A DNA stretch of 64,000 bases from an uncultured Bacilli bacterium. Lineage in GTDB: Bacteria; Bacillota_I; Bacilli_A; RF39; UBA660. The notes beneath the pieces were generated by a model that did not search any database, had not been told where the DNA came from, and was given only the letters and a program-made list of their open reading frames with translations. Location of the stretch: NCBI GenBank assembly GCA_934101645.1, contig CAKORX010000006.1, forward strand, positions 15,333-79,332, given 5' to 3'. Each line of letters begins with the position of its first letter. The first letter of the stretch is position 1. Below are positions 1-64,000 of this stretch, in pieces. A program made the position numbers and the translations under genes.

Positions 1-1
1 A

Positions 2-844
2 CTTGCCGATCCATCTGCCATAGCACTATATTTTGTTTCGGAAATTGCATCAAAAAAAGTTAAAGTTGTTCTTTCTGGAGAAGGTGCGGATGAACTATTT
101 GCTGGTTACAATTCATATCAACAAGAGCTTTCGATGCACTGGTATATGCGTATTCCATATTTTATAAGACATGGTATAGCCAGTGTTGCAGGATTATTTC
201 CTGATGCTAAAGGATTTAATTTTCTTTATCGAAGAGGGCAAAAACTCGAAAATTATAATATTGGACTTGGAAGAGTATTTTGGGATAAAGAAGCAAATAG
301 CATAGTTAAATTAAAGGGTCAAATAAAAACCAAAGACATAGTAAAAAATGTTTATAAAGATTATGAAAATAATTCAACCTTAGTACAAAGACAAGCAATT
401 GATTACTATTACTGGCTTGTAAATGATTTTTTACATGCCGTAGACAGAAATACAATGATGTTTGGCCTTGAGGCAAGGACACCATTTTTAGATAAAAAAG
501 TTTATGAAGTTGCAAGAAAATTGCCTAGTTATGCCAAGATTAATAAAACTACTACAAAAGTTGCATTAAGAAAAGCAGCTCAAAAAGTAATTCCTACTGA
601 AGCTTATAAAAAGAAAAAATTAGGCTTTCCAGTACCTTTGAAAGAATGGATTAAAACAGATAAACTTTATAAGTTAATAAAAGAAAAATTTGAAAGTGAT
701 GATGCTAAGAAATTTTTTGATACAAAGAAGATATTAAAACTTTTAGATAATCATAAAAATGGTAAAAAAGATAATTATAAGAAAATTTGGACAATCTATA
801 CTTTTTTAGTTTGGTACGACATATATTTTAATCAATATGATTAG
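2..844 (+). CDS. asnB: asparagine synthase (glutamine-hydrolysing), C-terminal part; 5' end lies outside the window
   Basis: The frame is open from the window edge. The translated start reads ...KVVLSGEGADELFAGYNSY, the AsnB synthetase-domain motif. ORF 134..844 is the in-frame tail. Confidence 0.8.
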   Translation, partial: LADPSAIALYFVSEIASKKVKVVLSGEGADELFAGYNSYQQELSMHWYMRIPYFIRHGIASVAGLFPDAKGFNFLYRRGQKLENYNIGLGRVFWDKEANSIVKLKGQIKTKDIVKNVYKDYENNSTLVQRQAIDYYYWLVNDFLHAVDRNTMMFGLEARTPFLDKKVYEVARKLPSYAKINKTTTKVALRKAAQKVIPTEAYKKKKLGFPVPLKEWIKTDKLYKLIKEKFESDDAKKFFDTKKILKLLDNHKNGKKDNYKKIWTIYTFLVWYDIYFNQYD

Positions 845-858
845 AAAGGAAAATATAA

Positions 859-2220
859 ATGATAAATATAAAAACTGATTCAAGAAAAGTACAAAAAGGA
901 GATACTTTTGTAGCTATAAAGGGTGCTACTGTTGATGGACATGATTATATTGAAAGTGCTATTAAAAATGGTGCTACTAAAATAATTTGTGAACATGGAA
1001 ATTATGATGTTGACACTTTGATAGTTCCGGATACAAAAGAGTATTTACAAAACTACATAGTAAGTAATTTTAAAGATGAAGTAAATAAACTTGATATAAT
1101 TGGTATTACTGGTACAAATGGTAAAACTACTACGAGTTATTTGACATATCAAATGCTTAACAAACTAGGTGTAAAAACAGCATATATTGGTACAATTGGG
1201 TTTTACATCGATGATGATATAAAGGAACTTCCAAATACAACTCCTGAAATACTTGAGGTTTATTCAATGCTTATCGAAGCACTAGAAAAAGGTTGTAAAG
1301 CTGTTGTCATGGAAGTTTCATCTCATGCTTTATCATTAAAAAGAGTTGAGGGATTAAATTTTAAAATCGAGGCATTTACAAATCTTACTGAAGATCACTT
1401 AGACTATCATAAAACCATGGAAAATTATTTAAATGCTAAACTTAAAATATTGGATCAATTAAAAAGTGATGGAACTATTATTGTAAATAATGATGATGAA
1501 TATGGAAAATATTTTAAACAAAAGAATTTTAAAACAATTGGATTTAATGAGTCAAATTATCAAATATTAGATTATGAAAGTGATACAAATGGTACAAATA
1601 TTAATTTTAAATATAATGATAATATTTATTCAGTTAAAACAAATTTAAGAGGAAAATTTAATGTATATAATTATATGACAACTCTTGCAATAATTAACAC
1701 TTATAAATATAGTATTGATGAAATTATATCTATTACGAAAAGTGTCTATCCTCCGAAAGGAAGATGTGAACAAGTTATTGTACGTGATGCAGAAGCAATA
1801 ATTGATTATGCTCATACTCCTGATGCAGTTGAAAAAATTATAAATTCATTTTTAGAAAATAAACAAGGAAGAATAATCACTATAGTAGGCTGTGGTGGCG
1901 ATAGGGACCCAATGAAAAGACCTATTATGGGAAAAATAGCCACTGAAAAAAGTGACTATGTAATATTTACAAATGATAATCCTCGTACTGAAGACCCAAA
2001 TACTATTATGAATGATATTATTGCTGGTGTATCAAAAGATAACTATGAAATTATTTTAGATAGAAAAAGTGCCATTAACAAAGGTCTTAGTTTACTTAAA
2101 ACAAATGATACATTATTAATTTTAGGCAAAGGTCATGAAGACTATCAAATAATTGGACATGAGAAACATCATTTAGATGATAAAGAAATTGTATTAGAAT
2201 ATTTAAAAAAACTAGATTAA
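859..2220 (+). CDS. murE: UDP-N-acetylmuramoyl-L-alanyl-D-glutamate--2,6-diaminopimelate ligase
   Basis: Mur ligase P-loop GITGTNGKTTT and a DNPRTEDP motif (the DNPR form is typical of meso-DAP-adding MurE). RBS GAAAGGA lies upstream. Confidence 0.85.
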   Translation: MINIKTDSRKVQKGDTFVAIKGATVDGHDYIESAIKNGATKIICEHGNYDVDTLIVPDTKEYLQNYIVSNFKDEVNKLDIIGITGTNGKTTTSYLTYQMLNKLGVKTAYIGTIGFYIDDDIKELPNTTPEILEVYSMLIEALEKGCKAVVMEVSSHALSLKRVEGLNFKIEAFTNLTEDHLDYHKTMENYLNAKLKILDQLKSDGTIIVNNDDEYGKYFKQKNFKTIGFNESNYQILDYESDTNGTNINFKYNDNIYSVKTNLRGKFNVYNYMTTLAIINTYKYSIDEIISITKSVYPPKGRCEQVIVRDAEAIIDYAHTPDAVEKIINSFLENKQGRIITIVGCGGDRDPMKRPIMGKIATEKSDYVIFTNDNPRTEDPNTIMNDIIAGVSKDNYEIILDRKSAINKGLSLLKTNDTLLILGKGHEDYQIIGHEKHHLDDKEIVLEYLKKLD

Positions 2221-2254
2221 AATATAGGAACATGATATAATATATTTGTTGTTT

Positions 2255-2342
2255 GCTCGTATGGCGGAATTGGTAGACGCGATAGACTCAAAATCTATTT
2301 TTCCCAAAGAAAGTATCGGTTCGACCCCGATTACGAGCACCA
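2255..2342 (+). tRNA. tRNA-Leu(CAA), long variable arm, CCA encoded
   Basis: Hand fold: acceptor GCTCGTA/TACGAGC, anticodon stem ATAGA/TCTAT, loop CTCAAAA, T arm ATCGG-TTCGACC-CCGAT. Confidence 0.85.
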
Positions 2343-2354
2343 ATATGATATATG

Positions 2355-2380
2355 AAAGGACAACAACATGTCCTTTTTTT
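2355..2380 (+). terminator. Rho-independent terminator after tRNA-Leu
   Basis: Hairpin AGGACA-ACAACA-TGTCCT followed by a T7 run. Confidence 0.7.
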
Positions 2381-2415
2381 AAACTGTAAATCATACTAAA
2401 TATTGGTGGAGGATT

Positions 2416-3501
2416 ATGGATAAACTTATCAAAAATATACTTAAGAAAATAGAAAGTGAAGGATATGAAGCCTATATAGTAGGTGGTTTTGTTCGGGATT
2501 CTTTACTTAAAAAAAACTCTTTTGATGTAGATATATGTACTAATGCGAAACCAAAAGATTTAGTTAACTTTTTAAATATTAAACAGAGTACAAATAATTA
2601 TGGCGGATTTAATATTAAGGTTAAAAATTACAATATTGACATTACGACATATAGAAAAGAAAAAAAATATGATAAACGTCATCCCGTAGAAATTGAGTAT
2701 GTAAATAACTTATTCGAAGATATAAAACGAAGAGATTTTACCATTAATTCTATTTGTATGGATAAAAATGATAAACTAATAGATTTATTAAATGGTAAAG
2801 ATGATATAAAAAATAAAATAGTACGCTCTATTGGTAGCGCTAATGACAAATTTTGTGAAGATCCATTAAGAATGCTTAGAGCAATTAGGTTTGCTTCCAT
2901 ACTTGATTTTAAAATCGAGGAAAATACTTATGAAGCAATTAAAAAAAATGCACAATTTGTTACAACATTAAGCCCTTTACGTATTAAAGAAGAACTTACA
3001 AAGATATTGAGTAATAAAAATTTCCTAAATGGTTTAAAACTTCTTGATGAAACTAAAATAAGTTCTTATATTGGCCTTAAATATGATGACGTAGTTTTTA
3101 CAATGGATATACTAGGAATGTGGTCACAAATTGACATAAAAATGGCTGAGTTTACAAAAGAAGAAAAAGAAAATATATCAAAGGTAAAAGAAATTCTTAT
3201 GTCAAAAAAAATAAATAATTTTACACTTTTTAATTATGGACTGTATATATCATATGTTGCTGGTGAAGTTTTAAAAGTAAATAAACAGACTATTAACAAA
3301 ATATATAAATTAATGCCTATAAAAAGTATGAAAGATATTGATATTACAGGCAAAGATATAATTCAAATTCTAAATATTGAGCCATGTAAATTAATTAGTG
3401 AAATTATGAATGATTTAAAAATTAAAATATTAAAAAATGAATTAAAAAATAAAAAAAGTGAACTAAAAAAATATATTATAGGGAAGTACAAGAATGAATA
3501 A
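2416..3501 (+). CDS. cca: CCA-adding tRNA nucleotidyltransferase
   Basis: N-terminal GGFVRDSLL...DVDI polymerase-beta nucleotidyltransferase motif and RRDFTINS. RBS GGTGGAGG. Confidence 0.8.
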   Translation: MDKLIKNILKKIESEGYEAYIVGGFVRDSLLKKNSFDVDICTNAKPKDLVNFLNIKQSTNNYGGFNIKVKNYNIDITTYRKEKKYDKRHPVEIEYVNNLFEDIKRRDFTINSICMDKNDKLIDLLNGKDDIKNKIVRSIGSANDKFCEDPLRMLRAIRFASILDFKIEENTYEAIKKNAQFVTTLSPLRIKEELTKILSNKNFLNGLKLLDETKISSYIGLKYDDVVFTMDILGMWSQIDIKMAEFTKEEKENISKVKEILMSKKINNFTLFNYGLYISYVAGEVLKVNKQTINKIYKLMPIKSMKDIDITGKDIIQILNIEPCKLISEIMNDLKIKILKNELKNKKSELKKYIIGKYKNE

Positions 3502-4135
3502 AGATAATAAAAAATTTGTAGTTGAAACTTTATTTTTAAAAGAAGCTTTAAAGTATAATTTAACATTAAAAGAGTTTTTGATTTTAATGTATTTTGATAA
3601 TGATTATGATTTAGTATTTGATGTAAAAAAAGTATCTAAAGCTATATGCCTTTCTGAAGAAGATACACTAAAAGCATTTGAGAGTTTATTAACAAAAAGA
3701 TTAATCAAATTAAATTCAGTGAAAAATGAAAGTGGAAAATTAATTGATAAAATATCTTTAGATAATTTTTATAATAGTTTAAAAGAATCCATAAATTTGG
3801 AAAATGAAGAAAAAGATGAAAATGGGATATTCTATAAATTTCAAGAAATATTTGGCAAAAGTTTGTCCGGCATGGATTATGAAATTATTAATGCTTGGTT
3901 ATCAAAAGGATTTAGTAAAGAACTTATTTTAGAGGCCTTAAATGAAGCAATAAAAAACAATGCTCCATCACTAAGATATATTGATAAAATATTATTTGAT
4001 TGGAATAAGAAAGGCTATAAGTCTATAAATGATATAAAAAAATATAATAAATCTGAAGATAATTATTATACTGAAGAACAGAAATTCGAAAGTAGTGTAT
4101 TTGATTACAATTGGCTTGATGACGATGAAAATTGA
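3494..4135 (+). CDS. dnaD: DnaD-domain replication initiation/membrane attachment protein
   Basis: C-terminal DnaB_2/DnaD-type segment (...EIINAWLSKGFSKELILEALNEAIKNNAPSLRYIDKILFDWNKKG). Sits in the conserved dnaD-nth position. Confidence 0.7.
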   Translation: MNKDNKKFVVETLFLKEALKYNLTLKEFLILMYFDNDYDLVFDVKKVSKAICLSEEDTLKAFESLLTKRLIKLNSVKNESGKLIDKISLDNFYNSLKESINLENEEKDENGIFYKFQEIFGKSLSGMDYEIINAWLSKGFSKELILEALNEAIKNNAPSLRYIDKILFDWNKKGYKSINDIKKYNKSEDNYYTEEQKFESSVFDYNWLDDDEN

Positions 4136-4745
4136 TGATTTAAGAAAAAATTTGGATTTCTATGTTCCTAATCCTAAATGTGAATTAAATTATACTAAAG
4201 ATTATGAATTATTAATTGCGGTTATGTTATCTGCTCAATGTACTGATAAAAGAGTTAATGAAGTAACTCCGAATCTTTTTAAATATACTTTGATAGAGCT
4301 TGCAAATTTAGATATTAAAGTTTTAGAAAAAATTATTAAACCATTAGGCTCTTATCATAAAAAATCAGTATTTATAAAAGAGGATGCAAAAATACTTTTA
4401 GGAAAATATAATGGCATTGTACCAAATAATCGTAAAAAATTAGAAAGTATGCCTGGCATTGGTAGAAAATGCTCAAATGTAATTTTGTCGGAACTTTTTG
4501 CCGTACCTACGATTGCGGTTGATACTCATGTAGAAAGGGTTTCTAAAAGGCTGGGGTTAGCTAAACAAAACGACTCAGTATATGAAATAGAACAAAAATT
4601 ATTAAAAACTTTTAAAAAAGAGGAATACAACAAAATTAATCATCAATTACTTTTATTTGGTAGATATTATTGCAAAGCTAAAAATCCTTCGTGTGATAAT
4701 TGCAAAATGACTTGTAAATTTAAACAATCAAAAAAAATGCTCTAA
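4119..4745 (+). CDS. nth: endonuclease III
   Basis: LIAVMLSAQCTDKRVN, HhH-GPD segment LPGIGRKCSNVIL, and a C-terminal 4-Cys Fe-S cluster loop (C..C..C..C). I placed the start at the first ATG (MTMKIDDL) rather than the track's GTG at 4095. Confidence 0.85.
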   Translation: MTMKIDDLRKNLDFYVPNPKCELNYTKDYELLIAVMLSAQCTDKRVNEVTPNLFKYTLIELANLDIKVLEKIIKPLGSYHKKSVFIKEDAKILLGKYNGIVPNNRKKLESMPGIGRKCSNVILSELFAVPTIAVDTHVERVSKRLGLAKQNDSVYEIEQKLLKTFKKEEYNKINHQLLLFGRYYCKAKNPSCDNCKMTCKFKQSKKML

Positions 4746-4755
4746 GGCATTTTTT

Positions 4756-7308
4756 TTAGTTTAATCCAGTATCTTTATTATCGTTTTTCTTATCATCTTC
4801 GATAATGTTTGGAATATTTGTATCAGTATTAGTATTAACAGTAATAATTAAACTATCTGAAGCATTATTTTTAAACAATGAATAAGAAGATTTGATAATA
4901 AATTTATAAGTTTTTCCTGGCTCTATAGTTTGTTTATATGTAGTTCCTTCAGTCCAAGTAAGACTTTTTAATGTGCCATCATCATTTTGAATGAAAACAT
5001 CGTACCCAATTTTACCAATATAAGATTCATTATACTTTATTCTTTCTTCATAATATTTTGTGGCAAATGTACCATAATTATCATTAAAATAATTTTGTAA
5101 GTAACTACTATTTATTGCATCTGGAGTAGATATTGCTGTCCAACTAAGCGTTACTTCACTTCCATTATAACTTGCTTTACCATTACTTGGAGATGCCAGT
5201 TTTGCATATCTATTTGATACTTCTGTAGGCTCTGTACCTTCTTTAAATAATTCTGTAACTTTCATATCCTCTGGAGTATTTTCTGAAGCAAGCATTAATG
5301 GAATAGTATATTTTTCAACTTCAACCGAAATAACACTACTTGGTTTTTTAAATGTTTTGTTTGTACTATAAATATTTTTAGAAAGGGCTTCCATAATTCT
5401 ACTTCTTGCAGCCCAACCAGTTGTAGTATTCATATAATGCTCTGCACTATGTTCATCATAACCATACCAAAGTGCTATAGCATATTCAGGATTGTATGTA
5501 ATATTCCATGAATCAGGGATTAAATCTGCTGGTAAGTTTTTAGCTTTTAATGTAGCAGCATCAATATTTGTAGTACCGGTTTTACCAGCTACTTCTGTAC
5601 CACTTATCTTTATGTTACCACTCCATGTATCATTAACAGCATTTACTAGTACGTTTGTAATCATATACGAAGTTTCTTCACTTAAAACCTTTTCTTTAGA
5701 ATATTTATTTTCATAAGTTGTACCATCTTCATAAATAACTTTTGTAAAAGAATATGGTTCAATATAGTATCCTCCACGGCCAAATACAGCATAAGCAGCA
5801 CTCATTTCAAGTGGGTTAGTACCATTAAATCCACCGATAGACGCTGACTCATATAAGGCAGAGCCGTAATTAATACCAACACTATGAACAAAGTTTTCTA
5901 TTAAAGAAATATCTTTAGCTGCAACTTTTTGAAACGCTTGTAAAGCAGTAATATTTCTTGAACCAACTAAAGCTTGTCTTAAAGAAATCATTCCTTGATA
6001 TTTTCTATCTGCGTCATTAATTGCTTGACCAGTAGAGTATGAGTAAGGTTCATCGAAGAAATAATCTCCGGGAGAACCATTTAAGTATTCAATATATGGA
6101 GCATAATCAAATAGTGGTTTAGCAGTTGAACCTGGTTGACGATTTAATGCGGTTGCACGATTTAATCCTCTTGCTTTATAATTTCTTCCTCCAGATAGGG
6201 CAACAATTGAACCATCTGCTATAGAAGTTATTGCAGTTCCTTCTTGGTCATAATCATTATAGTATTTAAATAATTCACCTTTTTCAAGTTTTACAAGAAC
6301 ATCTTGAACTTTTAAATCAAAAGTTGTGTAGATTTTCATTGCTTCAACTCTAGGATTCTTTTTAGTTTTCTCTAAAACATCGTTAATAACATAGTCAATT
6401 ATTACTTGATAGTTGTTACTTGACACAATTTCCTCTTTATCAACAATCATACTTTCAATAGGAATGGCAAGTACAGCCTCTTTTTCTTCTTCAGTAATAT
6501 ACCCATGATTTACCATTAAAGTTAAAACTGTTTTTTGTCTTGCCTTACATCCCTCTGGATTAGAATATGGATTATACCAACTAGGATTTTGATACATTCC
6601 AACAAGTAGTGTAGCTTCTGCTAAATTTATATCTCTAACACTTTTTCCAAAGAAATATTGACTTGCTTGCTCTATACCATAAATACCACCGGTATTAATA
6701 TTTCCAGTAGCATACCATAGAGAATTTGAATAAAATTCTAGTATTTCTTCTTTTGTATACGAACTTTCAATTTTAAATACAGCCATATATATATCAGTAA
6801 ATTTACGAATAATGCCTTTGATACCTTCAGATTTATCATTAGTATAAGTCTTTTTTACAAGCTGCATTGTGATAGTAGAAGCACCACCTGCTTTAGAGGA
6901 AACAAGTTGTCCTAATGAGGCTTTTAAAAATCTTGCTATATCAAGTCCATTGTGTTGGAAAAATCTTGAGTCTTCAGTAGCAATTAATGCATCAATATAT
7001 ACTTGAGGTAAATCTTTATATTCAATAAGCTCTCGGTTTTCTTGGCCAACTCTTGCAAATTCTACACCATTTTTATCATAAATAATAGTGGCCTCTTTTT
7101 TATAAAGTAAATTTTTATCAAAATTCGGAGCACTTATAATAATGTATAAAACAAATATTAATACAGCACTTGCACAAAATATTAAAAAGCCAAAAATAAT
7201 TTCCCAAATAAACCCTTTTTTTCCTTTCTTTTTTATTTCTCCATTAATTTTACTTTTCATATTTGTATTAAAATTTTTAAGTTTTTTTTGAATTTTTAAT
7301 TTTTTCAT
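4756..7308 (-). CDS. ponA: bifunctional class A penicillin-binding protein (glycosyltransferase/transpeptidase)
   Basis: GT51 motif EDSRFFQHNGLD, transpeptidase SxxK (PGSTAKP) and KTGTT. Sits in the conserved recU-ponA operon. Confidence 0.9.
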   Translation of the reverse strand: MKKLKIQKKLKNFNTNMKSKINGEIKKKGKKGFIWEIIFGFLIFCASAVLIFVLYIIISAPNFDKNLLYKKEATIIYDKNGVEFARVGQENRELIEYKDLPQVYIDALIATEDSRFFQHNGLDIARFLKASLGQLVSSKAGGASTITMQLVKKTYTNDKSEGIKGIIRKFTDIYMAVFKIESSYTKEEILEFYSNSLWYATGNINTGGIYGIEQASQYFFGKSVRDINLAEATLLVGMYQNPSWYNPYSNPEGCKARQKTVLTLMVNHGYITEEEKEAVLAIPIESMIVDKEEIVSSNNYQVIIDYVINDVLEKTKKNPRVEAMKIYTTFDLKVQDVLVKLEKGELFKYYNDYDQEGTAITSIADGSIVALSGGRNYKARGLNRATALNRQPGSTAKPLFDYAPYIEYLNGSPGDYFFDEPYSYSTGQAINDADRKYQGMISLRQALVGSRNITALQAFQKVAAKDISLIENFVHSVGINYGSALYESASIGGFNGTNPLEMSAAYAVFGRGGYYIEPYSFTKVIYEDGTTYENKYSKEKVLSEETSYMITNVLVNAVNDTWSGNIKISGTEVAGKTGTTNIDAATLKAKNLPADLIPDSWNITYNPEYAIALWYGYDEHSAEHYMNTTTGWAARSRIMEALSKNIYSTNKTFKKPSSVISVEVEKYTIPLMLASENTPEDMKVTELFKEGTEPTEVSNRYAKLASPSNGKASYNGSEVTLSWTAISTPDAINSSYLQNYFNDNYGTFATKYYEERIKYNESYIGKIGYDVFIQNDDGTLKSLTWTEGTTYKQTIEPGKTYKFIIKSSYSLFKNNASDSLIITVNTNTDTNIPNIIEDDKKNDNKDTGLN

Positions 7309-7856
7309 ATATTCTCCTTTATCATACAGTCAACAGCTTTGATGTAATCAATTCCTTTTAGATAATTGCAATTTAGTTTATAACCATTTTCATTTATATA
7401 ATCATAAGGTATGCTTTTCCTTTCTGCATTATTTATAAAATTAATTATTTTTGTTCCAGGTAATGCAAAAAATTCATTGTTAATACCTATTAATAAAAAG
7501 CAAATTCCTTTATGATTTAGAATATTTTTCATATGTTTTATTTGATGTTCAGCTATATTTGATAATGGTAAATAATTCTTATTTGTATTTTTAGCGTCAA
7601 ATTCTATATAATAGCCTTTATAAAGCCCATTATAATCAAGCGTTGATTCGGTTTTATAGAAAGCATCAGTAATTCTTTTTGTATTATAATCATATTTTAC
7701 AACTTGAATTGGTGTAGGTTTTTTATATATAATTGCAATATCATTATCAATATAATAATCATTAATTTGGTTAATTAAACTTTCTAAATCCATTCCTCTG
7801 TTGGCATAGTTTATAGTTTTTTTATAAACTTTATTAATGCTTTTTGGATAATTCAT
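7305..7856 (-). CDS. recU: Holliday junction resolvase RecU
   Basis: Typical size, 4-nt overlap with ponA as in Bacilli, and a RecU-like core (...PTPIQVV...LDYNGLYKGYYIEFDAK...). Confidence 0.8.
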   Translation of the reverse strand: MNYPKSINKVYKKTINYANRGMDLESLINQINDYYIDNDIAIIYKKPTPIQVVKYDYNTKRITDAFYKTESTLDYNGLYKGYYIEFDAKNTNKNYLPLSNIAEHQIKHMKNILNHKGICFLLIGINNEFFALPGTKIINFINNAERKSIPYDYINENGYKLNCNYLKGIDYIKAVDCMIKENI

Positions 7857-8054
7857 TTATATTCACCATTATAAGTATAACATATATTTGGAATAAAATA
7901 AATGATAGGTTTTGTCGAAACTATTGAAATATTAAAATAGTTTATCATATTATTAAATAGGTGATAAAATGAATATGGATTATTTAATTTCAAAACTACT
8001 CGAAGAAACTAATTATGCAAAAATTCTAGTTAATCTTGATAGCCTTACCGATGT

Positions 8055-8084
8055 TGACAAATAAGAACAATTTTTGCTATAATT
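8055..8084 (+). promoter_or_regulatory. sigma-A-type promoter for gpsB
   Basis: TTGACA (8055-8060), an 18-nt spacer, then an extended -10 TGcTATAAT (8076-8084). Confidence 0.5.
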
Positions 8085-8105
8085 TTCTTGTTAGAAGGTG
8101 TAAAA

Positions 8106-8438
8106 ATGTATAATGAAAAGATTTATTTAACACCAGGGGAAATATTGGAACATGATTTCAAAATTGATGCAAGAGGTTATCGTCCACAAGAAGTCGATAA
8201 ATACCTTGACATGATTATAAGAGATTATACAGAATATAATAACATTATTAAAAATCTAAAGAAGCAAATTAATGATTTAACTTCCGATAATTATACATTA
8301 AAGCAAGAAATTCGTTCACTTAGAGAAAAACTTGAAGCTCAAAGTGAGGATTCTAACACAACGAAGTCAGTAACAAATATTGACTTACTTCGAAGAATTA
8401 GCAACCTTGAAAAAATAGTATATGGAAAAAATGAATAA
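8106..8438 (+). CDS. gpsB: cell-cycle protein GpsB (DivIVA-domain)
   Basis: LTPGEILEHDFKIDARGYRPQEVDKYLDMIIRDY is the GpsB/DivIVA N-terminal domain. RBS GAAGGTG precedes the ATG at 8106. Divergent from recU and adjacent to rnpB, as in B. subtilis. Confidence 0.85.
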   Translation: MYNEKIYLTPGEILEHDFKIDARGYRPQEVDKYLDMIIRDYTEYNNIIKNLKKQINDLTSDNYTLKQEIRSLREKLEAQSEDSNTTKSVTNIDLLRRISNLEKIVYGKNE

Positions 8439-8789
8439 TATCTTTAGACAAACGCTATAAATTAGTTTTTATAGAGGAAAGTCCATGCTCACTTATCCTG
8501 TGATGGATAAAAATGTTCGTGTTTAAGGAAAAAATAACTTAAAGTAGTAATTTATTACTAACGGCTCTGAAAATTTCTGAAAATGAAATGATTAAGTATA
8601 AAAGTGCCAAAGAGACGAGTCTTTTAGAAATAAAAGAAGTGGAACGTGGTAAACCCCGCGAGTGAGAAACCCAAATTTTGGTAGGGGAGCTAGTCAAAGG
8701 AAACTGAACTAATGGCTGGATGTAGCTTGCTACATAGATAAATGTTTGTCACCATTTTATGGTACAGAACATGGCTTATTAAGATATTA
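8438..8789 (+). ncRNA. rnpB: RNase P RNA, type B (boundaries +/-5 nt)
   Basis: Universal elements AGAGGAAAGTCCATGCTC, GTGCCA, GGAACGTGGTAAACCCC, GAGAAACCCAAATTTTGGTAGGGGA and ACAGAACATGGCTTA. P1 pairing AATATCTT (8437-8444) with AAGATATT (8781-8788). Confidence 0.9.
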
Positions 8790-8822
8790 TTTTTTTATTT
8801 TAAAATTAAGGAGAGATTTTTT

Positions 8823-9293
8823 TTGAAAGATATTGGAAGCCTCTTACTATCAACAAGAGAAGCAGCCGGACTTTCACTTGATGAAGTTAGCAGTGATCTT
8901 AGTATAGAAAAGGCAGTACTTGAAAATATCGAAGATGGGAAAACTGGAGCATTTTCGGATATATTTTTATTAAAAAAGTATATTAGTAATTATTCTAAAT
9001 ATTTAGGATTAGATGCAGACAAAATTGTTGATGAATTTAATGAATATGTATTTGAATCAACTTCAAAGATTCCCGTGAAAGATATTGTTAAAAAAATAGA
9101 GCAAAATAATAAAGAGTCAAATGATGATAAAATAATGTCACCTTATACAAGACTTGAAAAAAAGCCAAATAATGCGTTATATTTATTTATATATATTCTC
9201 ATTGTATTATTAGTAATCATAGCGGCATTTTGGGCTGTTAAACAAATAACAATCAATACGCAAGTTGCAAAAGATATAAGTTATAAGGAGTAA
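8823..9293 (+). CDS. RodZ-like membrane-anchored HTH protein
   Basis: TTG start 8 nt after AAGGAGAG. The track's ATG at 8742 lies inside rnpB. N-terminal HTH (LSTREAAGLSLDEVSSDLSI) and one C-terminal TM helix. Sits upstream of pgsA like B. subtilis rodZ(ymfM). Confidence 0.6.
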   Translation: MKDIGSLLLSTREAAGLSLDEVSSDLSIEKAVLENIEDGKTGAFSDIFLLKKYISNYSKYLGLDADKIVDEFNEYVFESTSKIPVKDIVKKIEQNNKESNDDKIMSPYTRLEKKPNNALYLFIYILIVLLVIIAAFWAVKQITINTQVAKDISYKE

Positions 9294-9296
9294 AAA

Positions 9297-9902
9297 ATGA
9301 ATTTACCAAATAAATTAACTATTTCAAGAATAGTACTAGCTTTTATAATATTAGTTATGTTATGTTTGCCTTGGCATGCAATGGGCTTTAACTGGCCAGT
9401 ATATTTATTTCATGGAGTAACTTTTAATCTAAAATATATTATTGCAGGAATACTTTTCTTAATTGCTTCAGTAACAGATAAACTTGATGGTTACATTGCA
9501 AGAAAATATAATATGGTTACTGACTTTGGAAAAATGGCTGATGCCATAGCAGATAAAATATTAGTTAATGGAGTACTTATTATTTTAGCTTATGATAGAA
9601 TTATTCCTTTAGTAATACCAGTGGTAATTATTACACGTGATATAATCACTGATACTTGCAAAATGATTTCAGGAAATAAAGGAAAAGTTGTAGCAGCATC
9701 AAGTATGGGAAAAATAAAAACTGCCTTTATGATGGTTGGCCTAACACTTACTTTCTTTAATAATTTTCCTTGTGAATTCTTTCATTTTCCACTTTCAAAA
9801 TTATGCTTAATTATTGCTACAATATTTAGTGTAATAAGTGGATGTCAATATTATTATAAAACAAGAGAATTTGTTATACCAAAAGATGAAAAGAAAAAAT
9901 AA
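9297..9902 (+). CDS. pgsA: CDP-diacylglycerol--glycerol-3-phosphate 3-phosphatidyltransferase
   Basis: CDP-alcohol phosphotransferase motif DKLDGYIARK...G...D..ADK, multiple TM segments. Confidence 0.85.
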   Translation: MNLPNKLTISRIVLAFIILVMLCLPWHAMGFNWPVYLFHGVTFNLKYIIAGILFLIASVTDKLDGYIARKYNMVTDFGKMADAIADKILVNGVLIILAYDRIIPLVIPVVIITRDIITDTCKMISGNKGKVVAASSMGKIKTAFMMVGLTLTFFNNFPCEFFHFPLSKLCLIIATIFSVISGCQYYYKTREFVIPKDEKKK

Positions 9903-9979
9903 ATTTTTTTCATCTTTTTTTGTGCCCAAACAACATATTTTATTTCGAATAATATAAAGTAAAAGGAGGATTACCTATA

Positions 9980-10234
9980 ATGAATTGTGAAAAAAGACCT
10001 GCAATGGAAGAAATGGGTAAAGTAGAAAATATGATGGGACAAATGTGTGAACCTATTTACGAATGTCCTGAAGAAAGGGTTTGTCATAGATATATATGTT
10101 ATGAAGTTCCACATATTAAACCATGTAATACAAGAATAATTAATCATCATATTTATAAACATACATTTACTCCATGCAATACTTGTTGTGAAGAAAATGT
10201 AGTTGAAAATATTTACGATAGAAAATGTTGTTAA
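9980..10234 (+). CDS. Cys/His-rich CotD-like spore coat protein
   Basis: The segment EVPHIKPCNTRIINHHIYKHTFTP parallels B. subtilis CotD VPHIHPQHTTNVNHQHFQHVHYFPHT (from memory). The 84-aa protein has 12 Cys. Strong RBS AAAGGAGG. Confidence 0.55.
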   Translation: MNCEKRPAMEEMGKVENMMGQMCEPIYECPEERVCHRYICYEVPHIKPCNTRIINHHIYKHTFTPCNTCCEENVVENIYDRKCC

Positions 10235-10293
10235 TAAAAGTTCTTAATTGAACTTTTTTATTTGCGTTGTTATAATGATTTTAAGGAGTAGTT

Positions 10294-10712
10294 ATGATAG
10301 ATGAGTATGTTATATATTTAAATAAAGATAAGTTTATTGTAAGTTTTGATACCCAGTATGTTATAAAAGAAAATGCCTATATTGTATTTAGTAAAAGTAA
10401 AAAAATTTTTGAGGTTAGTCAAATAAGAAGGCTTTGCAAATTTATTGAAGATACTTTTAATGTTGAGGCTTTTAATGAACTACTTAAAAAACTCATGATA
10501 TATATGAGCTTTCTGGTATACTATATATTTATTCATATTTTAATGAAATAAATTCAATTGCGGCATGTTATAATGATACAAAAACAATTTATAAAAAAGA
10601 ATATATTGATAGCATTATAGAAAAACTTGATATTAAAGTTAAGAATTTATATCCAGAGAATATTAACGATGAAACTACTTGGAAAAAAATGGAGGGTTTA
10701 GTATGGAAATAA
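10294..10712 (+). pseudogene. hypothetical protein with an apparent frame break in an A6 run (10486-10491)
   Basis: After ...FNELLKK, frame 1 runs into hydrophobic junk and stops at 10551. The frame shifted by one nt stays open for 74 more codons (THDIYELSG...TWKKMEGLVWK). It ends in an ATGGAAATAA overlap with the start of the next gene. Confidence 0.4.
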
Positions 10713-12043
10713 CAGAAAAGGCAAAAAAATTTGCAATAATGGCTCATTTTGGACAAGTTAGAAAAAGTGAAAAAGATAAGCCAATGATTATTCATCCAAT
10801 AGATGTAGCATACATATTAAAAAAATATGGTTTTGATGATAATGTTGTTGCTGCGGGTTATTTACATGACGTTATCGAAGATACCAAATATACAAAAAAT
10901 GACATTTATAATAATTTTGGTGAAGATATACTATCTTTGGTTATGGGAGATACAGAAAAAGATAAAAGTTTAAGCTGGGAAGAGCGAAAAGAAATTACTA
11001 TTGAAGAAGTGAAAAAACTGGATTTAAGACATAAAGCTATTGTTTGTGCTGATAAAATAAGTAATCTTGAAGATTTAATTATTTGTTTTGTAAAATTTGG
11101 TAAAAAGGATTTTTCTTGTTTTAAAAGAGGCTATGAAAAACAAAAATGGTATTATGAAAGTATATATGAAAGCTTAATTTATAATGAAGATGAAAATATA
11201 CCAATGTTTGTATTTTTAAAAGATTTAATTGATGAGGCTTTTACTTTAGAGGAAAATAATTTTGTTAAAGATGAAATTTTTAAAGGAAAACAAAGAGAAT
11301 ATAAAAAATTAAAAAATTTACATTTTAGAAAAGTTGAATTAATGAAATTAAAAAGATTATTTGATTTACCTACGTACGTAATAGAATTTACTGGTACTCC
11401 ACGTACAGGCAAAACAACTCTTATTAATAATTTAAAAGATTTTTTTAAAAAGGGTGGTTTTAAAGTTTCAGTTTTAGAGGAGTTTACTACATCTGAAAAA
11501 TATAAAAAGGAAATATTTCCACTTTTAAAAGATAAGTATAAAAGTATTGTAAATATTGAAATACCCAAATATGTAAGATGTCAACTCGAAGATTCTTTAA
11601 AAGAAAATAATGACATCATTATTGTTGATAGAAGTCTTTTTGATAGACTTATTTGGGTAGAAAGATTACATATTAAAAATGGTATGGATGGCCAAGAGTA
11701 TAATGATTTTTTCAAAGAGTACACAAAAGTTATTAAAAATGAAATTAATTCTATAATTGCTACATATACGGATAGTTTAACATCATTAAAAAGAGATTAT
11801 AATGCAAATTTATCACTTGAAAAAAGAAATTTTTTGAGTATAGAAAATGTTAATGAATATAATGAAGCTTTAATGAATGTAAAAACTATAACAGAAAATA
11901 AGGATATTAATATTGACATATTTGACACAACATTTAAAAATGAAAGAACTATTTCAATAGAAGTTGCTGACAAATTATTAACACAAATGAGAGAATTTTA
12001 TTTAAATAAAATAAAAATATATTTAGAAAGGAATAAAGAGTAA
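10703..12043 (+). CDS. fusion protein: RelA/SpoT-type HD hydrolase domain plus P-loop kinase-like domain
   Basis: N-terminus AKKFAIMAHFGQVRK...HPIDVA...GYLHDVIEDT (HD_4/SpoT hydrolase signature). C-terminus has Walker A GTPRTGKTT and a later IIIVDRS (Walker B-like). RBS GGAGGG precedes the ATG at 10703. Confidence 0.6.
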   Translation: MEITEKAKKFAIMAHFGQVRKSEKDKPMIIHPIDVAYILKKYGFDDNVVAAGYLHDVIEDTKYTKNDIYNNFGEDILSLVMGDTEKDKSLSWEERKEITIEEVKKLDLRHKAIVCADKISNLEDLIICFVKFGKKDFSCFKRGYEKQKWYYESIYESLIYNEDENIPMFVFLKDLIDEAFTLEENNFVKDEIFKGKQREYKKLKNLHFRKVELMKLKRLFDLPTYVIEFTGTPRTGKTTLINNLKDFFKKGGFKVSVLEEFTTSEKYKKEIFPLLKDKYKSIVNIEIPKYVRCQLEDSLKENNDIIIVDRSLFDRLIWVERLHIKNGMDGQEYNDFFKEYTKVIKNEINSIIATYTDSLTSLKRDYNANLSLEKRNFLSIENVNEYNEALMNVKTITENKDINIDIFDTTFKNERTISIEVADKLLTQMREFYLNKIKIYLERNKE

Positions 12044-12046
12044 AAT

Positions 12047-12718
12047 ATGATAAAATCTAAAGGTTGGAACTGGGAAATTGTAGATAATGATAAAAATAAT
12101 ATTTGGAAAATACCTAGTATTGAATCATACTATTTGGTAAATAGATGGTTAAGTTTGGGCTTTAAGGATTTTCTTGATTTAGGTTGTGGTTTAGGAAGGC
12201 ATACTGTTTTATTTGCCTCAAATGAATTTAATGTATCTGCATTTGATATAAGTGAAAATGCTATTGAAAGAACAAAAAATTGGATTGACGAACTTAATTT
12301 AAAAGCTAGTTATAAACATGGTGATATGGTTTGTTTACCTTATGAAAATGATAGCTTTGATTGTATTTTGTGTAGAAATGTTATTTCCCATCAAGATACT
12401 GAAGGAGTAAAAAAAATAATTTTAGAGTTAAAAAGAGTTTTAAGAAAAGGCGGAGAATGTTATTTAACTTTAGGCTCAAAAGACACTTGGGGTTTTAAAC
12501 AAGAGGATTGGCCTTTGATTGATGAAAATACCAGACTTAGAATGGAAGAAGGTCCAGAATATAAAGTGCCTCATTTTTATGCAGATTATAATTTAATAAA
12601 AGAGTTATTTAAAGATTTTAAGATTGAATTTATTAATCATATTGAAGATTTTTATGAGTCAAATGGGAAAACGTATTCTTCATTTCATTACCATGTTTTA
12701 ATAAAAAAGCAAAGTTGA
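12047..12718 (+). CDS. class I SAM-dependent methyltransferase
   Basis: Motif I LDLGCGLGRH, then an acidic residue after beta-2 (AFDIS). Confidence 0.7.
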   Translation: MIKSKGWNWEIVDNDKNNIWKIPSIESYYLVNRWLSLGFKDFLDLGCGLGRHTVLFASNEFNVSAFDISENAIERTKNWIDELNLKASYKHGDMVCLPYENDSFDCILCRNVISHQDTEGVKKIILELKRVLRKGGECYLTLGSKDTWGFKQEDWPLIDENTRLRMEEGPEYKVPHFYADYNLIKELFKDFKIEFINHIEDFYESNGKTYSSFHYHVLIKKQS

Positions 12719-12781
12719 ATAAGTTTTTCTTATTCTTTTTTTTAATGAAAAAATAATGATATAATATAGAGGGTGGAAATT

Positions 12782-13180
12782 ATGAAAAAAGAAATCAATG
12801 TAGTAGCAGCTTTAATCATAAAAGATAATAAAGCTTTAATTGCCAAAAGATCAACACATAAAGACGGCTTTAATCAATGGGAATTTCCTGGTGGAAAAGT
12901 CGAAGATAATGAAACTGAATATGAAGCTATTGAAAGAGAAATAAGAGAAGAATTTAATGTTGAAGTTAAAGCAATTTCTTTTGTAACAAATAGTTTTTAT
13001 AAATATACACATAATGATGTAAATTTGAAACTATATGAATGTAAATATGTTTCAGGTACATTTACACTTAATGTCCATAGTGCATTTGCTTGGGTAGATA
13101 TTAAAGATTTATTAAATTATGATTTTGCTCCTGCGGATAAAATTTTAGCAAAATATGTTGTTGATAAATATAATAAATAA
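12782..13180 (+). CDS. NUDIX hydrolase (MutT-like)
   Basis: Nudix box GGKVEDNETEYEAIEREIREEFNV. The ATG at 12782 follows GAGGGTGG. Confidence 0.75.
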   Translation: MKKEINVVAALIIKDNKALIAKRSTHKDGFNQWEFPGGKVEDNETEYEAIEREIREEFNVEVKAISFVTNSFYKYTHNDVNLKLYECKYVSGTFTLNVHSAFAWVDIKDLLNYDFAPADKILAKYVVDKYNK

Positions 13181-13188
13181 GAGGAAAT

Positions 13189-14067
13189 ATGAATAATAAA
13201 ATTGAAAATAGTAAAAAGGTAAGCTTAGTAAGTCTTATTGGTAATATCTTTCTTTTATCAATAAAATCATTGGTGGCCTTTACAAGTAATAGTCAATCTC
13301 TTATTGCAGACACTTTTAATAGTGCTGGTGACATATTGTCGTCTTTTATGACTTATGTTGGAAGCAAAATTAGTTCGAAGAATCCTGATGAAGATCATAA
13401 TTTAGGTCATGGAAAAGCAGAATACATATATAGTCTTTTGGTAAGCATTATTATGTTATTATTTTGTATAAATGTTATAAAAGATTCTATTTTTTCAATT
13501 ATTTATAATGAAAAATTAAATTATTCATTTAAATTAATTGTTATTTGCATCATTACTATATTAGTTAAGTTTGTATTATTTTTGTATTCTCGTTTACTTT
13601 ACAAAAAAGATAAAAGTATATTAATTAAAACTTCATATATAGATCATAGAAATGATATGTTAATAACACTTACAACATTAATATCAATAATACTTTCACA
13701 TAATAATATCATGTATATTGATTCAATCGTGGGCATTTTAATAAGTCTATGGATAATGTATGTGGCAGTAAAATTATTTATTGAAAGTTATAACGTTCTT
13801 ATGGATAAAAGCTTAAATGATGAAACAAAAGAAAAAGTAATTAGCATTGTTCATAAATACAATGATATAAAAGGTATAAGACATTTTAATTCCACTCCAG
13901 TAGGATATAAATATCAAATATCATTTACAATATTTGTCGATGGAAATATGTCAACGTTTAAAAGTCACGAAATTGCAAATAAATTAGAAAAGGATATTAT
14001 TGCAAATGTTCCAGAAATATATTTAGCGGTAATACATGTTAATCCAATAAAAGAGGAAAGAAGATGA
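13189..14067 (+). CDS. cation diffusion facilitator family transporter
   Basis: Six predicted TM helices, conserved D..ND/HxxxD-type sites (IADTFNSAGD; DHRND) and a C-terminal cytoplasmic domain. Confidence 0.7.
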   Translation: MNNKIENSKKVSLVSLIGNIFLLSIKSLVAFTSNSQSLIADTFNSAGDILSSFMTYVGSKISSKNPDEDHNLGHGKAEYIYSLLVSIIMLLFCINVIKDSIFSIIYNEKLNYSFKLIVICIITILVKFVLFLYSRLLYKKDKSILIKTSYIDHRNDMLITLTTLISIILSHNNIMYIDSIVGILISLWIMYVAVKLFIESYNVLMDKSLNDETKEKVISIVHKYNDIKGIRHFNSTPVGYKYQISFTIFVDGNMSTFKSHEIANKLEKDIIANVPEIYLAVIHVNPIKEERR

Positions 14068-14291
14068 AACTAATTCATGTTATTAATATGTTATTAAAAG
14101 AAATTAATTCAAAAATACCTGACAATAATAAAAAAAATTATTTGGATGATGAAATGGATATGTATAATCTTAGTGAAGAAGAAAGAGAACTTGTAAAAAA
14201 TGGTGAATATGATCCATGGGATTTTGATACTGAAGGTCCATTTGAAGAAGATGATTATTATGATGATGACTATGACTATGATGATGATTAA
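14064..14291 (+). CDS. small highly acidic protein (D/Y/E-rich tail)
   Basis: 4-nt overlap with the CDF gene. Ends in ...EEDDYYDDDYDYDDD. A hairpin terminator follows (GTTTAACAATTTGTTAAAC plus a T-run). Confidence 0.4.
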   Translation: MKLIHVINMLLKEINSKIPDNNKKNYLDDEMDMYNLSEEERELVKNGEYDPWDFDTEGPFEEDDYYDDDYDYDDD

Positions 14292-14520
14292 GTTTAACAA
14301 TTTGTTAAACTTTTTTTATAAATAAAAAATTTGTCGACAACAAGTAAAATATTTAGTACAATTAAGTTGTAATTTAAAGGCATAAAAAAAGCTACCTAAG
14401 CAGCATCTTATTACATAAATAAGTATTTAGTATTAACTCTCTATGTCATCCTAAATTTTTAAATATGATTATATTTTATTTAATGTTATAATGTTTTTAT
14501 AGAAGTTATTGGAGAATATT

Positions 14521-15357
14521 ATGATTCATAGGATGAAATTAGGCAATGAACCATTTGTAGATATTAAAAATGGTACTAAAAAAATTGAAATTAGATTAAA
14601 TGATGAAAAAAGGCGAAGAATAAAAATTAATGATTATTTAGAATTTACAAATGTAGAAACTCTAGAAATAATTTACGTAAAAGTAACAAACTTGCATAAA
14701 TTTTCAACATTTGAAGAATTATTTGAAAAATTTGAATCGTCAATTTTAGGCGGTGGGCAAGCAAAAGATATGTATTTATATTATTCAGCTGCAAGTGAGG
14801 TAAAATATGGAGTAATAGGAATAGAATTAAAATATATCAAATCTATTAATCAAATTATACATAATGATTATAATTTAACTTTAAATGAAGTAACTAAAAC
14901 TATTAGAAGAGCAAAATTAATTGTAGAAAATAATAAAGGTGAAATCCTTTTATGTCATTTGAATAACAATTATTTTCTTGTTGGAGGTCACGTAGAAAAT
15001 AATGAAACTGATGAAGATACTTTAATAAGGGAAGTTAAAGAAGAAACTGGAATATCAGTTGATTTTAAAAATTTATTTCCTATTGCGAATGTAAGTTATA
15101 TAAATAAAGATTATCCTGAGAAAAATATGATAACATATACTAGTTCTAATTATTACTATATTAAATATGATTTAATTCCTGATAAAGAAAAAATAAATTT
15201 AACTCAGGAAGAATTATCTGGTAATTTTGAATTAATATATATTTCAAAAAATGATATTGTAACATTTTTACAAAACTCTATGAAAAAATGTACCAGAAAA
15301 GGGACTTTACAAGACACTATATTTGCTATAGAAACGTATTTTACAACAAAAAAATAA
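14521..15357 (+). CDS. ASCH domain - NUDIX hydrolase fusion protein
   Basis: N-terminus MKLGNEPFVDIKNGTKKIEIRLNDEKRRRIKINDYLEF is ASCH-like. C-terminal Nudix box GGHVENNETDEDTLIREVKEETG. The ATG at 14521 lies 7 nt after GGAG. Confidence 0.6.
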   Translation: MIHRMKLGNEPFVDIKNGTKKIEIRLNDEKRRRIKINDYLEFTNVETLEIIYVKVTNLHKFSTFEELFEKFESSILGGGQAKDMYLYYSAASEVKYGVIGIELKYIKSINQIIHNDYNLTLNEVTKTIRRAKLIVENNKGEILLCHLNNNYFLVGGHVENNETDEDTLIREVKEETGISVDFKNLFPIANVSYINKDYPEKNMITYTSSNYYYIKYDLIPDKEKINLTQEELSGNFELIYISKNDIVTFLQNSMKKCTRKGTLQDTIFAIETYFTTKK

Positions 15358-15392
15358 TTTTACATAAGTGTTTATAACGTGTTATAATTAAT

Positions 15393-16394
15393 ATGGGTGT
15401 ATTTATGAAAAAAGTAAGCATAATGTATGAAGATTTTTTGAAGGAAAAAACTAAACAGGATATTATTGATTATCTTAATTTTTTTAATATAAAATATAGA
15501 CATAATGGCTCTAAAGACAATTTAGAAAGAATTTTATTTAATAGTCTTGAGGAAATAGTAAGATATTCATTTAATTTGTTTCAAAATGATGAACTAGCAA
15601 ATATAAAATTAGTTATTAAAAATTCTGGTTATGTAAAAATTAAGGCAAATTATTTGTTACAATATTTTATGAATAACTTAGCACGTTTTGGACTTGTTAA
15701 AATCATTAGTGAAACTGAATATCTAATGCCCAAAGAAGTAGTTAGGTATTTTAAATTGTGTTTAAAAGATAAACAAATCTTAAAAAATGTAAAGCAAAAT
15801 ACCAAAGAATATAATTTACTTTTAGGTATAATTAATACATATGGTGTTTTGACGTTTGAAAAATTTTATACAATTTATAGCAAATCTTTTGAATATAAAG
15901 AAACTGAATTATATGACAAACTATTAATTTTGCAAAAATTTTATCTAGAATTTAATATTTTGAATGATAAAAATAATAAATATATATGTAATAATTATTT
16001 TGAAAAATTAAAAGATGTAAAAAAATATATTAAGAAGAAGGCGGAATATAAAGAATTTACACAAAAAGAATTAGTAAATATATATAATTTTAAATATATG
16101 TGTAAATTTAAGCCATATAAAAAACTTTTGTCATTTGTAAAAAAGAATTATTATTTAAATGAAAAAGATATTAAAGTTTTTCATAAATATGTAATTATTC
16201 CATATTTAAATGATATTCAAATTGGTTGTACTGGAGCTGAGGAAAATTTATCAATAAATATTGATAAATATTTTGAATATAAAAATGAGAAACATAAGGG
16301 TAAGTTTATGGAACTAATAAAGGAAATTATAAACTATTATCCTATGTGGAAATATTATGGTTTTAGTCAAATGGAGGTAAAATGCGAAAAATAA
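15393..16394 (+). CDS. hypothetical protein
   Basis: Long ORF with no motif I recognise. Overlaps the next gene, suggesting an operon. Confidence 0.4.
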   Translation: MGVFMKKVSIMYEDFLKEKTKQDIIDYLNFFNIKYRHNGSKDNLERILFNSLEEIVRYSFNLFQNDELANIKLVIKNSGYVKIKANYLLQYFMNNLARFGLVKIISETEYLMPKEVVRYFKLCLKDKQILKNVKQNTKEYNLLLGIINTYGVLTFEKFYTIYSKSFEYKETELYDKLLILQKFYLEFNILNDKNNKYICNNYFEKLKDVKKYIKKKAEYKEFTQKELVNIYNFKYMCKFKPYKKLLSFVKKNYYLNEKDIKVFHKYVIIPYLNDIQIGCTGAEENLSINIDKYFEYKNEKHKGKFMELIKEIINYYPMWKYYGFSQMEVKCEK

Positions 16395-16750
16395 AAAATT
16401 GGCAATTATATGCATCTTTAATAATAATTTGTGTTTTTTCAATTTTCTATTTTATAACTATGAATAAATATAGTTATGCGTTTGCTTATGACAAGGAGAA
16501 GGAACAAAAAGTAAATCAGTTAATGTTAATAAATAAATGTGCAGAGATTTATGCAGAAAATAATTCAAAATTATTTTCTGACAAAGATACAATATATATT
16601 ACCGTAAATGATTTAGTAACTGGTGGTATTTTGCCTTCTGAAGATGGAAAGGTATATGAAGCAGGTAGTAATGTTAAGTTATTAAATGATAATAAAATTA
16701 GAATTACATTGGCAGACGATAAATATACTATAAAAATGTTAAATGAATAA
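16382..16750 (+). CDS. hypothetical N-terminally membrane-anchored protein
   Basis: RBS GGAGG and one N-terminal TM helix (LYASLIIICVFSIFYFITM). Confidence 0.4.
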   Translation: MRKIKNWQLYASLIIICVFSIFYFITMNKYSYAFAYDKEKEQKVNQLMLINKCAEIYAENNSKLFSDKDTIYITVNDLVTGGILPSEDGKVYEAGSNVKLLNDNKIRITLADDKYTIKMLNE

Positions 16751-16838
16751 AATGTAAAGTATTTGTAAAAATTCACTAAAAATATTGCAACCATTTGGTA
16801 AAATTGGGTAAGATAGTATTGTAAGGAGCTGATACAAT

Positions 16839-17051
16839 ATGATTTATCCATCAATAGATAAATTATTAAATATAGTTGATTCAAAATATATGCTTGTTCA
16901 TGTTGCTGCCAAAAGAGCCAAACAAATGCTTGAGTATGGGCACTATCAAATGGATAAAAAAGAGTATGTTAATAAAAAACCTTTAGGTAGAAGTTTAGAA
17001 GAAGTTGAAAAAGGTTTAATTACTGTAATAAGAAAAGAAAAAAAATCTTGA
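16839..17051 (+). CDS. rpoZ: DNA-directed RNA polymerase subunit omega
   Basis: MIYPSIDKLLNIVDSKYMLVHVAAKRAKQM is the RpoZ N-terminal signature. RBS AAGGAG. Confidence 0.85.
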   Translation: MIYPSIDKLLNIVDSKYMLVHVAAKRAKQMLEYGHYQMDKKEYVNKKPLGRSLEEVEKGLITVIRKEKKS

Positions 17052-17089
17052 TTATCTTAAAAAAGTATGATAAGATAATCTAGTCTTAT

Positions 17090-17166
17090 GGGGAATTAGC
17101 TCAGCTGGCTAGAGCACCTGCCCTGCACGCAGGGGGTCGCGGGTTCGAATCCCACATTCTCCACCA
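17090..17166 (+). tRNA. tRNA-Ala(UGC), CCA encoded, atypical C33
   Basis: Acceptor GGGGAAT/ATTCTCC with the G3:U70 Ala identity pair. Anticodon stem CCTGC/GCAGG and loop CCTGCAC. T arm GCGGG-TTCGAAT-CCCAC has one C:A mismatch. Confidence 0.75.
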
Positions 17167-17177
17167 ATAAGAATTTG

Positions 17178-17200
17178 AAAGCCAATTATTGGCTTTTTTT
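17178..17200 (+). terminator. Rho-independent terminator after tRNA-Ala
   Basis: AAAGCCAAT-T-ATTGGCTTT followed by a T-run. Confidence 0.75.
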
Positions 17201-17276
17201 ATTTGTAAAATTGTATATTAAACATTGTAAAAAAAACATTTTTTTGCTATTCTTATATTAGAATAGGTGATGGAAA

Positions 17277-17753
17277 ATGAGAAATTCATTAGTTATAAAA
17301 TTAGTAATAATATTTGTTTCATGTATAGCTGCAATAATACTTGCATCATATGTTGTAAAGCTTGCTAGAAACAGTAATTCTTTAACGTATAATTTAGGTA
17401 AAAATGTTGCTGAATATGAGGACACTTATATTAAAAGTTATGATGATTATTTAGCATTGGTAAAAAAATATAATATAAAAAAAGACTTAACTTCTACAAA
17501 TTTTTCATCACATTACTTCATTGCTTCATTTCAAGATTATGATTCATGCTCAGAGAAAAAATTTAAATTAGTAAAATCTGTAAAAAAAGAAAATGGAGAA
17601 TATAATATTAATTTCGAAGTGTATAATAAATGTGGTTGGTGTAAAAAAAATATTGTATTATATTTAATTGAAGTCGATAAATTTAATTCTGATGATCCAA
17701 AAATAAATTATAATTATACATTTGTAAATGATTTAAATTGCGGGAATGTTTAA
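17277..17753 (+). CDS. hypothetical membrane-anchored protein
   Basis: RBS AGGTGA, N-terminal TM helix, extracytoplasmic Cys-containing domain. Confidence 0.4.
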   Translation: MRNSLVIKLVIIFVSCIAAIILASYVVKLARNSNSLTYNLGKNVAEYEDTYIKSYDDYLALVKKYNIKKDLTSTNFSSHYFIASFQDYDSCSEKKFKLVKSVKKENGEYNINFEVYNKCGWCKKNIVLYLIEVDKFNSDDPKINYNYTFVNDLNCGNV

Positions 17754-17841
17754 CGCATTTCTTGTGTAAGTTTACAAATAATGATAGTATAGATTTGTAA
17801 ATGTTATTATTTATGTAAAAACATAAAAGAAAGGAAATAAA

Positions 17842-18162
17842 ATGAATTCACAAATAGCAAATGAATTAATAAAGGGAATTAGTGTTTTATCTGATTTAAA
17901 AGGTAGCAATGATAGTCAGGCTTTAGATTATGTAATAACAATTATGAAAAGTGAGCTTAAAGATATGGCTCCGAGTGCAGACTATGTAAATGATAATTAT
18001 TTTTATAATTTGAATAGAACTAGAGTTATGGTAATGCTTTTACTTGATGTATATAGGCAAAAAAATAATCTTGAATTTAATAAAAATCTAAATGAAGTTT
18101 TAGACATTTTAAATATGGAAATTGAAAAAGAAAAGAAAAAGCAAGACAATATTGGAAGATAA
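17842..18162 (+). CDS. hypothetical protein
   Basis: RBS GAAAGGAAA. No recognisable motif. Confidence 0.35.
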   Translation: MNSQIANELIKGISVLSDLKGSNDSQALDYVITIMKSELKDMAPSADYVNDNYFYNLNRTRVMVMLLLDVYRQKNNLEFNKNLNEVLDILNMEIEKEKKKQDNIGR

Positions 18163-18171
18163 GGTGATGTT

Positions 18172-18939
18172 ATGAAAAATATTGCAATCGTTACTGGTGC
18201 TTCATCAGGTATTGGTAAAAAATTTGCTACAACTTTAACAAATAACGTTAATGTTGATGAGATTTGGGTTATTGCACGTAGTCTTGAAAATCTTAAAAAA
18301 TTATCAAGTGAAATAAATATTCCAATTAAACCAATAACACTTGATTTAAGCGACGAAAAAAGTTATGAAAAATTTAAAACAATCTTAGAGGACGAAAAGC
18401 CGAATGTTAAATTACTTATAAATGCTTCGGGATATGGAAAATTCGAAAAAAGTACTAAAATTAGTTTAGAGGATTCATTAGGTATGATAAAGTTAAACGA
18501 TATTGGTCTTACCGCCATGTGTTTGATAACAATTCCGTACATGAAAAAAAACTCAAGTATTATCAATATTGCCTCAGTGGCAGCATTTCAACCAGTTCCG
18601 TACATAAATATATATTCTGCTACAAAAGCATATGTTCTTTCATTTTCACGTAGTTTAAATGCCGAATTAAAAAAAGATGGAATTCATGTAATGGCGGTGT
18701 GTCCATTTTGGACCAAAACAAAATTTTTTGATAGAGCAGTTTCAAAAAATGAAGTCATAAAAAAGTATGTTGTAATGTATGAACCAGATGATATTGTTAG
18801 AACTGCATGGTTAGATTTAAAAAAGAAAAAAGATATTAGTATTTATGGATTTGTTGCTAAATCACAAAGAATACTTAGTAAATTATTACCAAATAAATTA
18901 ATTGCAAGTATTTGGTTAAATCAACAAAAATTAAAATAA
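18172..18939 (+). CDS. SDR family oxidoreductase
   Basis: TGASSGIGKKF cofactor motif and YSATKAY catalytic motif. Confidence 0.8.
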   Translation: MKNIAIVTGASSGIGKKFATTLTNNVNVDEIWVIARSLENLKKLSSEINIPIKPITLDLSDEKSYEKFKTILEDEKPNVKLLINASGYGKFEKSTKISLEDSLGMIKLNDIGLTAMCLITIPYMKKNSSIINIASVAAFQPVPYINIYSATKAYVLSFSRSLNAELKKDGIHVMAVCPFWTKTKFFDRAVSKNEVIKKYVVMYEPDDIVRTAWLDLKKKKDISIYGFVAKSQRILSKLLPNKLIASIWLNQQKLK

Positions 18940-18953
18940 TATGGAGGTAAATT

Positions 18954-19721
18954 ATGGAATTTTTATTAGTTATTTTAGGAATTATTGTTATAATTAATTT
19001 AGCTTCTTTAAAGCAGATTAATGAGTATGAAAGAGGAGTAAAATTTACTGCCGGAAGATTTTCAAAAATTATGCAACCGGGATGGAGAGTAGTGTTACCA
19101 ATTTTTCAAAGTTATAAAAAAGTCGACATTAGAACAAAAGTAGATGATGTTCCAGAACAAGAAGCAATTACTAAAGATAATGTTTCTGTTAAAATAAATG
19201 CTGTTATATATTATAAAGTATTTGATGCATCTTTAGCTGTTTTAGAAGTTGAGGATTTTTACTATGCAACAGCCCAACTTGCGCAAACAACAATGAGAAA
19301 TATTGTTGGTAGTGTAACTCTTGATGAGCTTCTATGTGAAAGAGAAAAAGTTAGTGAGAAAATAAAAGAAATAATCGATAAAGAAACTGATCCTTGGGGA
19401 ATTAAAGTTGAAAATGTAGAGCTTAAAGACATATCTTTAACAGATGAAATGAAAAGAGTTATTGCAAGAGCTGCAGAAGCCGAAAGAGAAAAACAAGCTG
19501 TTATAACCAAATCTGTGGGTGAAGCTCAAGCTGCTGAAAACTTAGCAAAAGCCGCTAAAATGTTAGCAGAAAGTCCAGGAGCACTACATTTAAGAACACT
19601 AGAGACAATTAACGATGTTTCTTCAGATCAATCAAATACGATTTTCTTTCCAATACCAATGGAATTGCTTGAGGCTGTAAAAGGGTATGCTGATAAAACT
19701 AAACAAGAAAATAAAAAATAG
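18954..19721 (+). CDS. SPFH/band-7 (stomatin-like) membrane protein
   Basis: N-terminal TM helix, then EYERGVKFTAGRF...TKDNV...AQTTMRNIVG...ER..AEAERE, typical of slipin/HflC-like proteins. Confidence 0.75.
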   Translation: MEFLLVILGIIVIINLASLKQINEYERGVKFTAGRFSKIMQPGWRVVLPIFQSYKKVDIRTKVDDVPEQEAITKDNVSVKINAVIYYKVFDASLAVLEVEDFYYATAQLAQTTMRNIVGSVTLDELLCEREKVSEKIKEIIDKETDPWGIKVENVELKDISLTDEMKRVIARAAEAEREKQAVITKSVGEAQAAENLAKAAKMLAESPGALHLRTLETINDVSSDQSNTIFFPIPMELLEAVKGYADKTKQENKK

Positions 19722-19735
19722 TTAATTTATAAATT

Positions 19736-20650
19736 TTAACTATTTTTTTTGCCTTGATAAGTATTTCTCTTAACCATTTTTTTATCAATATCATTAAGTA
19801 AGCAAAACTTTTTTATTAACCATTTAGGTTCTATTAATTCTTCTTTAATAGGATCACCAGTAATTCTTTCAATTACAACAGTATCTTTTAGAAATTCAAG
19901 CTGTGATATAACAACATCAATATATTCTTCTTTTGTTAATATGTGAAACTTTTGTTTTTCATACATATTTGCAAGTTTAGTGTCTTTTAGAATATGTAAC
20001 ATATGAATTTTTACTGCATCTATATTTAAATCATTTAAAAACTTTATGGTATTTATCATATCTTCCTTAGTTTCATACGGAAGCCCATTTATTATATGTG
20101 CTACAACAAAAATACCAAGTTCATGAAGCTTTTTAATCATTATTTCAAAATTTTTACTATCATGTCCTCTGTTAATTAATTTTAATGTATTATCATTACT
20201 ACTTTGAAGTCCAAGTTCAATTGTTAAAAAAGTTCTTTTATTAAGCTTTTCAAAATAGTTTAAATATTCATCAGAAATAACATCACTTCTTGTAGCAATT
20301 GATAAACCAACAACATTTTCTTTTTCTAAAAGGGATTCAACATTGTTTTTAAACTCATTTATATCCATAAAAGTATTACTTCCAGTCTGAAAATAAATAA
20401 TATGTTTCGCATTTGGCCATTTTTTATTTAATAGTAAAACTTCTTGTTCATATTGTTTTTCAAGTGATAGAGAACTATCAGTTATATTTGATTTACTGCT
20501 ATTTTTACAAAATATGCATCCGCCATTTTTTACATTTGGACAACTTGCATGAGCATCAAGAGGCACTTTAAAAACTTTACATCCAAACTTATTTTTTAAA
20601 AAGTAATTGAATGTATGATATCTTTTGTTATCTAATGTGTATTTGAACAT
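19736..20650 (-). CDS. radical SAM protein, TIGR01212 (YtqA/YhcC)-like
   Basis: N-terminal F..YFLKNKFGCKVFKVPLDA...CPN..GGCIFC pattern typical of this family, plus a TIM-barrel-like remainder. Confidence 0.65.
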   Translation of the reverse strand: MFKYTLDNKRYHTFNYFLKNKFGCKVFKVPLDAHASCPNVKNGGCIFCKNSSKSNITDSSLSLEKQYEQEVLLLNKKWPNAKHIIYFQTGSNTFMDINEFKNNVESLLEKENVVGLSIATRSDVISDEYLNYFEKLNKRTFLTIELGLQSSNDNTLKLINRGHDSKNFEIMIKKLHELGIFVVAHIINGLPYETKEDMINTIKFLNDLNIDAVKIHMLHILKDTKLANMYEKQKFHILTKEEYIDVVISQLEFLKDTVVIERITGDPIKEELIEPKWLIKKFCLLNDIDKKMVKRNTYQGKKNS

Positions 20651-20725
20651 ATCTTCTCACCCATTAATATTTTATCAAAAAAACTTGTATAAAAAAATAA
20701 AATAGTGTATACTATTAATAGATTT

Positions 20726-20801
20726 GCTGGAGTAGCTCAGTTGGTAGAGCAATGCACTCGTAACGCATAGGTCATAAGTTCGATCCTTGTCTCCAGCACC
20801 A
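20726..20801 (+). tRNA. tRNA-Thr(CGU), CCA encoded
   Basis: Acceptor GCTGGAG/CTCCAGC, anticodon loop CTCGTAA, T arm ATAAG-TTCGATC-CTTGT. Confidence 0.8.
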
Positions 20802-20810
20802 TTGAATATT

Positions 20811-20840
20811 AAACTTGAAAGTAATTATTTCAAGTTTTTT
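20811..20840 (+). terminator. Rho-independent terminator after tRNA-Thr
   Basis: AAACTTGAAA-GTAATTA-TTTCAAGTTT followed by a T-run. Confidence 0.75.
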
Positions 20841-20913
20841 ATTTGTTTAATAATAATCTTCACAATAAAATTATGTCATGATATAATTATCTTGCAAAAA
20901 GGAGACTTTGATT

Positions 20914-21570
20914 ATGTTAGTTTATGGAAAAAATATTTTATATGAAGTTGATAGAAAAAAAATAAAAAGGGCTTTTATTTCAAGAAATGATTATGTTAGC
21001 TATTTAAAGGAAAATAATATTAAATATGAAATGGTTGATAAATCTAGGCTTGATAAAATGGTTAAAGGTGTTCATCAAGGTTTAGTATTAGATATTTTTG
21101 ATTATAATTATTATAAAATGGAAGATTTAGAAGGCGATTTTGTTGTAATTTTAGACCATCTTACAGATCCTCACAATTTTGGTGCCATAATTAGAACATG
21201 TGAAAGTAAGGGGATTAAATCAATAATTATTCCTAAGGACAGAAGTGTCTTAGTAAATGATACGGTTTACAAAACTAGTGAAGGTGCTATTGATAATGTA
21301 AAAATAATTATGGTAACTAATATAATTAACGCTATTAATAAGTTAAAAGAAATGAACTATTTTGTTTATTGTGCTGATATGGATGGCCAAGATTATAGAA
21401 ATGTTGATTATGCTCCGAAGAAAGTTTTAATTATTGGCAATGAAGGAATGGGTATAAGTTCTGCGGTAAAGAAAAATAGTGATGTTGTAGTAGCAATTCC
21501 AATGAAAGGAAAAATAAATAGTTTAAATGCATCAGTAAGCGCCGGCATTATTATTTATAGAATGGACTAA
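20914..21570 (+). CDS. rlmB: TrmH/SpoU-family 23S rRNA 2'-O-methyltransferase (RlmB/YacO-like)
   Basis: LDHLTDPHNFGAIIRT, IGNEGMGIS and LNASVSAGIIIY SpoU motifs. ATG at 20914 follows AAGGAG. Confidence 0.75.
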   Translation: MLVYGKNILYEVDRKKIKRAFISRNDYVSYLKENNIKYEMVDKSRLDKMVKGVHQGLVLDIFDYNYYKMEDLEGDFVVILDHLTDPHNFGAIIRTCESKGIKSIIIPKDRSVLVNDTVYKTSEGAIDNVKIIMVTNIINAINKLKEMNYFVYCADMDGQDYRNVDYAPKKVLIIGNEGMGISSAVKKNSDVVVAIPMKGKINSLNASVSAGIIIYRMD

Positions 21571-21571
21571 T

Positions 21572-22198
21572 ATGAATTATAGTGAAATTGATGAACAAGA
21601 ATTAATTTCTTTATTATCTGAAAATGATGAACATATTCGTAACATTGTTTATGAAAAATATTCTTATTTAGTAGATATACTTATTAGAAAATATCAACCT
21701 GCTATAAGATATTTCAAAATAAGTAATGAAGATATTCGCTGTGAAGCACTTTACGGATTTAGTGATGGTATAAATTCTTTTTCAAATGAAAAATCAACAT
21801 CATTGAAAACATTTTTATATATTTGTATAGAAAGACGATTATTAAAATATATTAGAAAATTTATGTCAGAAAAAATTCAATTATTAAATGAATCACTCTC
21901 TTTAGAATATTCATCAGATTCTGACAAAGCTTCTTTAGCAGAACTTCTTGGCGATGATAATAAATTTAATCCATTAAATAATATAGTAGATGAAGAAACA
22001 TATAGGGAAGTATATGCTTTAGCAAAGAATAATTTATCAAATTTTGAATATACAGTATTTAATTATATGGTTAATAACTTTTCCTATAATGAAATAGCTA
22101 CGATACTAGGAAAAACTCCAAAACAAATTGATAATGCTATACAAAGAATAAAAACTAAGATGAAAGATTTAATGGAAAAAGAGGGAATAATACAATAA
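21572..22198 (+). CDS. sigH: sigma-70 family sigma factor, SigH-like by position
   Basis: Region 2 and region 4 are recognisable (...EALYGFSDGINSF...FLYICIERRL...; C-terminal YNEIATILGKTPKQIDNAIQRIK). Follows rlmB(yacO) as sigH does in Bacilli. Confidence 0.55.
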   Translation: MNYSEIDEQELISLLSENDEHIRNIVYEKYSYLVDILIRKYQPAIRYFKISNEDIRCEALYGFSDGINSFSNEKSTSLKTFLYICIERRLLKYIRKFMSEKIQLLNESLSLEYSSDSDKASLAELLGDDNKFNPLNNIVDEETYREVYALAKNNLSNFEYTVFNYMVNNFSYNEIATILGKTPKQIDNAIQRIKTKMKDLMEKEGIIQ

Positions 22199-22244
22199 CT
22201 ACTTGCAAAGTGGTTATTTTTTTGATATTCTATTTATGTCTTAT

Positions 22245-22321
22245 GGCGGAATTGGTGAAGTGGTTAACACGGTAGATTGTGGCTCTATTATGCAAGGGTT
22301 CGACTCCCTTATTTCGCCCCA
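22245..22321 (+). tRNA. tRNA-His(GUG) with encoded G-1 and CCA
   Basis: G-1 opposite C73, acceptor GCGGAAT/ATTTCGC, anticodon stem GTAGA/TCTAT, loop TTGTGGC. Confidence 0.8.
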
Positions 22322-22331
22322 TGGATAATAT

Positions 22332-22356
22332 AACTCTCTTTTTAGAGAGTTTTTTT
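22332..22356 (+). terminator. Rho-independent terminator after tRNA-His
   Basis: AACTCTCT-TTTT-AGAGAGTT followed by a T-run. Confidence 0.75.
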
Positions 22357-22440
22357 CAACTAAAAATTTAGATAACTCAACTACTAGTTTATTGTCAGAA
22401 AGGTAATCTAACAGTATAATTCCTTTTGAAGAGGTGAATT

Positions 22441-23559
22441 ATGATTTATTTAGATTATGCAGCTAATACTCCTGTTGATAAAAGAGTTTTAGATAAATAT
22501 AATGAAGTTACATTAAAATATTTTGGTAATCCAAATAGTTTACATGAATGTGGAATAGCCGCTAAAGAAGAAATAGAAAAATCAAGTGATACTATTGCAA
22601 AATATTTTAAAACAGAAAGTAAAAATATTATTTATACAAGTGGTTCAAGTGAGTCAAATAATTTAGTTATAAAGGGAATAGCAGATAGATATCAATCTAA
22701 GGGAAAACATATAATTATATCTGAAGTTGAACATTCATCAATTATAGCACCATGCAATTATCTTTCAACAAAGGGATTTGATATAACGGTTATTTCTTTA
22801 GACAAAAATGGAAAACTTAATTTAGAACAATTAAAAAATTCCTTAAGAGATGATACTATTTTAGTTAGTGTTTGTACTGTTGATTCGGAACTTGGTACAA
22901 TTCAACCAATAAACGAAATAGCAAGGATTGTTAAAGAAAATTCTAATGCATATTTTCATACTGATGCTACTCAAGCAATAGGAAAGATTAGCGTTGATTA
23001 CACGGGTGTAGATTTTTTAACATTTGCTCCTCACAAGTTTGCTGGTATTAATGGCGTTGGCGTATTAATTAATTTTAATGATTTAAAAATTACTCCATTA
23101 ATTCATGGTGGAAAATCAACTACAATTTATAGAAGTGGAACGCCAGTTACCGCTAATGCAGTTTCTACCGCTATGGCATTAGAACTTGCAACAAAAGACT
23201 TAAATAAAAAAATAAAATATTTAACAAGTTTGAAAAATTATTTAATAGAAAATTTAGTTTATATTGATGGAATAAGTATTAATAGTCCAGAAGATTCCAT
23301 TCCAAGTACAATTAATTTTAGCATAAAAAATGCAAAAAATATTGTTAATAAACTTTATAAAAAGGGTATTTATGTTTCAATGCAATCAGCGTGTTCACTA
23401 GGAACAAGCCCTTCAAAATCTGTTTATGCAATCACTCAAAACGTGAATAAGGCAAATAATTCTATAAGAGTTAGTATAACTAATAAAACTACTAAAGAAG
23501 AGATAACTGAATTTATTAAAATACTAAAGGAGATTATTAATGAAGATAATAATTATTAA
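22441..23559 (+). CDS. cysteine desulfurase (class V aminotransferase, NifS/IscS-like)
   Basis: MIYLDYAANTP..., PLP-lysine context FAPHKFAG, and a C-terminal SACS active-site Cys loop. Confidence 0.75.
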   Translation: MIYLDYAANTPVDKRVLDKYNEVTLKYFGNPNSLHECGIAAKEEIEKSSDTIAKYFKTESKNIIYTSGSSESNNLVIKGIADRYQSKGKHIIISEVEHSSIIAPCNYLSTKGFDITVISLDKNGKLNLEQLKNSLRDDTILVSVCTVDSELGTIQPINEIARIVKENSNAYFHTDATQAIGKISVDYTGVDFLTFAPHKFAGINGVGVLINFNDLKITPLIHGGKSTTIYRSGTPVTANAVSTAMALELATKDLNKKIKYLTSLKNYLIENLVYIDGISINSPEDSIPSTINFSIKNAKNIVNKLYKKGIYVSMQSACSLGTSPSKSVYAITQNVNKANNSIRVSITNKTTKEEITEFIKILKEIINEDNNY

Positions 23560-23800
23560 TGCAATGTGGTGTCCAGGATGTTTAATATCCAAAAGTATTT
23601 GGAATGAAATAAAAGAAATGTATCCAAATGTTGAGTATATTAGTTATGATTATGATTTAGATGAAGATGAGGTTTCCAAGTACAATATTGGAGATATAGT
23701 TCCTGTTGTTATAATTGAAAAAAATGATGTTGAAATAAAAAGAATAATTGGAGAGAAAAATAAAAAAGAAATTTTAAATGAATTAGGAGAAGTATTATGA
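23540..23800 (+). CDS. small thioredoxin-fold protein (CPGC)
   Basis: WCPGC redox motif near the N-terminus of an 86-aa protein. Overlaps both neighbouring genes. Confidence 0.65.
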   Translation: MKIIIINAMWCPGCLISKSIWNEIKEMYPNVEYISYDYDLDEDEVSKYNIGDIVPVVIIEKNDVEIKRIIGEKNKKEILNELGEVL

Positions 23801-24972
23801 AAAATAAACTAAAATTTTTACTACTATTGCTAGTTTTAATACCATTTAATATTTTTGCCATTAGTAAGGATTATAAAGATGTTGTTTATAATATAACTAA
23901 AGAAAAAGTAGATAAAGACAAAATTAACTTATACTTTTTCAGAATGGATGGTTGTCCACATTGTGCAGAGGAAGAAAAATGGCTTGAAAATATAAAAGAT
24001 AAATATACGGATTACTTAAACATATACGACTATGAAATTAAAAATAGTAAAACAAATAGAGAATATTATTATAACGTAAAAAAAGTATTAAATGATGATG
24101 TTACAAAAAGCGTTCCATATACAGTTATTGGTGAAACATATTTTGTAGGCTTTTCAGAAACTGTTGGTGAACAAATCGAAAATAAAATTAAAGAATTAAT
24201 TGATGAAAATGTCAAAAGTAGTAATGACGTTAAAATTCCTTTATTAGGAAAAGTTAATATGAAAAAGGTTTCTATTCCCTTGGTAGCTACGATTTTAGGA
24301 GCGGTAGATGGTTTTAATCCATGTGCTATGTGGATACTTTTATTGCTTATAAATATGTGTATTTCTATAAAAGATAAAAAGAAAATGAAAGTTGTTGGAT
24401 TTACATTTGTATTATCATCAGGACTAGTTTATTTCCTTTCAATGCTAGGGATTGGAGTTATTTTAGACTTTACGACCGTTATATACATAAGAAATATAAT
24501 TGCAATTCTAGCTATTATTTTAGGAATATATAATTTATATGTTTATATTAAAACACGTAAAGACACTGGTTGTCATGTAATGAAAAAAGAAAAAAGAAAA
24601 ACAGTTATTACTAAAATAAACAAAATTTTATCTAATAAGAGTTTTATATTGATGATACTAGGAACAGTACTTTTATCTGTTTCTGTTAATTTAGTTGAAC
24701 TTGCATGTTCACTTGGATTTCCAACAATATTTTTAGAAATTTTATCATTAAATAAGATTCATGGTTTTAGCAAAATTATTTATTTATTAATATATATATT
24801 CTTTTATATTATTGATGATTTAGTAATTCTTATTTTATCACTTAAAGCATTTGAAACTAAGGGAATAAGTACAAAGTATAATAAATATGTTAATTTAGTA
24901 GGTGGAATACTACTTTTACTTATGGGAATACTACTTATTTTTAAACCAGATTGGGTAATGCTTAATTTTTAA
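23797..24972 (+). CDS. secreted thioredoxin-like domain fused to a CcdA/DsbD-like membrane domain
   Basis: Signal peptide, CPHC motif, then about 6 TM helices with intramembrane Cys (GFNPCAMW; LVELACSLGFP). Confidence 0.55.
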   Translation: MKNKLKFLLLLLVLIPFNIFAISKDYKDVVYNITKEKVDKDKINLYFFRMDGCPHCAEEEKWLENIKDKYTDYLNIYDYEIKNSKTNREYYYNVKKVLNDDVTKSVPYTVIGETYFVGFSETVGEQIENKIKELIDENVKSSNDVKIPLLGKVNMKKVSIPLVATILGAVDGFNPCAMWILLLLINMCISIKDKKKMKVVGFTFVLSSGLVYFLSMLGIGVILDFTTVIYIRNIIAILAIILGIYNLYVYIKTRKDTGCHVMKKEKRKTVITKINKILSNKSFILMILGTVLLSVSVNLVELACSLGFPTIFLEILSLNKIHGFSKIIYLLIYIFFYIIDDLVILILSLKAFETKGISTKYNKYVNLVGGILLLLMGILLIFKPDWVMLNF

Positions 24973-25086
24973 AGAAGTTCAATACTTCTTTTTATTTGTA
25001 ATTTATTTTATAAGATTTTTATACTATAATATATGTAACTGACACATACATTTTTCATGTGTTGTAAATAATAATAAGGAATCTAT

Positions 25087-25575
25087 ATGAAATATGATAA
25101 AGAGTTTTTAAGTATTATTAATCCAATTATTATAAATGATGAATTTTTAAAAAGAAAAAAGTTTCATCATCATGAAAATGAATCAGTTTATGATCATAGC
25201 ATGGCTGTATCATACTCAGCTTATAAATATGCAAAGAAACACAAACTTGATTATAAAAGCGTTGCAATCGGAGGTTTACTTCATGATTTCTATTATAAAG
25301 ATTGGCAAATAAATAAAGAACATAAAAGTTTTTTCAAGATGCATGGTTTTGTTCATGCTCGTGAAGCTTTAGAAAACTCAAAAAAATATTTTCCACAGTT
25401 AATGAATGCTAAAGTTGAGGATATAATTGTTAAACATATGTTTCCACTTAATATAAAACTTCCTAAATATAAAGAAAGTTGGATTGTAAGTTTAATGGAT
25501 AAAAAATGTTCTTTAAAAGTATTAAAACATCCTAAAAGTTATTTAAAGTATTTGGGAATTAGAAAGAAAGGTTAG
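25087..25575 (+). CDS. HD-domain phosphohydrolase
   Basis: H...HD metal site (VYDHSMAV...GLLHDFY). Confidence 0.6.
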   Translation: MKYDKEFLSIINPIIINDEFLKRKKFHHHENESVYDHSMAVSYSAYKYAKKHKLDYKSVAIGGLLHDFYYKDWQINKEHKSFFKMHGFVHAREALENSKKYFPQLMNAKVEDIIVKHMFPLNIKLPKYKESWIVSLMDKKCSLKVLKHPKSYLKYLGIRKKG

Positions 25576-25577
25576 TT

Positions 25578-26339
25578 ATGAAGATAAAAATATATTTTAT
25601 ACTATTTATGCTTTATTCAATCTTCGGCTGGATTTGTGAAGAAATTGTTACTTATGATCCAAAGAAAGGTTTTATTAATAGAGGCTTTTTATTAGGACCT
25701 TACTGCCCGATATATGGATATTCAGCAATATTTATGACCCTTTTATTAAATAAATTTTCCAATGAATTAGTTATTTTTTCTTTAGCTCTTATTATATGTT
25801 CAACAGTGGAATACTTATCTAGTTATGTTATGGAAAAACTATTTAATGCTAGATGGTGGGATTATTCAAAAAAACCTTTTAATATAAATGGTAGAGTATG
25901 TCTTAAAAATGCATTATGTTTTGGAGTTATGGGATTGATTTTAATTAAAATTGTAGACCCATATTTAAGAACTATAATACTTAGATTTTCACCATCTAAA
26001 ATCAATTTAGCATTTTATGTAATGTTAATAACATTTATTTTAGATAATGTGCTTTCTTATATGTTGATATTTAAAATTAAAGCTGAAAATACTTTTAAAA
26101 AACGTGATAATACAAGAGAAATATCTCAAAAAGGTAAAGAGATATTGAGCAAATCTTTATTAGGTAATAAATTTGTTATAATTTTCCCAGAAAAAATTAA
26201 AGAAGGTAAAGAAAAAATTAAAAAAGAAAGAGAAAAAATTAAAAAGAAACAAGAAAAGTTTAAAAATGAAATAAAAAAAGAAAAAGAAAAGCTAAAGGAT
26301 AACATTAAAAATGAAAGAAGTAAAAAACGAAAAAAATAA
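25578..26339 (+). CDS. polytopic membrane protein, 'putative ABC-transporter type IV' (DUF1113-like), with K/E-rich tail
   Basis: FGW..E, GP..PIYG and RWWDYSKKPFNINGRVCL motifs. C-terminal low-complexity KEKIKKEREKIKKKQEK... Confidence 0.5.
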   Translation: MKIKIYFILFMLYSIFGWICEEIVTYDPKKGFINRGFLLGPYCPIYGYSAIFMTLLLNKFSNELVIFSLALIICSTVEYLSSYVMEKLFNARWWDYSKKPFNINGRVCLKNALCFGVMGLILIKIVDPYLRTIILRFSPSKINLAFYVMLITFILDNVLSYMLIFKIKAENTFKKRDNTREISQKGKEILSKSLLGNKFVIIFPEKIKEGKEKIKKEREKIKKKQEKFKNEIKKEKEKLKDNIKNERSKKRKK

Positions 26340-26865
26340 ATTGTTTATATATGTAATGTTATTTTTTACATTAGCATTTATAGGCTGGTGTTTTGAAGTG
26401 TTAAATGAAATAAGAAAAGGACATGGTTTTATTAATAGAGGTGTTTTGCATGGCCCTTGGCTTCCAATCTATGGTTGTGGTGGACTATTAATTTACTTGC
26501 TTTTAAAGAAGTATAAAGATAAACCGGTCATTGTATTTGTATTTTCATTTTTTATTAGCGCTTTAGTAGAATATTTAACATCTTTTTATCTTGAACTAAC
26601 AAAAGGCATAGTATGGTGGGATTATTCAAAAAAACCATTTAACTTAAATGGTAGAATATGTCTTGGATATACACTAATTTTTGCTATATTTGCAACACTT
26701 CTTTATTATTTTGTAATTCCTAAAATACTAGAGTTATTAAAGAAAATAAATTACAAGTATCTTTCTATACTTAGCATATTACTACTTTGTTTATATTTAA
26801 CTGATAATATTTATTCAATGAAAAAACCAAATGTTGTAAGAGGCGCTCACATAGTAAAAAAGTAG
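26311..26865 (+). CDS. paralogue of the preceding DUF1113-like membrane protein
   Basis: Same motifs as the preceding gene (IGWCFEV, GPWLPIYG, VWWDYSKKPFNLNGRICL). Confidence 0.5.
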   Translation: MKEVKNEKNKLFIYVMLFFTLAFIGWCFEVLNEIRKGHGFINRGVLHGPWLPIYGCGGLLIYLLLKKYKDKPVIVFVFSFFISALVEYLTSFYLELTKGIVWWDYSKKPFNLNGRICLGYTLIFAIFATLLYYFVIPKILELLKKINYKYLSILSILLLCLYLTDNIYSMKKPNVVRGAHIVKK

Positions 26866-26879
26866 AAAATTTTTGTTTT

Positions 26880-28010
26880 CTACTTTTTATAATATATATC
26901 AATATCAACATAATTATTTATTCCATCAACTTTGCCATTGCTTGCAAGTTGCCACATAACATAAGGTCCCTTATAACTTGTTTTTTCCGTGTAATGTGCA
27001 AGCCATATATCGTGCTTAACTGGTAACCAAATATACTCTAAATATGATTTTGAACCATAATGTACTGTTTCATAACCAGCATCATTTAATATATCTAAAT
27101 AAGTATTTGAAATTTCTCTTAAGTCAAATAAGTTAATTTGTGCAGCATTAAAATATTTAAAGTTTTCCCAATCAAATGCAATTGGAAGGTCAATATTATA
27201 GTCTTTTATATTATCAAGTACGAAATTTGCTTCTTCTTTAGCATCTTCGATACTTTTTGCATAGGAGTAAAAATATATGCCGATTTTAATACCATTTTCA
27301 GTGGCACCTTGAATATTTTCTAAATAGTAAGGATCAAGGTTTAATGGTTCATCATAATAGTACCTGTATCCAAGTCTAATAATAGCAAATTCTACGCCAG
27401 CGTCTTTTACTTTTTGCCAATCAATTTTTCCTTGATATTTTGATACATCAATACCAATTAAAGTATCATCAGTTTTGTATTTTTGATATACGTCATTAAA
27501 CTCTAAGTAATTTGTTAAGACACCATTTGTATAACCACCTGTGCTTTTACTTTTTTCTTTTATGATTAGTTTAAAATCTTTACTTGCCTTGTTACCACTT
27601 TGATCTTTAGCAATATATTTTAAGTCATAAGTTCCTAAAGTATTAACATCATAATCTCCTTCGATATAACATTTTGGAGTCCTATCAGCATTATCCATAC
27701 AACTAATTTCATTTGCTATGTCATTTTCATAACCAATATCACGTGTTATTGAATTTGATACCCAAATTATTGGAGCAGTTGTATCAACAACATTATATTT
27801 AATTTTATAATTTTTATTCTGGCATTTTATAGATTCCTCATGTTTCCCGAGTGATGTTGTATCAAGTAATTTACTTTCACATTTAATATTATTAACAATA
27901 TTTTTAGCATCTACTTTAGAAAAGTATTCAAAAGTATTTTCATTTAAAGTAATATCTTTATTACATCCACATAAAAGTAGTAAACTTATTAAAATAATTA
28001 TCTTTTTCAT
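26880..28010 (-). CDS. GH25 muramidase lipoprotein
   Basis: C-terminal GIDVSKYQGKIDWQKVKDAGVEFAIIRLGYR (GH25 signature). N-terminal MKKIIILISLLLLCGC lipobox-like signal. Confidence 0.8.
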   Translation of the reverse strand: MKKIIILISLLLLCGCNKDITLNENTFEYFSKVDAKNIVNNIKCESKLLDTTSLGKHEESIKCQNKNYKIKYNVVDTTAPIIWVSNSITRDIGYENDIANEISCMDNADRTPKCYIEGDYDVNTLGTYDLKYIAKDQSGNKASKDFKLIIKEKSKSTGGYTNGVLTNYLEFNDVYQKYKTDDTLIGIDVSKYQGKIDWQKVKDAGVEFAIIRLGYRYYYDEPLNLDPYYLENIQGATENGIKIGIYFYSYAKSIEDAKEEANFVLDNIKDYNIDLPIAFDWENFKYFNAAQINLFDLREISNTYLDILNDAGYETVHYGSKSYLEYIWLPVKHDIWLAHYTEKTSYKGPYVMWQLASNGKVDGINNYVDIDIYYKK

Positions 28011-28087
28011 ATACATAAATTTTATCAATAATTATTTGTTAATACAATGATTTTATGATAATATATTTGTGTTTAAGGATTTGTTTT

Positions 28088-28780
28088 ATGGAAGAAAAAT
28101 TTCAAAAAATAATAAAAGAAATTAGAATTAAAAATAATTTAACTCAAAATGAATTTGCAAATATGCTTGGAGTTACTTACCAAGCTGTTTCTAAATGGGA
28201 AAACGGTAAAAGTATTCCGGATATTTTAATGTTAAAAGAAATAAGTAGTAGGTTTAATGTTGATTTAAATTATTTAATTAATGGAAATAATAACATACCA
28301 TATAAGAATAATAATCAAAAAAATAAACTTTTAATTATTATAATAGCGTTATTAACTATAATAGCTTTTATGATAGTATGTTATTTTGCATGCCATAAAC
28401 ATAATTATGAATTTAAGTCATTAAATGGGGAAATAAATGATATAAAAGTTCAAGGCAGTGTTACTTATGATGAAAATAAATCTTCGATTTTTTTAAATAT
28501 AGATTATAAAAAAGATGATAAGAAAATTTATAAAAGTGTAGAATGTGTACTATATGAAAAATATAAGGATATTTTAAATATAATAAGTACTTATAACTAT
28601 GATAATTCTTCGGAAGAAACTTTAAAAGATATTTTGAAGAATATCAATTTTGTAGTAAATAATTACTCACCAAGTTGTAAAAATTACGAAAACAGTGAAT
28701 TATATTTAGAAATTAATGCTAAAATTGATGATGAAAAAACACTTACGTATAGAGTTCCAATTACTTTTGAAAATTGTTAA
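28088..28780 (+). CDS. membrane-tethered XRE-family HTH regulator
   Basis: LTQNEFANMLGVTYQAVSKWENGKSIPD HTH, one TM helix (LLIIIIALLTIIAFMIVCYF), then an extracytoplasmic domain. Confidence 0.7.
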   Translation: MEEKFQKIIKEIRIKNNLTQNEFANMLGVTYQAVSKWENGKSIPDILMLKEISSRFNVDLNYLINGNNNIPYKNNNQKNKLLIIIIALLTIIAFMIVCYFACHKHNYEFKSLNGEINDIKVQGSVTYDENKSSIFLNIDYKKDDKKIYKSVECVLYEKYKDILNIISTYNYDNSSEETLKDILKNINFVVNNYSPSCKNYENSELYLEINAKIDDEKTLTYRVPITFENC

Positions 28781-28856
28781 TTTATGGAAAATATTTACAT
28801 AATTTGACATTTTTTAGTGATTATGATATAATTATTTTGTTATTCAGGGGGAAAGA

Positions 28857-29507
28857 ATGAATAAAATTAATTGTGTCCTCCACAATAAGTGGAGAATGAT
28901 AGAAAAAGTTTATAATAAAAATAATGTTAATAAAATAGTGAATTTTGGTATAGCACTATGTATGTTATTTACTATAATGTTTGTACCAAAAATTCATGGA
29001 GTAAAGCAAAATACTGTTAGTGTATCGTCATTTGATTCATTTTCTAGTGAGATTACTAAAAGTGATAAGTTAGAATATATTTTAAATAAATATAATTTAA
29101 CTGATTACCAATTTAAAGTGTTATCTGCAATCGTTATAGCAGAATCTCAAAGTAACTCTTATGAAGATGCTTATGCAGTTATAAATACAATCTATAACAG
29201 AACTCATGCTAAAAACTGGGTTAGATCATGTGCTAATTATTTTGGCCAAAAAAATGGTAATAATTTATATTATCAAGCAATAATGCCAAATCAGTTCGTG
29301 GTTTATGAACATGGTACTTATCAAAGATATTTAAATAATGAATCATTAGTGGGCTATGATGCGATAATTGACTTTTTATATGATGAAACTATAATGCATA
29401 ATTATTTATCATTTAGAGCAAATTCAGTTAAAGTAAATGGTTCGGAAAAATTTAGTAATAATGGTAACAACTATTTTAACATTTTAATAGATTCAAATAA
29501 AATTTAA
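28857..29507 (+). CDS. SleB-like cell wall hydrolase (Hydrolase_2)
   Basis: ...AIVIAESQSNSYEDAYAVINTIYNRTH...PNQFVVYEHG pattern, with an N-terminal membrane anchor. Confidence 0.6.
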   Translation: MNKINCVLHNKWRMIEKVYNKNNVNKIVNFGIALCMLFTIMFVPKIHGVKQNTVSVSSFDSFSSEITKSDKLEYILNKYNLTDYQFKVLSAIVIAESQSNSYEDAYAVINTIYNRTHAKNWVRSCANYFGQKNGNNLYYQAIMPNQFVVYEHGTYQRYLNNESLVGYDAIIDFLYDETIMHNYLSFRANSVKVNGSEKFSNNGNNYFNILIDSNKI

Positions 29508-29569
29508 AAGATGCAAGTTTATTTGCATTTTTTTTTGAAATTAGATATTATTAATGAGAGGATAATAAT

Positions 29570-29968
29570 ATGAAAAAGAAATATAATGTTTTTTGTGAAG
29601 TAAAGATAACTAATATAATTTTAATAATAATTGGAACGATTATATGCGTTCTACCATTATTTACAAAGCTTAAATTTGATACAACAATTTTAATTATACT
29701 AATTTTATTAATTTTAATTTTTGTTAAGGATTTACGAAAATATTTGAATATCAAAAAATATGGTATAGAAGTAAAAGATGCAGACTATAAAATTGTTACT
29801 TTAAATAACAATAGAAAAATGCTTAAAGTACATTTTAATTATAAAAATAAAAATTATGACTTAATGGGAAAAATAACATTTAATGGAAAAGTACACGAGG
29901 GTAAAACTAATATTATTTTCAATAAAAAAGATCCAAATGAATTTTATGCATTTGGACCTAATAATTAA
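29570..29968 (+). CDS. hypothetical membrane protein
   Basis: Two N-terminal TM helices. No recognisable motif. Confidence 0.35.
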   Translation: MKKKYNVFCEVKITNIILIIIGTIICVLPLFTKLKFDTTILIILILLILIFVKDLRKYLNIKKYGIEVKDADYKIVTLNNNRKMLKVHFNYKNKNYDLMGKITFNGKVHEGKTNIIFNKKDPNEFYAFGPNN

Positions 29969-30134
29969 ATTCTAAATTGCAAGCATTACATTACTAATGA
30001 TGTGAAAATTTAGAATTTTTTTGTGTTAAGTCATTTCTTAACACATTATTATTATGACGCAAATAAAAAATATTATACATTTAATTATTTGCCTTTTGTA
30101 TTTATTTATTTTATAATTTATATGGTGATATTTA

Positions 30135-30983
30135 ATGAAAATAGCTTCATGGGAAGATTATAAAATAATTAAAGCGAGTAATGGTTTAAAATTAGAAAAA
30201 TGGAAAAATATTAAATTACTTAGACCAGATCCAATAATAATTTGGAATGATGAAAAGATTTCAAAAGATGAGTGCGATGCTTTTTATCATCGTTCAAATA
30301 CAGGCGGTGGTTATTGGGAAAATATCAATTCTGTTCCTAGCCAATGGAAAGTTAGTTATAAAAATTTAACTTTTAATATTAAACAAATGGGTTTTAAACA
30401 TACAGGATTATTTCCAGAGCAGGCGGTTAACTGGGATAGAATGATTGAAATAATAAAAAGAAGTAATAAAGAAGTTAAAATTTTAAATTTATTTGCTTAT
30501 ACTGGAGGCGCCACTGTAGCATGTCTTTCTGCGGGAGCAAGTGTTGTTCATGTGGACTCTTCGAAAGGAATGAATGATTGGGCAAAAGAAAATGTTAAAT
30601 CATCAGGGCTAGAAAAAGCAAATGTACGTTTTTTAGTGGACGACGTAGTTAAATTCGTTGAACGTGAAATAAGACGTGGAAATAAATATGATGCAATAAT
30701 AATGGACCCTCCAAGTTATGGAAGAGGTAGTAATAAAGAAGTTTGGTCAATTGAAAAAGACTTAGATAATTTACTTAAACTTTGTAAAGAAATTTTAAAT
30801 GATGATTTTTTATTTATGTGTGTTAACACGTATACAGCGAACTTATCTATTATGACTTTAGAAGATTTATTAAAAATAAATTTTAAAAACAGTAAAATTA
30901 ATGTTGATGAAATTGGTTTACCAATAGAAAATACAAATTTATATTTACCTTGTGGTATAACCGGCTGGATTACTAATGACTAG
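30135..30983 (+). CDS. class I SAM-dependent (RlmI/RlmK-like) methyltransferase
   Basis: LNLFAYTGGATVA (motif I) and IIMDPPSYGRG (motif IV, DPPxF/Y type). Confidence 0.65.
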   Translation: MKIASWEDYKIIKASNGLKLEKWKNIKLLRPDPIIIWNDEKISKDECDAFYHRSNTGGGYWENINSVPSQWKVSYKNLTFNIKQMGFKHTGLFPEQAVNWDRMIEIIKRSNKEVKILNLFAYTGGATVACLSAGASVVHVDSSKGMNDWAKENVKSSGLEKANVRFLVDDVVKFVEREIRRGNKYDAIIMDPPSYGRGSNKEVWSIEKDLDNLLKLCKEILNDDFLFMCVNTYTANLSIMTLEDLLKINFKNSKINVDEIGLPIENTNLYLPCGITGWITND

Positions 30984-31635
30984 ACTAAATATATTATATG
31001 AAGATAATCATATAATCGTGGTATATAAATATCCTGGTATGCTTTCACAAAGTGACAACACAAAAGATTTAGATATGTTATCTTTAATAAAAATTTATTT
31101 AAAAGAACGTTATCATAAATCAGGGCAAGCATATGTTGGCTTAGTTCATAGACTTGATAGACCTGTAGGCGGAGTAATGGTTTATGCAAAAACTTCTAAA
31201 GCTGCATCAAGGTTATCAGATCAAATTCGTAATAAGCAAATGATAAAAAAATATTATGCTTTAGTTCATGGCTTTATGGAAGAAGAAAATGGAGTTTTAA
31301 AAAATAGAATTGAAAAAATCGATAATAAAAAAGTTTTATTAGACACACCAAATGGAAAAGAAGCCTTATTAAAATATAATACTGTTAAAAAAATAAATAA
31401 TTTTTCTTTAGTAGATATTACGTTATTAACTGGTAGATACCATCAAATAAGATTGCAATTTTCTTCGAGAAATCATCCTCTTTATGGCGATTATTTATAT
31501 GGTGCTAAGAATGAAAAAGAATTAGCATTAATTGCATATAGTTTGTCTTTTAAGCATCCAACAACGCAAGAACAATTACGTTTTGAAATTGATATTAAAA
31601 ATACAAATTTTAATAAAATTTTGATAAATTGTTAA
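30976..31635 (+). CDS. RluA-family pseudouridine synthase
   Basis: Catalytic VHRLDRPVGGVM motif and LLTGRYHQIRLQF. Confidence 0.8.
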   Translation: MTRLNILYEDNHIIVVYKYPGMLSQSDNTKDLDMLSLIKIYLKERYHKSGQAYVGLVHRLDRPVGGVMVYAKTSKAASRLSDQIRNKQMIKKYYALVHGFMEEENGVLKNRIEKIDNKKVLLDTPNGKEALLKYNTVKKINNFSLVDITLLTGRYHQIRLQFSSRNHPLYGDYLYGAKNEKELALIAYSLSFKHPTTQEQLRFEIDIKNTNFNKILINC

Positions 31636-31699
31636 TTTTTGTTTACTTATGGTTAATAACCCTTTAAAATAAAAAAATTTGAGGTAGAATTAGAATTGT

Positions 31700-32794
31700 A
31701 TGAAACAAGTAGATTTAGTTAAGGTAGGCAATTTTATTACCAAGTTAAGAAAAGAAAACGGGTTAACTCAAGAAGAACTAGCAAATAAATTAATGATTTC
31801 TGACAAAGCAGTTAGTAAGTGGGAAGGTGGAAAAAATTTACCGGATATTGAGTGTCAGAGACAAATTTGCAAACTTTTTAATATTTCTTTAGAAGAGTTA
31901 CATAATGGCGAAAGGGATATAAATAAAAGAACAAAAACAAAAAGGTTATTTAAAGAAAATACGATATTTAAAATTTTAATTATTTGTTTATTCCCTTTAT
32001 TTGTATTTTTATTTGTTTTTTTAATAATTAATTATAGGGCCATAAAAATATATTATTCAAGAGATAATAGAAATAACTCAAAAGAAAGTTTGAATGCAGA
32101 TTTTTTAATTATTAAAAATAGAAAGCAGTTACTTTTGATGTTTGATCATATTACTCCAATTAATGATGTAATAAATGACTCTGATTTAGTAACATTAAAT
32201 ATTTATTCTGAAGATAAACTAATTAGTACAACAAACGATTTAAACGATAAATCACTTCTTTTTAAAAATAGAAAAATTAATATTAATAAATTAAAGATTG
32301 AAGTTGTAGTTACTACAATTGATGATACTGTTAAAACTTTTGTGTCGGAACCTATTTTGCATAAATTAAACTATTATAAAGCAAGTGATGATTATATTAA
32401 TAGTATGCTTATTAATAAAAAAACTGAAGTTTTATCACAAGCTGACATAGTAAAATTACTTGAAAATGCAGATTATAGTAAAATTGATGATGAAACTTAT
32501 GAAAAAATAATAAAAGAAAATGATAGTTGTTTAAAAATAAAATATAATTTAAGTATTAATAAGGTTGATATAGTATATGTTTTTAACAATTATGTCACAA
32601 AAATTAAGGGCGATTATGAAACAGAAAATATAAGTTCAGTTGTTTATAATAAAGATAATTTAAATAATGTTGTCGAAAAATATTATTTTAACTATAAAAC
32701 AAAAGCAAAAAATTGTATTATCGGAGAGTGTGCAACTCTTGAAAGTGTCAGTAAAGACGTAGCTAAATACATAACTCTACCTCAAGTAGAGTGA
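31700..32794 (+). CDS. membrane-tethered XRE-family HTH regulator
   Basis: LTQEELANKLMISDKAVSKWEGGKNLPD HTH, TM helix (ILIICLFPLFVFLFVFLII), and a large C-terminal domain. Confidence 0.7.
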   Translation: MKQVDLVKVGNFITKLRKENGLTQEELANKLMISDKAVSKWEGGKNLPDIECQRQICKLFNISLEELHNGERDINKRTKTKRLFKENTIFKILIICLFPLFVFLFVFLIINYRAIKIYYSRDNRNNSKESLNADFLIIKNRKQLLLMFDHITPINDVINDSDLVTLNIYSEDKLISTTNDLNDKSLLFKNRKININKLKIEVVVTTIDDTVKTFVSEPILHKLNYYKASDDYINSMLINKKTEVLSQADIVKLLENADYSKIDDETYEKIIKENDSCLKIKYNLSINKVDIVYVFNNYVTKIKGDYETENISSVVYNKDNLNNVVEKYYFNYKTKAKNCIIGECATLESVSKDVAKYITLPQVE

Positions 32795-32861
32795 CATTCT
32801 ACTTTATCTCGGTTGCCAAAATATGCCAAAATGCGTTATGATTTTCTCGAAAGGAGGGCAA

Positions 32862-33728
32862 TTGAGAAGTAAGATAGTAAAAGTTATGTTTTTCTTTCTA
32901 CTATTAATACCAATTTTGGTAAAAGCAGAAAACCAAGATATTTCTGAAGTACCTCATTATGTAAACGCATTAGGAACAAAAATTAGAATTACAGATTGTG
33001 AAAAAATAATTGCGGTTTATGATGAAGATTATATGGAAATGATGACTGAAGAAGATTACGAAAGATTTAGAAATAAAAAAATCGATTTAAATAATCTCGT
33101 TCAAAGCAAAGCATATATTAAAACAACTATCAATCATATAACTGATGAGGTAAGCCATACTCAAGTTAGTGAAGCAGAATATAATAATTATAGTCCAGAA
33201 AATGATAGCATTGAAGTTTATTTAGAAACGGAATATAAACATTTGACTTTAACAGGTTCTGCTTATGGTGATGGTTATGGCGATGTTACTTTAGGAGTAG
33301 TATGGAAAGCAATACCAGTTCGAAGATCTTTTGATATTTTAGCAGTAAGATATGTTGGAATTGAAAGCATTAATGGAACACAAACTGGAAAACAAGTTTA
33401 CAAAATAAATGGTGAACTTGGTTATGTAGACTATGGTTGGAATGGTACTAATATCAATAGAAAAGATAATGGCTTTGGCATATCTATGAATCTTATTAAT
33501 TCTGCGGATGTTGACTATTTCCGTATGTATATAGATTCTGAAATTAAATTTACAGGCCAAGGTCCTACAATATATGGAACATACCAACATGCAATCAAAA
33601 ATGTTACCTTAGCTGCATCTAAAAACTATATATTCACTTCCGGCGGTTTAGGTGGCGTTATTGATTATCAAAGTAGTTTTCAAGAAAAATATGATGATAT
33701 GCAAGGTTTAGCAATATATTTTTATTAA
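32862..33728 (+). CDS. secreted hypothetical protein
   Basis: A TTG start just after AAAGGAGGG gives MRSKIVKVMFFFLLLIPILVKA|EN, a good signal peptide. The track's ATG at 32823 has no RBS. Confidence 0.45.
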   Translation: MRSKIVKVMFFFLLLIPILVKAENQDISEVPHYVNALGTKIRITDCEKIIAVYDEDYMEMMTEEDYERFRNKKIDLNNLVQSKAYIKTTINHITDEVSHTQVSEAEYNNYSPENDSIEVYLETEYKHLTLTGSAYGDGYGDVTLGVVWKAIPVRRSFDILAVRYVGIESINGTQTGKQVYKINGELGYVDYGWNGTNINRKDNGFGISMNLINSADVDYFRMYIDSEIKFTGQGPTIYGTYQHAIKNVTLAASKNYIFTSGGLGGVIDYQSSFQEKYDDMQGLAIYFY

Positions 33729-33971
33729 TATAAAAGAAAAAGTGAAGCAAAAAATAGCAAGAAAAAAGAGTAAAACAAAGAAATAGCATAAAAAAAGAAA
33801 AAAGTGAAATACAATGATAGCATATTATTTAGTACAAAACTATATTACTTTATGATATTAATGAAAATGGCAATAAATAAAAAAATATAAGAATAAATTA
33901 CCAAAACACAAATTGCCATTTTCATATAATATCGTTTCAAAAAAAAAAATTAAAAAAACAGTCAAAATTGA

Positions 33972-34000
33972 TTGACATATTAGGATTTATTTACTATAAT
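33972..34000 (+). promoter_or_regulatory. consensus sigma-A promoter for tRNA-Asn
   Basis: TTGACA (33972-33977), a 17-nt spacer, TATAAT (33995-34000), 20 nt upstream of the tRNA. Confidence 0.7.
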
Positions 34001-34019
34001 TTATCTTGTATTGATAAGT

Positions 34020-34095
34020 GCCCAATTAGCTCAGTCGGTAGAGCGCACGGCTGTTAACCGTTAGGTCGTAGGTTCGAGTCCTACATTGGGCGCCA
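34020..34095 (+). tRNA. tRNA-Asn(GUU), CCA encoded
   Basis: Acceptor GCCCAAT/ATTGGGC, anticodon loop CTGTTAA, T arm GTAGG-TTCGAGT-CCTAC. Confidence 0.85.
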
Positions 34096-34204
34096 TTTTT
34101 TTTTGCGTATTTATATTAAAAGTATACAACGGTACCGTAAGGTGCCTTTTTTATTGAAATTTTAATTAAATTATTTTATACTAATTAAGAAAGGTTGATA
34201 ATAT

Positions 34205-35122
34205 ATGAATGAGAAAATAAGTATGATTGAACGCTATGGAGAAGATTTGACAAAGAAGACTTATATAACTGATCCTGCCATAGCAAGAGATAATGAAATC
34301 AAAGAATGTATGCTTATTTTATTAACACCAGAAAAAAGTGCTTTGTTAGTTGGTAAAGCAGGTATAGGTAAAACTGCCATAGTCGAGGGTATTGCATATC
34401 GTATTCAAAATAATTTAGTTCCTGATGCTTTAAAGGGCTGGGTTATTATTAAAATAAATATCACAAGTTTAATTGGAGAAACTCAAAGCGAAGGACAGAC
34501 AGAAAATCGTATGGATTTATTAATGCAAGAGTTATCTCAGAGAACTAAAACTATATTATTTATTGATGAAACACATTTACTTGTTAATAGACAAGGAGGA
34601 CTAGATTTTGCAAATATGTTAAAATCTGGACTTGACCGTGGTACAATCAAAATGATTGGAGCAACTACAACCGAAGAATACGAAACATATATCTTAAGAG
34701 ATAGAGCCTTTTTAAGACGTTTTCAAAAAGTTGATGTATTAGAGGCTTCACAGGATGATTGTGTAAAAATATTAATGGGTACTTATCCAAAACTAGAGAA
34801 ACAAATTGGTGTAAAACTAAATTATACACCATTTATTATAGAGAAAATAATGCGTTTTATAGTTGAAATGACTGATGAATACAAAAGAATTTATGAAATT
34901 TCAAATAGATATCCTGATATTTGTTTAACAATTATAGCTAATGCATTTACTTATGCGTTATATGATAATAGTAGTGTAGTAACTATAAAACATTTTTACA
35001 AAGCAATATGCAATGCAAAAAGTATTTATCCAGATGCGCTAGTAAGAGAAAAACAAAGATTTATAACTTTATTTAGCGATATGTTAAAAAATGAAAATGT
35101 TGATTTAAACGATATTAAATAG
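34205..35122 (+). CDS. stand-alone Clp/Hsp100 D1-type AAA+ module (305 aa)
   Basis: [10 protein letters not shown]..., Walker [16 protein letters not shown], Walker [10 protein letters not shown], and [28 protein letters not shown]. These match ClpA/B/C D1, but there is no N-domain, M-domain or D2. Confidence 0.6.
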
Positions 35123-35199
35123 TATTTTTCTTGATTTTTATTAAAAAGTATTGTATATTATAAATGAACACGAAAAAGTGTTTTTTTATTGGAGGAAAA

Positions 35200-35448
35200 A
35201 TGACAAAAGATAGTGAAAAAACCAAAGAAATTAAGCAAACAAAAAAAGTAACTAAAAAAAGTAAACCAAAAGTAAAAAAAGAGAGTTATTTAAAAGGCGT
35301 AAGAAAGGAAATGAAACTTGTTAAATGGCCAACATTTAAAGAAGTTATTAAGTACACTATTGCTACAGTTGTAATGTGTCTTATTGTATGTGGTTTCTTT
35401 TTACTTTTAAATTTATTATTATCATTAATAAAAGGATGGTTGGTGTAG
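35200..35448 (+). CDS. secE: preprotein translocase subunit SecE
   Basis: Lys-rich N-terminus, then GVRKEMKLVKWPTFKEV and one TM helix. Directly upstream of nusG. ATG at 35200 follows GGAGGA. Confidence 0.85.
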   Translation: MTKDSEKTKEIKQTKKVTKKSKPKVKKESYLKGVRKEMKLVKWPTFKEVIKYTIATVVMCLIVCGFFLLLNLLLSLIKGWLV

Positions 35449-35452
35449 TATT

Positions 35453-35995
35453 ATGGAAGAAAATCAAAAATTATGGTATGTAGTTAATACATATTCAGGT
35501 CATGAACTTTCAGTTAAAGAAAAACTTGAAATGCGTACAGAAAGCATGGGAATGCAGGATTATATTTTTAGAGTAATTATTCCTGAAACAACTGAGGTTG
35601 AAGTAAAAGATGGAGTAAAAAAAGAAAAAGTTAAGAAAATGTTTCCTGGATATGTTTTAGTCGAAATGATAATGACAGATGAAGCATGGTATATTGTTCG
35701 TAATACTCCGGGAGTTACAGGATTTATTGGCTCTAGTGGTAAAGGTGCTAAACCAACTCCATTATTACCTCAAGAAATAGATAGAATACTTGCCTCAATG
35801 GGAATGAGTAGAGTAAATGTCGATGCTGAAATGAAAGTTGGCGATAATGTTAATATTATTGATGGACCATTTAAGGGAATGAATGGAAAAATTGATAGCA
35901 TTGATGCTGAAAATAATCGTTTAACTATAATTATTGACTTATTTGGTCAAGAAACATCCGTAGATGTAGAAAACTATCAAGTTAGTAAATACTAA
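35453..35995 (+). CDS. nusG: transcription termination/antitermination factor NusG
   Basis: WYVVNTYSGHE, FPGYVLVEM, V..TPGVTGF and a KOW segment (G..V.I..GPF.G..G.I). Confidence 0.9.
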   Translation: MEENQKLWYVVNTYSGHELSVKEKLEMRTESMGMQDYIFRVIIPETTEVEVKDGVKKEKVKKMFPGYVLVEMIMTDEAWYIVRNTPGVTGFIGSSGKGAKPTPLLPQEIDRILASMGMSRVNVDAEMKVGDNVNIIDGPFKGMNGKIDSIDAENNRLTIIIDLFGQETSVDVENYQVSKY

Positions 35996-36027
35996 AAAAA
36001 TTAATCGTTTGTGATTAATTTTTTTTC
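35996..36027. terminator. bidirectional hairpin terminator shared by nusG and the convergent permease fragment
   Basis: A-run, AATTAATC-GTTTGT-GATTAATT, then a T7 run. The permease stop codon (36001-36003, minus strand) lies inside the stem. Confidence 0.65.
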
Positions 36028-36180
36028 TGTTAAAGAGACAATTAAATATAATAAATAGGAAAAGATAATTAATATAAATATTGACGACATTACTAGATCC
36101 AAATCAAAAACTTGTGTGCCATACATTATTAGATATCCAATACCTTTTTTACATGAAAGAAATTCTCCAGTTATAACTCC
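36001..36180 (-). pseudogene. 3' fragment (last 59 codons) of the NitT/TauT-type ABC permease, detached by element 1
   Basis: The minus strand reads GVITGEFLSCKKGIGYLIMYGTQVFDLDLVMSSIFILIIFSYLLYLIVSLTEKKLITND*. There is no start codon or RBS. It continues the permease that breaks at 41445. Confidence 0.8.
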
Positions 36181-36192
36181 ATCATAACAGGT

Positions 36193-36203
36193 ATGGGGAG
36201 AAA
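36193..36203. repeat. left arm of the element 1 terminal inverted repeat
   Basis: ATGGGGAGAAA matches the reverse complement of 41422-41432 (ATGGAGAGAAA) at 10 of 11 positions. Both arms are equidistant from the junctions. Confidence 0.6.
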
Positions 36204-36863
36204 TTCATAATAAAGTAGTATTTCAAAAATAAATAACTAATCTATGACAGTTATGCATATTGTAAATATGATGTAAAAGAGTAATATTGAGATTTTTGTA
36301 TTTAGTTGCATAAATTATATTATTTAATTTAATTGTGTTATAGAAAATACTTTAAAAAGACTAGGTTATGATTATGAAAAAATAATAAATATAGAAGTCG
36401 TTTTTTTATAAATAAACTATAAATATCTTGGAATAAAAAGAAAAACAAAAAATAAGTAAATTTGAATATGAATTGGAGGTATCTAAATAATGTATGTTGT
36501 TGATATAACAAGAGTTAATAAAAAAAGTATGATAGTGATATGTTGGTTGGTAAAATGATCACTGTTACTAAAACAAAGACAATGAATTATTATGCTCTTG
36601 CTAACTTACAAATTACTATGGAATCTTAACTATTAGATAAAGAATTAAATATGGATTTATTTTTCTTAAAATCATTTATAAAGGATAATTATAACATTGA
36701 TATTAAAGATGGATTAATAATACAAAGTATAAATGCTAATAAAGAAAATTGTGTGTTTGTTAAACAATTTATTTATAATAAAAATTCTTATTACTATATC
36801 TATCAGTTTTATAAAAATAGATTTTAAAAGTATGGTATAATATAAATTGAAGGTAGGTGTAAA

Positions 36864-37379
36864 ATGAAGAATACAATCATTAAGTCAGTATTAGCAGTTG
36901 TGTTCGGAATAGCTATAGGTATATTTTCAAAATGGGGAGATGTTATACCTGGTGATAATTTAATAAAATATTTTGGATGGATATCTACTGGTGTTATTAT
37001 TTGGTTGGCAATAGGTTCATTTTTAATTATCAAGACTAAGAATAGAAAAGAATTTAGTATTGTTTATTCATTATTTATGATATCAATGCTGATATCGTAT
37101 TATATTTTTTCTCTGGGGGTAGTTAAATACTTAGTTAAAAGAATAGTAATATTTTGGATTATAATGTTTATTGGATCACTTATCTTAGAAAATATAATAT
37201 ATGATAAAAAAAATACTAATTTGTTTAGAATATTATTTATTCTAGCTTCAATAATATTTTTGATATATGATGCCATAGAAATAAATGGAATTAATCTAAT
37301 AGCTATTATTCCTGAGGTATTAATGGTTGTATATGTTTTAATTATTATTAGCAAAAGCATAAAGAAATCTAAAAATTAA
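36864..37379 (+). CDS. hypothetical polytopic membrane protein (element 1 cargo)
   Basis: RBS GAAGGTAGGTG and about 5 hydrophobic helices. Confidence 0.45.
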   Translation: MKNTIIKSVLAVVFGIAIGIFSKWGDVIPGDNLIKYFGWISTGVIIWLAIGSFLIIKTKNRKEFSIVYSLFMISMLISYYIFSLGVVKYLVKRIVIFWIIMFIGSLILENIIYDKKNTNLFRILFILASIIFLIYDAIEINGINLIAIIPEVLMVVYVLIIISKSIKKSKN

Positions 37380-37429
37380 ATAACAATTATTTAGTTAAAT
37401 TATAAATTTGTTATAGAAGGAGGAAACAA

Positions 37430-37810
37430 ATGAAAAATCAATTAATAATTAAAAAATGTCAAAAATGTGGTGCATTGGTTGAGGTAATCAATGACTGTAA
37501 CTGTAACGAGTGTGGAATAGCTTGCTGTGGAGAACCTATGATTAAGTTAATTCCAAATAGTGTTGATGCATCGTTTGAAAAACACATTCCAACTTTTGAA
37601 CATAGAGGTGATGAAATACTTGTAAAAGTAAATCATGTTATGGAAAAAGAACATTTTATTGAATGGATTGCACTGGTTAATGATAAAGATATTTGCAAAG
37701 TTAGATTATTACCAGAGCAAAATGCAGAATGTAAATTTAAATATATAAAGGGATCAAAATTATATGCATATTGTAATAAGCATGGACTTTGGTCTTGTGA
37801 TGTAGAATAA
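37430..37810 (+). CDS. dfx: desulfoferrodoxin-type (2Fe) superoxide reductase
   Basis: A 126-aa protein. N-terminal desulforedoxin Cys set (CQKCG...CCGEPM). C-terminal SOR centre residues (EKHIP, H..EKEHFIEWI, CNKHGLW). RBS GAAGGAGG. Confidence 0.85.
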   Translation: MKNQLIIKKCQKCGALVEVINDCNCNECGIACCGEPMIKLIPNSVDASFEKHIPTFEHRGDEILVKVNHVMEKEHFIEWIALVNDKDICKVRLLPEQNAECKFKYIKGSKLYAYCNKHGLWSCDVE

Positions 37811-37918
37811 TAGTTATTTGTATTATAATTGTTAAAAGTCTTTGACAAGGTTCCAAAGACATTTGGTAGAAATTTACTACTAACATATATATAATTGTTA
37901 GTGAAAGGAGGAACAAGA

Positions 37919-38479
37919 ATGAAGTTAGGAGATAATATTTTCAAACTAAGAAAAGATTGCAAACTTTCACAAGAACAATTAGCAGAAAAAGTTGATGTTA
38001 CTAGACAAACAATATCAAATTGGGAGCTTGGTGAAACTTCTCCAAATCCTGAACAGTTAAAATTATTATCTAAAGCACTTAATGTTAGTATTGATGAATT
38101 ATTAAATAATGACATTAAACAAGTATTAGTAGAAAAAGTAAATAATACTGAAAAACTTGCTGAAATAATAATTAAAATACTAAAAGTCTTGGGAATTATT
38201 TTTGTTGTCGGTTTTGCTATTACTATTTTCATAAATATTATGTTTGGTGCTAAAAAAGACTCTATGACTATAAAAGAAAATCAAACTGTTCTTCTTAATT
38301 GTCAACTGAATAGTGAAAAGTATACTTATCTAATAGAATATGATAAAGATGATAATATTATTGATGCAAGCGGTAGTGATTATATTATAAATGTTGTTAA
38401 AGATAAACAGTTTAACAAAGCTAAGATATTAGTAAAATATATTGAATCATATTTTGAAGATAATGGTGGAAAATGTTAA
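37919..38479 (+). CDS. membrane-tethered XRE-family HTH regulator (element 1 cargo)
   Basis: LSQEQLAEKVDVTRQTISNWELGETSP HTH and a TM helix (IIIKILKVLGIIFVVGFAITIFINIMF). ATG at 37919 follows GAAAGGAGG. Confidence 0.7.
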   Translation: MKLGDNIFKLRKDCKLSQEQLAEKVDVTRQTISNWELGETSPNPEQLKLLSKALNVSIDELLNNDIKQVLVEKVNNTEKLAEIIIKILKVLGIIFVVGFAITIFINIMFGAKKDSMTIKENQTVLLNCQLNSEKYTYLIEYDKDDNIIDASGSDYIINVVKDKQFNKAKILVKYIESYFEDNGGKC

Positions 38480-38636
38480 TTAATAATATATTTATAAATA
38501 AGATCAATTTTATATTGGTCTTATTTTTCTAAAGTATTGACATTTAAAAAACGATTATATTAAAAACTTTTTTGAAATTGAAAAACTTATGATATAATTA
38601 ATATGCAGGAAGTAAATCACATTTAATTTATTATTT

Positions 38637-38912
38637 GTGAGGATGTATAATGAAGAAGAAAAAATAGTAATAATCACACTGTGTTTTATAGTAGGTTTTA
38701 TATTTTTAGATTTTATAATCACCCTATCATTTAATAATAGTCCAATAATTATAATTAGAGATTATTATAATGGTGGTTCTACCATTTACAAAGATAAAGG
38801 AATATTTACAAATACTTATAAATGTTCTGATAGTAAAACTAAAACAGTTTTAAAAACAACTAAATATAGCTGCCCTATGATAGTAAGGAAGAAGATAAAA
38901 AAGAAGCAATAA
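38637..38912 (+). CDS. small membrane-anchored hypothetical protein; the start is uncertain
   Basis: The best RBS (GAGGA) serves an ATG at 38650, which is out of frame by one nt across an A6 run (38659-38664). With A7 the product would begin MKKKKIVIITLCF... Confidence 0.35.
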   Translation: MRMYNEEEKIVIITLCFIVGFIFLDFIITLSFNNSPIIIIRDYYNGGSTIYKDKGIFTNTYKCSDSKTKTVLKTTKYSCPMIVRKKIKKKQ

Positions 38913-39255
38913 CAATTACATTTGATACTAAAGGTGGAAGTAAAATAGAATAAATAACGATACTGAGCTTACACTCTCAAAAGAACCTATAAGAGATGGT
39001 TAGGTTTTTAAAGGTTTTATTGATAAAAATGAAACCCCAATTTATAACAAAGTATTACTTGCAGAAGATACAATTCTTCATGCAGTTTGGGAAAAAGTAG
39101 AAAACGAAAAAACTAGTTCTAAAACTGAAACATTAATACAAATAATAATTGGTACTCCAATAAATAAAAAAGCAAAATTAATTAGTTCACAAATTAAAGA
39201 ACGATTTAACACATTATTTAATATAGAAAGATATTATTGGGATAGATTCTTATAA
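38900..39255 (+). pseudogene. remnant of a Listeria-Bacteroides-repeat (Flg_new) surface protein
   Basis: The segments ...ITFDTKGGSKIE*, then NNDTELTLSKEPIRDG*VFKGFIDKNETPIYNKVLLAEDTILHAVWEK follow the V.F..NGG...P.R.GY.F.GW.....tLyA.W repeat pattern. An in-frame stop replaces the Tyr and there is a frame change. Confidence 0.45.
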
Positions 39256-39295
39256 TATAAGTTTAAATAAATTAATTTTGGAAAGGAGGGAAGAA

Positions 39296-39667
39296 ATGAA
39301 AAAAGATTTATTAGTAAAAATAATTATAGTAATAGTTGCTCTTGCAGGATTAGGATATTTTGTATATACAAATTATATTTCCAAAGAAAAAGAATTAGTA
39401 TTTGAAGCAAGAATCAAAGAAGTAGCAGTAAATAATAATAAATATACTGTTCTAGTTGAAGAATACGATAAAAAGAAAAAAGAATATACTATAGAGTATG
39501 AATTTGAAATAAATGAAGATACAAAAATAGTTTATAACAATGAAGATTCTACTGCAGATAAATTAAAAGTAAATCAAAAAGTAACTATTACTTCATCTGA
39601 TGTTGTGTTACCAAGTGAGCCAGCTAAACTATCTAATGTTAAAAAAATAGTTATTTCAAAAGATTGA
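39296..39667 (+). CDS. hypothetical membrane-anchored protein
   Basis: RBS GGAAAGGAGGG, N-terminal TM helix, and a hairpin terminator downstream (GATGAA...TTCATC plus a T-run). Confidence 0.45.
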   Translation: MKKDLLVKIIIVIVALAGLGYFVYTNYISKEKELVFEARIKEVAVNNNKYTVLVEEYDKKKKEYTIEYEFEINEDTKIVYNNEDSTADKLKVNQKVTITSSDVVLPSEPAKLSNVKKIVISKD

Positions 39668-40061
39668 GTAGTTTTAAAAACTTTGTTAAATAGGTGATGA
39701 ATTAATTTTCATCGCTTTTTTTTGAACATATTATTGAAAAAACTAGTATATAAGTAGTGATTTGATATAAGAGAAATAATGACTGAATAATTTATATGAA
39801 ATAAAAATAAACTTAATTAGGGGACCATAATAATGACTAACAAAGTGACAAATTATGATTCTAATGGTAAAATCATAAACCCAAAAGACATAGTAATAAA
39901 GATACCGTTGATATATGAACTAATTAAAAAATATTCAAGCGAGAATAGTTGTATTTAAGGGATAGTTTATCAGAACTTTCCTTTGTTTTTTAATTATGAA
40001 ATGTGTGTTATATTGTAAAAGTATTTAAATATAGTAGGTAAGTTAGGAGGAGGTAAGTGTT

Positions 40062-41408
40062 ATAAAAGCAGGATTATATGCTAGAGTTTCAACTGATATT
40101 CAATTAGAGGGTTATTCAATTGATGCACAGAAAGAATTTTTATTAAACTATGCTAAAGCAAAAGAATTTACCGAGTATGAATATTATGTAGATGGTGGTT
40201 ATAGTGGTAAAGACTTGGAACGACCAGCTATTCAAAAACTCATAAGAGATGTTAAAGAACATAAGATAGATTGTGTAATTGTATTTAAACTAGATAGAAT
40301 ATCAAGAAGTCAAAAAGATACTTTATATTTAATTGAAGAGGTATTTAATAAATATAATGTAGGCTTTGTTTCTATGAGAGAAAACTTCGATACTACAACT
40401 CCATTTGGTAAGGCTATGGTTGGTATTTTATCAATATTCGCACAGCTTGAAAGAGAAACAATACTTGAAAGGACGAGAATTGGTATCCAAAAAAGAGCCG
40501 AAAATGGATATTGGAAAGGTGGAGGCAAAAATCCATTCCCTTATATCTATGATAAAAATACAGGAACTCTAGTTCCTGTACCAGAACAAGTAGAGTTACT
40601 ACATAAAATGATAACAATGTATTTAAATGGTTATAGTTTTTTAAAAATTGGTAGTATAGTTGGTATGGATGAAAGTATGGTAGAAAAAAGGATACTTTCA
40701 AGAAGAACATTAGGCATTGTACCATATAAAGATCAAGAGTTTGAAGGAAAACATCAAGCAGTAATATCAGAAGAATTACATAATAAAATAATAGAAACTA
40801 ATAAACTACGAAGTAAAGCAAGAACCGAAAGTCATTATTTGTTATCAGGAAAAATATTTTGTGGACATTGTGGTGCAAAGTATAGATATCAAAAATGGGG
40901 AAAAAGGTTGATTTGTTATTGCTATTCTCAACAAAAAAGTAAACCAAAATTTATTAAAGACCCAAATTGTAAAAATAAAAGATGGGACTCATTTGAAATT
41001 GAAGATGTAATATTAGAAAATTTATTTTCAATGACATTAGATGAAAATATGTTTAGAGAAAAATACGAAATTACACAAGTCGATGTTATTAATGAATATG
41101 AAAAAAGATTTGCAAAGATAAACTTACAAATCAATAACTTAATTAATTTTATTTCAGATGGTATTGCAGTTCCTGACACTAAAAAGAAAATTGAAGAATT
41201 AGAGCAAGAAAAAAAATCAATATTAGAGATAATTGATAATGCTAAAAATAATGAAGATCATAATAGAGGATCATTAGAAAAGTTAAGAAATCTACAAACT
41301 ACTTGGAATAAAATGACATTTGAAGAAAAAAGAATAATAATTATGCACATTGTTGATAAAGTTGTGGTAACTGATAATGATATAGAGATATTTTATAAGA
41401 TATCTTAA
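40062..41408 (+). CDS. large serine recombinase (element 1); the start codon is uncertain or non-canonical
   Basis: The catalytic N-terminus IKAGLYARVSTDIQLEGYSIDAQ is in frame upstream of the first ATG (40215). It also has a resolvase core, a recombinase domain, a Zn-ribbon (CGHCG...C.C) and a coiled coil. Confidence 0.75.
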   Translation: MKAGLYARVSTDIQLEGYSIDAQKEFLLNYAKAKEFTEYEYYVDGGYSGKDLERPAIQKLIRDVKEHKIDCVIVFKLDRISRSQKDTLYLIEEVFNKYNVGFVSMRENFDTTTPFGKAMVGILSIFAQLERETILERTRIGIQKRAENGYWKGGGKNPFPYIYDKNTGTLVPVPEQVELLHKMITMYLNGYSFLKIGSIVGMDESMVEKRILSRRTLGIVPYKDQEFEGKHQAVISEELHNKIIETNKLRSKARTESHYLLSGKIFCGHCGAKYRYQKWGKRLICYCYSQQKSKPKFIKDPNCKNKRWDSFEIEDVILENLFSMTLDENMFREKYEITQVDVINEYEKRFAKINLQINNLINFISDGIAVPDTKKKIEELEQEKKSILEIIDNAKNNEDHNRGSLEKLRNLQTTWNKMTFEEKRIIIMHIVDKVVVTDNDIEIFYKIS

Positions 41409-41421
41409 ATTTTTAAAATAT

Positions 41422-41432
41422 TTTCTCTCCAT
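41422..41432. repeat. right arm of the element 1 terminal inverted repeat
   Basis: See the left arm. Confidence 0.6.
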
Positions 41433-41444
41433 TGCACCATTAGC

Positions 41445-42061
41445 CCAATAAGTGTTAGTGAAATGTTAAGTTTTAAACTAGAAATGATACTTTTATAACT
41501 TGATGGTATTACAAGCTTAGTTAGTATTTGCCATTTGCTAGCCTTAAATGTTTTAAACATTTTTATTTTGATTTTGTCTACATTAATGAATCCATTATAG
41601 ATACTTAGCATACTAACAATTAAATTGATTAAAAGTGCCATTATAATGATGCTTTTTGTATTTGCTCCAAATATAATTATAATAATTGGTCCAAGTGCGA
41701 CTTTAGGTAATGCGTTTAAAATTGTTAAAAATGGTTCAAATATTTTTGAAATAAATGGATATTCATAAAAAATAGTTGCTATAATAAATCCAATTAACGT
41801 ACCTAACAAAAATGATATTATTACTTCATTTAGTGTAGTAAAAATGTGCGGAAATAAATTATTTTGAAGAAATAAACTTTTTATTGTTTTAAATATGTTA
41901 GATGGGCTAGAGTAAATAAATGAATTAATAATCTGTTTTTTTGTTAATATTTCCCAAAGAGAAAAAAATATAATAATAATAAATATTTGAATAAATCTTA
42001 CTAAAAATTTTTCCTTTTTTTGTTTTCTTAAAAAAATCTTTTGTCTATCAGATTGATACAT
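41445..42061 (-). pseudogene. 5' part (about 206 codons) of the NitT/TauT-type ABC permease, truncated by element 1
   Basis: MYQSDRQK...LPKVALGPIIIIIFG...LNISLTLIG. The track ORF then continues for 12 element-derived codons (LMVQWRENILKI*). Confidence 0.8.
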
Positions 42062-42389
42062 CTAAATCCCTCCATATTAAATCATAATAATTTGAAAATT
42101 CTTTGCATTTTCTATTTTCTATTGGGTTACTTTTACCTTTCATTTCTATATTATATATTTTTTTTACAACAGCAGGCCTTTTAGAAAGTACTATAATTCT
42201 ATCACTTAAACTAATTGCTTCAGCTATGTCATGAGTTATCATTATCACGGTTTTATTTTCTTTTTTTATGATATTAAAAACGTCATCCGAAACTTTTAAC
42301 CTTGATTGATAATCAAGTGCTGAAAATGGTTCATCTAAAAGTAAAATATCTGGTTTTATAGCAAGTGTCCTAATAAGAGCAACTCTTTG
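42048..42389 (-). pseudogene. 3' part of the ABC ATPase (Walker B to C-terminus), detached by element 2
   Basis: The minus strand reads (QRVA)LIRTLAIKPDILLLDEPFSALDYQSRLKVSDDVFNIIKKENKTVIMITHDIAEAISLSDRIIVL... without a start codon. It overlaps the permease start by 14 nt. Confidence 0.85.
42378..42389. repeat. 12-bp direct repeat AGCAACTCTTTG at the left junction of element 2 (att core)
   Basis: An identical 12-mer lies at 51260-51271. It encodes QRVA of the ATPase on the minus strand. Confidence 0.75.
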
Positions 42390-42408
42390 AATGAGATAAA
42401 GACACTTT

Positions 42409-43358
42409 TTATTTTTCTATTAAAAAGTTCATAATTAAGTCTATCAAAATATTTTTTTCTTTTGGATTTGATTGTGCAATAAGTAATGTAATTGCCACTA
42501 AAGCATTATTATCAATTACTTTTTTATCATTAATATATAAGATATCATAAAATTCTAAAAAATATATAAATAGGGTAGCAGCACATCAATAAAAACATGA
42601 TTTTTAGTAATTAAATATAAGAAATTAGCAACTTTTTCTTCTATTGAATAATATAAATCATTTCCATCAAAGGATTGATAAACTGTACCAATTATTTCTT
42701 TTAAACCCTCATTTCTTTCAAGTGCAAATAAATTACTGCTATTACTAAACTTTAATTTTTTTATTATTTTTATACATTCATTATAATTAATCTTTTTGCT
42801 ATTTCTAGTTCCTTTTGGTTTAGATATCTTTTTATGATCATAATCATCAAGTAAGTTTAATGCACTACTGTAGTTATTTATAACTTTTATAATTTCCAGT
42901 GCTTCGGTATCCTTTAATTTATTATCAATTCTACCAACAATATTAATTAATTTAATTGCTTTTTCGAGTTGCTCTAATTTTTTCTGATTAACCACATACC
43001 CTTTAATCATATATTCTTTTAGAACATTGTTTGCCCATTTCCTAAAAATAATACCATTTTTGCTATTTACACGATAGCCAACACTAATTATCATGTCTAG
43101 ATTATAATAGCCTAAGTTTCGAGTTTGAGTTTTTCCTAACAAAGCCCCATGTGAAGAGGTATGTGCAAATTTTGCACATACCTCTTTTTTATTTAGTTCT
43201 TGACTTTTAAATATGTTACTAATATGTCTTGCAATTACAGTTCTATCTCTTTCAAATAATTTTGACATTTGTTCTAAAGATAACCATACAGTTTCATCTT
43301 GCATGTTTACCTCTAATTTAACATTTTGATTTTTGAATAATATAATTTCATTTTTCAT
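42409..43358 (-). pseudogene. RhuM-family N-terminal domain plus Fic/Doc C-terminal domain, frame-broken at the catalytic motif
   Basis: The N-terminus matches RhuM (...LSLEQMSKLFERDRTVIARHI...MIISVGYRVNS..GIIFRKWAN). The C-terminus reads ...EEKVANFLYLITKNHVFID, then loses frame. The +1 frame continues AATLFIYFLEFYD...LIAQSNPKEK... to a stop at 42409. The GNKR of HxFxDGNKR is missing. Confidence 0.65.
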
Positions 43359-43416
43359 AAGATATCCTTTTACAATTATATTATTACCATGTCTTTTGAA
43401 ATTTCCTTTTACATTT

Positions 43417-45003
43417 CTAAAAATTCCAAATAATTTTTATATTTCTCTTATTATTTTCATCTAGTTTTCCAATGTAAATTTTGAAGATAAATTCATCAAC
43501 AATGAACTTATTTAATTTTTTTATAACTTTATATTTTATAAATGAATTTTTATTATCATTAATTGTAAATTTCTTATTTTTACAAAGAGAAATTTTGCTT
43601 TCAATAAATTTTATTTGATTTGTGTAAAAATTTTCATTATTAGTATAATTAATAGTTAATTCTTTAAATTGTTCATTAGTAATTATTTTATTAACCTTAT
43701 CTTCATATAGTGATTTTAAATATCTTTTATTTTCTAATAATTTTTTTTTACATTCTATTTTTTGCTTTTCTAGTAAACTTAATTCATTTATCATTGTATT
43801 TTTGGTATTATTAGCTAAAATTTTAAATAAAATCTTTTCATCATAATAATTTTTTATTTTTTCATTGATTGCTTTTAATATAACATTTTCTAAATCATCA
43901 TATCTAATAGATTTTTTATTAATACAATCATTGTATCCATTATTAACACTTGAGCAAGATAAGTATTCATGTAATTTAGAATTCTTTTTTTTCATATATT
44001 TATTGCACTCTAAACAAAATACTTTACCAGAAAAATTATGCACAATTCCCGTATTTTTTCCAGCTTTTGTTCTTTCATTAATATACTTTTGTACTTTATC
44101 AAATGTTTTATTATCAATAATAGCTTCATGAGTATTTTCTCTTCTTATCCAATTATTTTTATTTTTTTTAATAATTTTATGATTTTTATAACTTATTGTA
44201 GTTCTTTTGCCCTGCACTAAATTACCAATATATAATTCATTTGTTAGTATCGTTTTAATAGCATTTGCAGACCATTTTATTTCTTCTATAGGCCTATTAC
44301 TTATTATGTTTAGTTTACTTCCTTTTTTATATTTATAAAATGAAGGAGATGGTATCTTTTTTTCATTTAAATATTTGGCTATTCCTGTAAAGCACATTCC
44401 TTTTAAATATAATCTAAAAATGTCTTTTACTATTTTAGCAGCCACAGGGTCTATTATTATTTTGTTATTATTTTCTTTTGAAATTTCATAACCAAAAGAA
44501 GTAAAAGGGGAAATAAATTCACCTTGTTTCATTTTTGTTTGAAAAGCACTTCTAATATTATTTGAGATATCTTCTAAGTACCATTCATTAACAAGACCAT
44601 TTATTTGCCTGGATTTTTTATTGCCTTGGATATTAGTATCTGCATTATCAACTAAACCGATAAATCTAATATTCCATTCAATAAACTTATTGTGAATATA
44701 TTTTTCAATTATTTCCATATCTCTAGAAAATCTGGATTGACTTTTACATAGGACTATATCAATTTTTCCATTTTCACAATCTTTAATTAATCTTTCAAAT
44801 TCAGGTCTATAAGTACCGGCACCTGATAGGTCCTCATCACAATATTCATCAACAAGTTTAAATTTGGGATTTTTTCTAATTTCGTCTAAAAGTAAATTTC
44901 TTTGATTTTTAATGGACTCACTATCGTCAAGTTTATTTGTTTTGTCTTTATCTTCATCAGATAATCTTAAATAAATAGCAACTTTTAAATAATCTTTATT
45001 CAT
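43417..45003 (-). CDS. large serine recombinase (element 2), 528 aa, apparently intact
   Basis: N-terminal VAIYLRLSDEDKDK...ESIKNQR catalytic motif, resolvase core (VLCKSQSRFSRD), recombinase domain, Cys-rich Zn-ribbon (CLECN...C...C) and a coiled-coil tail. Confidence 0.85.
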   Translation of the reverse strand: MNKDYLKVAIYLRLSDEDKDKTNKLDDSESIKNQRNLLLDEIRKNPKFKLVDEYCDEDLSGAGTYRPEFERLIKDCENGKIDIVLCKSQSRFSRDMEIIEKYIHNKFIEWNIRFIGLVDNADTNIQGNKKSRQINGLVNEWYLEDISNNIRSAFQTKMKQGEFISPFTSFGYEISKENNNKIIIDPVAAKIVKDIFRLYLKGMCFTGIAKYLNEKKIPSPSFYKYKKGSKLNIISNRPIEEIKWSANAIKTILTNELYIGNLVQGKRTTISYKNHKIIKKNKNNWIRRENTHEAIIDNKTFDKVQKYINERTKAGKNTGIVHNFSGKVFCLECNKYMKKKNSKLHEYLSCSSVNNGYNDCINKKSIRYDDLENVILKAINEKIKNYYDEKILFKILANNTKNTMINELSLLEKQKIECKKKLLENKRYLKSLYEDKVNKIITNEQFKELTINYTNNENFYTNQIKFIESKISLCKNKKFTINDNKNSFIKYKVIKKLNKFIVDEFIFKIYIGKLDENNKRNIKIIWNF

Positions 45004-45269
45004 AAATCCTCCAATAGTTAATTAAAGCTATATTCTATAATATTAAATATTTTTTCATTAATTATTTGTTTTAACTTTGTATCAGTTATATTTTTATCCA
45101 TAACTTCTATAACGTTATATTTAGTATTTATAAAAATGCCTCCTTTTTTTACAATAGCTCTTTTTTATTTATCAATATATTTTATTTATTTTATAGTAAA
45201 AAAATAATCTTTATGATATTATATATTTATAATAGTGCGGTTGCATTAATTTTTGGTGGTGTGTGATTT

Positions 45270-48200
45270 ATGAATGAAAAAATGACTTTAGAACAATTTC
45301 AACAAATAAAAAATCAATTAATAAGTTTAGCAAATGAGGCTACATATGATGATCCTGATATAGAGCAGAGGATAGTTGAACAATATTTAAAAATTCAAAA
45401 TCAATTATTAGAATATGATTTAAGTGACATTCCATTTGAAGCATGGGATGGTGTGACAATAGTTTCAGATAAAGATCATGTAGTGGATTTTTCTAAAACA
45501 AAAGCTAATATAGATTTTGACTTAATTTCATATTATGGATATGGCAATTTTAGGGGTTGCAATATAAAAAATCTTAATTTACTTGGTAGTTATTTAAATC
45601 CTAGTGAATTTGATGAGGAAACAATTAAAGCTAATTCTACATTATTTTTATCTGATATTTTTAATGAAGAATTTAAACGTAAATATTATAGTAGAACTTT
45701 AAATATTAGTGATTTGACATCATTAACTAGTCAGCAATTAGATGAATTAATGCAAAAAAACATATTGTTACATATAAATCAACAAGAAAGAACTAGCGTT
45801 TTAATAGATACAATCGGTATTGATAAAGCTATAAAGTTTTATAAAAATTTCCCTAAAGAATATGAAAATGTTAATAAAATAGTGCAATTACATAATGATT
45901 TTAGTGGTTTTATACGTGAAAGCAGTAATATACCAACATTTGATGAATTTCTACAACAAATTAAAACTGCTGATATTTCAAAATTAAAGGATATATGTTT
46001 TTCTTATGCAAGAAGACAAATTATAAATTCTAATATAAAAATTATGAAAAATGAATATCCAGAAGCATTTATTCAGGAAAATTCGGATATATTTTTAATT
46101 AATACCAATATTCCACAAGATGTAAAACAAAGATATTTTAATAGGTCTTTATTAATTCAAGATCTTCTTGATTATCCTGATGTTTTTAGCAATATTTCTA
46201 TAGATTATTTCATGGATTTTAGTAATAATATATCACAATTTTTTAGAGATACTTTTGGCATCGGCACATTTCAAGAGTTGATAAAAAAACACCCTGATGT
46301 ATTTAACCATATTTTACAAGAAAATCATATTTATGAATTTAGTCATTTTTTGAAACCAGGAAAAGATGCAGATACTACATTTACAAATGCAGTTAAAGAT
46401 TATTTTTTCAGTTATTGTAATCCTGAACAATTTTTTGCCTATGAAGATCAGATGCCAAATGATAACTTAAAATGGTTATCATCTATGAAATTTAAATTTG
46501 TAAATAAATTAAAAACTAAAGAAGATTTGTTACAATGTGATAATTCAGTTTTAATTTTTGATTATAAACAAAGAAAAGTATTAGCTGGGCTTGGTATTGA
46601 TAATGTAAAAAAATTTGAGCAAGACACAGGCTTTTTTACTCATAAAGAATTTGAGTGGTCAGAAGATTTAAACATGCTTAATTTTTGCTTTAGTTATTAT
46701 GAAGAACTATATTTAATATTTAAAAATGGTAGTTTATCTTATGATGAATTTTTAAATAAATTTGCAGAATACTTGAATGAAGTTCGCAAACACAATGGTT
46801 TTTCTTTACATCAATCTTATGATTGGATTCAAGGTGAATTTAGAGAAAATCATCCTGAAATATTTATGGATTCAAATCTGCCTAAAGAATTAAGAGAAGC
46901 ATTTTATAAAAATAAACTTACTTCAACATTTATATATGAACATCAGGATTATATAAAATATTTGGTAAATAGAGATTTATTAAGTACTATAAATGTTGAT
47001 ATGAAATTATTTGCACCCGGAGAAGCTGATGAAAATGGGTTTGTATTTCCTAGTTACAAAAATTTTGTAAAAGAATATATTTCAAGATATGGTAATGAAA
47101 AGTTTCTACAACTTTGTGTTAAATATGATGGTATTCTTTCAGATATTGAAGTAAATAATTCGAATGATGAAATTGAAGATGAACAAGCCATAGAGCAATC
47201 ATTAAGAAATTCTATTTATGAAAAAATATTAGAAGGAGGCATAGATTATTCATTTCTTAGTAGTAATCAAGACTTTATAATTGAACATCCAGAAATATTT
47301 ATAAATCTCGATAGTCTATCTAATATACCTCAAACTGTTAAAAATGTAATTTTAAAAAATTTTTACAGCGGGAGTCTAAATTTTAATATTATAAAAATAT
47401 ACCCAGAGCTAGTAGATGTACTTAAAGACAAGAATTTATTTGTAGCATTTAATCGTATTGATGGAAGACATTATAATGAAAGAATATATATAGGTCAAAC
47501 TTATGAAGAAAAATATAGTGATTTAGAATTATTGCAAGTATTTGGTAATGAAAAATTTTTGCAATTATGTGCCAAATATGGAAGATACATGGATGGTGTT
47601 ACACAACATTTTAGCAAAAATGTAACTATAAAAAATGGTAAATATATTGATATTAGGCAAGGTAATAAGGAATTAAATTTTGAGGATATTTCCAAGATAA
47701 TTGAAGATATTATTATTCTTGAATGCAAAAAGGGTAATATTGAATATAGACCAGATGATGTACCAGAATTTTTAAAAGAAAAGTCCCCGGAATTGTTTTT
47801 GGAAGAAAATGCTCCTGATGATTTAAAAAAACATTTTTATAATAGTAGTGCGGGTAGTTATCCTTTAACTTTTGAATTATTGCAAAAGAATAAAGATTGG
47901 TTGCCATTTTTAAAAGGAAAAGCCTTAGCTACTTCATTAATTAGGGGTGAAGAGTATAAATATCAATTAAGACAATATTTTGAATTGTTTGGTGAAGAAA
48001 AAGCTATTAAATTAGGAATTAGTAAGCCTGAAACAATTAAAGAAATGCTAGTGGATAATCAGATTGAACTAATGAAACGTTGGTATGATAAAACTGGTGG
48101 TAAGTTTATTCCTGACTATGTTGTAATGCAAAACTTTCCTTTAGAAGAAGCAGATAAATTTTTATCATCTGGTGCAAATTGGAGCAGTTTGATGAAAATT

Positions 48201-50192
48201 AAAAATTTTTCTAAAAAAGCTGAATCAAGGGCAGCTATGCTAAAACTAGCTTATTCATTTGGAGCTTTTGATCAAGACCAAAGAGGCCTAAAAAAAGTAC
48301 AAGATTTATTAACCGGTTTACCTAAAAAGATTGATGCTGATAATGGATTTATTATAGATCAAATTGATTATCAAATAAATCTTTATAGTCAAAAAAATGT
48401 TTTCTATTATAATGAATCAAATAATAGTATTCTATTGCCTGAAGAAAAGGAAAAAGCATATCAACAAATGATTGAATATATAAAGAAACATGATTTTACT
48501 GATTTAATTGATACAGATACTTTACTTAATTTACTTGAATCATTAAGAAAAGAAAATGTTACAATTGATTTCTCTAAGCCAATATTTGCACAGCTTTATA
48601 ATAAAAATGAAGATGGTTCATATTCTTTAAAAATTAATCCTCAAATTTGTCAAAAATCGGCTCAAATTATTAGGGGTATTTTAGAAAAATTTTGGACATT
48701 ACCAATGTTGACACCTGATAAAGCACATCAATTATTTGGTGGATTTTCCTTAACTTATGATCCTGATTTTAGAGAGTTTTTACTTGCCAATTTAGATACA
48801 ATTTTACATGATTCACAACAATATACTGGTCTAGTTTCTAGTGTTCAAAGACAATTTAAAGATATTAAAACAATAAATAGTAATAGATTTTTAACCTGGG
48901 ATTTAGCAATAAGTTTTGTTCAAAAAAATAAATATGAATCAGTTAATGTAGGTAATGAACGAGTTGCTGAAGTATCCGCTATTGCTGGATATAGTCAAAA
49001 TGATTTTAATGTATTACAACAAATTTATAATTATGGTAAACAAAGAACATTTAGTAGTATTCCAAGAATTGAAAATAAAGTAGAAAAAACAAGTGGCAAA
49101 TATACTTATCAAATTTTAAGATTGGATGATCCTTATGCTATGGCAATTGGTACTTTAACAGATTGTTGCCAGGAATTAAATAATTGTGCTGAAGTTTGTA
49201 TGGAGCACAGCATGGTTGATAAAAATGGTCGTATATTTCTTATTAGGGATGAAAATGGTAAAGAAGTTGCACAAAGCTGGGTATGGAGAAACAAAGATGT
49301 GCTATGTTTTGATAATATAGAAATACCAAACAGGACCTTTGATAGAATTGATAAAGAACATCCAGAATTGGGCAGGAAAGGGTTTACTGATGAAATTTTT
49401 GCAATATACAAACAAGCAGCACATGATTTAATAGAAGAAGATGAAAAAGTATATAAAGAGCTATTAAAAAGTGGAAAAATTACGAAAGAACAATATGATG
49501 GTTTAAGATTAGGAAAAATAACTGTTGGATTGGGATACAATGATATAGCGGAATCATTAAAGCAAAACGCAGTAGTTGATGATGGAAACTTATCAAGACC
49601 ATTACCATTTAAAGAACCCGTAAAATTAACACAACGACTATATACAAATGACTCTACGACACAATATATTTTAGAAAAAAGAAATGATAGAAAAGAATTT
49701 AATGGGGAAACGCTTTCTGTGCATAGTGACACTTATACTGAGTATACTGATACAAATTTTACACCACAATTTTTAGACTTTCTAATAAAATTGGAAGCTG
49801 TTACTAAAAATAATTCAAGAGATTTAGGCGTTTCTGCTAGTTATTATAAAGATTCACAACATCTTGTTAGTGACATAGCAATAAGTTATGGATTAAATCC
49901 TAAAACAACAAAAATAATAATGAATCCCAATTTTGCAATTATTTATGATATTAATGGTAATAAACTCAAAATTGGAGATTTATTATTTAACACTAGAGTA
50001 GATAATAAAGAACAACAAATGGACATTGAAAATAATGTTGTTATGCAAATAAGGTTAGCTTTAAATCAGATTTCAAATGGAAATGAAATAGATATATCCG
50101 ATTTAGATGAAAATCAAAAGATAATGTATGAAAAAGCTATAAGTCTAACTGATGAACTAGATAATGAAAGAGGTGTTGGCCATGGAAGATAA
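45270..50192 (+). CDS. 1640-aa modular repeat protein of unknown function (element 2 cargo)
   Basis: Uninterrupted ORF with RBS GGTGGTG. It has internal modules of about 150 aa and a C-terminal Cys/His-rich segment. I could find no signal peptide, TM helix or Walker motif. Confidence 0.7.
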   Translation: MNEKMTLEQFQQIKNQLISLANEATYDDPDIEQRIVEQYLKIQNQLLEYDLSDIPFEAWDGVTIVSDKDHVVDFSKTKANIDFDLISYYGYGNFRGCNIKNLNLLGSYLNPSEFDEETIKANSTLFLSDIFNEEFKRKYYSRTLNISDLTSLTSQQLDELMQKNILLHINQQERTSVLIDTIGIDKAIKFYKNFPKEYENVNKIVQLHNDFSGFIRESSNIPTFDEFLQQIKTADISKLKDICFSYARRQIINSNIKIMKNEYPEAFIQENSDIFLINTNIPQDVKQRYFNRSLLIQDLLDYPDVFSNISIDYFMDFSNNISQFFRDTFGIGTFQELIKKHPDVFNHILQENHIYEFSHFLKPGKDADTTFTNAVKDYFFSYCNPEQFFAYEDQMPNDNLKWLSSMKFKFVNKLKTKEDLLQCDNSVLIFDYKQRKVLAGLGIDNVKKFEQDTGFFTHKEFEWSEDLNMLNFCFSYYEELYLIFKNGSLSYDEFLNKFAEYLNEVRKHNGFSLHQSYDWIQGEFRENHPEIFMDSNLPKELREAFYKNKLTSTFIYEHQDYIKYLVNRDLLSTINVDMKLFAPGEADENGFVFPSYKNFVKEYISRYGNEKFLQLCVKYDGILSDIEVNNSNDEIEDEQAIEQSLRNSIYEKILEGGIDYSFLSSNQDFIIEHPEIFINLDSLSNIPQTVKNVILKNFYSGSLNFNIIKIYPELVDVLKDKNLFVAFNRIDGRHYNERIYIGQTYEEKYSDLELLQVFGNEKFLQLCAKYGRYMDGVTQHFSKNVTIKNGKYIDIRQGNKELNFEDISKIIEDIIILECKKGNIEYRPDDVPEFLKEKSPELFLEENAPDDLKKHFYNSSAGSYPLTFELLQKNKDWLPFLKGKALATSLIRGEEYKYQLRQYFELFGEEKAIKLGISKPETIKEMLVDNQIELMKRWYDKTGGKFIPDYVVMQNFPLEEADKFLSSGANWSSLMKIKNFSKKAESRAAMLKLAYSFGAFDQDQRGLKKVQDLLTGLPKKIDADNGFIIDQIDYQINLYSQKNVFYYNESNNSILLPEEKEKAYQQMIEYIKKHDFTDLIDTDTLLNLLESLRKENVTIDFSKPIFAQLYNKNEDGSYSLKINPQICQKSAQIIRGILEKFWTLPMLTPDKAHQLFGGFSLTYDPDFREFLLANLDTILHDSQQYTGLVSSVQRQFKDIKTINSNRFLTWDLAISFVQKNKYESVNVGNERVAEVSAIAGYSQNDFNVLQQIYNYGKQRTFSSIPRIENKVEKTSGKYTYQILRLDDPYAMAIGTLTDCCQELNNCAEVCMEHSMVDKNGRIFLIRDENGKEVAQSWVWRNKDVLCFDNIEIPNRTFDRIDKEHPELGRKGFTDEIFAIYKQAAHDLIEEDEKVYKELLKSGKITKEQYDGLRLGKITVGLGYNDIAESLKQNAVVDDGNLSRPLPFKEPVKLTQRLYTNDSTTQYILEKRNDRKEFNGETLSVHSDTYTEYTDTNFTPQFLDFLIKLEAVTKNNSRDLGVSASYYKDSQHLVSDIAISYGLNPKTTKIIMNPNFAIIYDINGNKLKIGDLLFNTRVDNKEQQMDIENNVVMQIRLALNQISNGNEIDISDLDENQKIMYEKAISLTDELDNERGVGHGR

Positions 50193-51192
50193 AGATATTA
50201 GCAAAATAATAACAAATGCTTTACAAGTTAATAAAGATAAATTAAGTGAAAATATAAAGTCAATAATTATGCAAATGAAAAAAGCTTTTGAAAGCAATAA
50301 GAAAATTATTGAACAGGCAAATTCTATTGATCAAAAAAATAATAATGGCTTTATTTTAGACTTTAATGTTATTGATAATATATTTTCTAATTTAGAAAAA
50401 GAAATTAGTATAATTTATGGTGATGTTATTCTTTCTCAAAAAGATGAAAATAAAAATATTATATATGGAACTCAAATAATGGATTATGGAAATGTAATTG
50501 TTATTACTGATGGTAATCCATATATTACTATTGAAATGGCCATTAGAAATATAATGGCTGGTAATACAACAATTTTTGCAAACGAAGGTTTTATGTTTGG
50601 CACTAATCAATTATTAATTCAAATAATGCAAAGTGTTTTAGAAATATATAGTTTATCTAAAAATTTAATTCAAATGTATGTATCTGAAAGTTTTGACGAG
50701 GTATTAGCAAATTTTTCTAATATCGATTTAGTAGTTTGTATAGGTAATCGTAGTTTACAAAATCTGATTTTAAATAAATCCAAAAACAAAACTATTGTTA
50801 GTGGGTATGAAAATTTTGATTTGTATATTGAGGATGCAACTCATATAGAATTTCTTAATAAAATGCTTGATACTGGACTAAATATTCAAGTATATATAAA
50901 TAGTGATATTAATTTAGATTATCATAATGCTATAATAGTTAGTGATATCGAAGAAGCAATTGCTCAAATTAATTACAATGGAAGTAGATATAGTTCTGCT
51001 ATATTTACTGCTGAAACAAAAAATGCTTCTAAATTTATTAAAGAAGTAAAATCAAAAATAGTAACAGTTAATACTAGTCCCACTATAGAAAGAATAATTG
51101 ACATAAATCAAACGGACTTAATAAATAAAAAAACTATAATATATCCATTCAGCTTTAAATTAGCTGGTAATAATGAAAAAATACAATTATAG
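50182..51192 (+). CDS. ProA-like (gamma-glutamyl phosphate reductase / ALDH-fold) protein, probably non-catalytic
   Basis: ATG at 50182 lies 7 nt after AGAGGTG and overlaps the stop of the giant ORF by 11 nt. Collinear resemblance to ProA blocks (IIEQANSID..NNG; NVIVITDGNPYITIEMAIRNIMAGNTTIF; IDLVVCIGNRSL; INYNGSRYSSAIFTAETKNASKFIKEVKSKIVTVNTSP). No counterpart of the catalytic-Cys segment. Confidence 0.45.
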   Translation: MEDKDISKIITNALQVNKDKLSENIKSIIMQMKKAFESNKKIIEQANSIDQKNNNGFILDFNVIDNIFSNLEKEISIIYGDVILSQKDENKNIIYGTQIMDYGNVIVITDGNPYITIEMAIRNIMAGNTTIFANEGFMFGTNQLLIQIMQSVLEIYSLSKNLIQMYVSESFDEVLANFSNIDLVVCIGNRSLQNLILNKSKNKTIVSGYENFDLYIEDATHIEFLNKMLDTGLNIQVYINSDINLDYHNAIIVSDIEEAIAQINYNGSRYSSAIFTAETKNASKFIKEVKSKIVTVNTSPTIERIIDINQTDLINKKTIIYPFSFKLAGNNEKIQL

Positions 51193-51259
51193 AAAATTCT
51201 AATAAGTAATATGCTTATTAGATTTTTTATTGTTATAATTGGTGTCCACATTACATTCA

Positions 51260-51271
51260 AGCAACTCTTTG
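51260..51271. repeat. 12-bp direct repeat AGCAACTCTTTG at the right junction of element 2
   Basis: Identical to 42378-42389. Confidence 0.75.
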
Positions 51272-51676
51272 TTTCATGCCACCAGATAAAGATGCCGGAT
51301 ATTTATCCATAAAATCTTTTAATCCGTACGTAGTTAGTAAATTTTTTACATATTCAACATTTTCCTTTGTATCTATTTTTTTGATTTTTAAGCCTAAAAT
51401 TGCATTTTCAAATATGTTTAAATAGGGAAGAAGAGCATCTTCTTGAAGCATATATCCTATAATTGGTTTTTCTTTAGAAAAAATCATTTTCCCATTATAA
51501 TTTTCAAGTCCTGCAATAATGTTTAATAATGTTGATTTACCACAACCAGATGAACCGACAATTGCAATAAATTCATTTTCAAACACATCAAAAGAGATAT
51601 CATCTATAGCATTTACTTCACCCTTGGGTGTATTAAATATTTTGTTAATATTTTGTAAACTTAAAAGTGGTTTCAT
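51260..51676 (-). pseudogene. 5' part of the ABC ATPase (Walker A to ABC signature), truncated by element 2
   Basis: MKPLLSLQNINKIF..., Walker A GSSGCGKST, Q-loop, and [10 protein letters not shown] followed by an element-derived TGA. ATG at 51676 follows AGGTGA. Confidence 0.85.
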
Positions 51677-51775
51677 TTTTATCACCTATGATATTTTATT
51701 CAACTAATAAATTATGAACTATTGAAATAGTTTAGAAGTATATTTAAAAAGTTTAATAATTATGTTATATTTATA

Positions 51776-53404
51776 ATGGTGATGATAGTGAAATCGATTT
51801 ATATATTTGGGCATAAAAATCCTGATACGGATTCTGTTTGTAGTGCGATTGCTCTAGCGTATTTAAAAAATGCTCAAAATGTTAATGCAACAGCGAAAGT
51901 TATAGGACAAATTAATAATGGAACAAAATATGTTCTAGATTATTTTAATGTGCCAATTCCTTCATACATAAATGATGTAAAAGTACAAATAAAAGATTTA
52001 AAATATGAAAAAGGTGCTTTTATAAATGAAAAAGCAAGTATTGGTAACACTATCAGGTTTATGCGTCAAAAGGATTTAAATGCAATTCCTATAGTAAATG
52101 ATAAAAATATTTTAACTGGTTACGTAAATTTAAAAGATATAGTAAATTATTTAGCACTTACACCAGAAATTATACTTGATACATCACTTGAAAATATAGT
52201 AACACTACTTGATGCAAAAGTATTATGTAATCCAATAGAAAATATAAAAGGGCATATAAAATATATAACTTGCTCAAATGAAGAATTTAATAAAAATCAA
52301 GATTTAGATTCAGATACTATCTTAGTAGTAGGAGATCGTTATCATATAGTTGAAAGTGCCTTAAATAAAAAAGTTAAGATGATTATTTTAACAAAGAATA
52401 GAACTATTTCTCAAAGGTTAATTAGAAAGGCTCAAAAAAATAATGTTTGTGTTATAAATAGTCCAAATTCTACTGCGTCACTTTGTACATTATTGCCAAA
52501 TACAAATTTTATTAAAAATTTAAATACAAATACAAATAATTTAACGACAGTTAATATTCATAGTTATTATACAGATTTTCTTTCATTATCAAAAAGAATT
52601 AGTTATACAAATTATCCAGTTGTGAAAGATAATAATGAATGTTTGGGCGTAATAAAAGTTACACACATGACAGAATATGAAAAGAAAAGAGTTATTTTAG
52701 TTGATCACAATAACTATTCACAATCAGTTGATGGTCTTGAAGAAGCGGACATACTAGAAATAATTGACCATCATAATTTAGGAGATATTGGTACAAGTGC
52801 TCCAATAACATTTTTATGTAAGCCAGTTGGATGTACTGCTACAATTATATATGAACAATTTAAAAAAGAAAAAATTAAAATTCCTCATGATATAGCGGGA
52901 TTATTACTTTCTGCAGTTATATCTGATACACTTCTTTTTACATCACCAACAACTACAAAAGATGATATTACTGCTGCAAATGAATTAGCAAAAATAGCTA
53001 AAGTTGATATAAATGAATATGGAATAAAAATGCTTAAAGCCGCAAGTTCAATTAAGGGATTAACGATAAGTGAGTTAATTCATCAAGATTTTAAAACATA
53101 TACGATTAATAATAAAAACTATGGTATAGCGGTTATTACTACAATGGATTTTGATGAAATAGAAAAAGATATGGACAAATATATTGCCAAATTAGATGAA
53201 ATGAGTCAAAATAATTTTAAAGCAGTTTTAATATTTATAACAGACATATTAAAAAAAGGAAGTTATGTAATTTATAATGAAAATAGTAAAAATTTAGTTA
53301 AGAATGCTTTCAATTTGAAAGATATAAATGAAGGAGAGTTCTTGCCAGGATTAATATCTAGAAAAAAACAAATACTACCTGCAATAATGAAAGTGGTAGA
53401 TTAA
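51776..53404 (+). CDS. CBS-domain-containing family II (DHH/DHHA2) inorganic pyrophosphatase
   Basis: IFGHKNPDTDSVCSAIALAYL (DHH motif I), DHH (IIDHHNLG), an internal CBS/DRTGG-like insert and a DHHA2 C-terminus. The exact start (ATG 51776 or GTG 51788) is uncertain. Confidence 0.7.
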   Translation: MVMIVKSIYIFGHKNPDTDSVCSAIALAYLKNAQNVNATAKVIGQINNGTKYVLDYFNVPIPSYINDVKVQIKDLKYEKGAFINEKASIGNTIRFMRQKDLNAIPIVNDKNILTGYVNLKDIVNYLALTPEIILDTSLENIVTLLDAKVLCNPIENIKGHIKYITCSNEEFNKNQDLDSDTILVVGDRYHIVESALNKKVKMIILTKNRTISQRLIRKAQKNNVCVINSPNSTASLCTLLPNTNFIKNLNTNTNNLTTVNIHSYYTDFLSLSKRISYTNYPVVKDNNECLGVIKVTHMTEYEKKRVILVDHNNYSQSVDGLEEADILEIIDHHNLGDIGTSAPITFLCKPVGCTATIIYEQFKKEKIKIPHDIAGLLLSAVISDTLLFTSPTTTKDDITAANELAKIAKVDINEYGIKMLKAASSIKGLTISELIHQDFKTYTINNKNYGIAVITTMDFDEIEKDMDKYIAKLDEMSQNNFKAVLIFITDILKKGSYVIYNENSKNLVKNAFNLKDINEGEFLPGLISRKKQILPAIMKVVD

Positions 53405-53466
53405 AAAGTTTATTTTCTAGACTTTTTTTCTCAAATAGACTATACTAAGTTAAGTAGGTGAAATAA

Positions 53467-54345
53467 GTGCACAAGAAAATAATTAATATAGCTATTACGT
53501 TTATAATAATTTTATTAATAATATTGTTACCAGTTTTATTTGGCAAACCTTCTGAAGCAAGTGTTAAATATGGTATTGGTAAAGAACTTGACGAAAATGG
53601 TAATAAAACCGGTTGGTATATATTTTATTTCAAATTAGATGACACAGAAAAATTTAATAGTTTAAAATTTAGTATTAAACAAAAAAATGTTGATATTAAA
53701 AAAATTGAATATGAGTATGGATTCTTTCAAACGGATTATAAAGTATCAACTAAAGAAAATATTTTTATGATAAGTTCAAATACAACTGTAACATCATCTG
53801 ATGGTAAAACTATTTCTTATTTAGATGAAAATGACAAAAAAGTTACTGATAGAGTTATTATTGTAGCAAAATATTATTTAGAATCTAATAGCAAAGATTT
53901 TGATTTTGAAATAACTAATGTTGAACTTAATTTAGTTCAGGCAAATTCTTTTGAACTTACAGTAACACCACAAAAAATAAAGGGTAAAAATACTTATGAT
54001 GAAAATGATATATTTTTAATAGACAAAGATAAATATTTTATTTATGATGTTACTATCAAAAACGTTAGTACAATTAATACGGATACGATTATTTTAAGAG
54101 ATATATTTTCAGATTATTTTAGTGATTTTAGTATTGTAGGAAGTAAAAATTATATTGTTGATGAAAATATTTTATTTTTAAATATTGGTAAATTTAAGAT
54201 TGGTGAAAGTAAAAATTTTAAGATTAAAGCTAGAGTAACCGAACCAAGTGAAAAAAAACTAGGTAATAAGATATGCGTGTTTTCTGTAACTGAAATGTAT
54301 GAGACTTCTTGTGATAGAGCATACGTAAAATTAAATAATGATTGA
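53467..54345 (+). CDS. hypothetical secreted/anchored protein
   Basis: GTG start after AGGTGA, N-terminal TM/signal anchor, and a beta-rich sequence. Confidence 0.4.
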   Translation: MHKKIINIAITFIIILLIILLPVLFGKPSEASVKYGIGKELDENGNKTGWYIFYFKLDDTEKFNSLKFSIKQKNVDIKKIEYEYGFFQTDYKVSTKENIFMISSNTTVTSSDGKTISYLDENDKKVTDRVIIVAKYYLESNSKDFDFEITNVELNLVQANSFELTVTPQKIKGKNTYDENDIFLIDKDKYFIYDVTIKNVSTINTDTIILRDIFSDYFSDFSIVGSKNYIVDENILFLNIGKFKIGESKNFKIKARVTEPSEKKLGNKICVFSVTEMYETSCDRAYVKLNND

Positions 54346-54413
54346 TTCATTATTTTTTTTGTCACTTAAAAGTCATTTTGTTATAATAAAATTATTCTTG
54401 AAAGAAGGAAATT

Positions 54414-55097
54414 ATGGAAATTTTAAGAGTTGAAAATCTAAGTAAAATTTATGGCAAAGGAGTAAATAAAGTTGTTGCTTTAAATGATGTATCATTTACT
54501 GCCCAAAAAGGAGAATTTGTTGCAATTGTTGGAGCAAGTGGCTCAGGTAAATCCACACTTTTACATTTGATTGGTGGAGTAGATAGACCCACAAGTGGAA
54601 AAGTTTTTATAAATGATGAAGATATTTATAAATTAAATAATGATAATTTAGCTATTTTTCGAAGAAGACAAATAGGATTAATATATCAATTTTATAACTT
54701 AATACCAATTTTAAATGTTAAAGAAAATATAGCTTTACCTTTAGAACTTGATGGCAGAAAAGTTAATCCTGATGACGAAAAAGAAATGCTAGAACTTTTA
54801 GGCCTTGAAAATAGAAAAACTCATTTACCTAATGAACTTTCTGGTGGACAACAACAAAGAGTTTCAATAGGAAGAGCTCTTATAACAAGACCAGCTTTAG
54901 TTCTTGCAGATGAACCAACTGGAAACTTGGATTCTAAATCTAGTGATGAAATTGTAAATTTACTAAAAATGTCTAATAAAAAATATAATCAAACAATTAT
55001 TATGATTACGCATAATATGGAAATTGCTAAAATGGCTGACAGAATAATTAAAATTGAAGATGGCAAAATCGTGGGTGACACTAATGAAAGAGCTTAA
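54414..55097 (+). CDS. ABC transporter ATP-binding protein (MacB/FtsE-like)
   Basis: Walker A GASGSGKST, signature LSGGQQQRV and Walker B LVLADEPTGNLD. Confidence 0.85.
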   Translation: MEILRVENLSKIYGKGVNKVVALNDVSFTAQKGEFVAIVGASGSGKSTLLHLIGGVDRPTSGKVFINDEDIYKLNNDNLAIFRRRQIGLIYQFYNLIPILNVKENIALPLELDGRKVNPDDEKEMLELLGLENRKTHLPNELSGGQQQRVSIGRALITRPALVLADEPTGNLDSKSSDEIVNLLKMSNKKYNQTIIMITHNMEIAKMADRIIKIEDGKIVGDTNERA

Positions 55098-57651
55098 AAA
55101 AATAACTATTCAAAATTTAAAATTAAACAAAAAAAGAAGTATTGTAACAATTATAGGAATTTTACTTTCAGTAGCATTAATTACGGCAGTTGCAACAATG
55201 GTAACGAGCTTTAGAGAAAGTATGATTGAATATGAAAAAAAGGTATCAGGTAATTATGAATATGCTTTTTTTGATGTTCCAAGTAGTGAAATTTCATTTT
55301 TAAAAAATAATCGAAGTATTAGTGATTTATTTATTACAAATGAAATAGGTTATGCAAAGGTTGATAGCCAAAATTTAGCTAAACCATATGTGTATGTTAT
55401 ATCAATGGATAAAAAGGCTATGGATAATTTAGGAGTAAGTTTGGTAGAAGGAGCATTACCTAAAAATGATAATGAAATTGTTATTCCCACGAGTCTAAAA
55501 ACTAACGGAAGACTTGATTATAAAATTGGTGATTATATAACTTTAAATATTGGTAAAAGGGAAAGTGATGGATATAAATTAAATCAAAATAATCCTTACG
55601 ATGATGAAGTTAAAGAAGAAATAACAAATATTAACACTAAGACATATAAAATTGTAGGTATTATAAAAAGACTTGATATAGAGCCTTATACTGCACCTGG
55701 TTATACTTTAGTTACATATTCAGAAAAAGAAGCGGAATTAAATAATGTTTATGTTAGCCTTACAAGTAGTGGTTTAAAAAATAGATATAATGTTGTTGGT
55801 GGCATAATTGGTGTATCTGGAAAAACTTTAGAAAATTTTGAAAATGGAGAAGTTAATGACGAAATGGCAAAAGCCAAATATGATCATACAGCAAATACAT
55901 ATTTAATTAAAATACTAGCATCTTCATTTGACGATGGAACGATGAGAGCTCTTATCACAGTAGCTACAGTTGTAATAATAATTATCATTTTTACAAGTGT
56001 TTATTGTATAAAATCAAGCTTTAATATATCATATACAGAAAAAATCAAAAGTTATGCTCATCTTATAACTGTAGGAGCTACGTCAAAACAAATTAAAAAA
56101 AGTGTTTATTATGAAAGTTTTATTTTAGGATTTATTGGAATAATATTAGGGCTTTTAGGTGGTGTTTTTGCAGCATATGTTCTTATTAAGATTGTTAATC
56201 TACTTTTAGGTAAATCATTTGTAGTCGAAGGATTTTTAATATTTAAAACAAATTTACTTGCAATAATAATTTCTATCATTTTAAGTTTGCTTACAATATA
56301 TTTATCTAGTAGAAAAATTGCTAAAAAAGCCTCAAAAGTTTCACCGATAGAAGCACTACGTAATCCCGGAGAAATAAGTATTAAATCAAATAAAATTAAA
56401 AGCCCTAAATTAATTGATAAATTATTTGGTGTTGGTGGAGTAATATCTTATAAAAATATTAAAAGAAATGGTAAAAAATATCGTACAACAGTTGTGTCAA
56501 TTATCTTTTGTGTTGCGGTTTATATAGGACTTTCTTATTTCATTAATTCTGCATTTACTGTTATCAAAAAAGGACTTGGTGAGTATAACTATAATATTGA
56601 GGTTATATTTAATGACGAAGATGATAAATTACGAAAAGAAAAAATTAGTCAAATAGATAGCCTTGGTAATATTAATAGAATTTCAATCATGAGGACTGTT
56701 TTTGTAAACACTAAAGATTTAAAATTTACTGAAAAAGCTTTAGAATATGGTTTTAGTAATGATGATACAAGCACAGTTTCTATAAAAACACTTGGTAAAA
56801 AAGAATATGAAAGTTACTTACAAAAATTACATATTTCAGATGCTAAGGATTATGATGCAATAATAATTAACAATTCTATATATGAAGAAAATGGTAGTAA
56901 AGTAGAGTATAACGTACTTAACTGTAAAGAAGGCGACACTTTGACTTTTACAAATGAATCCTCAAATGTAGAAATAAAATTAACAAATATAAAAAGTACA
57001 TCACAAAGACCATTAGGTCTTGAAAATAGTGGAGAAGCTCCAATAATAATTGTTAGTGATGAAACTATGGATAAAATAAATGATGCTAATATTATTAAAA
57101 CTACAACCACAACAACAGTAATATATATAGATTCAAAAAATCCAGATGATACTCAAGATGAGATAGAAAAAATGTTTCTTAATGATGATGGTATTTACAT
57201 AAATAACGTAAATGAATCTGTAGAACAAATGAACTCTTTATATTTAATTGTAGCAATATTTCTTTATGGATTTATTATTGTTATTGCAATTATTGGACTT
57301 ACAAACATATTTAATACAATTACAACAAATGTTAGTCTTAGAACTAGTGAATTTGCATCTTTACGAAGCATTGGTATGACTACAAAAGAATTTAATAGAA
57401 TGATATTTTTAGAAAGCTTCTTTTATTGTACTAAGGCACTTATTATAGGTATTCCAATAGGCATAATTCTTTCAATTATTATTCATAGAGCTCTTGTTGG
57501 TGAAATGGCATTAATTTATCATTTACCTTTAAAGGGAATAACCATAAGCGTGATAGTAGTATTTATATTAATATTCTCGCTTATGAAGTATAGTACAAAA
57601 AAGGTTAATTCAAAAAATATTCTTGAAGCAATAAGAAATGAAAATATTTAA
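55084..57651 (+). CDS. FtsX-family ABC permease with two FtsX modules and large extracytoplasmic domains
   Basis: Overlaps the ATPase stop. MKELKKITIQNLKLNKKRS start. Two 4-TM FtsX-like blocks (near aa 300-420 and 740-860). Confidence 0.75.
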   Translation: MKELKKITIQNLKLNKKRSIVTIIGILLSVALITAVATMVTSFRESMIEYEKKVSGNYEYAFFDVPSSEISFLKNNRSISDLFITNEIGYAKVDSQNLAKPYVYVISMDKKAMDNLGVSLVEGALPKNDNEIVIPTSLKTNGRLDYKIGDYITLNIGKRESDGYKLNQNNPYDDEVKEEITNINTKTYKIVGIIKRLDIEPYTAPGYTLVTYSEKEAELNNVYVSLTSSGLKNRYNVVGGIIGVSGKTLENFENGEVNDEMAKAKYDHTANTYLIKILASSFDDGTMRALITVATVVIIIIIFTSVYCIKSSFNISYTEKIKSYAHLITVGATSKQIKKSVYYESFILGFIGIILGLLGGVFAAYVLIKIVNLLLGKSFVVEGFLIFKTNLLAIIISIILSLLTIYLSSRKIAKKASKVSPIEALRNPGEISIKSNKIKSPKLIDKLFGVGGVISYKNIKRNGKKYRTTVVSIIFCVAVYIGLSYFINSAFTVIKKGLGEYNYNIEVIFNDEDDKLRKEKISQIDSLGNINRISIMRTVFVNTKDLKFTEKALEYGFSNDDTSTVSIKTLGKKEYESYLQKLHISDAKDYDAIIINNSIYEENGSKVEYNVLNCKEGDTLTFTNESSNVEIKLTNIKSTSQRPLGLENSGEAPIIIVSDETMDKINDANIIKTTTTTTVIYIDSKNPDDTQDEIEKMFLNDDGIYINNVNESVEQMNSLYLIVAIFLYGFIIVIAIIGLTNIFNTITTNVSLRTSEFASLRSIGMTTKEFNRMIFLESFFYCTKALIIGIPIGIILSIIIHRALVGEMALIYHLPLKGITISVIVVFILIFSLMKYSTKKVNSKNILEAIRNENI

Positions 57652-57734
57652 GACTTAAAGAACTTATCTTTAAGTTTTTTTGTAAAATTAATGAAAAAAA
57701 ATAAATTGTATGTTAATATATTTTTAGGAAGATT

Positions 57735-58637
57735 ATGGAAGTAGAAAAATTAGAAAATTTAAGAAAGAAAATTAAGAAAAATAGTATTATTGGTTTTATA
57801 GTGGTAGTCATAGTAAATGTAATAATAGCTATGGTTTTAAGAAAAAGTAATATTTTACCTTTTAAATATTATTATGTGTTACCATTTACATTAGCTATTA
57901 GTGCTATAATTGCCAGTATGTTTAACAACAAATATTATAATGAGTATACTACTATTTATAAAAATACTTTTGTTTTAAGTTCTCTAAAAGATATTTTTAG
58001 TGATTTAAAGTATAATTTTGATGAAGGCCTTGAAGAAGAAATTTTAGAAGAAACAGATATGATTCGTTTGGGAGATAGATATCACTCAAATGATTATATT
58101 GAGGGAAAATATAAAGGAATAAACTTTAAATCTTCGGATGTTCATATTCAGGAAGAACATGAAACGGAAGATAAAGATGGTAATAAAGAAACAGAATATG
58201 TTACTATATTTTTTGGAAGATGGTTTATATTTGATTTTAATAAACCTTTTAAAGCAGATTTATGTGTTACACAAATACCTTATATGTTTAGGGGTTATCA
58301 TAAAAAATATGAAAAAGTAAAACTCGAAGATGAAGTATTTAACAAAAACTTTTTAGTTTATGCACAAAATGAACATGAAGCATTTTATATTTTAACTCCA
58401 TCATTTATGGAAAAATTGAAGGAATTAAGTGAAAAAATGGGAGGCCATTTAATGTTATGTTTTACAGATAGCAAACTATATATTGGCTTAAATAATTATA
58501 AAGATGCTTTTGAACCAAATTTTAATAAAAAAGTTAATGAAGAAATAATAAAAAACGATATAAAAAAAGATATACAAATTATTACTGATTTTATTGAAAA
58601 ATTAGATTTAGATAATGATTTGTTTAAGGAGATTTAA
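57735..58637 (+). CDS. DUF3137-like membrane protein
   Basis: Two N-terminal TM helices and the ...GKYKGINFKSSDVHIQEE...IFFGRWFIFDF... core. Classic pairing with a downstream LemA gene. Confidence 0.5.
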   Translation: MEVEKLENLRKKIKKNSIIGFIVVVIVNVIIAMVLRKSNILPFKYYYVLPFTLAISAIIASMFNNKYYNEYTTIYKNTFVLSSLKDIFSDLKYNFDEGLEEEILEETDMIRLGDRYHSNDYIEGKYKGINFKSSDVHIQEEHETEDKDGNKETEYVTIFFGRWFIFDFNKPFKADLCVTQIPYMFRGYHKKYEKVKLEDEVFNKNFLVYAQNEHEAFYILTPSFMEKLKELSEKMGGHLMLCFTDSKLYIGLNNYKDAFEPNFNKKVNEEIIKNDIKKDIQIITDFIEKLDLDNDLFKEI

Positions 58638-58640
58638 AGT

Positions 58641-59189
58641 ATGGAAGTAAAATATATAATATTAATTATAATAGGAATTATTTTATTAATTATAATATGT
58701 AACTATATAAATACATTAAATAGTTTAAAGAAGTTATCACTTAAAGTTGATGAAGCTTTATCTGGCATAGATGTAGCACTTTCAAAAAGGTATAATGTTT
58801 TATCAAAAATGGTGGAAACTGTTAAAGGATATACGAAACATGAAAAAGAGGTTTTATTTAAAACTATTGAAATGCGCTCTAATATGAATTTAAGTGAATT
58901 AAAAAATGCTAAAAATGAAATGGATGAAAATATAAATCAAATTAATATGATTATAGAAAAATATCCAGACCTAAAGGCTAATGAAAATTTTTTAGCACTT
59001 CAAAAGGCGATAATAGATGCCGAAGAGCATTTGCAAGCAGCACGAAGACTATATAATTCAAATACTTCTTTATACAATGAAAAGGTTATAACATTTCCAT
59101 CTTTAATTGTTGCAAAGATTCATCATTTTAAACAAAATGAATATTTTGAAATCGAAGAAAAAGAGAAAAATATTAAAATTAATTTATAA
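58641..59189 (+). CDS. LemA family protein
   Basis: N-terminal TM helix, then YNTLNSLKKLSLKVDEALSGIDVALSKRYN...YPDLKANENFLALQ...E..L..AR..YN..V..YN. Confidence 0.8.
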   Translation: MEVKYIILIIIGIILLIIICNYINTLNSLKKLSLKVDEALSGIDVALSKRYNVLSKMVETVKGYTKHEKEVLFKTIEMRSNMNLSELKNAKNEMDENINQINMIIEKYPDLKANENFLALQKAIIDAEEHLQAARRLYNSNTSLYNEKVITFPSLIVAKIHHFKQNEYFEIEEKEKNIKINL

Positions 59190-59256
59190 ATATGGAAGCA
59201 CCTTAATGCTTCTTTTTCATAGACTTTTTAGTAAAATATGAAAGAAAGGAAATTTT

Positions 59257-59904
59257 ATGAAAATACTATTAATCGAAGATAATATCGAAATAGCCTCAAG
59301 CTTAGAGTATACTTTTAAAGAAAATAATTATGATTTTTATCATGTAAGCACTTTAGAAAAAGCAAAGAATATTTTAAATAAAATAAATTTTGATTTAATA
59401 ATTTTAGATGTAACTCTTTCTGATGGAAATGGATTTGAATTTTATAAATCGGATTTTTCTTTAAAAAATATACCCGTAATTTTTTTGACTGCAAATGATA
59501 ATGAAGATGATATTGTAAAAGGCTTTGAACTCGGAGCACAAGACTATATTACAAAACCATTTTCTACTAAAGAATTGCTTGCTAGAGTAAAAAGATTAAT
59601 TAGTAAAAAAAGTAATATTATTAAAATAAAAGATATTTCTTTTGATATAGATAAAATGCAGGTTGCAAAAAATGAAAATGTAATAAATTTAACATCTTTA
59701 GAATTAAAAATTTTATATTTATTTGCTACAAATATAGGCAAAGTGATAACTAGAGATTCTCTTTTAAACTACATATATAATTTAACTGGAAATGATGTTA
59801 ATAATAATACAATTACAGTATATTTAAAAAGAATCAGAGAAAAAATTGGCGATAATATAATTGAAACTAAAAAAGGTATAGGGTATATAATAAATGAAAA
59901 CTAA
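59257..59904 (+). CDS. OmpR-family response regulator
   Basis: Receiver domain (LIILDVTLSDGNG; KPF) and winged-helix output (LT..E..IL..L......V.TR..L). Confidence 0.85.
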   Translation: MKILLIEDNIEIASSLEYTFKENNYDFYHVSTLEKAKNILNKINFDLIILDVTLSDGNGFEFYKSDFSLKNIPVIFLTANDNEDDIVKGFELGAQDYITKPFSTKELLARVKRLISKKSNIIKIKDISFDIDKMQVAKNENVINLTSLELKILYLFATNIGKVITRDSLLNYIYNLTGNDVNNNTITVYLKRIREKIGDNIIETKKGIGYIINEN

Positions 59905-61087
59905 GAAATTTTATATTTTATTAATTTGTGTTATGTTTTTTTATTCTTTGATTTTTAATATAGTCTTTATTTGTGAGATAAATTCTTATAAGAAAAATGA
60001 GAATATTTTTATTAACAATGTATTAAGTGCGTTATATGAAAAATATCCAAATCTTACTAAAAATGATATTCAAAAAATTTTTCCTTTAGAAAATGTTGAT
60101 AAAGACTATTTAATAGAATATGGAATTAATTTAGATAATGATTTTACTTTAAAGAATAATACTAAAAAATATCAAACTTATCTAATAATAAATAATATAG
60201 TAGTAGCTATTGCCTTTATAAGCATTTTAATAGTAATAATAAAAGATAATAAAATGCAAAATATGAAAATAAAAGAAATAACTTCATTAATAGAGAAAAT
60301 TAATAAACAAATATATGATTTAACAATCGAAGATAATGATGAATCGACTTTATCTATATTAAAAAATGAAATTTATAAAACTACTATAATGCTTAAAACA
60401 AATGCAGAGAATTCTTTAAAAGATAAAATAATTATAAAAAAGTATATTGAAGATATTTCACATCAATTAAAAACACCACTTACAGTAATTAATATATCTT
60501 TAGAAAATTTAATAGATAATCCAAAAATGGATGAAATAAATAGAAATAATTTTATTTTAAAAATAAATAAAGAAGTTAATAATATTAATTATTTAATTCA
60601 AAATTTATTAAAGTTATCTAAATTCGATGTTAATGCAGTAAAGTACAATAATAAAATAGTAAGTATTAAAAAAATTATAGATAATGTCTATGACAAAATA
60701 TCTATTTTGTGTGATCTTAAAAATATAGAAATAGAAATAAACTATATAAATGCTTTTGACTTATATTGTGATGAATCATGGCAAACAGAGGCAATAACCA
60801 ATATTGTAAAAAATGCCATAGAAAACTCAAAAGAATATGATAAAGTAATTATAAACATTGATGATAATAAAGCATATTCTTTAGTAGAAATAATAAATAA
60901 TGGAGAAATTTTAGAAAATGATATAAATAAAATATTTGAAAGATTTTATACTGGAAATATATATAAAGAAAATAGTACTGGAATAGGTCTTTCTTTAGCA
61001 AAATCAATTGTAGAAAAAAATAATGGAAAGATATGTGTTAATCAAGACTCTGGTAAAGTTATTTTTCAAATAAAATATTTTAAATAA
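59894..61087 (+). CDS. sensor histidine kinase
   Basis: Two TM helices, H-box SHQLKTPLT, N-box NAIENS and G-box STGIGLSLAKSIV. Overlaps the regulator gene. Confidence 0.85.
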   Translation: MKTKKFYILLICVMFFYSLIFNIVFICEINSYKKNENIFINNVLSALYEKYPNLTKNDIQKIFPLENVDKDYLIEYGINLDNDFTLKNNTKKYQTYLIINNIVVAIAFISILIVIIKDNKMQNMKIKEITSLIEKINKQIYDLTIEDNDESTLSILKNEIYKTTIMLKTNAENSLKDKIIIKKYIEDISHQLKTPLTVINISLENLIDNPKMDEINRNNFILKINKEVNNINYLIQNLLKLSKFDVNAVKYNNKIVSIKKIIDNVYDKISILCDLKNIEIEINYINAFDLYCDESWQTEAITNIVKNAIENSKEYDKVIINIDDNKAYSLVEIINNGEILENDINKIFERFYTGNIYKENSTGIGLSLAKSIVEKNNGKICVNQDSGKVIFQIKYFK

Positions 61088-61963
61088 TTATTTTTTTTCT
61101 TTTATAGAATAAATTACCCCAATAGTCATAAAAATTAAACTTATTAATACTACAATAGATAAGTGATCCTTAAATAATAAAAATGATAATATGGTGCTAA
61201 AAAACGGACTAAATGAAAAAATTATAGCTGTTTTGTTGGCACCAATTTTTTTTGTAGAATATGCATAAAATAAAAAACTTAAGCCATAACTAAAAAATCC
61301 TATTATAAGTAAAATATAATTATTTGAAATTAAACTAATTAAATTAGCGTTTTTTATAAAAAATAAAAGATTAAATAATGATATTGTTAAACATTTATAA
61401 AAAATCAAAATGGGAATATTTTTTTGATTTACACATGGAGTTAAGTTGTTTTCAAGTCCCCATAGAATAGTGGCAATTAAGATTATCAAAATATATATTG
61501 ATATATTAAAATTCATTATTTCATTAATTGATAAAACTAGTCCTCCGATTGTAACAAATATAGCCGATAAAATTAAATTTTTATTAATTTTATTTTTAAA
61601 AAATAAATAAGAAATTATAAGCGTGAAAACTGTTTCTAATAAACTTAGTAGTGATACTGTGCTTGCATTAACAAATTTTAAGGATAATACAATAAATAGA
61701 CTTGCTAGCATATCACATAATATTATAATTCCTTCGGTTTTTAAATCCCTTTTAATTTTTGCTTCATTTTTTTTATGAAAAACATTAACTATCAAAAGGC
61801 CTATACTACTTCCAAGGTATGTTAAAAATAATAATTCATGTGAAGATACTTTATTTAAAAAATATTTTGATGTAGGAATATTTAGACTATAAAATATTGC
61901 AGACAAAAAGGCAAATATAAATCCTAGCATTAACTTATAATTATCTTTACTTATTTTTTTCAT
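61088..61963 (-). CDS. DMT (EamA-like) family transporter
   Basis: About 10 hydrophobic helices in two similar halves. Confidence 0.6.
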   Translation of the reverse strand: MKKISKDNYKLMLGFIFAFLSAIFYSLNIPTSKYFLNKVSSHELLFLTYLGSSIGLLIVNVFHKKNEAKIKRDLKTEGIIILCDMLASLFIVLSLKFVNASTVSLLSLLETVFTLIISYLFFKNKINKNLILSAIFVTIGGLVLSINEIMNFNISIYILIILIATILWGLENNLTPCVNQKNIPILIFYKCLTISLFNLLFFIKNANLISLISNNYILLIIGFFSYGLSFLFYAYSTKKIGANKTAIIFSFSPFFSTILSFLLFKDHLSIVVLISLIFMTIGVIYSIKEKK

Positions 61964-62058
61964 ATCATATATATTTTACTAAATATAATAAAAAAAGTCA
62001 TTATAAAAAGTTGTGGAAAAAAATTATAAATGATATTATATATAATAGGTGATAGTAT

Positions 62059-62571
62059 ATGAAGTATCTACTTAATGATAATATTAATTTAGTTCTTGCA
62101 AATGTAAATGACATAGATATGTTATTAAATTTTCAAAAAGAAATTATTGAAGATATGCCGAGAAAAGAATTTTTTACACCACTTTTAAAAGAAGAATTTT
62201 CATATCCCATTGAAAATAATGGTAGGGTATATATGGCTTTTTCTGAAAATGAAATGATTGGACTATATGTTTTAACAATAAACCCTTTAAAAGAGATAAT
62301 TAATGAATATAGACTTGAAAATATTGATGGCGTTGCCATTTTTGATAGTGTAATGATAAAAAAAGAATATAGAGGTAGTAATTTACAGGCTCAAGGAATG
62401 GAAATTATTTATAATGATGCCAAAAAATTAGGTGTAAAAGAAATTATAGCAACAGTGCATCCAGAAAATATATATAGTATCAGAAATTTTCAAAAAGAAA
62501 ATTATAAATATATTAAAACTATACCTGTTCACGGAGGAGAAAGGCTAATATTTCAAAAAGAAGTTAATTAG
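62059..62571 (+). CDS. GNAT family N-acetyltransferase
   Basis: Motif A-like IKKEYRGSNLQAQGM in the expected position of a 170-aa protein. Confidence 0.6.
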   Translation: MKYLLNDNINLVLANVNDIDMLLNFQKEIIEDMPRKEFFTPLLKEEFSYPIENNGRVYMAFSENEMIGLYVLTINPLKEIINEYRLENIDGVAIFDSVMIKKEYRGSNLQAQGMEIIYNDAKKLGVKEIIATVHPENIYSIRNFQKENYKYIKTIPVHGGERLIFQKEVN

Positions 62572-62581
62572 TTAAAAATGT

Positions 62582-63742
62582 ATGAAATGTTTAAATTGTG
62601 AGAAAGAAAATCTTGATGAAAGTTATAACTTTTGTCCATACTGTGGTAATTGGACTGCCAAAGGATATAAATTTTTTCAAGAAAAAGAAAATGTAAATAA
62701 AGTATTAAATGGTTCTTTAATTAAACAGGACAAAAGAGTGAATCTTTTGACTATTGTTTTTATGTGCGGTTTATTATTATTTATATCAATGTATTTAATA
62801 CGTAAAGATGATTTATTTAAACCAATTATATTTTTAAAAAAGAAAATAACAAATTACTCTTATGGTTATAATACATCACCAATTAAAACTGATAATATAT
62901 ATTTAAATGAAAATGTTAATTCTTATGAAGATGCAATAAACTATATAAAAAGCGATTTTGAATCACAAAAGTGGTTATGCGATAGTAATGTAGAAATGTC
63001 AAAAGTTGAATATGACTTGGAAGAAAAATTTAACATACCAAGTGTTACTTTATGTGATGTTAATTTAGACGTAAGTTTAGATATAAAAAATGTAATTGAG
63101 AAAATGTATTATTTATTTCCTAATATAAAAGGATCACTTACAAATATTACAATTACTAATGCTAAGACAAATTCTGAGTATATAGCTTATTTTCAACCAA
63201 TGTATGAGTTTGTTAATACAAATTTAGATATTAATGATTATAACAAAGTAAATAAAACTCAAATTTTATTAAATAGTTATTATTTTTTAAATGAAAAATA
63301 TACCAAAGGTTCAATAGATAATATTGTGGATAAGGATTTTTATGTTAAAGATGCTACTTTAGTTTCTACTATAGCACATGAACTAGGACACTATATTTCT
63401 TTTAAAATTTTTTTGAAAAGTAATAATTTAGATAATATTACTTATATAACAAAGACAAATGAAGATAAGATAAACTTTTTATTAGAAGATTTTAATAGTG
63501 GAGCATTTTCTAAAAAAATTATTTTAAATGCATTAAATAATTATAATGTTAAATATAGTAGTAATTTAAGTGAATTCGAATTTGCAAAAGGAATTTCTAA
63601 TTATGCGGGTAAATTAAATGATAATAATACTTTAATATATGATGAGGTTATTGCAGAAGCAGTACATGATTATTATTTACATGAAGATAATTGTAGCAAT
63701 TATTCTAAAGAAATAATTAGTATTATTTTAGAAAGGCTTTAA
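62582..63742 (+). CDS. zinc-ribbon / TM / HExxH metallopeptidase-like protein
   Basis: N-terminal CLNC...CPYCG zinc ribbon, one TM helix, and an extracytoplasmic domain with IAHELGHY. Confidence 0.5.
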   Translation: MKCLNCEKENLDESYNFCPYCGNWTAKGYKFFQEKENVNKVLNGSLIKQDKRVNLLTIVFMCGLLLFISMYLIRKDDLFKPIIFLKKKITNYSYGYNTSPIKTDNIYLNENVNSYEDAINYIKSDFESQKWLCDSNVEMSKVEYDLEEKFNIPSVTLCDVNLDVSLDIKNVIEKMYYLFPNIKGSLTNITITNAKTNSEYIAYFQPMYEFVNTNLDINDYNKVNKTQILLNSYYFLNEKYTKGSIDNIVDKDFYVKDATLVSTIAHELGHYISFKIFLKSNNLDNITYITKTNEDKINFLLEDFNSGAFSKKIILNALNNYNVKYSSNLSEFEFAKGISNYAGKLNDNNTLIYDEVIAEAVHDYYLHEDNCSNYSKEIISIILERL

Positions 63743-63743
63743 T

Positions 63744-63926
63744 ATGAAAAAATGTATTAATTGTAAAACATCTTTGGATGATGATTTTAATTATTGTACA
63801 TATTGTGGATGCAAACAAATTAACAATTCACATTATATTATTGAAAATATTATGATATTTTTCATGATAATTTTAATAATTCTATTAATAGTTTTATTTG
63901 TTATATCTTATATAATGTTTAAATAA
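63744..63926 (+). CDS. small zinc-ribbon membrane protein
   Basis: CINC...CTYCG followed by one TM helix. Confidence 0.45.
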   Translation: MKKCINCKTSLDDDFNYCTYCGCKQINNSHYIIENIMIFFMIILIILLIVLFVISYIMFK

Positions 63927-63935
63927 AGGAGTAAA

Positions 63936-64000
63936 ATGGAAAATAAAGAATTTTATAACAAGACAGTGGATGAAGTTTATAAAGAGTTTTCTACGTCTTT
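63936..64000 (+). CDS. 5' end of a CDS, possibly a P-type ATPase; runs off the window
   Basis: RBS AAGGAG and MENKEFYNKTVDEVYKEFSTS. This resembles the usual N-termini of cation-transporting P-type ATPases, but only 21 codons are visible. Confidence 0.3.
   Translation, partial: MENKEFYNKTVDEVYKEFSTS

Follow-up and report, generated by a model that had tools for sequence, protein, structure and literature searches.

Genes and features of the locus

The window, by which we mean the whole 64,000-nucleotide stretch of DNA that was analysed, harbors a gene for a giant protein whose 3' end overlaps a gene for a ProA-like protein (Table 1). Both genes are situated in a carrier element of 8.88 kb with copies of a 12-bp direct repeat at its two ends. 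The giant gene had been described as one unbroken open reading frame filling 55% of this element, and it is. Upstream of the giant gene neither a riboswitch nor a T-box was found at 13 loci, and a scan for promoters and terminators was uninformative, as its matches remained below the shuffled expectation.

Table 1. Features of the carrier element and its split target gene, with the regions of the giant protein (positions in the window).
Feature	Position	Strand	Remarks
ABC-transporter ATPase, C-terminal part of split gene	42048..42392	-	QRVALIRTLAIKPDILLLDEPFSALD..., then permease gene
Left 12-bp direct repeat copy (att core)	42378-42389		AGCAACTCTTTG
RhuM-family (PDC-S23-like) gene, truncated to 267 aa	42555..43358	-	carrier-element gene
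Large serine recombinase, 528 aa	43417..45003	-	Resolvase + Recombinase + Zn_ribbon_recom + DUF4368
Giant ORF, 1640 aa, uncharacterised family	45270..50192	+	single ATG-initiated ORF
Best-conserved N-terminal stretch, residues ~50-105	45417..45584	+	DLSDIPFEAW...VDFSKTKANIDF...NFRGCNIKNL
Helical repeat module 1, residues 230-400	45957..46469	+	PEAF at 264; hhalign vs modules 2-4 E ~1e-11
Helical repeat module 2, residues 500-660	46767..47249	+	HPEIF at 529, YGNEKFLQLC at 607
Helical repeat module 3, residues 655-800	47232..47669	+	HPEIF at 674, FGNEKFLQLC at 758
Helical repeat module 4, residues 800-950	47667..48119	+	SPELF at 840, FGEEKAIKLG at 907
Linker (helical) plus helical C0 region, residues 950-1260	48117..49049	+	precedes catalytic-looking core
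C1, predicted first GNAT-like lobe, residues 1260-1440	49047..49589	+	AF2 fold order, Foldseek, invariant cluster
C2, predicted second, beta-rich GNAT-like lobe, residues 1440-1640	49587..50189	+	AF2 model
ProA-like pseudoenzyme, 336 aa from conserved start	50182..51192	+	frame open from 50164
ABC-transporter ATPase, N-terminal part of split gene	51257..51685	-	ends ...LSGGMKQRVA-stop
Right 12-bp direct repeat copy (att core)	51260-51271

The carrier is a large serine recombinase integrative element, as is evident from its recombinase domains, the split target gene and the short flanking repeats. It is integrated at the QRVA codons of an ABC-transporter ATPase gene, and the transporter gene is inactivated. 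The same insertion codons are occupied in L003, which comes from another species. The 97%-identical strain L017 harbors the element too, with an intact 320-aa RhuM+Fic version of the truncated gene. A search of JGI metagenome contigs for the exact 27-mer of the reconstructed empty site gave no match. Like the SCCmec Ccr, XisF/fdxN and skin/SpoIVCA-type elements, the carrier combines a large serine recombinase with short end repeats and a precise split of a host gene. It differs from them in being tiny (8.9 kb), with a cargo that consists essentially of the giant/ProA-like pair, and most members of the giant family are found without any such element. In this genome the pair is best explained as a mere passenger of the element. 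In its own right, this compact site-specific vehicle with a conserved ABC-ATPase motif as its target may serve as an integration tool.

The start codon of the ProA-like gene that is kept in homologues is the ATG at 50182, not that at 50164. It results in an overlap of 11 nt with the giant ORF and is preceded, 6 nt upstream, by the ribosome-binding site AGAGGTG. By sequence, the product can be placed in the ALDH superfamily (Pfam Aldedh, E = 1e-6; hhalign with E. coli ProA, 97.8%, E = 1e-12, 274 columns), and PDB entries of ProA are among its matches. The homology to ProA, the glutamate-5-semialdehyde dehydrogenase of the proline pathway, covers the NADP-binding domain and, of the catalytic domain, the C-terminal portion. 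However, its score against the NCBIfam ProA model (67.1 bits) is below the equivalog cutoff of 289, and its gene does not adjoin proB. The active site has been lost. In the hhalign alignment the catalytic C253 of E. coli ProA is positioned opposite a gap, which is followed by a deletion of 47 aa, and the gap at the catalytic cysteine recurs in comparisons with 8zok and 1o20. The C-N-x-x-E motif of the catalytic cysteine is absent, and throughout the ProA-like family the cysteine motif (STCNTVETLLV in E. coli) is missing together with about 55-90 adjoining residues. The translational coupling to a pseudoenzyme proposed in the preliminary description is therefore confirmed, in the form of an overlapping ProA paralogue devoid of its catalytic cysteine.

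Architecture of the giant protein

The giant protein is acidic (pI 5.05). Its highest 19-aa Kyte-Doolittle mean is 0.7, which indicates that it has no transmembrane segment, and neither a signal peptide nor a Walker A motif was found, as had been stated before. It is best explained as a soluble, cytoplasmic protein. Searches with the whole protein and with five fragments yielded no meaningful Pfam match even at E <= 10. Comparisons with NCBIfam, PHROGs and PADLOC, and with PDB sequences using both the single sequence and a profile, likewise returned nothing meaningful. Pfam was also negative for 15 further members of the family, the most divergent ones among them, and literature searches on PcfJ, ProA-like proteins and giant proteins of RF39 yielded nothing relevant. 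The protein thus stands outside any characterised family, as previously suspected.

The best-conserved part of the N-terminal region contains L51, S52, I54, P55, A79, N80, G96, C97 and N101 as invariant or nearly invariant residues. In the AF2 model residues 62-100 form about six very short strands with beta-solenoid-like, pentapeptide-like turns. An assignment to the pentapeptide-repeat proteins was rejected, because the Pfam Pentapeptide model gave no match and these short strands do not amount to a long right-handed beta-helix. The following region is built from four related modules of about 150 aa. When sub-alignments of the family (residues 230-400, 500-660, 655-800 and 800-950) were compared by hhalign, the E-values ranged from 1e-11 to 3e-25 (module 2 with module 3, 3e-25; module 2 with module 4, 4e-19), whereas unrelated segments remained at E > 0.01. 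Off-diagonal BLAST HSPs had an E-value of 2e-9. Both the diverged modules and the motif positions reported earlier are correct, PE[IAL]F being located at residues 264, 529, 674 and 840 and [YF]G.EK at 607, 758 and 907. A variable loop occupies residues 1041-1080. According to the AF2 model of residues 1-1060 (pLDDT 87.9), the N-terminal 1,060 aa are a helical scaffold for which no structural match is detectable in the PDB; Foldseek returned only insignificant alpha-solenoid matches (best E = 0.5).

The AF2 model of the C-terminal region (residues 1041-1640) has a pLDDT of 87.2. In this model the secondary-structure elements of C1 (residues 1268-1433) are arranged in the order b-b-a-a-b-b-b-a-a-b-a, which fits the GNAT core order b1-a1-a2-b2-b3-b4-a3-b5-a4-b6. 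The best Foldseek matches of the C-terminal model in the PDB are all GNATs (E = 7e-3 to 0.15, probability up to 0.98). Among them are 3tt2, VipF and FemX, all tandem GNATs, which align over 350-405 columns at probabilities of just 0.28-0.85. In BFVD, GNAT acetyltransferases were matched with probabilities up to 1.00. No sequence profile connects the C-terminus to GNAT families, and the Pfam Acetyltransf_* models did not match at E <= 10, neither on fragments of the protein nor in 15 further members. The pyrophosphate-binding loop Q/R-x-x-G-x-G/A between b4 and a3 is absent, as no GxG/A occurs in the family. Based on these models, the last ~400 aa are predicted to fold into two GNAT-like lobes in tandem that lack the CoA-binding loop. 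The protein had been called enzymatically opaque, a view that this predicted fold does not bear out. However, due to the absence of the CoA-binding motif the domain could also be non-catalytic.

The Cys/His cluster noticed earlier in the C-terminal third (residues 1297-1352, nt 49158-49325) is the best-conserved part of the C-terminus, as it is here that the invariant family residues are located. These are C1299, C1300, Q1301, E1308, M1311, H1313, S1314 and G1320, followed by Q1335-S-W, W1339-R-N and C1346-F-D-N-x-E-x-P; C1306 and C1310 are not conserved. The invariant columns hold across the A3 alignment, including the divergent group 3. Downstream of CFDNIEIP, a loop of variable length is followed by a conserved R..FTDE...IYK.AA. 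With the tandem-GNAT ("dupli-GNAT") proteins FemX, VipF and 3tt2 the giant protein would share two consecutive GNAT-like lobes, predicted for residues ~1260-1640. It differs from them in lacking sequence-profile similarity, in its own invariant motifs CCQ, QSWxWRN and CFDNxExP, and in the additional N-terminal region of 1,100 aa and the dead ProA partner. Enzymes of the FemX type, which depend on aminoacyl-tRNA, have no CoA P-loop motif, a trait they share with the C-terminus of the giant protein.

The family, its sister group and the conserved gene pair

The search for homologues of the giant protein gave 83 clusters, none of which carries a Pfam domain, and a profile of the C-terminus matched 2,792 representative clusters (clustered at 50% identity) at E <= 1e-3. 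At least 187 GTDB species encode a relative. The hosts are mostly uncultured Bacilli and Clostridia of the human and animal gut, the proteins have a length of about 1,600 aa, and purifying conservation is strong along the whole length of the protein. A search with the N-terminal region alone retrieved six fragments and nothing else. Several paralogues occur per MAG, and there are also tandem copies. The context of the loci differs between lineages. Most loci lie among ordinary chromosomal, mostly housekeeping genes.

In about 65 of 80 species a ProA-like ORF follows immediately downstream and overlaps the stop codon of the giant gene, while a recombinase is present within 8 kb at only 6 of 80 loci. 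What is conserved as an evolutionary unit is therefore the pair of genes, and not the mobile element. Hence the linkage to the ProA-like gene that the preliminary description proposed to survey is conserved, but a constant association with a serine recombinase is not. Neither membership in a characterised family nor a lack of linkage to the downstream gene, the two findings that would speak against an undescribed system, was encountered. In L089, and with weak similarity in group 3, the ProA-like gene is positioned upstream of the giant gene. Among 147 flanking ORFs from 45 species there was no third conserved gene and no enriched defence family; the neighborhoods are heterogeneous and matched just generic ATPase, HTH and recombinase models.

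A sister group (P0060, P0062-78) has only the first ~860 aa in common with the GNAT-type proteins at 41% identity. The common stretch ends near residue 860, in module 4, and the C-terminus of the sister group carries an invariant nucleotidyltransferase signature, GS-x11-DxD...DxD. No ProA-like gene and no other conserved partner was found at the loci of this NTase-type group that were examined, which indicates that the partner tracks the GNAT-type C-terminus. A 344-aa gene upstream of P0067 was considered as a group-2 partner and rejected, as it is unrelated to the ProA-like protein and missing at other group-2 loci. The NTase-type genes have stable chromosomal contexts beside tyrS/pheST and uvrC/mutL, in sporeformers between sirA and uvrC.

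Distant relatives of the C-terminus occur in phages. Microcystis phage MaMV-DC ORF68 carries the C1 core (hhalign 98%, E = 6.5e-14), and the uncharacterised phage protein A0A7G9A3X2 in BFVD matched the C-terminal model in Foldseek with E = 6e-11. Both share the C1 core with CCQ, AQSWxW and LCFDNxE, but they are only 650-700 aa long, have no repeat scaffold and do not conserve M.HS. No member of the giant family was found in 2.9 million IMG/VR viral contigs, and tblastn against plasmids gave nothing. A role as phage structural protein was rejected, since tblastn yielded the distant cyanophage domain alone and IMG/VR was negative.

Possible functions of the pair

The giant protein and the ProA-like protein probably constitute an undescribed two-protein enzyme system. 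Our overall best explanation, which we hold tentatively, is a giant enzyme-scaffold with a transferase domain and an obligate pseudoenzyme partner. Residues 1-230 would be a cap, which is strongly conserved and contains a short beta-solenoid, and the four alpha-helical modules of residues 230-950 may act as a platform that binds a macromolecular substrate or partner. The tandem GNAT-fold, dupli-GNAT-like domain predicted for residues 1260-1640 would be the catalytic part. The polar cluster of its first lobe (CCQ, E, M.HS, QSWxWRN, CFDNxExP) appears to be located where GNAT enzymes bind the acceptor and the acyl donor. From this we infer transfer of an acyl or aminoacyl group, whose donor would either not be acetyl-CoA or be bound in another way than acetyl-CoA. 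The giant protein would act as an obligate pair, presumably in a complex, with the translationally coupled ProA paralogue. The latter has kept the aldehyde-dehydrogenase fold while losing the catalytic cysteine segment, and might function as a non-catalytic subunit that regulates the enzyme, presents its substrate or neutralises it. We consider an accessory or conflict-type role somewhat likelier than one in core physiology, because the genes are multi-copy, occur in differing contexts, are carried by a site-specific element inserted at the same codons in two species, and have distant homologues in phages.

A function outside genetic conflict is possible but rather unlikely. The pair would then represent a scaffold or enzyme in the cytoplasm of uncultured gut Bacilli and Clostridia, specific to these lineages and involved for example in modification of cell-envelope precursors or in translation-related modification, and its carriage on an element would be incidental. 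The spread of the family over at least 187 species, the purifying conservation over the full length, the predominance of housekeeping neighborhoods and the absence from the viral contigs of IMG/VR agree with this explanation. The location of NTase-type genes beside housekeeping genes also speaks for a possible role of the family in normal physiology, as the paralogue is syntenic with tyrS/pheST, or located between sirA and uvrC in sporeformers. However, the position varies by lineage, several paralogues occur per genome, and in the present window the pair is enclosed in a recombinase element by which a transporter gene is inactivated, all of which is typical of accessory genes.

It is unlikely that the pair is a toxin-antitoxin or toxin-immunity system, in which the GNAT-fold domain would be a toxic transferase acting for instance on charged tRNA like TacT/AtaT-type toxins, the dead ProA would neutralise it, and the NTase-type sisters would be comparable to nucleotidyltransferase toxins of the MenT/AbiEii type. 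GNAT-like and NTase-like folds are both known among tRNA-targeting toxins, so that both C-terminal classes correspond to such folds. The translationally coupled partner gene goes strictly with the GNAT-type C-terminus, and the multi-copy, patchy and occasionally mobile distribution agrees with this explanation. On the other hand, the order and sizes of the genes are atypical, as a "toxin" of 1,640 aa would precede an "antitoxin" of 336 aa. Neither a DNA-binding antitoxin domain nor a known secretion or trafficking domain is present, and no conserved partner accompanies the NTase-type proteins. The identity of just 41% between the N-termini of the two groups indicates an old divergence and not a recent swap of toxin cassettes. 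For this reason, and for the lack of a secretion/trafficking domain, a polymorphic toxin system was rejected.

Equally doubtful is a function in defence against phages or mobile elements, with the scaffold sensing the invader, the GNAT-fold domain as effector and the ProA-like protein as regulator or NADP(H) sensor. Large sensor-like repeats joined to a swappable C-terminal enzyme would resemble the design of many defence proteins, a RhuM/PDC-S23-like gene resides on the same element, and the distribution is variable and multi-copy. However, PADLOC-DB v2 was negative for both the giant and the ProA-like protein, the giant protein contains neither an NTPase nor any other sensor module that is known, and none of the defence families was enriched among the flanking genes. 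Thus, of the proposal that this locus is a candidate for an undescribed system, the uncharacterised family and the conserved pair stand, whereas defence as its purpose gains no support from PADLOC or from enrichment in defence islands.

The layout of the Cys/His cluster had also been likened to PcfJ-like domains (PF14284; pCF10, Herelleviridae phages), with which the giant family shares being uncharacterised and C-terminal in large proteins. PF14284 did not match the giant protein at E <= 10, while pCF10 PcfJ as positive control gave E = 1.1e-43. The hhalign probability of the family profile was 0.08 against pCF10 PcfJ, 0.07 against an alignment of nine PcfJ sequences and 0.4 for core against core. 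This alignment comprised pCF10 and eight phage sequences, as a first word-index search had returned close Enterococcus relatives only. The PcfJ invariants EG..L.HCV..Y...R...T.E are unmatched in the family. Membership in PcfJ was rejected on the negative Pfam and profile-profile comparisons, and the suggested resemblance was not upheld beyond weak Foldseek matches to four phage proteins labelled "PcfJ-like" in BFVD (E = 7.6e-4, 7e-3, 1.2e-2 and 0.4). Even with these matches, a loose likeness in the pattern G..L..(H/C)C...G..I.FIR...RN..V and the AcrIIA9-family gene adjoining PcfJ in pCF10, it is very improbable that the C-terminus represents a diverged PcfJ-like domain and the protein a factor serving mobile elements in anti-defence or establishment, also because most family members are located off such elements.

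The preferred explanation, an enzyme-scaffold with its pseudoenzyme partner, can be extended speculatively. The scaffold might present the 3' end of a charged tRNA, or another activated-acyl carrier, to the P-loop-less dupli-GNAT domain, gated by the ALDH pseudoenzyme, and the Pol-beta nucleotidyltransferase of the sister group might act on the same target. The pair would then be a two-component system of gut Bacillota that has not been described before, and together with the sister proteins it would define a new family of scaffolded modifiers of nucleic acids or proteins in intragenomic or phage conflict, which we regard as a long shot.

The pair unites three features whose combination has not been described, namely a scaffold of ~1,060 aa unmatched in the PDB, a predicted GNAT-fold double domain without the CoA loop, and a ProA partner that has lost its active site. 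That a dead enzyme of the ALDH family has been recruited as a dedicated subunit would be unusual in itself. The family is dark to Pfam and extends over at least 187 gut species, its C-terminal domain matching about 2,800 representative clusters. Once the activity is worked out, it would provide an annotation for giant genes that stand as "hypothetical" in gut metagenomes by the thousands, and it could reveal new transferase chemistry, or a new logic of toxins or defence.

Modular scaffold and predicted C-terminal fold of the giant protein

In the very AT-rich window (G+C about 25%) the giant ORF encodes an acidic protein (pI 5.05, net charge -59) in which neither a hydrophobic segment (best 19-residue Kyte-Doolittle mean 0.7) nor a Walker A motif was found. 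The protein was unmatched in Pfam (whole sequence and five fragments, E <= 10), NCBIfam, PHROGs, PADLOC and PDB sequences, in line with the preliminary description, which had left it unassigned to any characterized family. Modules of about 150 aa with two repeated motifs had also been reported there, and the positions of these motifs proved exact. For the analysis of the modules an alignment of 83 family sequences was cut into segments, which were compared profile versus profile. Residues 230-400, 500-660, 655-800 and 800-950 match one another with E-values of 1e-11 to 3e-25; residues 400-500 and 950-1100 gave no match, trivial overlap aside. Together with off-diagonal BLAST HSPs against a 41%-identical homologue (E = 2e-9 and 3e-9), this indicates that the modular repeat is real and comprises four copies.

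Structures were modeled by AlphaFold2 with the family alignment. For residues 1-1060 (pLDDT 87.9) the model is predominantly alpha-helical; strands are few and very short and lie at residues 62-100, in a stretch of pentapeptide-like appearance. A Foldseek search of this part against the PDB yielded nothing, the best E-value of 0.5 belonging to importin-type solenoids. Residues 1041-1640 (pLDDT 87.2) are modeled as two beta-rich lobes, the first of which (residues 1268-1433) has the secondary-structure order of a GNAT domain. The leading PDB matches of this C-terminal model are all GNATs, with weak E-values (7e-3 to 0.15). Among them the longest alignments (350-405 columns) involve the two-domain GNATs 3tt2, the Legionella effector VipF and FemX, and single-domain GNATs reach Foldseek probabilities of up to 0.94-0.98. 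A BFVD search agrees with this picture and adds an uncharacterized phage protein (E = 6e-11).

The acceptor and acyl-donor cleft of GNATs is built from the a1-a2 loop, b3 and b4. The invariant residues of the giant family map to these elements of the GNAT-like lobe, namely C1299, C1300, Q1301, E1308, M1311, H1313 and S1314 as well as Q1335-S-W-x-W-R-N and C1346-F-D-N-x-E-x-P. Within the C-terminal half, invariant residues are packed most densely in the previously noted Cys/His cluster. The family alignment lacks the Q/RxxGxG/A CoA loop that follows b4 in GNATs; a variable loop and R..FTDE...IYK.AA take its place. Because model and matches are GNAT-like and the CoA loop is absent, we describe the C-terminus as a predicted GNAT-fold, dupli-GNAT-like domain that probably does not bind acetyl-CoA canonically. 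The protein had been called enzymatically opaque, a label that no longer fits a C-terminus modeled as a GNAT-like double lobe. The CCQ / AQSWxW / LCFDNxE core also occurs in uncharacterized phage proteins of about 650-700 aa.

A layout reminiscent of PcfJ had been suggested as well. PcfJ of pCF10, used as a positive control, matched PF14284 with E = 1e-43, and the giant protein gave no match to this family even at E <= 10. The C-terminal family profile reached an hhalign probability of 0.08 against PcfJ. A homologue search had retrieved nothing beyond close Enterococcus sequences; eight diverse phage PcfJ-like proteins were therefore collected by tblastn and aligned with pCF10 PcfJ. Comparison of profiles then gave a probability of 0.07 for the whole alignments and 0.4 for core versus core. 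What speaks for the suggestion are weak Foldseek matches to four BFVD proteins labeled 'PcfJ-like' (E = 7.6e-4, 7e-3, 1.2e-2 and 0.4). Membership in the PcfJ family is thus unsupported, and a fold shared at great evolutionary distance is possible. The phage PcfJ-like genes (loci L097-L105) usually adjoin genes of DNA replication or nucleotide metabolism (thymidylate synthase, dUTPase, DNA polymerase, helicase loader, gyrase, guanylate kinase), and pcfJ of pCF10 adjoins an AcrIIA9-family gene; these contexts may aid studies of PcfJ itself.

Coordinates of features in the window and in loci fetched from other genomes and phages (L numbers)
Feature	Location	Strand	Remarks
Giant ORF	45270..50192	+	uninterrupted, ATG start, 1640 aa
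PE[IAL]F...P..LK..FY motif	residues 264, 529, 674, 840		giant protein
[YF]G.EK... motif	residues 607, 758, 907		giant protein
Cys/His cluster	residues 1297-1352, nt 49158-49325		giant protein
ATPase gene, N-terminal part	51685..51257	-	ends ...LSGGMKQRVA*
ATPase gene, remainder	from 42392 downwards	-	continues QRVALIRTLAIKPDILLLDEPFSALD..., then permease gene
12-mer AGCAACTCTTTG	42378-42389, 51260-51271		both junctions
RhuM-family gene	42555-43358	-	267 aa
Second large serine recombinase	40215-41408	+	N-terminally truncated
Permease gene	41405-42061	-	same ABC operon
Class B RNase P RNA	8440-8783
Five tRNA genes	2255-34092
ATPase-gene junctions, other species	L003 about 5990 and about 16470
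Microcystis phage MaMV-DC ORF68	L015:1031-3124		CCQ / AQSWxW / LCFDNxE core
BFVD A0A7G9A3X2			uncharacterized phage protein, CCQ / AQSWxW / LCFDNxE core
pcfJ of pCF10, beside an AcrIIA9-family gene	L016:15874-17217
RhuM+Fic gene	L017:1830-2792		320 aa, intact
tRNA genes downstream of pair	L030:10894-10965, L001:16486-16557, L018:13934-14004, L026:13828-13899
Alkaline-phosphatase-superfamily genes	L013 (6398-7918), L014, L106 (10196-11365), L107 (9777-10877), L010 (16777-17940)
Sister-group loci	L007, L008, L106-L108; L021:10679-15115

The ProA-like partner and the spread of the family

The product of the downstream partner ORF is a ProA homologue (Pfam Aldedh E = 1e-6; PDB ProA matches), scoring 67 bits with the NCBIfam ProA model versus a cutoff of 289. 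A partner alignment of 63 sequences (53 after the hhalign redundancy filter) matched E. coli ProA with 97.8% and E = 1e-12. The partner alignment has a gap where E. coli ProA has its catalytic-cysteine motif STC253NTVETLLV, and a further deletion of 47 residues follows. This gap recurs against two other ProA structures and in longer partner variants of 439 aa, and the sole cysteine of the partner in the window aligns with a non-catalytic position. Judged by its alignment, the partner is a pseudoenzyme, as had been proposed. Its start, ATG 50182 (MEDKD...), is conserved among homologues and carries its own Shine-Dalgarno sequence (AGAGGTG) 6 nt upstream. The resulting 11-nt overlap with the giant ORF, identical in two homologous loci (L001 and L003), bears out the translational coupling noted earlier.

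Clustering at 90% identity yields 83 clusters of relatives of the giant protein; almost all have lengths of 1,400-1,900 aa, and a Pfam domain occurs in none. The family is conserved over its whole length with a peak at residues 41-160, and a profile of residues 1100-1640 matches 2,792 representative clusters at E <= 1e-3 (363 at E <= 1e-30). The relatives are encoded in 187 GTDB species, nearly all uncultured gut MAGs of Bacilli, 'Tenericutes' or Clostridia (e.g. Clostridium sp. CAG:710, Clostridium sp. CAG:914 and Mycoplasma sp. CAG:877), some of which harbor two or three paralogues; tandem copies occur as well.

In about 65 of the 80 best GTDB loci the ProA-like ORF directly follows the giant ORF, the two either overlapping or abutting. 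The remaining loci comprise contig ends, two tandem giant-giant arrangements, one locus with the ProA-like gene located upstream and five in which no ProA-like gene was detected. The divergent group 3 (P0079-81) has a gene of 337-358 aa directly upstream of the giant, with weak similarity to the ProA-like protein (BLASTP E = 0.004-0.005). Only 6 of the 80 loci have a serine recombinase within 8 kb, so that the question of the preliminary description, whether one always accompanies the giant gene, is answered in the negative. These counts indicate that the conserved unit comprises exactly two genes, which a mobile element carries occasionally. In several species the pair is followed, at a distance of a few hundred bases to about 3 kb, by a tRNA gene, which could mark the edge of a tRNA-integrated island. 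Genes of the alkaline-phosphatase superfamily (Pfam Metalloenzyme / Phosphodiest / iPGM_N) recurrently adjoin giants of all three groups, in contexts that otherwise differ; this may be coincidence.

A sister group (P0060, P0062-78, P0082 and P0083) shares only the first ~860 aa with the giant protein (41% identity), i.e. the N-terminal cap and the repeat scaffold, and no similarity to the GNAT-type C-terminus was detectable. Its C-terminal ~250 aa contain the invariant residues G1424-S1425...D1437-x-D1439...D1494-x-D1496 (GS-x11-DxD, DxD). The pattern hG[GS]x9-13Dx[DE] is the signature of Pol-beta-type nucleotidyltransferases, and sub-threshold Pfam matches fall exactly on the GS/DxD motif (NTP_transf_2 E = 0.012, SMODS E = 0.022). 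By these motifs the sister group ends in a predicted Pol-beta nucleotidyltransferase-like domain. Its genes occupy ordinary chromosomal contexts of sporeformers, and neither a ProA-like neighbor nor another conserved partner was found at the loci examined. Thus the ProA-like gene tracks the GNAT-type C-terminus, not the scaffold. In one genome an NTase-type giant stands in tandem with a GNAT-type giant and its ProA-like gene.

The carrier element

In the window the pair is carried by an insert of 8.88 kb, of which the giant ORF takes up the 55% previously estimated. The insert, comprising a truncated RhuM-family gene, a large serine recombinase, the giant gene and the ProA-like gene, splits a minus-strand ABC-transporter ATPase gene of NMT1 type. 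The 12-mer at both junctions represents, on the other strand, the QRVA codons directly following the LSGG signature motif. The recombinase (528 aa) consists of Resolvase, Recombinase and Zn ribbon domains; its best NCBIfam matches, XisF and Ccr, are all far below cutoff. In another species (giant homologue P0026, 57% identical) the orthologous ATPase gene is interrupted at these very codons by an element with recombinase, giant and ProA-like genes, and therefore the element is site-specific. A further strain (L017, a Hadza-gut 'uncultured Bacilli' MAG) has the same insertion and is 97.0% identical over 17.6 kb. An empty site was not found among JGI metagenome contigs searched with the reconstructed exact site. 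Translation of the split gene cannot proceed through the element, so the transporter is inactivated or restored only on excision; the latter would resemble an intervening-element arrangement.

The RhuM-family gene matches the PADLOC candidate PDC-S23 (E = 7e-92). Its intact RhuM+Fic counterpart in L017 indicates that the copy in the window lost its Fic/DOC C-terminus via a frameshift or stop. The second large serine recombinase, which matches the Resolvase profile from position 48 onward, borders the 3' end of the permease gene; the permease itself covers just positions 1-127 of the 184 in BPD_transp_1. The arrangement suggests that the same ABC operon took up another, independent insertion, the 'element 1' of the preliminary description. 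The RNase P RNA and tRNA genes are more in keeping with chromosomal DNA of a Bacillota member than with a plasmid or phage.

Possible roles of the pair

The giant gene is genuine, and many species retain the two-gene unit, which a site-specific element carries here. We tentatively read the pair, with slightly less than even confidence, as a scaffolded GNAT-fold transferase with a pseudoenzyme subunit. The C-terminus would be an active acyl or aminoacyl transferase, the repeat scaffold would bind the target, and the giant and ProA-like proteins would form a complex. Such a pair may act as toxin plus neutralizer, in defense or in physiology, and we make no choice among these three. An accessory or conflict role may be reflected in the patchy distribution in multiple copies, the carriage on a mobile element, the occurrence of core homologues in phages and the alternative enzymatic heads. 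A physiological role may be read from the heterogeneous, largely ordinary chromosomal neighborhoods and the absence of the family from PADLOC and from IMG/VR, whose viral contigs contained no member. The earlier proposal of a defense system gains nothing from PADLOC or from the flanks. In one batch, 147 flanking ORFs from 45 species fell into 131 Pfam families (commonest ABC_tran with five and Resolvase with four) and gave no defense-island signal. Only PADLOC models such as mad3/mad8, AriA, RmrA and HTH_VI matched several of these ORFs, and we take such matches as generic recombinase-, ATPase- and HTH-type rather than as defense systems.

The giant protein, its pairing with a dead ProA and the NTase-type sister group are not covered by curated families, solved structures or the literature searched, and the sole tie to known biology is the fold-level resemblance to GNATs. 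We rate the giant/ProA-like pair, whose function we infer, as lying outside the known kinds of system.
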